DNA of 63,706 nt, filler included, from Reclinomonas americana ATCC 50394 (taxonomy: Eukaryota): assembly GCA_048213135.1 (NCBI GenBank). It is 20 parts of 20 records of this genome, joined end to end, with 100 filler letters (N's around TTAATTAATTAA, not from the genome) between each part and the next. Parts side by side here need not be neighbours in the genome. Positions count along the whole stretch, not along the records: positions 1,665 to 9,197 come from AFZH01018652.1; 19 more parts are not named here. One strand, 5' to 3'. Under the pieces are notes generated by a model that worked only from the letters and a program-made list of their open reading frames with translations, ran no database searches and was not told where the DNA came from. The first letter of the stretch is position 1. Every line of letters begins with the position of its first letter. The position numbers and the translations under genes were made by a program. Below are positions 1 to 63,706 of the stretch, one piece after another.

Positions 1-329
1 AGAGAGAGAGAGAGAGAGAGCAGCAGAAGAACAGGCTGCTGCTACATCTTACTTTTTCCGATGAGAGCAACCAGCGAGAAGGCGAGAGAGCATGAAGGAT
101 AGTCAGAGAAGAGAAGAGAGCTTCTTTTCTCCCTCGCCACACCGCTGCTTCTTGGACGACGAACAGATGCGAAGGCAACAGCAGAAGACCACAGGCAGCA
201 ACACAGAGAGAGAGAGAGAGAGAACGCAGCGCTTCAACAGAGAAACCGCGACGAGCACACGAGAAAGAACGAAAAGAGAGAAGAAGAGAGAGAACTGACA
301 ACCTCGCTCTTGTTTATCTTCTCCACGCT

Positions 330-960
330 TCTTGACGAAGAGCCAACATTAGTAGCAATCACAGTGAGAGAGAGTGAGAGGCAACAACAGAAACCGAGGC
401 CAAAAACGAGGCGAAGAAGACTGAGACGGGCAGAGAGACGAGGGGAGAGAGAGAAGATGATGAAGAACGACAACACCAGGCCCAACACTTGTAGAAGAGC
501 CAGCAGCAGCTACAATCACAAGCGAGAGAGAGAGGCGACAACAGAAACTGAGATCTGCGACGTGAAGACGAGAAAGGAAGATTGAGAGACAGGAAGAGAG
601 AGGAGAGGAGAAGAGAGAAAGAAGAACGACAATACCAGGCCCAACCCTTGTAGAAGAGCCAACAGCAGAGGCAATCACAAGCGAGAGAGAGAGAGGCGAC
701 AACAGCAACTGAGATCTGCGACGTGAAGACGAGAAAGGAAGATTAAGAGACACGCGGAGAGACGAGAGGAGAGGAAAAGAAGATGCTGAACGATAGTAGA
801 AGAGCCAACAGCAGCAACAATCGCAAGCGAGAGAGAGAGGCGACAGCAGAAACTGAGATCTGCGACGTGAAGACGAGAAAGGAAAACTGAGAGACAGGCA
901 GTGAGAGGAGAGGAGGGAGAGAAGATGATGAAGAACGACACCATCAGGCCCAGCCTTCTT
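330..960. repeat. Degenerate tandem repeat, about 3 copies of 130-170 nt
   Basis: AGAGAGGCGACA(A/G)CAG(A/C)AACTGAGATCTGCGACGTGAAGACGAGAAAGGAA recurs at about 530, 690 and 835. AGAAGAGCCA(A/G)CAGCAG recurs at about 493, 652 and 798. Confidence 0.8.
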
Positions 961-1446
961 GTCAACAGCCATCCCATTAAGAGAGAGAAGCCTTCGTCTT
1001 CCCCTTTTCCCCCTTCCTTCCCCTACATCACGCAACAGCCGCCACCCCCGCTCCTTCCCCTCCTCCTCCCGCCCCCACCGTCACCACCACTCTCGACGAA
1101 GGCGCCGACACGGGCTTCCCCGTGCGATACACATCCACGTACTTGGCCACCACTCCCGCCGCCGTACCCACCAGCACCCCATCAGCGCCACAGAACTGCA
1201 GGTGCTCCACTGCACGTGATCGCACTCCTCCGCTCACTCCTCCTCCGCCTCGAGGAGACAGCGATGAGGAGCCCGGGAAGAGAATGAGCTGCTTCTGCAA
1301 GGCCACCTCAAAGCGCGAGAGACTGGTGGACAATGAGAGGGTGAGACAGTGTGAGGTCTGTACCTTCTCAGACGCAGTCTCCCTCTGGCGATCAATCGTT
1401 GCTCTCACAATCACTCTCTCATCCTTCCCCTCCTCTACCCTTGCCC

Positions 1447-1498
<52 letters not shown>

Positions 1499-1664
1499 GT
1501 TTCCCTCTCTCTTTCTCTGTTTCTCTCTCTCTCTTTCTCTGTTTCTCTCTCTCTCTCTCTCTCTNNNNNNNNNNNNNNNNNNNNNNNNNNNNNNNNNNNN
1601 NNNNNNNNTTAATTAATTAANNNNNNNNNNNNNNNNNNNNNNNNNNNNNNNNNNNNNNNNNNNN

Positions 1665-4600
1665 GGCCGGGCAGCGGCGGTGGTGGCGCATTCAGTGCCA
1701 GAGTGAGGACGTGCACAATCAGCTCAAAGAGAAAGTCCTGCGGTCGCTGCACTTCTTGCGTCTGCGCCACCAAGTCGTCGGCGAGTCGCTGCATGTGGCG
1801 AATGGCGCTGACCACCTGCTCAAACTCGCGGTGCATCTCTCGCCGCGCGGCCGCACGCTCTCGCGAATCGCGCTCTACCTCCTCCATTTGCCTCAGCACG
1901 AGTCGCGACGCAGGGTCTACAATCGGCGCGGCGCAGTCGACGCGTGTGATGTGCAGTGGACGCTGACCGCACACCACATCGAGCGTGCACGCCACATTCG
2001 GTGGATCGTACCTACACGCTGCATTTGAGCACCACCACGAAAGGCGGTTTTCTTGGCAAGTGCGCATACCTGCTGCAGGTCCAGAATCGAACAGAGCACT
2101 CGGCGTCGACGGTGCACACTGACGTGTGATCGTCGCCAGTGTGCATGGCGGCGACTGCCGTGACCGGCAAATCGTCAGTCATGCGCGAGACAATCGACAC
2201 GGCAGGTCGACCGTCGACAGCAACAGGCAGTGTCAGCGACGACGCGTCCACGTAACGCAGCGTGCCGTCTGCACACGCCACAAATGCAAGACCGGATCGA
2301 AGCAACGACAGGCTGCAGACGCGAACGCCAGCCGCAGTGTCCACGCTGGCCGCCTGCAACACGATAGTGAGGCACATCGCCAACTCTTCTCTCACCACAA
2401 CCTTCAAACCTTTGCAGTGGTCACATAGTCCGAGCTGACGTGCGCACACCTCTCCGATACATCCGGCACAATCATAATGCCGTCGTCGCCACCCATCACA
2501 AACTGCATTTGCACCAAGATAACGCGACCCTCGCTGGTACCGCAAAGTATGCGCACCACAGCACCACCCGATTCACCGGCATCAGCAACGGCACAGGTCA
2601 TCGTTTCCGCCTGCATCTCCAGCAACGGCACACGCTGAGATCGCACAGTCTGGTCAACGTCAAACCGGCACACCTCCGGCAGTGCCGTGTTCACCACACA
2701 CGCCTTCACCATCCCGCTGCGACACACCCACACGACAGCGCTCTGTGCCGGAGACTCCGCCAGAGGCCAGCACGCCACCATGATGACTGGCGATGGGTTG
2801 GCTTGGTCCTCGTCGATGACGGGCTCGGGGCCAATTACCACCAAAGGCGCCGCTTCTTCCACTTCCTCCGGTGCAGCTGCGGCTGGAGCGTGCGTCAGCG
2901 AGTGCAAAAGGACGGTGCCGTCAGAGTAGCCAGCCAGCAGGTGCGTCGATGCAGCGGCAGCGTGATGAATGCGGTGCGGCAGCGACAGCTTGCAAAATTG
3001 CAGCGCGGTTGCCGTGAGCACGCGTTGTGGTGCCTCCTCGTCGCGCACGCGCTCGGCGTGAGGATGTCGCAGTTGGAGTCGAGGAGGCGCGGCGACAGCG
3101 CCCGCGCCATCATCTGCATTCCACACGGACACGGTGCTGTGCATGTCGGGAGCGGCGGCCACCAGCGGGTCATCGGAGATGGCCACGGCGGCAAGCGGCA
3201 TTGTGCGACCACCAAAACGAGTCGCAGGCGGCGTAAAGGTGGCACGAATGGTTGGCAAGGCGGCCGCCGGTCCTCCCAACTCTCTCTCCCACAGCACGAC
3301 TGTGCCATCGTCGCCGCCAGTTACCACGCGCACCTTTGCGCCCGCAGCACCACCAATGGCCACGAATCGCGGCGTCATGACATGCAGACTTGCCCCCATG
3401 GATGACGCCGACTGGCCGAGGAACTGACCGCGAACCAAACGTTCGTCGGGCTGGAACGTCCACCGCTGCAGCCGCGGGTGAGCCTCCTCACGCGAGAGCG
3501 ATAGCACCGCACACTCGCCCTGCACAAAGCAAAGGGTCGAGATGGGGAATTCGTGCGCACGCTCCACACGGTGGATCACCGTCGCCACCGGCACCTCGGC
3601 GTCGGCGTCGATGGCCCACACCAAAATGCTCAAGTCGTTGCCGCCACTCGCCAAAAACTTGCTGTCGTGCGAGAAAACCAGGCAGCGCACCGGCGCACGA
3701 TGTCCGACCAAGTTGCGCGTCAGCGTTCCACGCCCCGCCGCCATGTTCACCAACTGAATGGTGGCCGAGGCGAGGCCGGTGGCCAGCCAGCAACCGTTGG
3801 GCGACAGAGCCACGCTCTGCGTATCGTACACACGCGCCAGGTGTGGCGGCTCGGCACTCAATCCGTACAGTCGTGGCATGAGGCGTCGCGCAGTCCACGG
3901 CAGTCGTACTTGCTGGTCATCGCTGTATTGCCGCTGGAAAAAGTACACATTGTCTTCGCGCGTGCAGGCAACAACTTCTTCGTAGTTTGTCGACGGCGTG
4001 CGGACACGACGCGCCGTAAGCGTCAACACGGCAGAGCGGTGTGGCGTGAATCCGCGCACACGTTTCACCACCGTCAGGATCGAGTCTTCAATCCGACCAG
4101 GCGGCTGCTCATCCACGGTGCGGAAGAACTCCGGCAGCAGCAACGTCGGCTGCCGCTCCAGCAACACATCGATTGGTTGCACGACGGCAGCACCGTCCCG
4201 CATCACCGCATCTGCAGGTGGATGCACCGGCCACTCACACACGCGCCCATCCCAAGTTCCCGCCACCACCGACTGCTCCTCGCCGCCGTCGTTCAGGAAG
4301 GCGACAGCCGGAATGCAATGGTCCGAGACAGCAATGGTTGACGAGCGACGCCACGCGCCGCTGCCCTCGTCGTAGTCGACAATCGTCAGCGTGCCATTGA
4401 GGTTGCCGCAACAGATGCGACGCGAGTCGGCAGAGACGGTGATCGACATGACTGGCGACAAGGCCATGTGATTGTACGGCGTTTGTCGCGCACCCCGATC
4501 CTCCACTATAACCAGCGAACCGTCCATGCAGCCAACAGAGTACAGCAGTCCATCGCGCGACGTGGCGACCGTGTTCATCACGGGATCGAGGAGTTCCAGT

Positions 4601-7600
4601 TGCGCTTGCGGTCCGGCCTGGCGGTTGCCAGGCGCAGCTTGCTTGGCCACTGTTTCCTGTTGGGTCGGAGGTGCGCCAAACGAAACACTGCACATCATCG
4701 TTTCGCGCAACGACGCCCCGTCGATAAAGGCACCGTGCAACCTCGCCCCCGTCATATTCGCGCCGTCCAGCAGTGTGCCGTGCATCACAACCTGCACACA
4801 CGCGTACACGCAAAGAGTGAGTGAAAAAGAGTGTACGCACAGGCGCAGCTGACAAACACGCAACATTGGTCAAGTCGGCGTACGCCAAGTGAGCAGAGCG
4901 CAAGTCGAGACCCGAAAACGACACGCCAGCATGGCAGAGAATCGTGGCAGCATTCGAGGTGGCACAGTTCACCCACGGCCGACTGCTCGTTGGCACACCA
5001 TCTGCCGCGTCCCACTCATGCACTGCGTGATGCAGTCGCAACACACGATTCAGCAGGCAGTCCAGCACTCTGGCGTCTGAGCGAGCGGCGGCCGCCAGCA
5101 TCTCCAGCAACGTGTGGTCGTTGCGCTCAGACAAGTAGCACGTGCCGAGGAAGTGGCCACGCAGTGCCGTCTCCAGCTCGCGCTCATCCCCTACCGGCAC
5201 TGCGACCAACCGCTGCAATTGTCGCGCCAAGTAGTGATCACGCAGAAGCACATGAGCAAAGCGCGCGCTCGAAAAGTCATCGCTCAACAGCACAGTGGGA
5301 GCGCTGCGCTGCAGAATGTCCACGGCGAACTGCCAACTGTCCCCCGCCACGTTGATGCTGTCACTCTGTGCAAGATAGGCCTCCACGGCCAGTCGTTCCA
5401 GCACACGGATCTGATCGGCTTCGCGCATCCATCCCGGGCCCGCAAGGTGGTCATGGTAACCGTCACCGCGGTTGTGTGCAACATCACGCACTCCCAGCGA
5501 GCGCTCGCGCAGCACCTTGGCCAGCGTCGCCGCCAATGTGTACAGCTGCCGCCCACCTTTTTGGTTCAATTCGGCGATTCGTCGAGCGACTTGGGGCCAC
5601 GTCCACAGCAGTGGCAGGAACGACGGGACACGCGCCAGCTCACGGAGGGCAGGCACTCGCTGAGCGCTGTCCCACACCTCTTCACGCACTCGGCGGCACG
5701 TCTCGTCGTCAGGTCCCATGCCGTCCACTGCATCCAAGCCCAGCGCTTCGATGAGGTCGCGCAATCGTGGCTGCAGCGTCGCGATTGACCGGTCGATATC
5801 AGCTACCTCAGACGCGGCAATCTGCATGGCTGTCGAGTATGAGCGCGCTTCCTCGGCCAACTCGCTGACAAATCGCTCGATGAAGAAGTGAATCGCGGAG
5901 TCACTGAAGCCGGTGAGGGCGAGAACAGCGGCACCACCGGCTGTGGGACTATCCGTGCCCAGGAGCACCTTCGACACGGGTCGCAGAGCCTCGGAGCGCA
6001 CGCACACGACGACAGTAGTCTTGGGGTAATTGCCCAAGTCTCGCACCTGCATGTCAATGAGCAAAACGGCGGACGAACACATTTAAACTGCTGGTGAGAC
6101 GGACACGCAACGAGGCGAGAAGAGAACTTTGCTTCAGACACATCGGCAAGTACGTGCAAACCGTCCAGCATAAGCAACAGAGGGCGGCGACACAGTCGTG
6201 CGACTGCACTGGCAGTGGCCATGGTCGACACCGAAAGCTGCTGGAACCACAGGCGCACAAGGCCTTCGACAGTGAGGTCGCGGAGATGCTCTATACGCGC
6301 GCCGGCCAGATTGATGAGGAGAGGCAGTGGTTGCACCGTGCTGTTGACTGCGGCTGCGCTGTAGTTCAGCGCGAGATCTACCATGGCGCAGGTCTTGCCG
6401 CTGCCGACGGGTCCCACCACAAACACGACCTGTGTGGCGCCTGCACCGATACGTCGCGTTGCACAAAAGTCGAGAATCTGGTTAACGAGTGAGTTCGCTG
6501 CGACAGGGACGAGCACCAGGGAATACTCTTTCTTCACACACCTGTTGTTGTACTGGTTGCGGTTTGACTGCCGACGTATTCGGCTGCGGGGTGCAGTCGA
6601 GCGGGACTACAATCGACGGTACAAACGCTTCGTACATGGCGCACTGAGTGGCGACTGATCGTAGCAACGTGGCGCGATCGTCGACCACATCCATAGCATC
6701 GCCACCGGCTGCAAGGATGGTCAGGTCAACAGATGCACCCTTGACATGCAAACGCCAAATATTCACACACCTGGCACACTGAGCGTATCAAAGTCAACCA
6801 GCAGAGCCGCACACATGGACTCCGACATGTTGTACACATCGCGAAGTCGGCGAGTGACAGTGTCCATCGCCAGCCGCAATTCAGCAATAGCCTGAGCATA
6901 CACGGCCTCCTCCATTCCGACAGCACCGCGGTGGACCATGTCGTTCTTCACATCGCGGACTCTTTTCAGCAGCTCCTGTTGCGAGCAAACAACGTGAGAC
7001 AACCTACGCAGGGACAGCAAAGAGAACAGAGGAACGGAAACGCAACCAACAACCCGCGATCGTCGCACAGCGGAATGGCGTATCGATCCTTGCTGTTTTC
7101 GGCATCCCAAAAAACTTTCGCTCGGTCAGGGGGCAGCGCGGTTGACAGCGACCACACCTCCGCGGCAGCGACATCGGCAGGGTTGATGCCGCACCGGTAT
7201 GCTACGAATTCCAAGATGTTGATAATCTTGCCCGAGTCAAACGACACCACAATGTCCTCATTCTCTGGGTTCTCGTACAAACAGCAGAGAGTGCGACAGG
7301 CAGTCGCTGAGTTGCAGTTGTCAAGGAAACTCTCGCGGGGCGGTTTTCCGCGCTTAGCTTGGCTGCCTGGAGAATACCAGCAATATCTGCATAACCTGCA
7401 AGTCAGCGCAGCGAGAACAAGAGAAAGTCACTGAAAATCTACACGCGAACCTCCACGCATCGAGGTCAACTTGCTCCACAAGGGGAAAAGAAACCTCTTC
7501 GGCTTCCGCGCGCTCAATTGCAGTCTTTGTTGCTGCATCAAGTGCTTTCGCGGTGAAAGCGTCTACACACACACCGCCAAGGAAACATGCTTTCTGCGCA

Positions 7601-9197
7601 TCAAAGTCTGGCTCGCCGGTGAAAGCACAGCGTTCTTGCACAGCTGCTTTGAAGCGGCGCATCTCCTTGCGCAGGAGTGCAACCAGCGCCGGTCGCAGGC
7701 CAGCATTCAAGGTCGCGCGCAACGTAACAATCTCAGCCGAACCCCTGTGACCAAGACACAAGATGCTCTTGTCAGCATATTACATACGCATGGACGGCCA
7801 GTTGCGAAACAAACCGTGACATGAGGTACCAACTGGCGGCATCCTGACTGCGCTGATGCTCCAGCGACACGAGGTCTCTGAAAGCATGTGCGTACACCAC
7901 CCAGAATCAGATCACCAAACAAGATGACGGCAGCAGTGGTAGCGCGGACTTGCCTATTGAAATCCGCACAGAGAAGCGGGTCCGCGGCCATTTCCACGCA
8001 ATGGAGAGAAGGGAAGCCCCATTGAGGCAGCGCTTGGCCGTGAGTACCCACCAGATTTGACAGGAGAGGCATGTGCATGACCGCCAAGCGCAAGCCATCG
8101 AGGGTGGTGAGCTCGACCTCCGTCTCCGCCTCATCAGGTTCGTCATCAGCATCGTCTCCGTGAGCAATCAACAGGTCGACCACGCCAAGGTCGCCGCAAA
8201 CGACGCCTTGCATTCCATATCCTCTCGCCAGTCGCTGCACACAGCGCAAACCAAGTGCAAGGCGGTCGGATGGTTCCGTGGCCGAGCAGTAGAGCAGCCA
8301 CATACGCAGCAATTCCACTGACGAGAGATGCGCGACGCACAATGGACCCAGCAGTCGCACCAAACGTAACACGGAGAGCGAGCGCAGCAGATGCACGTCG
8401 TGCCGTTTCACGGCCGCCTGGTACAGCTCCTCGCCAAGGTAGGTCTCAATCGAGGGCAGTGATGGCGGCAGAAGGTGTTGCACTTGGATGTTTTGCAGCT
8501 GGTACGAGTTGCTCGCCAGGTCGAGGGGCGCCAACAGTCGCATACATTGGCTGGGATCATAATCGCCATGCATGAGCTGGAGGACCTCATGCCGCGTCGC
8601 AATGATCAAGCGCAAGTTGTGGTAGTGGGCGAGCTGCAACGAATGGTTCATGAGGCTACATTTAGTAGGCGTACATGCACGGACGTTCGACAAACCTGAA
8701 AGCGGTCAACCAGCGGGGTTTGAAGCTGATATGCAGCACTGCTATCCAGTCCGTCGATGAACAGAGCAATGCGCATATGTCGAAGAACTTGGATCAAGCC
8801 GAGCTCGGAGACTCCAGGATGCAACTGCTGCACCAGGTGCACCACCAAGTCGAAACTTGCCGACTCGCGGTGCAGCAGTGTGTCAGTCAAGTCGACGTAT
8901 AGTGGCAGCATATAGTCGGTGCCGTCCAGCACACACTGCGCCAATGTCGAGGCGCACTCGCGCAGTAAAGAAGTCTTGCCACTCCCTCGCGGACCCTCCA
9001 CGAGAAGAACGCGGGCGCTGTTGCCGCCATCGCTTTGCGCGAATTGCAACACCTGCGCGTGACCGTTGTTGTGTGAGCAATCTGAATTCAGAGGGAGACA
9101 GACACTCACTCATGTATATCACACCCTCACCTCCTGGCTTGCGCTGTTATATGCACCGTCACCCAGTGCACTATCATCGAGCCGAAGCGTCGTCTGC
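1665..9197 (-). CDS. Large multi-exon STAND/NLR-like protein: NACHT-like NTPase, HEPN-like helical domain, second NACHT NTPase, pentapeptide repeats, WD40 repeats (both ends run into gaps)
   Basis: NTPase 1: Walker A VLLVEGPRGSGKT (about 8972-9010), Walker B ALFIDGLD, sensor RLIIATR. NTPase 2: Walker A VFVVGPVGSGKT (about 6391-6425), LLLMLDGLH, VVVCVRSE. Pentapeptide stretch NAATILCHAGVSFSGLDLRSAHLAYADLTN|VVMHGTLLDGANMTGARLHGAFIDGASL. WD40 repeats such as GHRAPVRCLVFSHDSKFLASGGNDLSILVW and VVTGGDDGTVVLWE. The junctions I traced between the two NTPases are in phase. Confidence 0.85.
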
Positions 9198-9337
9198 NNN
9201 NNNNNNNNNNNNNNNNNNNNNNNNNNNNNNNNNNNNNNNNNTTAATTAATTAANNNNNNNNNNNNNNNNNNNNNNNNNNNNNNNNNNNNNNNNNNNNAAA
9301 AGCACAAATGCACGAGGAAGCACACGCACACACACAC

Positions 9338-15109
<5,772 letters not shown>

Positions 15110-15792
15110 CTGTGGGGAGAGCGGGGAGGGTGGTGAGATGGAGAGGAGAAGAAAGAGAGAAAGTGGGAAGAGGAGGGATGGGAGAGGGAGGGAGAGAGGA
15201 GAAGAGGAAAGAAAGAACGACGTCAAGATGAAGGGAAGCAAAACATGGTCGTATTCCCGTCTTCCCTTTCAAGCGCACTCATTCTCCTCTCACTTTTCCT
15301 GTATTCCTCCTTTCCTCTCCCTCCCTCCTTTCCTTTCAAACACACTCTTCCTTCTCTCACTTCCCAGGGTTTCCGTCTTTCCCTCTTTGTCAGCCTTCCT
15401 CTCGCGTATCGTTTCTCCACTCTCGCATTCTCTATCCATTCCACTATCATCTTTTTCTGTTTCTCTTTCACACACATTCTGTCTTCNNNNNNNNNNNNNN
15501 NNNNNNNNNNNNNNNNNNNNNNNNNNNNNNTTAATTAATTAANNNNNNNNNNNNNNNNNNNNNNNNNNNNNNNNNNNNNNNNNNNNGTGATAAAGGAGTG
15601 ATTGATGAAGACAGGACATTGGTTCGTGGTTTGACGTTGGTGTGTTCTCTGTGTCTTTCTTGAGTGCACTGTGTGTGTGTGAGAGGGCGAGTGAGAGTGA
15701 GAGGTGTGCAGCGGAGGAGAGAGAGAGAGAAAGAGAGGAAAGCTATTCGGGAACGTCGAGCCTCATTGCTCTGTTGTTATCATTATTAGTGT

Positions 15793-18412
15793 TCAATTCT
15801 TTCCCCTCGTTAATGGCTCCAGCAGCATTCCACCGCCATTGACTGCATCCGGCGACTGCTGCTTGAAGGCGGAGAACCACCTGCGTAATATCAACGACAG
15901 GATCCAGTAGACGCCGCGCCATCTGTACCGCAGTGTGTGTGTGTGTGAGTGCCGTGGAGGCAGGGGAACGGTCGCCGGTCACGCAACAATGAGAAGCAGC
16001 CACCGATGATGGCGACTTCGGAGCCCAGGAAGTCGGTCACGGAGAACTGGTATGTCTCCTGCGCACGACGTTAGACACCGCAGCACACGAATATATTCGC
16101 ACGCTCAAACAGAGAACAACTCAGCAAACGGAAGTAGCACGGGGCAGCCAACTCACACGACCACCAAAGCAGCAACATCGCAGGAACCGAAGCAACGCAA
16201 GAGAGGAACACAGCACGACACAACAAAAGCGCAAGCCTTAATAAAAAAGCAGCGCAGGAACAGAATAGCAAGACCGCAGCACCAGACCGACAACCACACG
16301 AGAGCAACAGAGCACCACAGCATGACACAGCCAAGCAACAGCACACGAGAAAAGTATCGCACAGCCACTTCAGACTCAGCAGCACACAGAATCGCACAGA
16401 CGATCCATTTTCCGGTACATACTGCTCTCTTCCCCTTCCTTCTTTCTTCGCTCCTTCCCCTCCTCACCCCCTCCTCCCATTTCACACCTTAAATGTCGAC
16501 AGTGCCGGACGCACGCCTGCATGGCAGAAAGGCACAGCAGTTAGCACAGCTCGCAGTCTCATCATTCTACGACGACACACATACCAATGGACGCCTGGTA
16601 TCCACTCGGCAGCGAGTTGGCGAAGAACGCCGGAGAAAACGATGAAATCTGCACACAAGAGATGAGCTGCGATCATGTCGAAAGCAGGCCCCCGCGCCCA
16701 TCAGCAAACCTCCGTCTGCTCGATCACGTGGTACTTGTAGTCCTGGCTAGAATCCATGTATTTGTACTGCTGGATCTCCGTGACCAGGATCTCGAAGAAC
16801 TGACCATGCCAGTTGAGCGAGCCAGTCGCGAGAACACAACGAGGATAATGAAAAAAGAACGAAAGATGCACCTGACGACCAGGAACCCCGGCATTGGAAA
16901 TGGCTTGCGCGACGCTGTTGGCTTGCATCTGCCGCAGCACAAGCGTGAGGAAAACAATCACGTTGCTTGTGCAACCGGAGAGCACAAAAGGACACGCAAC
17001 GACATAATTTAGCGATATTTCAGCACCCTGCGTCGCGCCCTGCATGACTTCTGCGAAGAGAGACAAGGAAAGTGAGTGAGTGGCAACTGATTCGCCGCTC
17101 ATGGGAGCACCGACACACTTTGGTAGTTCGCATCCTCCCGAGGGGTCTGCGCACGAGGGAGGTGAGAGCCAATTTATTCCAGCATACGGGGGCGAGCGAT
17201 GAACGTAACGAAAAAGTATATGAAGAATGTGGAAGGCGATGGCGTCGAGGCTTTGATGACCATCGTGTAACCTGCGTAAAAGACGCGGTGAACGGAAACA
17301 GACAGGAGGGAGTCGAGAGCGCTCTCTCTCTCTCTCTCTCTCACTATTGCCAGACTATGTTTCCCCTTCGCTGTCTTTTTTTTCTTCTCTCTCTCTCTCA
17401 TACACACACACGCACACACACTCTTGCCAGACAATATTTACTCTTCGCTATCTCTTTCCCTCCCTCACTGCATCCCTCCTCTCTCTCTCTCTTCTCTCCC
17501 TTGTCAGACTATTTCTCCTTTGCTGTATCACACTCCACTCTTCTTCTCCCTTCTCCCTCTCTCTCAGTCACTCATTGCTCCCTCTTTTTCTTTCTTTATC
17601 TGTCTCACTGTCCCTCTCAGTGACTTACTCTCCCTCCCTCCCTTGCTGTATCACTCTCCACTCTCTTCTCCCGCTTCCCTTTCTCTATCTCTCTCACTCT
17701 TTCTATCTCTCTCACTCTCCCTCCCTCTCCTCAACTCACCAGGATTGACAGTCGGCAACGCGCCGGAGATGACGTACTCCTTTTGCTGCGTGTTGGCAAA
17801 GAAGCAGTACGAGGTGCCCTCCTCACCCGAGAGGAAGGCGAATGCATCGGCGTTGTACAAGCAATTGTCGCCGGCGTACGGCGCCGGCGTCCACTTCCTG
17901 CAATCGCCGCGCGTCCGTCATTGGAAGAAAGGGAAGAGAGAGCGAGCGAGCGAGAGAAATGATGCGCAACTCGGTCACGTTGAGAAATGTCTGGTCGTTG
18001 ACAATCGTGCTGCCGCGCCACAAAGGATGCGTGAGATCAACACAGAGAAGGGTGGGGGGCGCAGCGCTCGTACCAGCTCACGTCAACGGGAATCACACTT
18101 GCTCCGACGGTGCAAAAGAGGATAGCTGGGAAGGCGATGGATTGTAGAGTGGAGAACTGGAGGACGGCGGGAAGGGTGAGGTGAGGGGAATTGGGGAAGG
18201 AAGAACCAAGCAGCGAGGATACAAAAGAGGAGAGGAGAGGAGAGGAGAGGAGTGGCAAGAGGAGAGGAGAAGAGAGAGAGAGAGAGACAGNNNNNNNNNN
18301 NNNNNNNNNNNNNNNNNNNNNNNNNNNNNNNNNNTTAATTAATTAANNNNNNNNNNNNNNNNNNNNNNNNNNNNNNNNNNNNNNNNNNNNCTCTCTCTCT
18401 CTCTCTCTCGTC

Positions 18413-18473
<61 letters not shown>

Positions 18474-19036
18474 GTCTGTCTGTCTGTCTCTCTCTCTGGT
18501 TGCCTTCTCCCAGTCTGCTTGTCTCCTCTCGCCCTCTCTCTCCCTCCTCTCTCTCTCTCTCTCAACACTCACACTTTCTCTCTCTCTCTCTCTCTCTCTC
18601 TGGTTGCCTGTCTCTTTCCCTCCCTCCCTCCCTCCCTTCCTCCCTCCCTCTCCCTCTCCCCCACATCCTCCCACATCTTCTCCCTTCTACATCCCCTTTT
18701 CCCCACATCTCCATCCCTTTTACCCCACATCTCCCCTCTTCCTCCCTCACCTGGATTCCTCAGCGACTGCGCCAACCGCAGCCCATAATACGTCGTAAAC
18801 CCCACAAACAGACACAAGGCGAGCAGCGAGGCACTCCACACCGCCACTCGCTCATTGCGCCTTCGCACACGCTTACTCCCAACAACACGACGAGAACGCT
18901 CTTCACCATCATCATCATCATCATCATTGCCATCGTCATCAACTCTTCTCTGACGACTTGTGAGAGCGCGCACTTGCTGCTGCAAGGCCTCCAGTTGTTG
19001 TTGCGTGGTGCTCAGTTCGTGGCGCAATGACTCCAT
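15793..19036 (-). CDS. Two-transmembrane membrane protein, copy 1 (DEG/ENaC- or ERGIC-like topology), multi-exon, spans one gap
   Basis: Exon 1 (19036-18751): MESLRHELSTTQQQLEALQQQ coiled coil plus TM1 VAVWSASLLALCLFVGFTTYYG. Then LQSIAFPAILFC, a Cys-containing loop, and TM2 region YQFSVTDFLGSEVAIIGGCFSL|WRGVYWILSLILRRW. Stop at 15793. The exon 1 to exon 2 phase needs a small exon I could not find. Confidence 0.6.
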
Positions 19037-19963
19037 CGGAGGCCAAGAAACAAGCAGTGTCTTGGAGGACAAGCTGACGACGTCAGCTGAAGCTGCGACT
19101 GCAAGCAACAGCTGTCTTTCCAAGACATCTACACAAACACCATAGTCTTGACGGCAGCAGCAGGTTTCTGTGTGTTCGCTCTCGGAGCTCCGACAAGTCG
19201 AGAACCACGATATTGCAATTGTCCACAAATCCCTTGCACACCAACGATATACAAAACACGTAATTGCTCTTCTCCAACAGTCATCTTCCCTAAGCCAATC
19301 AAACGCGTGATGGCCTCGAAAGGATTCCGGGGCGCAAATGGTGTCGCTAGACGCTGAACTCGTTGAAGCAGGGTACTGCAGTAGCGACGCGATGGTTCCA
19401 ATTGCCCTCAGGTGGGAGATTGTTTGCTTGGTTCTGATTTTGAGCCGGCTTGCCACCTGCACAGCGGAAGGCGAACATCACATAGTCCGCCCGCAGGAGG
19501 CGAGGAAGAAGGCGAAACACAAAGCATTGAAGCAGAAGGCGAAGCAGAGAGAGGAAAGCACAAGACGAATAACAAGACGAAGGAGAAGGCGATACAGAAA
19601 GGAGGCAGAAGGTGAAGCAGAATGAATACCAGAAAGAAATGCAAAAGGCGAAATAAGGCGCAGCATCTGTCCACCACTCAATGTCCATCTTCTTCACCGA
19701 CACCCGGGTAGCCTGTGCACACGTTCACGTTCCAACTTGCGTAAAAACAATCGGCACGTACGTAACCACTGCTCCAGTGTGGCTCGGCATGCTTGATTGA
19801 TTGAATCTCCCATCCATGCGACCACCTCCCTCCTCCTTGCTCAGGTGTGCAGCGAAGGAGAGAGAGAGAGATAAAGAGAGGAAAGCCGTTCGTTAACGTC
19901 GAGTCTCCTGTGGGGGACTATCGATCACCTCCCTCCTCCTTGCTCTGTTGTTATCATTAGTGT

Positions 19964-22307
19964 TCAATTCTTTCCCCTCGTTAATGGCTCCAGCAGCATG
20001 CCACCGCCATTAACTGCATCCGGCGACTGCTGCTTGGACGCGGAGAACCACCTGCGTAATATCAGCGACAGGATCCAGTAGACGCCGCGCCATCTGTACC
20101 GCAGTGTGTGTGAGTGCCGTGGAGACAGGGGAATGGTCGTCGATCACGCAACAATGAGAAGCAGCCGCCGATAATGGCGACTTCAGAGCCCAAGAAGTCG
20201 GTCACGGTGAACTGGTAAATCTCCTGCGGACGACGTCAGTAGAGGAGCACAGCACGAAACAGCACACGAAAGATGCACACGAGAGGAACACAGCATGACA
20301 GAGCACACGACATATTTGTACCCCAACCAAGAAACAACTCAGCTAACGGAAGTACACGAGGCAGCCACGTCAGACACCAGACCACTAAAGCAGCACATCG
20401 CAGAAACCAAGCAACGCAGGAGAGGAACAAAGCACGACACAGCAAAAGACACAATGCATGTCCCAACAAGAAAAGAACAAAGCAGTGGGGCAGCACTAAA
20501 TTAACAAGCACCTAAGAGAACATCACGACACTTGTACAGTCAAATAGCGTTTGCAAAGACGCGCTAGCAGCACACAAACGAAGCACACGTGCTGGCGATA
20601 ACAGCGCACCACATTCACCGGTACACAGAACATTCCTCCTCTTCCCCCTTCTCATCATCTCTTTCTCTCTCTCTCTCTCTCCCATTTCTTCTCCTATATC
20701 TCCCTCCTCCCATCCACACCTGAAAGGTCGACAGCGCAGGACGCACGCCTGCATGGCAGAGAATTAGCAATCAGCTCAGCTCACCGTCTCATCATTCTAC
20801 GACGCAACACATACCAATGGACACCTGGTAGCCACTCGGCAGCGTGCTCGCGAAGAATGCCGGCGAAAACGATGAAATCTACAAGAAAAGATGAGCTGCG
20901 ATCATGTCGAACGCAAAGCACCTCGCCCATGGATAAACCTCAGACTGCTCGATCACGTGGTACTTGTAATCCTGACTCGAATCCATGTATTTGTATTGCT
21001 GAATTTCAGTGACGAGGATCTCGAAAAACTGACCATACCAGTTGAGCGAGTCAGTCGCGATAGAATGACGAGGGGAGTAGAAGGGACAGGAAATGCACCT
21101 GGCGACCAGGGAGCGCCGCATTGGAAATGGCTTGCGCGACGCTGTTGGATTGCATCTGCAGCAGCACAAGCGTGAGGACAACAATCACGCTGCTTTTGCA
21201 AACGGAGAGCACAAAGGATACGAAACGACGTAATTGAGCGACAACTCTGGCACCTGTGCCACGTTTTGTATGACTTCTGTGATGTGAGAAGAGAGAAGGT
21301 GAGAAAACCGACAGAAATGCGTGCTGGTGCGCGCCAAGACGCACTTTGGTAGTCCGCGTCTTCCCGAGGGGTCTGCGCACGAGGGAGGTGAGCACCAAAT
21401 ATCTTCTCCCAGCAGATTGTGGCGAGGGATGTACAAAACGAATAAATACAGGAAAAATGTGGAAGGCGGTGGCGTCGAGGCTTTGATGACCATCGCGTAC
21501 CCTGCGTAAAAGGCGCGGTGAACGGAAAGAGATAGGAGTGCGTCTCACTCGAGAGCGCGCTCTCTCTTTCTTTCTAACGAACAAAACACTTTATCCAGCA
21601 CATTGCAACAATGCCAATATACAAACACTCAATTACTCCTCTCCAACAGTCATCTTCCCTTGCAGGGGTTCTCACTCCCTCCTCTCTCTCTCTCCTTCCC
21701 CCTAGTCCATATCTCCCTCTCTCCCCCTAGTCCATATCTCTCTCTCTCTCGCAGGGCTACTTCCCCTTCGCTGTATCACTCTCCACTCTCTTCTCCCTCC
21801 AGTCTCTCTCTCTCTCTCTCTCTTCTTTCTCTCTCTTTCCCCTTTGCTGCGTCTCTCTCTCCCTAATCCATCTCTCTCTCTCCCCAACTCACCAGGATTG
21901 ACAGTCGGCAACGCGCCGGAAATGACGTACTCCTTTTGCTGCGTGTTGGCAAAGTAGCAGTATGAAGTGCCTTCCTCAGTCGAAATAAAGGTGAATGCTT
22001 CGGCGTTGTACAAGCAATTGTCGCCGGGGTACGGCGCCGGCGTCCACTTCCTGCAATCGCCGCGCGTCCGTCATTGGAAGAAAGGGAAGAGAGAGCGAGC
22101 GAGCGAGAGAAATGATGCGCAACTCGGTCACGTTGAGGAACGTCCGGTCGTTGATGATCGTGCTGCCGCGCCACAAAGGATGAGTGAGATCAACACGGAG
22201 GAGGGGGCCGCAAGGCACGTACCAGCTCACGTCAACGGGAATCACACTTGCTCCGACAGTGCAGAAGAGGATGGCCGGGAAGGCTATGGATTGCAGGTTG
22301 GTGAACT
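19964..22307 (-). CDS. Two-transmembrane membrane protein, copy 2 (tandem paralog; first exon not located)
   Basis: Same exon series as copy 1 with substitutions (FTNLQSIAFPAILFC, GTSYCYFANTQQKEYVISGALPTVNP, GQFFEILVTEIQQYKYMDSSQDYKYHVIEQ, DFLGSEVAIIGG). Stop at 19964. Confidence 0.65.
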
Positions 22308-23257
22308 GGGAGATGGTGGGGAGAGTGAGGTGAAGGGAGATGGGGGAAAGGAAGAACCAAGCAGCGAGGATACAAAAGAGGAGAGTATGGGAGAGGAGAG
22401 GAAAGGAGCGAAAAACTGGAAGTCTCGATAACGGCGGCGATGCGAGTCAATAGGAAGGATCTCGTGTGCAGAAAAAAGAATGAATGAAAAGAAAGAGTGG
22501 GTTGCGAGAGAAGCACAGAAAGCAAACGAGATAGACGGTGAGGGAGACTTGGTGCAGGAGAAAAGTGGAGGAGGAGGAGGAGGACTAGGATAAAAGGTAC
22601 AGAGACGCAGTGGTAAGTGCTAACGAGGATCATTAGTGCAGACCGAGAGAGAGAGAGAGAGGATGAGTTGACAAGAATGCAGGAGTAACGAGCGATGTGA
22701 GAAACAGAGCACAGAATGAGTGCGAGTGAAAGGTAGGGAGAGGAGAGTGAGGGCGGAGAGAAGGTAGAATGCAGATACTTCACTGGCCTCCCACAGCACG
22801 AACAAGAGAGAAAGAGAAGGAGAGAGAAAGAGAGAGAGCAAGATAGAGAGACCAACGGACGCACTCCATCTCACAACTCACCTCCGTCGTCCACACTGCA
22901 CGCACAAAGAGAGAGTCAACAATCACATCAGTCGCCGCTCTCTAGATCTCCCACGCGCCCTCTCCCATTCTCTCCCTCCTCGCTCTGCTCTCGCTCTGCT
23001 CTCGCTGCCCTCACAGTCATCTTTCTCNNNNNNNNNNNNNNNNNNNNNNNNNNNNNNNNNNNNNNNNNNNNTTAATTAATTAANNNNNNNNNNNNNNNNN
23101 NNNNNNNNNNNNNNNNNNNNNNNNNNNGGCTGCCAGCTCGTGTGCTGTAGATGCAGTTTTCCTGTCTTTCCGTCTGTCTCGATCAATAGCCACCACGCCA
23201 TGTGTCTTTTCTTGGAGATGGCATCTCTTCGTGTGCACTCACTCTCGTGGTTCACAG

Positions 23258-24217
23258 TGAACACAACTTGGAGCACCGACTGCTGCAGTGGGCGGAGCGT
23301 GGACTGCCGGCAATGTCGATTGAGGCACGCATGACGTGCATGCTGCGATGTGCCGAGACTGTTGCTTCGCTGCACAAGTTGCGTGTCACATGCCTGTTGC
23401 TTCGCTCTCCATGTTTTTGGACTCACGTCGTTGATGATGCAGGCATGTGAGTGAGAGATGTCATGCGTGTTGACTGTGTGCGTTTGCTGCATATATCTCC
23501 TTGTTAACTAACTCGTGCCTTTCTGTGCGCTTGTCGGGATGCGCAGAATGGTACGTGTCTGTTCTGCGTCCTCTGCTCATTTCGTTCCACTCACTTTCTC
23601 TCTCAGTGATCCATTGCGACCTGAAGCCAGTCAGCATTCTGTTCAACCACAGTGGAATGGCTTATATCGCGGACCTGGGAGTGGCGCACTGGTTCCGCAC
23701 CGAGGGGGTGAGTGACACTCTCCTTCGCTGTCTCTCCCTTCCCCTTTCCTCCCCTCATCCCTTCCCCTCCTCGTGCCACAGACGCACCTGTCTGTGCATT
23801 TTGCTGGCGACCCCAAGTACGCCGACCCCAAGGCCATGCACGGCCAGCTGCGACCGAGTTCGGATGTGTTCTCTCTTGGTCTCGTCCTCCTGCAAATGCT
23901 CAGCGGTCTGCCGATCGAGGAGGTGCACTGGCGAGTGGAAGCGCTGGAGCAGATGGAGGAAGTGGGCGGCGATGCTTTGCTCAAAGCCGCTGTGGATTTG
24001 GCGGATAGAGATGTCGGTCGACCGTGGCCGGCTCCTGTGTGTGAGCGGACAGTGCGATTGGCACTGAGGTACCTTGTGTGTTTGCAAGAGAGTTGCAAGG
24101 AAACACGCTGACTGACCAATCTGCAGATGCCTGGATGGCCGCCCAGCACGCCGTCCAACAGCGCAGCAGCTGGCGAGCGAGCTGAGTGATCTTGCGGTGT
24201 TGGCGTCAGGATGTTGA
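23258..24217 (+). pseudogene. Kinase copy A (3' part): degenerate IRAK/Pelle-like kinase lacking the RING
   Basis: Close paralog of copies B and C. Catalytic loop reads HCDLKPVS instead of HRDLKPxN. Stops at 24215-24217 after SELSDLAVLASGC with the RING sequence missing. Could be a pseudokinase rather than a pseudogene. Confidence 0.6.
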
Positions 24218-24363
24218 CGTGGGGAATGGGTACGATTCCCGCTTGTTTGTGGATTGTTTGTTTGTTTGTATAGTTGATGCGAAGTAGTGAGTTGGAATGA
24301 ATGCAGTCACGCAGAAAAGTGGTAAGAATTGTTCATGTGTTGTCGCATGCTGCGCTCCCTCAT

Positions 24364-24520
24364 CGTGGCCGGCTCCTGTGTGTGAGAGGATTGTACGCCT
24401 TGCGCTGAGATTGTGTCTAGATCTGATACACGCGACCAGCCTGCAGATGCCTGGATGGTCGCCCAGCATGCCGTCCAACAGCGCAGCAGCTGAAACTGGG
24501 GAGTGAGCTGATCTCACAGT
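24364..24520 (+). pseudogene. Orphan duplicated fragment of the kinase C-lobe exons
   Basis: WPAPVCERIVRLALR and CLDGRPACRPTAQQL repeated here without the preceding kinase exons. Confidence 0.6.
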
Positions 24521-24566
24521 GTTGTTTCATGTGACGCAGTCGCTAATATGTCTTGCCTCGCCGCAG

Positions 24567-25740
24567 GCGTCTGGGGCGTCTCCATCTCCCATCGACGCCT
24601 CCTCCCGCACTCCACTCGAGCAGGCTGGCAACGGACAAGCTCTGCCCCAGCCCGCGGCCGATGCGCTGCAGCAAGAACTCGAGGAGCAGCGACAGCGGGC
24701 AAGCGAATGGCAAGCTCAGGTGCAGCACCACGAACAGACCGCTGCTCTGCTGCGACTGGAAGTTGAGGCAGCGCAACGTGATAGAGAGGGAGCCGTGCAG
24801 CGGGTACAACAACAGGTACAGGAACTGCAGCGACAGCTGGACGAGCAGCGAGCGAGGATGAGCGAGTGGCAGCAGCGTGCGCAGCAGCAGGAAGCGACCA
24901 TCGCTGAGCATGCCGCCTCGCTCCAGCAACAAGAAGCCGCGCGCACTGCGCTGCAGGAGGCGCTGGATCGTGTGGACGAGCAGCGACAGCGCGAGCATGA
25001 CCGAGCACAACGACTCGAGGCTGATCTGGCTGCCGTGCAGCGCGATCTCACCCACCGAGGTGCGTGTGACAGCAAGAGGGGAAGGAGGAAGGATGATGGA
25101 AGGAGACTCACTTTGTTTGATGATGATGAATGCAGCGCCGTTGACGGCATTTTCTTGGGAGCAAGTGGTGTCGATGAGCAGCAACTTTGCGGAGCGATTG
25201 GGCGGCGACGGTGGACAGGGCAAGGTGTTTTGTGGGCAGTGGGCCGGACAGAGTGTGGCCATCAAGGTGTTTGACAGTGCGCTGCCGTGGTGCATTGAGT
25301 CGTTCTCCAATGAGGTGCGTGAAGGAGATAAGAGAGAATGTGGTCTTCTCGCTCACACGCCTCGTGTCTCAGTTGGAGAAGCTCAAGGCGGTGAGTGTGG
25401 CTGGTGTGGTGCCGCTGATTGGGTTTGCGGAGTCGGACGACGGCAAGCGATGTGTGGTGCTCGAGGCGATGAGGTGAGTGTGATTCACAACAGAAGGATT
25501 TTGGTGAGTGAGAGAGAGAGCTTGCCAGTGATGTTTTGATGTGCAATGGTCGGTGAGGTAGCGCTGACTTCAAGGATTGGAGTGAGTGTAGAGGATAAGC
25601 GAATTAGCAATGGGAGTGGAGGATTGAGCGGGAGTCACAGAGAGTGTGTGTGGTGTGTGTGTGTGTGTGTGTGTCTGTGTCTGTGTCTGTGTCTGTGTCT
25701 GTGTCTGTGTCTGTGTGTGTGTGTGTGTGTGCGTGCGTGC

Positions 25741-25780
<40 letters not shown>

Positions 25781-27437
25781 NNNNNNNNNNNNNNNNNNNN
25801 NNNNNNNNNNNNNNNNNNNNNNNNTTAATTAATTAANNNNNNNNNNNNNNNNNNNNNNNNNNNNNNNNNNNNNNNNNNNNGTGTGACGGCGAGATAAAGA
25901 CCAAGAGAAAGAGTTTGCAGTGAACTGGTGGATGTGTGAGGCATAGAGAGAGAAATAGAGAGAATGGAATGGAGAGAGAGAGAAAGAGGAACGGAGCGAA
26001 AAAGAAAGAGTCGAGAGACTTAAAGAAGAGGGAGGGAGAATGAGAAAGAATGAAAGAATGAAACAATGAAATAGAGAGATTTCAATGCGTGGCACTGAGA
26101 GATTGATTGAGAGGCAAGACAGAGGGAGAGAGAGAGAGGAGCTCTTTATTCTGGATGTGACTTCTTCTGCCTCTCTCTCTCTCTCTCATTCTCGATTACC
26201 ACTACCACGCCTCTTGGTCTTTCTTTTGATCAGCTATTCGTGTTCGCTCATTCCCTCATGATTCGCAGTGAGCACAACTTGGAGCATCGACTGCTGCAGT
26301 GGGCGGATCGTGGACTGCCGGCCATGTCGATTGAGGCACGCATGACGTGCATGCTGCGATGTGCTGAAGCTGTTGCTTCGCTGCATAAGTTGTGTTTCAC
26401 ATGCTTCTGTGTCTCCATTTCTTTGGACTCACATTGCTGGTGATGCAGGCATGTGCGTGAGAGAGATCATGCGTGTGGTGCTTCATATTTCTCCTTGTTA
26501 ACTCACTCGTGCCTTTCTGTGCGCTTGTCTGGGTGCGCAGAATGGTACGTGTGCCTGTTCTCCACCCTATGCTCATTTCGTTCCACTCACTCACTTTCTC
26601 TCTCCCTCTCTCAGTGATCCATCGCGACCTGAAGCCAGCCAACATTCTGTTCAATCACAGTGGAATGGCATACATCTCGGACCTGGGAGTGGCGCACTGG
26701 TTCCGCACCGAGGGGGTGAGTGTCTCACCTCTCATTGCATGTCACTGTCGCCCTACTTCTCCCTCATCTCTTCTCTCACCCCCTTCTTCGCGGTACAGAC
26801 GCACTTGTCTGTGCACTTTGCTGGCGACCCAAAGTACGCCGACCCCAAGGCCATGCATGGCCAGCTGCGACTGAGTTCGGATGTGTTCTCTCTCGGTCTC
26901 GTCCTCCTGCAAGTGTTCAGCGGGCTGTCGATTGAGGAGGTGCATCGGCGAGTGGAGGCACTGGAGGAGATAGAGGATGGCGTCGATGGCGAAGCACTGC
27001 TCGACGCCGCGGTGGATCTGGCGGATGGTGGTGTCGGTCGACCGTGGCCGGCTCCTGTGTGTGAGAGGATTGTGCGATTGGCACTGAGGTACCTTGTGTG
27101 TTTCCCAGAGAGAGTTGCGAGGAGACACGCTGACTGATCAATCTGCAGGTGCCTGGACGGTCGCCCAGCACGCCGTCCAACAGCGCAGCAGCTGGCAAGC
27201 GAATTGAGTGACCTGACGGTGCTGTCGTGCCGACGGGCGTGCATGGTGTGCGACGGACTACGCGAGACGCGACTGCGTCCGTGCATGCACCAGGTTCTGT
27301 GTCGGGAGTGCGCGGAGCGGCTGGCGAGCAAGGGCGGCGAATGTCCAGTGTGCCGTGTGCGAGTGGAGGGTGTGGATGCGGGCGAGGGATATGGATTCCA
27401 CACGTATGTGGCTCTGCCGCGAGAGGGAAGAAGCTGA
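24567..27437 (+). CDS. Coiled coil, IRAK/Pelle/RLCK-like protein kinase, C-terminal C3HC4 RING (copy B), spans one gap
   Basis: Q/E-rich coiled-coil exon; FSWEQVVSMSSNFAERLGGDGGQGKVFCG; VAIK; VIHRDLKPANIL; SDLGVA; GDPKYADP; SDVFSLGLVLLQ; WP...LALR|CLDGRPARRP; RING CMVC...PCMHQVLCRECAERL...CPVCR. Stop at 27437. Start codon not located. Confidence 0.88.
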
Positions 27438-27847
27438 TTTGTTGTTGTATTTTATTGTATTGTATGATGCGGAGTAGACGCGGAAGAGAGTGTGGGGCAG
27501 ACGCCAGCAGACCACGCATGATCCGCAGGCGACGTCGACGTCGATTGACATTGCTCTCATACTTCGACCTTCTTGTGCACCTCTGTTGCGCTGCGAATTT
27601 CGTCGAATCGGTGATCCTTACAGCATGCACTCCGCTGTTGCTCGACGACGAGGTCAGAAGGGCGCTTGCGACGGATGCGTTCTAAGTCAATTTTGCCGAC
27701 GTCCCGCACACAACGCGTCTCAATAGAGAGAGGATCGCCGCAGCTCCNNNNNNNNNNNNNNNNNNNNNNNNNNNNNNNNNNNNNNNNNNNNTTAATTAAT
27801 TAANNNNNNNNNNNNNNNNNNNNNNNNNNNNNNNNNNNNNNNNNNNN

Positions 27848-30138
27848 ACTGGATCGCGTGGACGAACAGCGACAGCGCGAACATGACCGAGCCTTGCGAC
27901 TCGAGGCTGATTTGGCCGCCGTACAGCGGGATCTCGCCCACGGAGGTGCGTGAGGCAGAGGCAAGAGGGATAGGGGATGATCGATGGTGAGAGGAGACTC
28001 ACTCTGCTTGTCTATTATTGCAGCACCGTTGATGGCATTCTCGTGGGAACAAGTGGTGGCGATGAGCAATAACTTTGCGGAGCGACTGGGCGGTGATGGT
28101 GGACAGGGCAAGGTGTTCTGCGGGCTGTGGGCCGGACAGAGTGTGGCCATCAAGGTGTTTGACAGTGCGCTGCCGTGGGGCATCGAGTCGTTCTCCAATG
28201 AGGTGCGGATGGTGGATGGGGAAAGGATGAGAGGAGGAGAAAATGTGTGCGTCTCACTCTCTTTCTGCCTGCATCGCAGTTGGAGAAGCTCAAGGCGGTG
28301 AGTGTGGCCGGTGTGGTGCCGTTGATTGGGTTTGCGGAGTCGGACGATGGCAAGCGATGTGTGGTGCTGGAGGCGATGAGGTGAGTGTGATTCACAAGAG
28401 AAGGTTTTTGGTGTGAGTGAGAGAGAGAGAGAGCTTGCATGTGATGTTTCGATGTGCAATGGTCGGTGAGGTAGCGTTGACTTCAAGGATTGGAATGAGT
28501 GTAGAGGATAAGCGAATGAGCAAAGGGAGTGGAGGATTGAGCGGGAGTCACAAAGAGAGGGAGTGTGTGTGAGAGAGAGAGAGGCAGCGAGATAAAAGAC
28601 GAAAAGAAAGAGATTGCAGTGAACTGGTGGATGTGTGAGGCATAGAGAGAGAAATAGAGAGAATGGAAAGGAGAGAGAGAGAGAGAGAAAGAAAAAAAAG
28701 AGGAAGGGAGAGAAAAAGAAAGAGTTGAGAGACTTAAAGAAGAGGGAGGGAGAAAGAAAAAGAATGAAAGAATGAAATAGAGAGATTTCAATGCGTGACA
28801 GAGGGAGCGAGAGAGGAGCTCTTTATTCTGGATGTGACTTCTTCTGCCTCTCTCTCTCTCTCTCTCATTCTCGATTACCACTACCACGCCTCTTGGTCTT
28901 TCTTTTGATCAGCTATTCGTGTTCGCTCATTCCCTCATGATTCGCAGTGAGCACAACCTGGAGCACAGACTGCTGCAGTGGGCGGAGCGCGGATTGCCGG
29001 CCATGTCGATTGAGGCACGCATGACGTGCATGCTGCGATGTGCCGAAGCTGTTGCCTCGCTGCATAAGTTGCGCAGCGTGTGCCTTGGTGTCTGTTTCGC
29101 TCTCCATTATGTTGGACTCACGTTGTTGCTGCTGATGATGCAGGCATGTGAGTGAAAGAGAGCATGCTTGTAGTCAGTGTATTTGCTTCATCTTTCTTTT
29201 TGTGGACTCACTCTTTTTTGTGCGCTTTTTTTCGGGATGTACAGAATGGTACGCGTTCCTGTTGTCCGCGCTCTGCTCATCTCGTTCCACTGACTCAATT
29301 TCACTGTCTCAGTTATCCATCGGGACCTGAAGCCATCCAACGTTCTGTTCAACCACAGTGGAATGGCCTACATCTCGGACTTGGGAGTGGCACACTGGTT
29401 CCGCACCGAGGGGGTGAGTGTCTCACCTCTCATTGCATGTCACAGTCTCCCTTCGTCTTCCCTCATCTCTTCTCTCTCCTTTTCCTTCGTCGTGCCACAG
29501 ACGCACTTGTCTGTGCATTTTGCTGGCGACCCAAAGTACGCCGACCCCAAGGCCATGCACGGCCAGCTGCGGCCGAGCTCGGATGTGTTCTCGCTCGGTC
29601 TCGTCCTGCTGCAAGTGTTCAGCGGCCTGCCGATTGAAGAGGTGCATCGCCGAGTGGAGGCACTGGAGGAGATAGAGGATGGCGTCGATGGCGAAGAGCT
29701 ACTCAAAGCCGCGGTGGATCTGGCGGATGCAGGCGTCGGTCGACCGTGGCCGGCGCCAGTGTGTGAGCGGATTGTGCGATTGGCACTGAGGTACTTGTGT
29801 GTTTCCAAGAGAGAGTTGCGAGGAGACACGCTGACTGACCAATCTGCAGATGCCTGGATGGCCGCCCAGCACGCCGTCCAACAGCGCAGCAACTGGCGAG
29901 CGAGTTGAGTGATCTGACGGTGCTATCGTGCCGGCGGGCGTGCATGGTGTGCGACGGACTGCGTGAGACGCAACTGCGTCCATGCATGCACCAGGTGTTG
30001 TGTCGGGAGTGCGCGGAGCGGCTGGTGAGCAAGGGCGGCGAGTGTCCAGTGTGTCGCGTGCGGGTGGAGGGTGTGGATGCGGGGGAGGGATATGGATTCC
30101 ACACGTATGTGGCTCTGCCGCGAGAGGGAAGAAGCTGA
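27848..30138 (+). CDS. Coiled coil, IRAK/Pelle-like kinase, C3HC4 RING (copy C; 5' end in gap)
   Basis: Same exon structure as copy B, with HRDLKPSNVL, an intact RING and a stop at 30138. Confidence 0.88.
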
Positions 30139-31149
30139 TGTATACTAGTAGTGTACTGTACAATGCGACGAGAAAGAGAGTGCGACGGGAGACATCCGTT
30201 TCCCTCGACTTGGCCAGCGACCGAAACAAACAACACGTTTGCGACTGCGACCGCGGTTGCAAATAGGAACGGCAATCAGTGGGCAGTTGTCTACCTCAAA
30301 GGATGTCGATGTCTTCAAAGTCACGGCTTCGCTGGCGGGCCTTTTGATGTGCCGACCAGTCGACGTCGTCTTCTCTGAGCAACGTCGTGACCATTGCTAA
30401 CGCCCAAGCAATATCGAGCATTTCGTAACATTATAGCGACCAACGTACACCTTCCCCACAGCACAAGCAACCACCGCACAGCCAACGTCGACGTCAGCAT
30501 TATGCTCAAAATAGCCACAGTGACGTCACCGACAACATCCTTGCTTCGTTTCTGACACGCCAATGTCGTCAGCACTGCCTGCTGTGCAGCGCCACTCGCC
30601 CGACGATGACAGCGGCTCTCTAGTTCGTCCACTCGCCGAACTGTGCTTTGTGCGACCAGGCTCAACAGCAACAACAACAACAGCAACTCCGACTCCGACT
30701 TCTTCTTCTTCTTCTTCTGCGACTNNNNNNNNNNNNNNNNNNNNNNNNNNNNNNNNNNNNNNNNNNNNTTAATTAATTAANNNNNNNNNNNNNNNNNNNN
30801 NNNNNNNNNNNNNNNNNNNNNNNNTCTCCCTTCACTTCCCCCTTCCTCTCCCTTCACTTCCCCCTTCGTCTTCCCCTGCCATCTTCCCCTTCCGTCTTCC
30901 CCTGCCATCTTCCCCTTCCGTCTTCCTCTTCCATCTTCCTCTTCCATCTTCCCCTTCCGTCTTCCTCTTCCGTCTTCCTCTTCCATCTTCCCCTTCACAT
31001 CCCCCTTCTCTTCCCCCTCTCTTCCCCCTCTTCCCCCTTCTCCTTCCCCCTTCTCTTCCCCTTCTCTTCCCCTCCCTTTCCCCTTCTCTTCCCCTTCTTT
31101 TCCCCCTCCCTTTCTCTTCCCCTCTCTCTCCCCCTGCTCTCCCCCACAG

Positions 31150-47225: not shown

Positions 47226-49885
47226 ATGAAGCGTGAGAGAAGTGGCAAGAGTGCCAGCGGCAAGGTGCCCTTCAAGCGACACAAGTCGGGCGCGGAGGGG
47301 AAACCGGCGAGAAGAAACGCGGGCGGCAAGTTCCGCGCGAGTTGCGTCGCTTTTTTGGCCATGTGCACATTCACATCATCCACTCACGCTCTCACTGAAA
47401 ACAATAGAGTCCACAGATGAGGAGCGCAAGTCGTTCCACAGAAAACGAGGTGCTGCAGCAGTCAACAAAAAGGACGAAGTGGTCGACGATGATGATGACG
47501 ATGATGATGATGATGTCGAGGGACAAGCGGATGCCAACTATGTGGCGTTCCTGTCGCTGCTGCGAGGCAGTCGACGATTGGAGTCTGCAGCGGCGGGTAG
47601 GACAGAGGGAGAGGACGGCGATGAGGCGATGGACGGTGACGACGATGACGATGAGGACTTGAGTGTGAAGAGACCAACCGTGGCGGATGGAGAGATGGAG
47701 AGTGGACTGGAGCTGGGCGAGGATGCAGAGGAGGAAGAAGAGGAGGAGGACGAGGATGCAGGGCATGTGGCAGTCGATGATGGTGTGCGGCTGGACGAGG
47801 AGTGGTGGCAAGCGGTTTCGTCGTACACGGAGGAGACGGTGAGTGTGGTTGCATGTGTGTGTGTGTGTGCGTGCAGGTGCTGACTGCTTCGACGGAGTGC
47901 AGGATCTGGCGCGGCTAAAGGCTCCACTGCCACCGCACACGGAGATGCAGGCCATCTCGTCCAAGGCGGCGCATCCGTACTCTTCGCTCGGCGACTCGGT
48001 GGCGGCGTGGCGCTCGGAGGCAACACGCACGCCCACGGTGTGCGACGATGTGAGTCGCATCATGCGGAAGCGTTTGGCCGACTACTGGACACGACGGTGT
48101 GAGGAGCTGGGCGAGCCTGTGCGTCTGTCGCCAGCCGAGGCCGCCTTTGTGGCCATTATCGCCTCGCGACGCGATCTGTTGTACGTGACGCCACTGAATG
48201 GCACCGAGTCGGTGGTCAATGTGGAGGACGAGCGTCGCCGACGTGCACTCTACGCACTCTACGGTCTGCACCATGTGATGCGGGTCAACGACCAGGTCGG
48301 CAAGCACAATGCGGTGTTGCGCGAAGAACAGAAAGATGAGAAGGAGGAGGATGACAAGATCAACGGATCGTCGGCCATTCAGCGACATGCTGCTCGTGCC
48401 AGGAAGAAGCAACAGGAGAAGCAACGGAAACACCGGTCGTCGGCTGAGTCCTCTGCTTCATCGTCGCAGCAACCGCGTTCCGAGTTCCACGACCAGGGAT
48501 ACACGCGAGCCAAGGTGCTCATCCTGCTGCCGCTGAAGAATACGGCGAGGGATGTTGTCAATGAGATCATTCGTGCGGTGACGAGGTACGCGTGCGTGGG
48601 AGAGGTGAAGTAGTCGAGGGCACGCCTTTGTCTCATGCTGTTGTTGCGCACAGCGACGGCACAGGAATCGTAATCAACCAGGATCGGTTCGACGACGAGT
48701 TCTCGTCGCCACCCGAGGCCGACGAGAAGTTGCAGTTGCGCCCAGTGGACTATCGGCACACCTTCCGCGAGAACATTGACGATTGCTTCCGCGTGGGACT
48801 CTCGGTGTCGGGCAAGCGCGTCAAACTGTTTTCCGATTTCTACACCTCCGACATTCTGGTGGCGTCTCCCCTCGGCTTGCGTCTGGTGGTCGGCGAGGAA
48901 GGGTGCGTGTGTGCCTCCATGGTGGAAGGGTGGTATCCTGTGGTGTTGTTGCTTATGCGCCGTTACTTTTTGTTGGGTAGCGAGGGCGAGCGAGAAATGG
49001 ACTTTTTGTCGTCTGTCGACCTGGTGGTGGCCGATCAGCTCGATGTGATGCTGATGCAGAACTGGGCGCACGTGGCTGCCACGTTTGCGGCGCTGAATCG
49101 CGTGCCGACGAAGCTGCATCACGCCGACATTTCACGCCTGCGACCGTACTTTGTGGACGAGGTGTCGGAGCGCTTCCGTTCCATCACGCTCCTGTCGCGT
49201 TATGCGTCGCCTGACGTGTCGGCCCTGTTCCGGAAGCATGCACAGTCGCAGTTCGGGCCGGTGATTGTGCGGCAGACGTATCCGGGTGTGTTGCCACGGG
49301 TCGCCGTGCCCGTGCGCATGGTCTTCCACCGCATAGTCGCCGACTCTGTGGCCACGGCCGACGATGCGCGCTTCACGTACTTTGAGCAACGCATCTATCC
49401 GAAGCTGGGAGAGCAGCAGACGCTGATCTTTGTGGCGTCGTATTTCGATTTCGTGCGTGTGCGCAACTTTCTCCAGCAGCACAACGTCCCGCTGGCCGTG
49501 TGCTCCGAGTACTCGACGGGTCCGGAGCTGTCGGTGGAGCGCGGCGCGTTTTTCCACGGCGAGAAGAAAGTGATGCTGATTTCGGAGCGCTTCCTCTTCT
49601 TCAAGCGGTGAGTGGAGCGCGATGCTCGGGGCCCGTGGCTGTGCACTGAGTGTTGTCGTTGTCAGGTACCGACTGCGCGGCGCCAAGCGTGTGGTGTTCT
49701 ACTCGCTGCCGGAGCATCCGCATTTCTACTCGGAGGTGATCAACATGGTGGACGAGGGTCGCGTCGATGTCTGTCCTGCGCTCTTTACGCGCTTCGATGC
49801 CATGGTCGTGGAGAGGGTGGTCGGCACGGAGAGTGCCAAGCACATTCTCAAGGGCACCAACAAGAACACGTTTATGTTTCGCTGA
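47226..49885 (+). CDS. UTP25: U3 snoRNA-associated protein 25 (DEF/DIEXF)
   Basis: DQGYTRAKVLILLP, FRENIDDCFRVG, LFSDFYTSDILVASPLGLR, DFLSSVD...MQNWAHV, SYFDFVRVRN, SERFLFFKR|YRLRGAKRVVFYSLPEHPHFY. Confidence 0.95.
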
Positions 49886-49901
49886 ATGTACACACGCTGG
49901 T

Positions 49902-51713
49902 TTAGACTTCGTAGGCTCCCACGGCAGTCATGACACCGTCGTCTACTGCAGACTTCATGCAGGCGTCCACCACCATTTGCGTCTTGAGCATCCACTCTGC
50001 AGCGGTGTTCCGAGTGAGTGGAGATGATGAGAGAGAGAAAGGGAGAGCAGGGTGACGCACCCACGAACTCGGGTTCCACCTGTGTGACGAGGGGGACAGA
50101 AAGAGAACATGAGCGTGAGCGATCTAAAAGAGAAGTGTTGATCTGCGAGTCGTACCTTGCTGTCGAGTACACTCTGGCTGAACCGCTCAATCATCGACAC
50201 GGTCTGCAGTCACCGCGTGAGAAACACAAGAGCAATATGAAGCGACGACTGCAAGAGCAATAACACAACGTGCGGAGCAGCGCCGACCACCACATGTGTG
50301 GTCTTGCGCACGGCAGCATTGGCGCGCCCGGTGAACACATCGAACCGGCAACCGTGCTTGGCAGTGTCACTGAGGGGGAGTGAGTGGGCAATGACAGCGT
50401 GATGGGACAGGAACCTACGGCTGCAACGCAACGGAGCTCCCGGTGCCTTGTGATACATCACGCGGTCGGTCTCTGAATCGCTGAATGTGTCCTCGATGTT
50501 GGGCTGCCGAGGAGAGAACAATGAGCAGGAGTCCGTCAAGACCACGCGACGATTCGCACAAACCACTTCGCGTGGCGCCACAAAGTCGTTCATCGACACG
50601 GTACACTCGCGCGACCAGATGCGAACGCTCTCCAGTCGATTCGAGAAGAACGACACGTCGAATGTGGCGTGCCGGTTGTTGGTGAAGAACAGAGTCGCCG
50701 CTGTGCAGTCCTCCCAGTCAGCGACAACTCCAAGTACTCGTTGGTGGCGACGACGCAACTCATGGCCGTCGGCACTCCATTCTGCGACTGCAACGTGTGC
50801 GCCTGCACACGCACCGGCAACTCCCAATCAAAGGCCACCAGACTACGTGCACAGTGAGACGCGGTATGCACAACGGATGCTGTGCAGCAGCAGCAGGCAC
50901 TACTCACATGATGCGCACAGTGTACCAGCCGAGATCGCCGAGAGCGCCCAGTGGCTCCAGGTCGATATTGGTGCGAATGTTGCCAGCGCGCCAGTCGTCC
51001 TCAGTCGGAAAGGAGAACGCAACCTGCATGTAGTGTACTCCATCGGCTGCACACATGGACGTCAACGCATGCAGGGGAGGGAAAAACAACACGACTGCCA
51101 AGCAAGGAGAAACGCAACGAAACAATTCCCGGTCGTGCAACACCTCCTGCAGCACCTTGAGGCGCGGATGATGCATAAAGTTGACTCCGTCCATGAGGTT
51201 GACACCGGCACGACGACAGGCATCGATCATGGCACGCAGATCCTCCACCGACGTCGCCGCCGGCTTCTCCATGAGCACATGCTTGCCATGCTCCGCCGCC
51301 TCCACCACCACATCGCGATGCAGGGCGCAAGGCAGTGGCACATACACGGCATCGATATCGGGGTCGCGGACCAGCTGCGCAGTGGTGAGTGAGAAGGAGA
51401 CAAAGGTGGGAGGAGATAGCCTTTCAGCAACAAGAACCTCGGAGTAGGTCGGAAGAGCACGCATGGTGTCGCAGTGCTGTGCGGCCCACTCGGTGGCGCG
51501 TTCTAGGGAGCGACTGGCCACGGCCTCTGGGCGTGCGTTGTGAGCGTCGACCATTGCTCCACAGATCTGCATGCATGCACACTTGGATTGAGTTGTGTGT
51601 GTGATCGTGTGTGATGGTGAGAGAGAGATAGAAGAGGGCGGAACTCGTGTGGAGATGCGGGCAGTGGAGACAATGCCCCAGCGACATGGGTGCTTGTCGG
51701 CGGCAGAGGCCAT
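49902..51713 (-). CDS. Gfo/Idh/MocA family NAD(P)-dependent oxidoreductase
   Basis: RWGIVSTARI, AVASRSLERA, DPDIDAVYVPLP, GKHVLMEKP, FMHHPR, GALGDLGWY. Last exon ...TQMVVDACMKS...YEV* ends at 49902. Confidence 0.92.
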
Positions 51714-51801
51714 TGGATGTCGGTGTTGATAATGACATACGGGACAGACGCTGACTGCACGGGGTGTTCATTCGTCTCCTTCTCTCTGTCTGTGCCCGTG
51801 G

Positions 51802-54134
51802 TCATTGCCCCTGCACTTCGCCACCATGAATGGTGTACTTTTCGAACTCCTTCTCCGGATCGTAGATCTCCCACCGTGAGGCCGGGAACACGTGCTTATT
51901 GCGCTCGTACCAGCGACGATCGACGACCTTGGCCGGATGTGACTGTACGGGAGGAGGTGAGGACGCACGCCTGCTGCACTGCAGCACAATGCCAAAGAGA
52001 TGCGTACCTCGTCCTTCTCCTTGCGTGCATCGGCCAGCATGCGCACGTCTTCGTGGACATCAAAGTGGAACAGCGGACCTGACTTGCCACGTGCCTTGTT
52101 GACAATGAGGTGGTGGAAGGTGAATTGCTGGAAGGAGAAGACGACGACGACGAGTAAGCGACCACAGGTGCAGCAAAGGGGGGAGAGGCAGCGGCCCACG
52201 CACGCAACATGGGGAATGATGATATCCTCCTTGATAAACATGAGACTGTCGACTGACACACGCTGCAACTCCTTGAACTCCTTCTGCACCTCGCACAGCA
52301 GCTGTCGAATCGTGAAACCCTTCTTGACCTGCGCCACACACACACGCGTCACATCGCCGCCCGTAGGTACGCATGCTCGCCCACTCCACACACCTTCGCC
52401 GTCCTTCGGTGACCTGTGCCATCCCAGTAACTGTACGTGACCTCGAGTGGTTCCTCTGTCGCACACACATGCATGTGAGTCACGCATGCCTGCTTTGTGG
52501 ACGACCTAATGCACCCTCACACACCTTTCATGGCCTCCTGCTGTCGCATCCACTCCTCCTGCAATCTCAGTCGCTCCTCGCGCACCTGGCGCTCGCGATC
52601 GCGATCCGGCAGGAACGACGTGTCCACGTCGGGGTTCTTCACAACCTTGCGCTTCTTCAGTGGCATCTCTGTTCACGCAATAATAGAAAACAACTCAACA
52701 CACGCCCTGGTGACTGAAATGACAACAACAACAAAAGGAAGACGAACCATCCTCGTCCACCTCAACCCTCTCACCAAGCTCCTCTTCATCCTCAAAATCC
52801 GCAAACGACAACCGTGATCTGTCCTGCTTCTTCTCCATCCGCTTCCCTTCTCGTCGCAACGCCGCCCTGCCCACGCACACAAAAGTGAGACACGGTGCCA
52901 CATCGCAAGCAGTACAACACGATTTTGTGCATGAGCGTGTGTGTCTATCTGTGCTGCCTTCAGTTTCGCCTTTAAGTCAGCATCGAGGGATGCGAAGTGG
53001 GGAGAATGCGCGCAAGGTGACAGAGAAGAGCAAAGGAGGGAGTGAGCGCGCGGCAGCAACGAGCAAGCGCGCGCACAGAACGCGCTCCAGCCTCCGTCTC
53101 TCCCCCAGTCGCCTGCACAGCGATTCCCCACACTTCACACCGCACCCACAAGTGGTGCTCGCCCGTAAAAGTTCGCATCACGAGACCGGGCGACCTCATT
53201 CAGCTCCCAACTCAATGTTTTTCCTCATGTTGCCAGCGTGATGTATGTGTAGAGAGAGAGAGGGTGTGTTGTTACGCAACAAGTCCTCTTCCCTCTGCCG
53301 CCGCTCCTCCTCCGCTCGCAGATACGCCTCTCGCTTCTGCGCGTACTCCTCCTTGGTTTGCAGACCAATGGCCTCGCGTTTCAAGTGGTCCTCCATGGTC
53401 TCCGGCACGCTGCGTCGAATAATAAGCAAAGAGGGGGAGGGAAGAAAGGAGGGGCGAAGAAGAAGGAAGATGGAGAAGGGGAGGAAAGGGGGAAGGGAGA
53501 ACGAGAGAGAGACCGAGACAACGGCAGAGAGAGAGAGAGAGAAAGAAGACAGTGAGCAAGACGCAGTGAACGCAGTCGGTGGGGGGNNNNNNNNNNNNNN
53601 NNNNNNNNNNNNNNNNNNNNNNNNNNNNNNTTAATTAATTAANNNNNNNNNNNNNNNNNNNNNNNNNNNNNNNNNNNNNNNNNNNNGAGAGAGAGAGAGA
53701 GGCAGGCGAGAGTACAAGGGGGGAAGGGAGAGAGAGAGAGAGATAGTGGCAAGGAGTAACAACAGAGAAAGAACGAGAAAGGAGAAAGAGAGACAGGGAG
53801 GCAAAGGCAGACAGAACAAACACAAGACAGCAAACAGAGAGCGTGAGAGAGAACGAGAAAGAGCAAGTCCAACTTGACTCAGATCAATCATCATTCGCAA
53901 TGCACAAGGCACACACACCTCTCTCTCTTCTCTCCTCTCTTCTCCTATCACTGCCTGTGCGTGTGTATGAGAGAGAAAGAGACGCAACCCTGTGAACGCA
54001 ATGAGCCCGCTCTTGGTGGACTCGTCTTCCAGCAGCTTGATGCGCCGCTCAAAGTCGCGTCGCTCCTCCTCTCTCTTGCGCAGCAGTGCAGCCGCACGAT
54101 TGCCCTCGCCTCCACTTCCCTTGTACTCTGTCAT
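51802..54134 (-). CDS. FAM50: FAM50/XAP5 family nuclear splicing-associated protein (spans one gap)
   Basis: [106 protein letters not shown]. Confidence 0.95.
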
Positions 54135-54218
54135 TCCCTCTCTCCCTCACACACAAACACAAGCAAGCAATGACGTCAATGTCGACGTCGACTTCAGTCA
54201 GTTTCTCTCCGTTTTTGT

Positions 54219-56009
54219 TCATTCGTCGCCCTCGTCGTATTCCTCTTCTCCTCCACTCGCTGCCTCCTCATCGCGAGCGGCAATTGCAGCTGCCACAGCC
54301 GTGGGCAGAGGCTTGCCCTTGTCTAGTCGTCGTCGTTTGACCGTCTCCAGCCGGTGCTCGTAAGAACCTGCAAGCACGACAAATGAGTTAAAGGCAACTT
54401 CTCGATAGGTAGGCACGCGCACTGCACGCAACACTCCATGGAGCGATCGACAAGTGGCACGTGTGAACGAGTGTTACGCTTGCCGTTGATCCGCGCTGGT
54501 CGGTGTTGTTGGTGGGCAAAGTCGGCAAAACCGCTAATGCCAGCCATCATGCCAAAGAGGGTGGCCGACTTGGCCATGTGCTCTCGAAACTGGTCGAGGA
54601 TGCACTGGAGGGCGCGTGGTGTTGAGGTTTCACGCCACTCCAGTGGGATTTTGAAGGTGGTGTTGTAGAGCACGAGTGGCTCGGGTGGCGCGATGGGGTA
54701 CGTGGGTTTGAGTGGGAAGTGCTCGGGCGACAAGAGTTGAGCAATGATCTGCGCGCCGTGGTGAGTGAGTGGGTGAGTGGATACCCGTCGGTGTTGTGCA
54801 TTACGCAACATCCTCCTGCTCGTCGCCTCGGCCCACCATAAACAGCACTGACACCATGTTGCGAATCTGGTGCCACAGGAACGCCGAGCCGACCACCTCC
54901 AACTCGTACGGTGTGAACGGACTCGAGGCCGCCCCAAAGTGCTCCACGGGCCCACACTGTCGCACAGTCACGCTGTAGATGCGTCGTCGAAAGTTGGTCA
55001 CGGCACTGGCGTCCATGCGGCAAAAGTTGCGGAAATCATGCTCGCCCACCCACGACTGCGCCGCACGGTGCATGGCCTGCAGCAGAGGAATCAGCGACTA
55101 CGCCACACGCAGAGTCAGATCTCCAGCTCACCTCCACGTCCATGCCTCCATGCAAAAAGTAGTAGCGATAGGTGCGCTGCTCGGCCGAGAAACGCGCGTC
55201 AAACTTGTGAGGCGCCGGAGCCCACCCGGTGCAGCGAATGTCGAGCGGCAGCGCCCCGTTCAGCATGCCCGCATAGTCCATCTCTGCACACACACCAGCA
55301 TACCGTGAGCAAGCAGAGAATGGAAACAAGGCCATCCATCGCTCGCCAAGCACCATTGGAGACAGCAGGAGGCGGACCGAGACTCGCCGTGATCTCCTCC
55401 ATGTAGTCCACCGTCATCTCCTCCGACTTTACAATCGTGCCCGCCGGCAACACGCCCATTCCCGTTGTATCCTTGCAGCGCACATACAGTGCCACCACCT
55501 GCTCCAGCGCACTCACTCCCCGATCAGTGCGCCCGCAGCGAGAGTACCGACACGTTTCTGGGTCCGAAATGAGGCACGTGCGCTGCAAGGCGTCAAACAA
55601 ACGCGCCTTTTTTGTAAAGTGTGAGTGCCTGTGTGCACAGAGAGAGCACACACACACTCTCTCTCACACCTCTACAGTGTCAGTGGCCGACTCTTGCAGT
55701 GCCAGACCCGCATAGCTCCATCCGACATATGCAATGCGCAGTGCAATGCGACGCAATGGATGTCTGCGTGCATGTGTGAGTGTGAGAGAGAGGTGGAGTG
55801 TGAGAGTGGACGCACTTGCTCATGTCAAACGGGCGCGGTGGAGGTCGGTTCATCTTGGTGTTCTTCTGGCGTCGGCCTTCGGGCAGAGGCACAATGGCGG
55901 GTTGTGCAGAGGAGAGTGCCATGGGTGGTGGCGGGGGAGGGGGAGGAGGAGGCACATGAATGCCACTGCCACTGCCACCAAACTCGTCGTCTTCGCCCTC
56001 GCCGCTCAT
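54219..56009 (-). CDS. PUS3: tRNA pseudouridine(38/39) synthase, TruA family
   Basis: RPFDMSK, IALRIAYVGWSYAG, YSRCGRTDRGVSA (catalytic Asp), FDARFSAEQRTYRYYF, GEHDFRNFC, GSAFLWHQIRNMV, PEPLVLY. Confidence 0.9.
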
Positions 56010-56905
56010 TCAGCTACGGAATGAAGTCGTCGCAACAATCGATGGATGAGTGGCTGAAATGCGTTTTTCACTTTTCTTCTGCTTACAACGACGCCACCGA
56101 GCCACCTTCCCCCCGCGACTGACACATGCTCATATCGCTGCTGCATCGGCACCGACTAAAAACTGCAATGCCGAGCAACAACAACCAGCGCGAAAAAAAC
56201 CCACAACAACAACACAACATCGACGACGACCGATGTGCGTGTGTTACATGTGTGACAGCAGGAGGGGTGGTGGCTAATGACAGACAGCAGTAGCAGTAAC
56301 AACAACACTAAAAAAGGAGTATGGGGAAAGAGAGAGAGAGAGAAGAAAACAAACCACTGTCGGTACTAGTGACCGACAGGATCTCAATGCAATACCCAAC
56401 AAAACAAAGCAAACAACTCTACAACTGCAGGAAGACACCACAACAAACAAACAAACAAACAACATCAAGAACGTACAAAAGAGCAACGGAGTGAAGCACG
56501 CAGCTGGCAGCAAACAACAAACAACAACAACAAACAAACAAATGAACAACAGTGGGAAAGAACACAACAAGCGAATGGCAATGGTACAACGGAGGTGGCG
56601 CGCGAAGCATTCGCGCGAGAGCCACTCAAGGTGACCACACGGCACCGTTGCCATCACACACTCACGCACGACACAACTGTACACGCACGTCTCGATCGGG
56701 CAATAGATACCGTGGGCAGAAACTGTACAAGAAAACACGAAGGCCCACCAACCGTGCTCCGACCCGCGTGACAATAGTGGGAAAGAAGAAAAGGGAGTGG
56801 GCGAGTGAGACTACGACACAAGACTCCCACCGCACACCCACATAGAGGAGAGAGAGAGAAACATTACAGCATTAACACATGCACAGGGAGTGAACAGGAC
56901 ACCGC

Positions 56906-57485
56906 TCACTCGTCCAGATCCATCTGCATGTCGGCGTGTGTCATGCGTGCCGCCGCCAGGGCCGTCGCGTTGCCAGAGGCGCCATGCGACCACAGCAGAT
57001 CGCACGGCTGCATCTGCTCGAGGAAGGTGGACGGCCGTGCCGACTTGTGCGGGCTACGCTTGCGGCGCGACACACCGCCAGTCGCGTGGTGCGACGGCTC
57101 AAACTCGAGCGGTCCGTGGCCGACCACCATGCCGCGGCGCGGTGGTGACAGCGAAGTGCGCGGACGCGGTACGGCAAACACCGATCCGCCGGCACCGGCG
57201 GCACCCGTGGGGCCAGCCACTGTCAACATGGGCGCGTCGCCCATGGTCATGGGGGTGGCGCGGCTGTGGTTGTGGTGCGCCAGCTCGTTCAGCGACGGCA
57301 GCTCGTACGGGTTCGGCAGCGACGGGTGCAGCAGGCTGGCCGGTGGTGTGGCCTGGCCTGACAGGAAAGGTGAGGTGGGGGCGCTGTTGCTGGGTGAGCC
57401 GGCCGACGAGTTGGAGACCACGTCGACTTGGTGCGAGTTGTAGTGAGGTGTGAGCAGCGACGAGCCGGCCAGCGGCAGCGAGTGC
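56906..57485 (-). CDS. C-terminal Pro/Ser-rich exon of an unknown protein
   Basis: GC-rich open frame from the gap to a stop at 56906 (...HADMQMDLDE*). No domain recognised. Confidence 0.5.
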
Positions 57486-58779
57486 NNNNNNNNNNNNNNN
57501 NNNNNNNNNNNNNNNNNNNNNNNNNNNNNTTAATTAATTAANNNNNNNNNNNNNNNNNNNNNNNNNNNNNNNNNNNNNNNNNNNNAAAAGCACAAGAGCG
57601 CAAAGAATGTGCGAGAATAAAAGTGGAGATGATCACTGGCGGCCATCACGGCCCTCTCTGATTTTTTCTGCCCTTGTCAGACAATAGCAGAGGCGATGCA
57701 TGCAACACACATAATGGAGAGGGAGAGCGAGAAAGTGTGTGCAAGAGTGTGCGACACGAAACGAAGAAGCGTGCGTTGCAATGGTCAAATCTCAACGGCT
57801 ATCAACCGGACATCTGCCAAAAGCGGCAAAGTGGCCACGAGAGTTGCATGCTCAAACAGAACGCACATCATGACAACGCGTGCGTGTATGCATGCAGCAT
57901 CGCACACACACAGAGACACACACTGCACTGTGCATGCAAACGAATGCAAAAGAGTGTGCGTGTGCACGGGTGATCTCGTGATCTCGCGCGCGCGCGCACA
58001 ACCAACCCCCATCATCTCTATTTGCGTCTCGCTTTCTCCCGCAACCGCCCTCTCTGTCATGCATGCATGCATGCATGCATGCACACACGCGCCCGACATG
58101 CACTCTCAAAATGATCTCTTGTGCGCGTCACACACGTGTCTCTCTCCCGCGCGCACAATGCAAGCGTGCTCGTTCTGTTTCTGCATGCACGCATGCATGT
58201 TCATCACACACACGTGATCGCCACTCACCAGACACACACGAGTTGGGAGAGAGAGAGAGAAGACTGTGATCGCGATGAATGCGAGACTGGCGGTTGCAAC
58301 GCTCTCAAAAAAAACTCGATTGTTGTTTGGATATTCGGGGTCGGTTGGCCGGATTGGGCCGTGGAGGTGCGAAATCGGAGTTTCGTGGGGTCGGCGAATG
58401 CTCCGCACCCGGGCCGGGAAGATGGTGAGCAAAGGGTGGGGCGATGATGAGGTGTGCAGTTGCAGATATGGATTCGCGCGATCGGAATTGCTGAAGGATC
58501 CGGATATCGCTATATATTGCCTGCAAGAAAAGGCACTGATGCAGCAGCAACTGGGATCGCTGTTCTTTTTGAGATGCATGAAGCTCGTGGGTTTTGTCTG
58601 CAGGTTTCGATTTTTATCGATCGAAATCGCGAAATCGCGCGATCGCAGCAGTCGCAAAATCGAACCAATCCGAAAGACTGCTGCAGCGTGGTCGAGACCC
58701 GTACTTTGTCTGGCTGCCTTCCACCACTGAATGTGCTCCGGTCAACCAAGCTGTGATGAGATCGCTGCTCACGACTTGT

Positions 58780-59360
58780 CCACGCTCTCATGTCAGGCAA
58801 ACAATGCAGTGACCGCGTCGATGGTGGCGGAGTGCATACCGTTCTGCTGGTGAGCGCAAGGTACGGGTTGTTGTCGAAGCAGTAGACCGAAGGCTGGACG
58901 TAATCACCATGTGATGTCAACTTGTCCCCGCTCCAAAGCTGTGCAAATAAGCCTGTGAGGCAAGCAACGCAGTGAACGGTAACCGGAGCGCATGTCGTGC
59001 TGTTGGCGAGCGCAAGTAGTGGGTTATCTTCGAAGTAGTAGGCCGAAGGCTGGATGTGCTCCGCGGTTCATGTGATGCAGATCGCAGATCGCGGCTTGTC
59101 CACGCTACAGAGCCAGGCAAACAATGCAGTGACAGCGTCGCTGGCGGTGGAGGACGCAGGAGTGCATGTCGTGCTGTTGGCGAGCGCAAGCAGTGGGTTG
59201 TTGTCGAAGTAGTAGACCGAAGGCTGGATGTGCTCCGCAATCCACCAGTTCAATCACCATGTAATGTCGACTCGTCCACGCTCCAAAGCTGCGCAAATAA
59301 GCCTGTGAGGCAAGCAACGCCTTGAAAGGTAACAGGAGCGCATGTCGTGCTGTTGGCTGC
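58780..59360. repeat. Degenerate tandem repeat cluster downstream of GCDH
   Basis: GAGCGCAAG...TCGAAG(C/T)AGTAG(A/G)CCGAAGGCTGGA occurs three times (about 58850, 59007, 59180). CTCCAAAGCTG(T/C)GCAAATAAGCCTGTGAGGCAAGCAACGC occurs twice. Confidence 0.8.
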
Positions 59361-59481
59361 CGTCAAGATCGGTGTCAGTGCAGTTGTTGCGAACAGCACT
59401 GATAAAGTCAAAATGGCTCACATGCATTCCTCACGTCTCTACGCTAAGCTCTCTCCCCACTCGCTATCCCCCGGATGCATC

Positions 59482-59620
59482 TCAGAACGCCGGCAGGCCA
59501 GTGATGGCGCGGCCGAGGATCAGCGCATGAATGTCGTGCGTGCCCTCATACGTGTTCACCTGCACACACAGAGTAAGACACTTCCTAACACTTACACACA
59601 CACAATTACATCCTCGACGC

Positions 59621-59651
<31 letters not shown>

Positions 59652-61670
59652 TCTGGTACTCGTCCACAATGCCGTTGCCGCCGAGCATGTCACGGCACTG
59701 GCGTGCAATCTCCAGCGCCTTGCCACACGAGTTGCGCTGGGGCACCACACACAACAGTCAGCCAACGTTTCCCTTCCTTTCCCCTCCATATTTCTCCAAC
59801 AAACCTTGATGAGCGAAATCATCTCCGGCACGGCCAGACCCTGATCCTTCAGGCGGCCCACCTGCAGCGCCGCCTGCAGACCGAGGCTAATCTCCACCAC
59901 GGCGTCGGCAAGCTTCTTCTGAATCAACTGGTTCTGTGCCAGCGGGCGGCCAAACTGGCGACGCTCCAACGTGTACGAGCGCGCCACCGCAACGCAGGCC
60001 TCGGCCGCACCGAGCGCACCCCATCCAATGCCGAAGCGGGCGCTGTTCAGGCAGCTGAACGGACCCTGCATTCGTCCACCGATAAGTGGTCGGCAGACAA
60101 CAAGAGAGTGAATGACACACACTAGTCGCACGCAACTCCCATGCCGGCAGCGAGTGGCAACCGATTCGCCTCGGGCACCACCACGTCTTCGAGCATGATC
60201 ATACCTGCCGCGCACCACGATCAGCAAAAACAGCGTGCAACTCTCTTCTCTCTTCCCCTTCTTACACGCACCAGTGACCGAGGCGCGCAGCGACATCTTG
60301 CCCTCGATCTTGGGTGTGGTGAAGCCCTTCATGCCGCGCTCCACAATAAACCCGCGCACCACCGGCTTCTTCTTCGCGTTCAACTCGTCGGTCTTGGCCC
60401 ACACCACCGCCAGGTCGGAGATGGGTGAGTTGGTGATCCACGTCTTGGAGCCATTCAGCACCCACGTCTTGTCGTCACGTCGCTTCGCACGCGTCTCCAT
60501 TCCGCTCGGATCCGAGCCGTGGTTGGGCTCGGTGAGGCCAAAGCAGCCGACCAGCTCGCCAGTGGCTGCACAAAGAGGAAAAAGATCAATGAGAGAGAAA
60601 GAGAGAGGGAAAGAGTGAGAGAGAATTGTTGTGCGTACCGAGTCGCGGCAGGAAACGCGTCTTTTGTTCCTCCGATCCAAATGTGTAGATCGGGTGCATG
60701 ACCAGTGACGACTGCACACTCATGGCGGAGCGGTAGCCGCTGTCGACTCTGTGCGGTGGGAGGGAAAGTGAGATAGGTAAGGGAGAAGAGTAGAGGGGGA
60801 GGGGTCGAGGAAAGCCGTACCGCTCCACTTCACGCGCAGCGAGGCCGTAGGCCACCGACGAGGCACCGGCGCAGCCGTAGCCGTTGATGGTGAGGCCGAG
60901 GGCGCCCATTTGGCCTGGGAAAAGGGGAAGGGAGAAAGGGGGGAGAAAGGGGAAGGGGGGAGGGGGGGAAGGGAGGGAGGACGTCAGCTTGCAGCAGGAT
61001 ACAAAAAAAAACACACACAGAAGAAAGGGGGGAGGGGGAGGGAGTGGGCGAGGAACATAGGGAGAGGACATCGATTTGCAGCAGGATAATAAACGCACAA
61101 ACAAACTGAGGGAGGGAGGGAGTGGGAAAGGAGCAGAGGGAGAGGACATCAATTGCAGAAGGATAAAATACCGCACAAATACACAACGGAAAGGGGGGGA
61201 GCGGGTGAAAAATAGAGGGACAGGACAACAGTGTGAAGCAAACACACCAAACGCAAAGAACGGGGGAAGGAGTGGAGGGGGAGGACGACAGTTTGCAGCA
61301 GGATACAAACAAACACACAGACACACAGAAGAAAGGGGGAAGGGGGGAAGGAGTGGAGGGAGGATACAAAGAGACACGAACACACAAAAGAAAGGGAGGA
61401 AGGGTACAGGGAGAGGACGACAGTTTGCAGTAGGATACAAACAAACACGCAGACACACAAGCGTAGATGCATGCAAGCACGCACAAATGCGCACAAACTT
61501 AAGCTCCACATATACAGGCACACACGCACACACACTCTCTCACGCACACAGTAAACTGATACCTCATGCAATAACTCACCAAATGCGCGCATGATATCCC
61601 GATCAAACTCCTCCTTGCGGAAACCACTCAGCACTCGCGGCTGCAGTTGCTCCTGCGAAAACGACCGGAT
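59482..61670 (-). CDS. GCDH: Glutaryl-CoA dehydrogenase (first exon(s) not located)
   Basis: [116 protein letters not shown]. Confidence 0.96.
60975..61445. repeat. Intronic degenerate repeat in GCDH
   Basis: GAGGAC...TTGCAG(C/T/A)AGGATA(C/A) recurs about 5 times. Confidence 0.65.
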
Positions 61671-62744
61671 CTGCGAGGGTGGAAAGGATTGAGTGACACG
61701 GAGCAGAGTGCTTTTGCTTCATTCCGAGATCTCCCTTTGTTTCCTACACTCACACAGATCGCCTATGCTCTGTCGACTTTCTGCAGTCCTGATATCGCTG
61801 CACCTACGTACAGGTCTCATTCTCTCGCTCACACTTCGCAGTCTTCCTGACATGCACAATCTCTCAAAACGCGATCCTGCCTCTGCTGGTGCTACTCGCT
61901 GCAGGAGTCGCGATCTTCCCCTCTCTCAAACGCCAGTTCTCTTGCCTCTCGCTTCGCAACATGACACGCTCTGGAAGCCACCTTCGCTCTCTCACTTTTG
62001 CTGCAAGCTTCGCGACATTCCTTTCGTGCAAGAGCAGCAGTGTCATGCGCAACAATTATCTCTGTCGCTCACAAACGCCCTTTCTCTTGTATCTCGCAAC
62101 GCAGTCTCCCAACTTCGCGCTTCGTGACCATTCCTCTCCTGCGATCACTGCACAGCTCCGTGCAGAGACTCTCCCTTTCTCTCCACTCTCACACTATCCT
62201 TCATGGAAACTGCCTAGCTGACTCCTGTTGCACGCTGCGCGATCTTCCCTTCTTGCGATCGCTGCACTGTTCTGCGTAGAATACGACCTTGTTCTCTCTG
62301 CCTCTCTTCTTTGTATCGCGCTTTGTTATCTTAAGATGGAAGAACGAGAGCGACTGAAAGAGAGACGATCCTTGCATGACGTGCGCGGATCGCAGACTGC
62401 GATGAAAGTGAGTGTCAGCGAAGGCGGTTCCAGATCGCGCCATGAAGGATTGCGAGGGCGATCGAGAGAAAAAGAGAGAGGAAGTCTCTGCACAGAACTG
62501 AAAAAGCCTTGCGATCGTTGTACACCACACACACAGCCTCTTACATACAGCCCCACATGCAAGCATTCTTCAGAAACTCCTCAACCTCTCTCNNNNNNNN
62601 NNNNNNNNNNNNNNNNNNNNNNNNNNNNNNNNNNNNTTAATTAATTAANNNNNNNNNNNNNNNNNNNNNNNNNNNNNNNNNNNNNNNNNNNNAAGTTTGC
62701 TCACCTATGTGCATGTGTGTCTGCCTTGCCTTGCCAATCACCAG

Positions 62745-63430
62745 AACAAGCAACGCCATCAAGAACTTTTGGAACTGCAACCAGCGGAAGAAGCCGAGAA
62801 GCAGCACCGGCACACCGAACACATCACCACTTCGCAGCCGACCATCGTCGTCGTCACTGGCGTCGTCGGCCGCGGCCGGCGAGAGCGTGGAGGACGAGTT
62901 GGTGTTGCCGCCGACCTCGTGCAAGCGCGCCGTCGTGTCGACCAATCGCAAGCAGTTGCACAGCGAGCGATTCACCGAGATTGACGGGTGCGAACATGAC
63001 AGCGACCACGATGATGACGAAGAAGAGGACGAGGAAGATGAGGATGTGGAGGAGGCCAACGAGAACAAGGCTCCAGTGCGGCGGCCACGAGATGCGACCA
63101 TGACTGCCGTCCACGAGGACGGTGCCGACGGCGAGTGCGTCGCCAAGAAAAACAAATTCTGCAAGTGCTGCAGCAAGCCGAAGCGACCGTGCAATGACCA
63201 GTCGCGGGCATTTACGGGATCCATGTTCACCGGAGAGGAGGCGAGCGCCTTGGCGGCTCTCTCCTCGGTCGCTGTTGCCTCGTCGTCAACAGCCTCCGCT
63301 CCTGTGCCACTACCGATCCCGATTCGACAGCAGCAGCAGCAGCAGGTGCCGCTGACCGAAGGTCAGTCACGATCCATTTTGCATGTATGACCCACCTGCC
63401 ACTGACGCTCATTTGCCCAATGTTCTACAG
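62745..63430 (+). CDS. Myb-domain transcription factor, partial (end of Myb repeat and acidic tail)
   Basis: Exon after the CAG at 62742-62744 reads (R)TSNAIKNFWN, matching the Myb helix-3 motif RTDNAIKNHWN, followed by Ser-rich and acidic regions. Ends uncertain. Confidence 0.7.
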
Positions 63431-63706
63431 GTCCGCTGTCGCTCCTGGCCATGGCCGCCAGCAATATGTAAAAAACCACAACACACCAAATTCGTCGTCA
63501 CCGTGCCGTTCGGTTTTGCCCGCGGGAGGGATCGTCGGCGGGATGGAAGGCACACGGCAGTGAGCAACCACTTGTGCAATCACCAACCCAGCGGCTCAAG
63601 TCGCTGGTTCGGAGCGAGTCGGCAGCCACCCTATCACCAATTTAATGTGATGTGGTGCATGGCTGTCGGCCCTCTCGTTGCACAATAATTTTCTGCTTGC
63701 CACTTG

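What the first reader, a model, noticed from the sequence alone, without database searches (positions are those of the whole stretch)
4680..9010. Protist NLR-like receptor with two NACHT modules, pentapeptide repeats and a WD40 sensor
Seen: two complete Walker A/Walker B/sensor sets joined by in-phase introns (one probably GC-AG, AG|GCAAGT at 7953), then NAATILCHAGVSFSGLDLR...VSFG and many WD40 repeats. Known: a similar NAxTIL...GVxFxGxDL pentapeptide linker between NACHT and WD40 occurs, as I recall, in Mortierellaceae fungi, their Mycoavidus endosymbionts and ciliates. Inference: this is an immune-type STAND receptor of that patchily distributed family, with an unusual tandem NTPase.
Basis: partly seen in the sequence, partly recalled or inferred. 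Interest (0 to 1): 0.75.

Follow-up and report, generated by a model that had tools for sequence, protein, structure and literature searches.

The report
Two-engine NLR-like gene in a protist
A eukaryotic gene with many short introns encodes a very large NLR-like protein of a family otherwise found mainly in bacteria living inside fungi, and it carries a second nucleotide-binding switch in front of the usual one.

Summary
Contig 1665-9197 of the window is filled by one minus-strand reading path: 13 exons, 12 introns of 50-81 nt, 2253 codons, no stop, open at both contig ends. It encodes NACHT 1, a 370-residue unknown stretch, NACHT 2 with its helical arm, 12 pentapeptide repeats, about 800 residues of degenerate WD40 propeller and a short tail.

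Back-translated with the window's own spacing, it hit 78 bacterial loci, 69 of them in Mycoavidus. A profile of 64 of those proteins scores the window's protein at 92 bits; 200 shuffles reach at most -1. NACHT 1 passes Pfam's cut-off. NACHT 2 is supported by that profile and by a fold match to NLRC4.

The gene is a very divergent eukaryotic member: at most 28% identity, and no hit by phmmer in 1.84 billion representatives.

Not shown:
- One transcript: no RNA run was listed.
- An immune role.
- The ciliate part of the recollection.
- The GC-AG intron: a GT-AG alternative at 7920 also keeps the frame.

Earlier notes of this scan described bacterial members of this architecture on other DNA.

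The parts
1665..9196 (-). Partial gene, 13 exons, 2253 codons, open at both contig ends. Exons (high-low): 9196-9163, 9081-8696, 8633-7954, 7877-7815, 7744-7451, 7395-7054, 7003-6771, 6708-6542, 6477-6112, 6046-4865, 4791-2410, 2353-2070, 2011-1665.
   Evidence: Spliced model without a stop. Codon-usage frame test: 12 of 12 exons in frame. Read-through stops at 11 of 12 donors.
8586..9079 (-). NACHT 1 core: P-loop 8972-8995, Walker B 8744-8770 (DGLDS), sensor-1 Arg within 8586-8609. It is interrupted by intron 8695-8634.
   Evidence: Pfam NACHT 35.5 bits against a cut-off of 26.7, on exon 2 alone. Family profile 16.5-18.8 bits.
7954..8633 (-). Exon 3: the rest of module 1, helical with an acidic stretch. 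No family could be assigned.
   Evidence: Pfam: 0 families. Atlas: no usable hit. Single-sequence fold pLDDT 36.3, unusable.
6542..7877 (-). Inter-module region, residues 367-733, in five short exons. Domain content unknown.
   Evidence: No Pfam family above threshold. Coding frame supported by codon usage. No significant likeness to the arm of module 2: z -0.6.
7878..7953 (-). Candidate GC-AG intron (AG|GCAAGT ... TTTCAG). The alternative GT donor GTTTGG at 7920 gives a 43-nt intron and 11 more residues.
   Evidence: Enumeration of in-phase donors. Not decidable without RNA.
5990..6477 (-). NACHT 2 core: P-loop 6391-6414, Walker B 6154-6180 (DGLHV, both family-invariant acidic residues lost), sensor-1 Arg within 5990-6016. 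It is interrupted by intron 6111-6047.
   Evidence: Pfam NACHT 20.7 bits on exon 9 alone, below the cut-off. Family profile positions 54-227 match residues 747-928. Walker B column counts.
4955..5989 (-). Arm of NACHT 2 (helical domain, winged helix with F1118/H1120 at 5252-5260, second helical domain).
   Evidence: In alignment A1 the window keeps the invariant P, L, F and H columns. AlphaFold2 model pLDDT 67.2. Foldseek: 6 matches at E<=0.001, all NLRC4.
4902..4954 (-). Family signature NAATILCHAGVSFSGLDL at the entry to the pentapeptide run.
   Evidence: One match in the window, 0 of 100 shuffles. The same pattern hits 78 bacterial loci and at least 124 metagenome loci.
4672..4924 (-). Twelve pentapeptide repeats (residues 1230-1289, about three turns of a beta-helix), split by intron 4864-4792 without loss of register.
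   Evidence: Register listing: 12 of 12 units have a hydrophobic centre. Pfam Pentapeptide 18.8 bits on the exon 11 part, just under the cut-off of 20.2. Family profile domain of 61.7 bits.
2070..4596 (-). Beta-propeller region of about 820 residues. It has one canonical WD40 repeat at 3616-3732; the other blades are degenerate.
   Evidence: Pfam WD40 64.8 bits and many propeller families. Colinear BLAST to P0002 at E 3.9e-21 and to family ORFs. Repeat profile: 3 units.
1665..2011 (-). Last visible exon: charged, probably helical tail, then a proline run. It runs off the contig.
   Evidence: Model. No Pfam family.

Best explanation
This is one nuclear gene of a eukaryote. It encodes a protein of more than 2253 residues that is a divergent, intron-bearing member of the NACHT-pentapeptide-WD40 NLR-like family, known from Mycoavidus endosymbionts, Mortierellomycota and other bacteria. 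An extra NACHT module is added in front.

Shown:
- The domain order NACHT 1, unknown 370 residues, NACHT 2 with arm, family signature, 12 pentapeptides, propellers.
- The profile-level kinship of the NACHT 2-to-pentapeptide unit with the bacterial family.
- The NLRC4-like fold of the arm.

Inferred mechanism: the protein works as a STAND switch. The propellers, held at a fixed distance by the rigid pentapeptide beta-helix, bind a ligand. This releases the ADP-locked NACHT 2, whose winged-helix histidine is kept. NACHT 2 has lost both invariant acidic residues after the Walker B aspartate (DGYDE in 64 of 64 relatives, DGLHV here), so it probably binds nucleotide but hydrolyses poorly. NACHT 1 keeps one of the two (DGLDS) and is the likelier driver of oligomerisation, passing the signal to whatever lies N-terminal of the contig end. 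A role in conflict with microbes, viruses or non-self is the most likely biology, by analogy with relatives, but it is untested.
For: Gene model:
- 0 stops in 2253 codons, 12 introns of 50-81 nt.
- 12 of 12 non-training exons are best in the model frame, and intron G+C is lower than exon G+C.
- The pentapeptide register is kept across an intron.

NACHT 1: Pfam 35.5 bits against a cut-off of 26.7.

The two cores are homologous: E 2e-5; z 8.2, 0 of 300 shuffles.

Family membership:
- The motif pattern gives 78 bacterial loci, 69 in Mycoavidus, and one match in the window with 0 of 100 shuffles.
- The 64-ORF profile scores 92.0 bits. Its parts match residues 747-928 and 1111-1301 in the same order as in the family.
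- 200 shuffles reach at most -1.0 bits and the reversed sequence gives no hit.
- One tblastn alignment to metagenome locus L152 spans residues 729-1393.
- The window keeps 15 of 15 invariant columns of A1.

Fold: pLDDT 67.2. The best 6 PDB matches are all NLRC4, followed by NAIP, NLRP and NOD2.

Walker B counts.

Eukaryotic setting: introns in the gene, and UTP25, EDRF1 and acyl-CoA dehydrogenase genes on other contigs.

Literature, passages read:
- PMC11291939, on NACHT-PPR-WD40 in Mortierellomycota and Mycoavidus.
- Kibby et al. 10.1101/2022.07.19.500537: bacterial NACHT proteins defend against phage, and eukaryotes acquired NACHT modules several times.
Against: - No RNA evidence for any junction.
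- Both protein ends are missing, so the effector is unknown.
- NACHT 2 alone is under Pfam's cut-off (20.7 bits; the domain is split by an intron) and scores only 8.6-11 bits on the core part of the family profile.
- The gene is far from every relative. phmmer of exon 10 found 0 of 1.84 billion representatives. The best identity is 28% and its tree branch is 7.34 substitutions per site.
- Myxobacterial NACHT-pentapeptide-WD40 proteins score 155-194 bits on the Mycoavidus-type profile, twice the window's score. The window's gene is therefore the outlier.
- Module 1 beyond its core matches nothing.
- Only 3 WD40 units are recognisable by a repeat profile.
- The roles assigned to the two NTPases rest on two sequence positions only.
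- No experiment exists on any member of this pentapeptide-bearing branch, as far as my searches show.
Confidence: 0.7

Rival explanations
1. There are two neighbouring genes rather than one: an upstream NACHT-only gene (module 1 plus part of the middle region) and a downstream canonical NACHT-pentapeptide-WD40 gene. Only my choice of splice sites reads them as one.
For: The canonical bacterial unit starts shortly before the P-loop that corresponds to NACHT 2. After exon 7 the read-through reaches a stop in 2 codons, and the next exon holds in-frame Met 683 and Met 702 ahead of the second P-loop. NLR genes often lie in pairs (general knowledge). No RNA was available to test this.
Against: The longest non-coding gap anywhere in the path is 81 nt, and the gap at that junction is 62 nt. 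That leaves no room for a terminator and a promoter unless the organism makes polycistronic, trans-spliced transcripts. Every gap starts with GT or GC and ends with AG in the right phase. All five middle exons show the same codon bias in the model frame. No spliced-leader or other RNA family was found in the window.
Confidence: 0.12
2. It is one gene, but not an immune receptor. It is a housekeeping or structural STAND/WD40 scaffold, like animal TEP1, NWD1 or NPHP3, that has kept the family's architecture.
For: The propeller blades are degenerate rather than highly repetitive or hypervariable: only 3 recognisable units. No paralogue was found on the other contigs of the window. Both NTPases deviate from the invariant DGYDE. 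Pfam's weak propeller matches include TEP1 and the weak P-loop matches include NPHP3_N.
Against: The nearest identifiable relatives are bacterial and fungal NLR-like proteins. These carry TIR, SIR2, nucleoside-phosphorylase, PARP-like or ARM-like heads typical of conflict systems. Bacterial NACHT proteins are shown to defend against phage (Kibby et al., passages). The family's distribution in endosymbionts and hosts fits conflict or symbiosis.
Confidence: 0.25
3. It is a decaying relic or an assembly chimera: a horizontally acquired gene that is no longer functional, or two loci joined by misassembly.
For: The protein is extremely divergent. Catalytic acidic residues are lost in both modules. 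The assembly is very fragmented, with contigs of 1-8 kb joined by linkers.
Against: The path is open for 2253 codons with codon bias kept in every exon. There is no N inside 1665-9197. All 15 invariant columns of the family alignment are kept. Twelve introns with consistent size and ends argue for long residence as a spliced gene.
Confidence: 0.05

Closest known systems
NACHT-pentapeptide-WD40 NLR-like proteins of Mycoavidus cysteinexigens and Mortierellomycota (PMC11291939, passage read; PMC9815663, passages read)
   Same: Same order NACHT, helical arm, signature NAxTIL-x3-GVxFxGxDL, pentapeptide beta-helix, WD40 propellers. The distance from P-loop to signature is similar (465 residues here, about 390-435 in the bacterial ORFs). 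The profile scores 92 bits.
   Different: Identity is at most 28%. The gene has 12 spliceosomal introns. An extra complete NACHT core and 370 unknown residues lie upstream. The extended Walker B acidic pair is lost. No ARM_5-type head is seen, though the N-terminus is cut; Mycoavidus members carry PF23948. The propeller blades are degenerate.
Signature-bearing proteins of other bacteria: Francisellaceae MAG L076, Tatlockia L061, Gammaproteobacteria MAGs L026, L037 and L039, Myxococcota MAGs L003, L042, L058 and L077
   Same: The window's form of the signature (NAATIL..AGVSFSG.DL) is closest to these. In the quick tree the window lies outside the Mycoavidus clade, among these lineages. L076 also has a second, upstream NACHT-like core about 700 residues before the main one.
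   Different: The upstream core of L076 has no P-loop and is followed by a PARP-like stretch. No likeness to the window's module 1 or middle region was detectable. The tree placement rests on very long branches.
Myxobacterial nucleoside-phosphorylase/SIR2/TIR-NACHT-pentapeptide-WD40 proteins (for example P0002, Sorangium). Earlier notes of this scan call this branch bNACHT clade 11 of Kibby et al.; I could not verify that label.
   Same: Same architecture. Model residues 1232-1811 align colinearly with P0002 residues 1015-1553, E 3.9e-21.
   Different: They lack the signature: 0 of the 36 proteins then held, among them the family's P0002 and P0006. Their profile gives the window only 41 bits. 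The enzymatic heads are known there and unknown here.
Animal NLRC4/NAIP and other NACHT NLRs (PDB 4kxf and others)
   Same: The fold of the arm of NACHT 2 (helical domain, winged helix, second helical domain) matches: 6 matches at E<=0.001. The winged-helix histidine is kept.
   Different: The sensor is pentapeptide plus WD40 instead of LRR. TM-scores are low (about 0.32) for a model of pLDDT 67. There is no sequence-level kinship beyond the NACHT motifs.
Plant NLRs with tandem NB-ARC domains (WTN1, abstract of 10.1101/2024.08.30.610185; Pib, search listing only)
   Same: Two STAND NTPase modules in one receptor polypeptide.
   Different: A different STAND clade (NB-ARC, not NACHT), an LRR sensor and an independent origin. 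This is an analogy only.

Membership tests
NACHT NTPase (Pfam PF05729), module 1 | Profile score at or above the curated cut-off | tested here: met
   35.5 bits against a cut-off of 26.7, on exon 2 alone.
NACHT NTPase (Pfam PF05729), module 2 | Profile score at or above the curated cut-off | tested here: inconclusive
   20.7 bits on exon 9 alone. The domain is split by intron 6111-6047, and the spliced protein could not be handed to the Pfam tool.
NACHT NTPase, both modules | Walker A GxxxxGK[ST], Walker B hhhhD and sensor-1 arginine, in that order | tested here: met
   Module 1: GPRGSGKT, ALFID, ATR. Module 2: GPVGSGKT, LLMLD, CVR. All are aligned to the family columns.
NACHT NTPase, both modules | Extended Walker B acidic pair (D-G-x-D-E) | tested here: not met
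   D and E are each present in 64 of 64 family ORFs. Module 1 has D-S and module 2 has H-V.
NACHT NTPase, module 2 | C-terminal helical domain plus winged helix with the conserved F-x-H | tested here: met
   F263 and H265 of exon 10 fall in invariant columns of A1. The fold matches NLRC4, NAIP and NLRP.
NACHT NTPase, module 1 | C-terminal helical domain plus winged helix | tested here: inconclusive
   No Pfam family, no atlas hit, and a single-sequence fold of pLDDT 36.3.
Signature-bearing NACHT-pentapeptide-WD40 family (Mycoavidus type) | Signature NAxTIL-x3-GVxFxGxDL at the arm/pentapeptide junction | tested here: met
   Exact match at 4902-4954(-). The same pattern finds 78 bacterial loci, each with the motif in an ORF.
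Signature-bearing NACHT-pentapeptide-WD40 family (Mycoavidus type) | Colinear profile match from P-loop to the end of the pentapeptide run | tested here: met
   92.0 bits. Profile positions 54-227 and 366-557 match residues 747-928 and 1111-1301. Shuffles reach at most -1.0 bits. The middle of the arm (profile positions 228-365) is not matched.
Signature-bearing NACHT-pentapeptide-WD40 family (Mycoavidus type) | Two canonical seven-bladed WD40 propellers after the pentapeptide run | tested here: inconclusive
   Length and colinear BLAST fit, but only 3 repeat units are detected. No fold was computed for this part.
Signature-bearing NACHT-pentapeptide-WD40 family (Mycoavidus type) | Long ARM-like (PF23948) or other N-terminal head | not testable with these tools
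   The N-terminus is cut by the contig end at 9197. There is no ARM_5 hit in the part present. Mycoavidus ORFs L014, L052 and L001 have it.
Bacterial anti-phage NACHT (bNACHT) systems | Protection against a virus that depends on the Walker A lysine | not testable with these tools
   This is known for bNACHT01 (Kibby et al., passages). Nothing of the kind can be computed here.
Pentapeptide repeat (Pfam PF00805) | Profile score at or above the cut-off; A(D/N)LXX units in register | tested here: inconclusive
   18.8 and 12.5 bits on the two exon parts separately, against a cut-off of 20.2. 12 of 12 units have a hydrophobic centre when spliced.

The most novel reading that the evidence does not exclude
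A eukaryote has taken up a bacterial-type NACHT-pentapeptide-WD40 sensor and built a sensor-plus-helper NLR pair into one polypeptide. The family-type NACHT 2 has lost the acidic pair thought to be needed for hydrolysis and serves only as the ligand-gated lock. The added NACHT 1 is the module that oligomerises and fires an N-terminal effector. That effector may be MORN repeats for membrane targeting, if the neighbouring contig is truly upstream. This would be a two-step NLR circuit fused in cis, outside plants and animals.
Probability: 0.15. Interest if true: 0.75.

Novelty: new variant of a known kind. Interest (0 to 1): 0.5.

Why it matters
NACHT NLRs of animals and fungi are thought to stem from several transfers from bacteria, often intracellular ones (Kibby et al., passages). 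This gene adds a further eukaryotic, fully intron-bearing member to a branch so far reported for Mortierellomycota and their Mycoavidus endosymbionts.

Two new points on distribution follow from the scans here:
- The branch's signature also occurs in MAGs labelled Francisellaceae, Tatlockia, other Gammaproteobacteria and Myxococcota.
- The eukaryotic copy is not nested in the Mycoavidus clade, which argues against a simple symbiont-to-host story.

The cis-tandem NACHT has one module stripped of the acidic pair. It offers a natural test case for how two STAND switches divide binding, hydrolysis and oligomerisation. That question is now being asked of plant tandem NB-ARC helpers. The value is limited by the missing ends, the missing RNA evidence and the unknown organism.

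Tried and rejected
1. Whole genome: none is held for this window, so paralogues and the missing gene ends could not be sought. tblastn of the model against the window found no paralogue on the other contigs.
2. Sequencing runs: none was listed for 1665-9197, so no reads were laid. This is no evidence either way.
3. Word-indexed homologue search with exon 10, longer proteins: 0 hits. phmmer of exon 10 against 1.84 billion representatives: 0 hits at E<=0.001.
5. Idea that module 1 plus the middle region is a degenerate copy of the whole NACHT-arm-signature unit. It was prompted by NCNSATACRTLC against NCATSNAATILC at the same distance from each P-loop. It was rejected as unsupported: beyond the core z is -0.6 (216 of 300 shuffles reach the score), and for the local piece 41 of 300 shuffles do.
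6. Likeness of the window's N-terminal 1090 residues to L076, the bacterial ORF with two cores: nothing below E 0.007.
7. Atlas search with exon 3: no usable hit. With exon 10: best 0.91, 'NTPase (Fragment)', with NACHT, NCH2, nSTAND and Pentapeptide clusters at 0.83-0.86. These are leads only.
8. Single-sequence fold of exon 3: pLDDT 36.3, not used.
9. Regex count of WD blades: 7 hits after residue 1290, judged unreliable. It was replaced by the repeat profile.
10. Rfam over the whole window: 0 families.
12. Literature. Searches for NACHT + 'pentapeptide repeat' + WD40 (5 papers) and for NACHT-PPR-WD40 and variants (2 papers, 1 listed) gave only PMC11291939 as a description of this architecture. 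A search for NACHT, WD40, ciliates and horizontal gene transfer listed nothing on ciliate members. 'Two NACHT domains' gave 1 paper, on a drug binding to NLRP3 (listing only, not read), and 'tandem', 'double' and 'dual NACHT' gave 0.
13. Bacterial contamination was rejected: the reading frame is broken by 12 introns.

Full report
SETTING. The window is not one continuous stretch. It is a chain of contigs of 1-8 kb joined by 100-base linkers (N44, TTAATTAATTAA, N44), so neighbours across a linker need not be adjacent in the genome. The finding lies on contig 1665-9197, which contains no N. No whole genome is held. Other contigs carry ordinary eukaryotic genes: EDRF1-like, UTP25 and acyl-CoA dehydrogenase. 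No Rfam family was found in the window.

GENE MODEL. All signals are on the minus strand. Stop-to-stop frames overlap in a staircase. I placed 12 introns at GT/GC...AG pairs in the right phase. The result is 13 exons and 2253 codons without a stop, open at both contig ends.
- Introns are 50-81 nt. Donors are mostly GTTTGT, GTGTGT or GTTGCG.
- As an independent check I learned codon usage from exon 11 only. 12 of 12 other exons score best in the model's frame, and introns have 0.47-0.54 G+C against 0.56-0.64 for exons.
- Reading through the donor meets a stop at 11 of 12 junctions.
- The pentapeptide register runs unbroken across intron 4864-4792.
So does a GT donor, GTTTGG at 7920, with a 43-nt intron. 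That donor resembles the gene's other donors more closely and adds 11 residues.
- Exon 4 (63 nt, phase 2 at both ends) could also be skipped without a frame change.
- No sequencing run was listed, so no junction is confirmed by RNA.

THE TWO NTPASES. Module 1 has GPRGSGKT, ALFIDGLD and an ATR sensor. Module 2 has GPVGSGKT, LLMLDGLH and a CVR sensor. The P-loops are 714 residues apart (residues 41 and 755).
- The cores are homologous to each other: 27% identity over 150 residues, E 2e-5; z 8.2, 0 of 300 shuffles.
- Beyond the cores the two units show no significant likeness: z -0.6.
- Pfam NACHT gives module 1 35.5 bits, above the cut-off of 26.7. It gives module 2 20.7 bits on exon 9 alone, because the domain is split by an intron.
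- For module 2 the rest of the evidence comes from exon 10. Aligned with 35 bacterial relatives, it keeps all 15 invariant columns, among them the P..L of the helical domain and the F-x-H of the winged helix.
- Folded with that alignment, the model has pLDDT 67.2 and pTM 0.61. Its 6 PDB matches at E<=0.001 are all NLRC4, followed by NAIP, NLRP2/3/7/9/14 and NOD2. TM-scores are low (about 0.32), so this supports the fold class and no more.
- Module 1 downstream of its sensor could not be assigned: Pfam 0 families, atlas no usable hit, single-sequence fold pLDDT 36.3.

THE FAMILY.
- Exon 10 has no detectable relative by phmmer in 1.84 billion representatives, nor by the word-indexed search.
- Exon 11 found 36 long WD40 proteins. 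Two have NACHT + Pentapeptide + WD40: P0002 from Sorangium, and P0006. Model residues 1232-1811 align colinearly with P0002 residues 1015-1553, E 3.9e-21.
- Searching with the NACHT-to-pentapeptide part of P0002 showed a large family. 1608 proteins had E<=1e-5 among 7999 scored, with 120 listed. They are mainly myxobacterial, with nucleoside-phosphorylase, SIR2 or TIR heads.
The motif N-A-x-T-I-L-x3-G-V-x-F-x-G-x-D-L, back-translated with the window's spacing, has about 45 bits of information. By my own estimate this gives about 0.03 chance matches in 596 Gb. It matched 78 loci in the bacterial genome collection.
- Of these, 69 are in Mycoavidus cysteinexigens MAGs. The other 9 are in Myxococcota MAGs (4), Gammaproteobacteria MAGs (3), a Tatlockia MAG and a Francisellaceae MAG.
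- In all 78 the motif sits in an ORF; where the ORF also holds a P-loop, the motif lies about 390-435 residues after it. The window's distance is 465.
- Pfam calls these ORFs NACHT (30.8-35.2 bits) + Pentapeptide + WD40. The heads are ARM_5 in Mycoavidus and a PARP-like stretch in the Francisellaceae ORF.
- A profile of 64 of them scores the spliced protein at 92.0 bits. Profile positions 54-227 match residues 747-928 (P-loop 2 to the 'fs..i..yi..yv' helix). Positions 366-557 match residues 1111-1301 (winged helix, signature, whole pentapeptide run to VSFG), at 61.7 bits. Module 1 matches positions 54-171 at 16.5-18.8 bits.
- Controls: 200 shuffles reach at most -1.0 bits, and the reversed protein gives nothing. 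The myxobacterial proteins score 155-194 bits, so they are nearer to the Mycoavidus type than the window's gene is.
- A metagenome scan added at least 124 loci, none closer (best 70.1 bits). One alignment, to L152, spans residues 729-1393 in a single piece.
- In a quick maximum-likelihood tree of 67 rows the window falls outside the Mycoavidus clade (58 rows, SH-aLRT 86). It falls beside a Gammaproteobacteria MAG sequence (SH-aLRT 94). Its branch is 7.34 substitutions per site and its composition deviates, so the placement is unsure.
- In print, a passage of PMC11291939 says Mortierellomycota acquired NACHT-PPR-WD40 receptors from Mycoavidus. PMC9815663 (passages) notes shared N-terminal domains.

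TANDEM MODULES ELSEWHERE. 3 of 64 bacterial family ORFs have two NACHT-core matches:
- L014: a truncated core, then a full unit.
- L018: two units in one ORF.
- L076: a P-loop-less core about 700 residues upstream of the full unit.

None resembles the window's module 1. Of the 123 proteins with a core hit in the comparison set, only the window's model had two. Tandem NB-ARC NLRs are known in plants (abstract).

CATALYTIC RESIDUES. In the 64 ORFs the Walker B reads D-G-Y-D-E, with D, D and E each present in 64 of 64. Module 1 has D-G-L-D-S and module 2 has D-G-L-H-V. The sensor arginine (62 of 64) is kept in both. From established knowledge of NACHT and AAA+ NTPases, the acidic residues after the Walker B aspartate support hydrolysis. 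I therefore infer that module 2 binds but hardly hydrolyses nucleotide, and that module 1 is weakened. This is inference from two positions.

SENSOR PART. There are twelve pentapeptides (residues 1230-1289), each with a hydrophobic centre. About 820 residues of propeller follow. Pfam finds WD40 (64.8 bits, one unit passing alone) and many propeller families. A repeat profile from the relatives finds three units. The tail is charged, ends in a proline run and runs off the contig.

MECHANISM (inferred). The protein is a STAND switch. Ligand binding by the propellers is transmitted through the rigid beta-helix to NACHT 2, the ADP-locked, family-type module. NACHT 1 provides oligomerisation and output to an N-terminal part that is not on this contig. 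The biology is most likely conflict or symbiosis-related, by analogy with bacterial NACHT defence proteins (Kibby et al., passages) and with fungal NLRs (recalled). It is untested.

VERDICT. This is a new variant of a known kind. Earlier notes of this scan described bacterial members of the architecture on other DNA.

Noticed in passing
window 9298-11352, minus strand: The contig next to the gene's 5' end carries MORN-repeat exons on the same strand (Pfam MORN 24.9 and 20.5 bits). The last visible exon ends ...GYG followed by GTGTGT and runs into the linker towards 9197. If the two contigs are truly adjacent, these could be upstream exons of the NLR-like gene. The six-frame-stop linker gives no assurance of adjacency.
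   Followed up: partly
whole window: 20 linker sites, e.g. 1565-1664 and 9198-9297: The window is a concatenation of short contigs joined by N44-TTAATTAATTAA-N44 linkers. Gene neighbourhood across linkers should not be interpreted.
   Followed up: yes
L076:2-4534:+ (uncultured Francisellaceae MAG): This bacterial family member has a P-loop-less NACHT-like core at residues 175-335 and a weak PARP-like stretch near residue 500. The canonical NACHT-pentapeptide-WD40 unit follows. It is a degenerate tandem arrangement that arose independently of the window's.
   Followed up: partly
L014:2-8053:+ and L018:2382-7469:- (Mycoavidus MAGs): Single ORFs hold one and a half (L014) or two (L018) NACHT units of the family. 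These could be in-frame fusions of tandem paralogues or assembly joins.
   Followed up: no
L003, L042, L058, L077 (Myxococcota MAGs); L026, L037, L039 (Gammaproteobacteria MAGs); L061 (Tatlockia): The linker signature occurs outside Mycoavidus, in MAGs of several phyla. The papers I read do not mention this wider spread.
   Followed up: partly
window 1-1564: This contig is dominated by CT/GA microsatellites and low-complexity frames (SLSL..., ERER...). No gene was recognised.
   Followed up: no
window 30777-32402(+), 48565-49611(+), 59637-61539(-): Ordinary eukaryotic genes lie on other contigs: EDRF1 N-terminal domain (162.6 bits), UTP25 (186.3 and 102.1 bits) and acyl-CoA dehydrogenase.
   Followed up: partly
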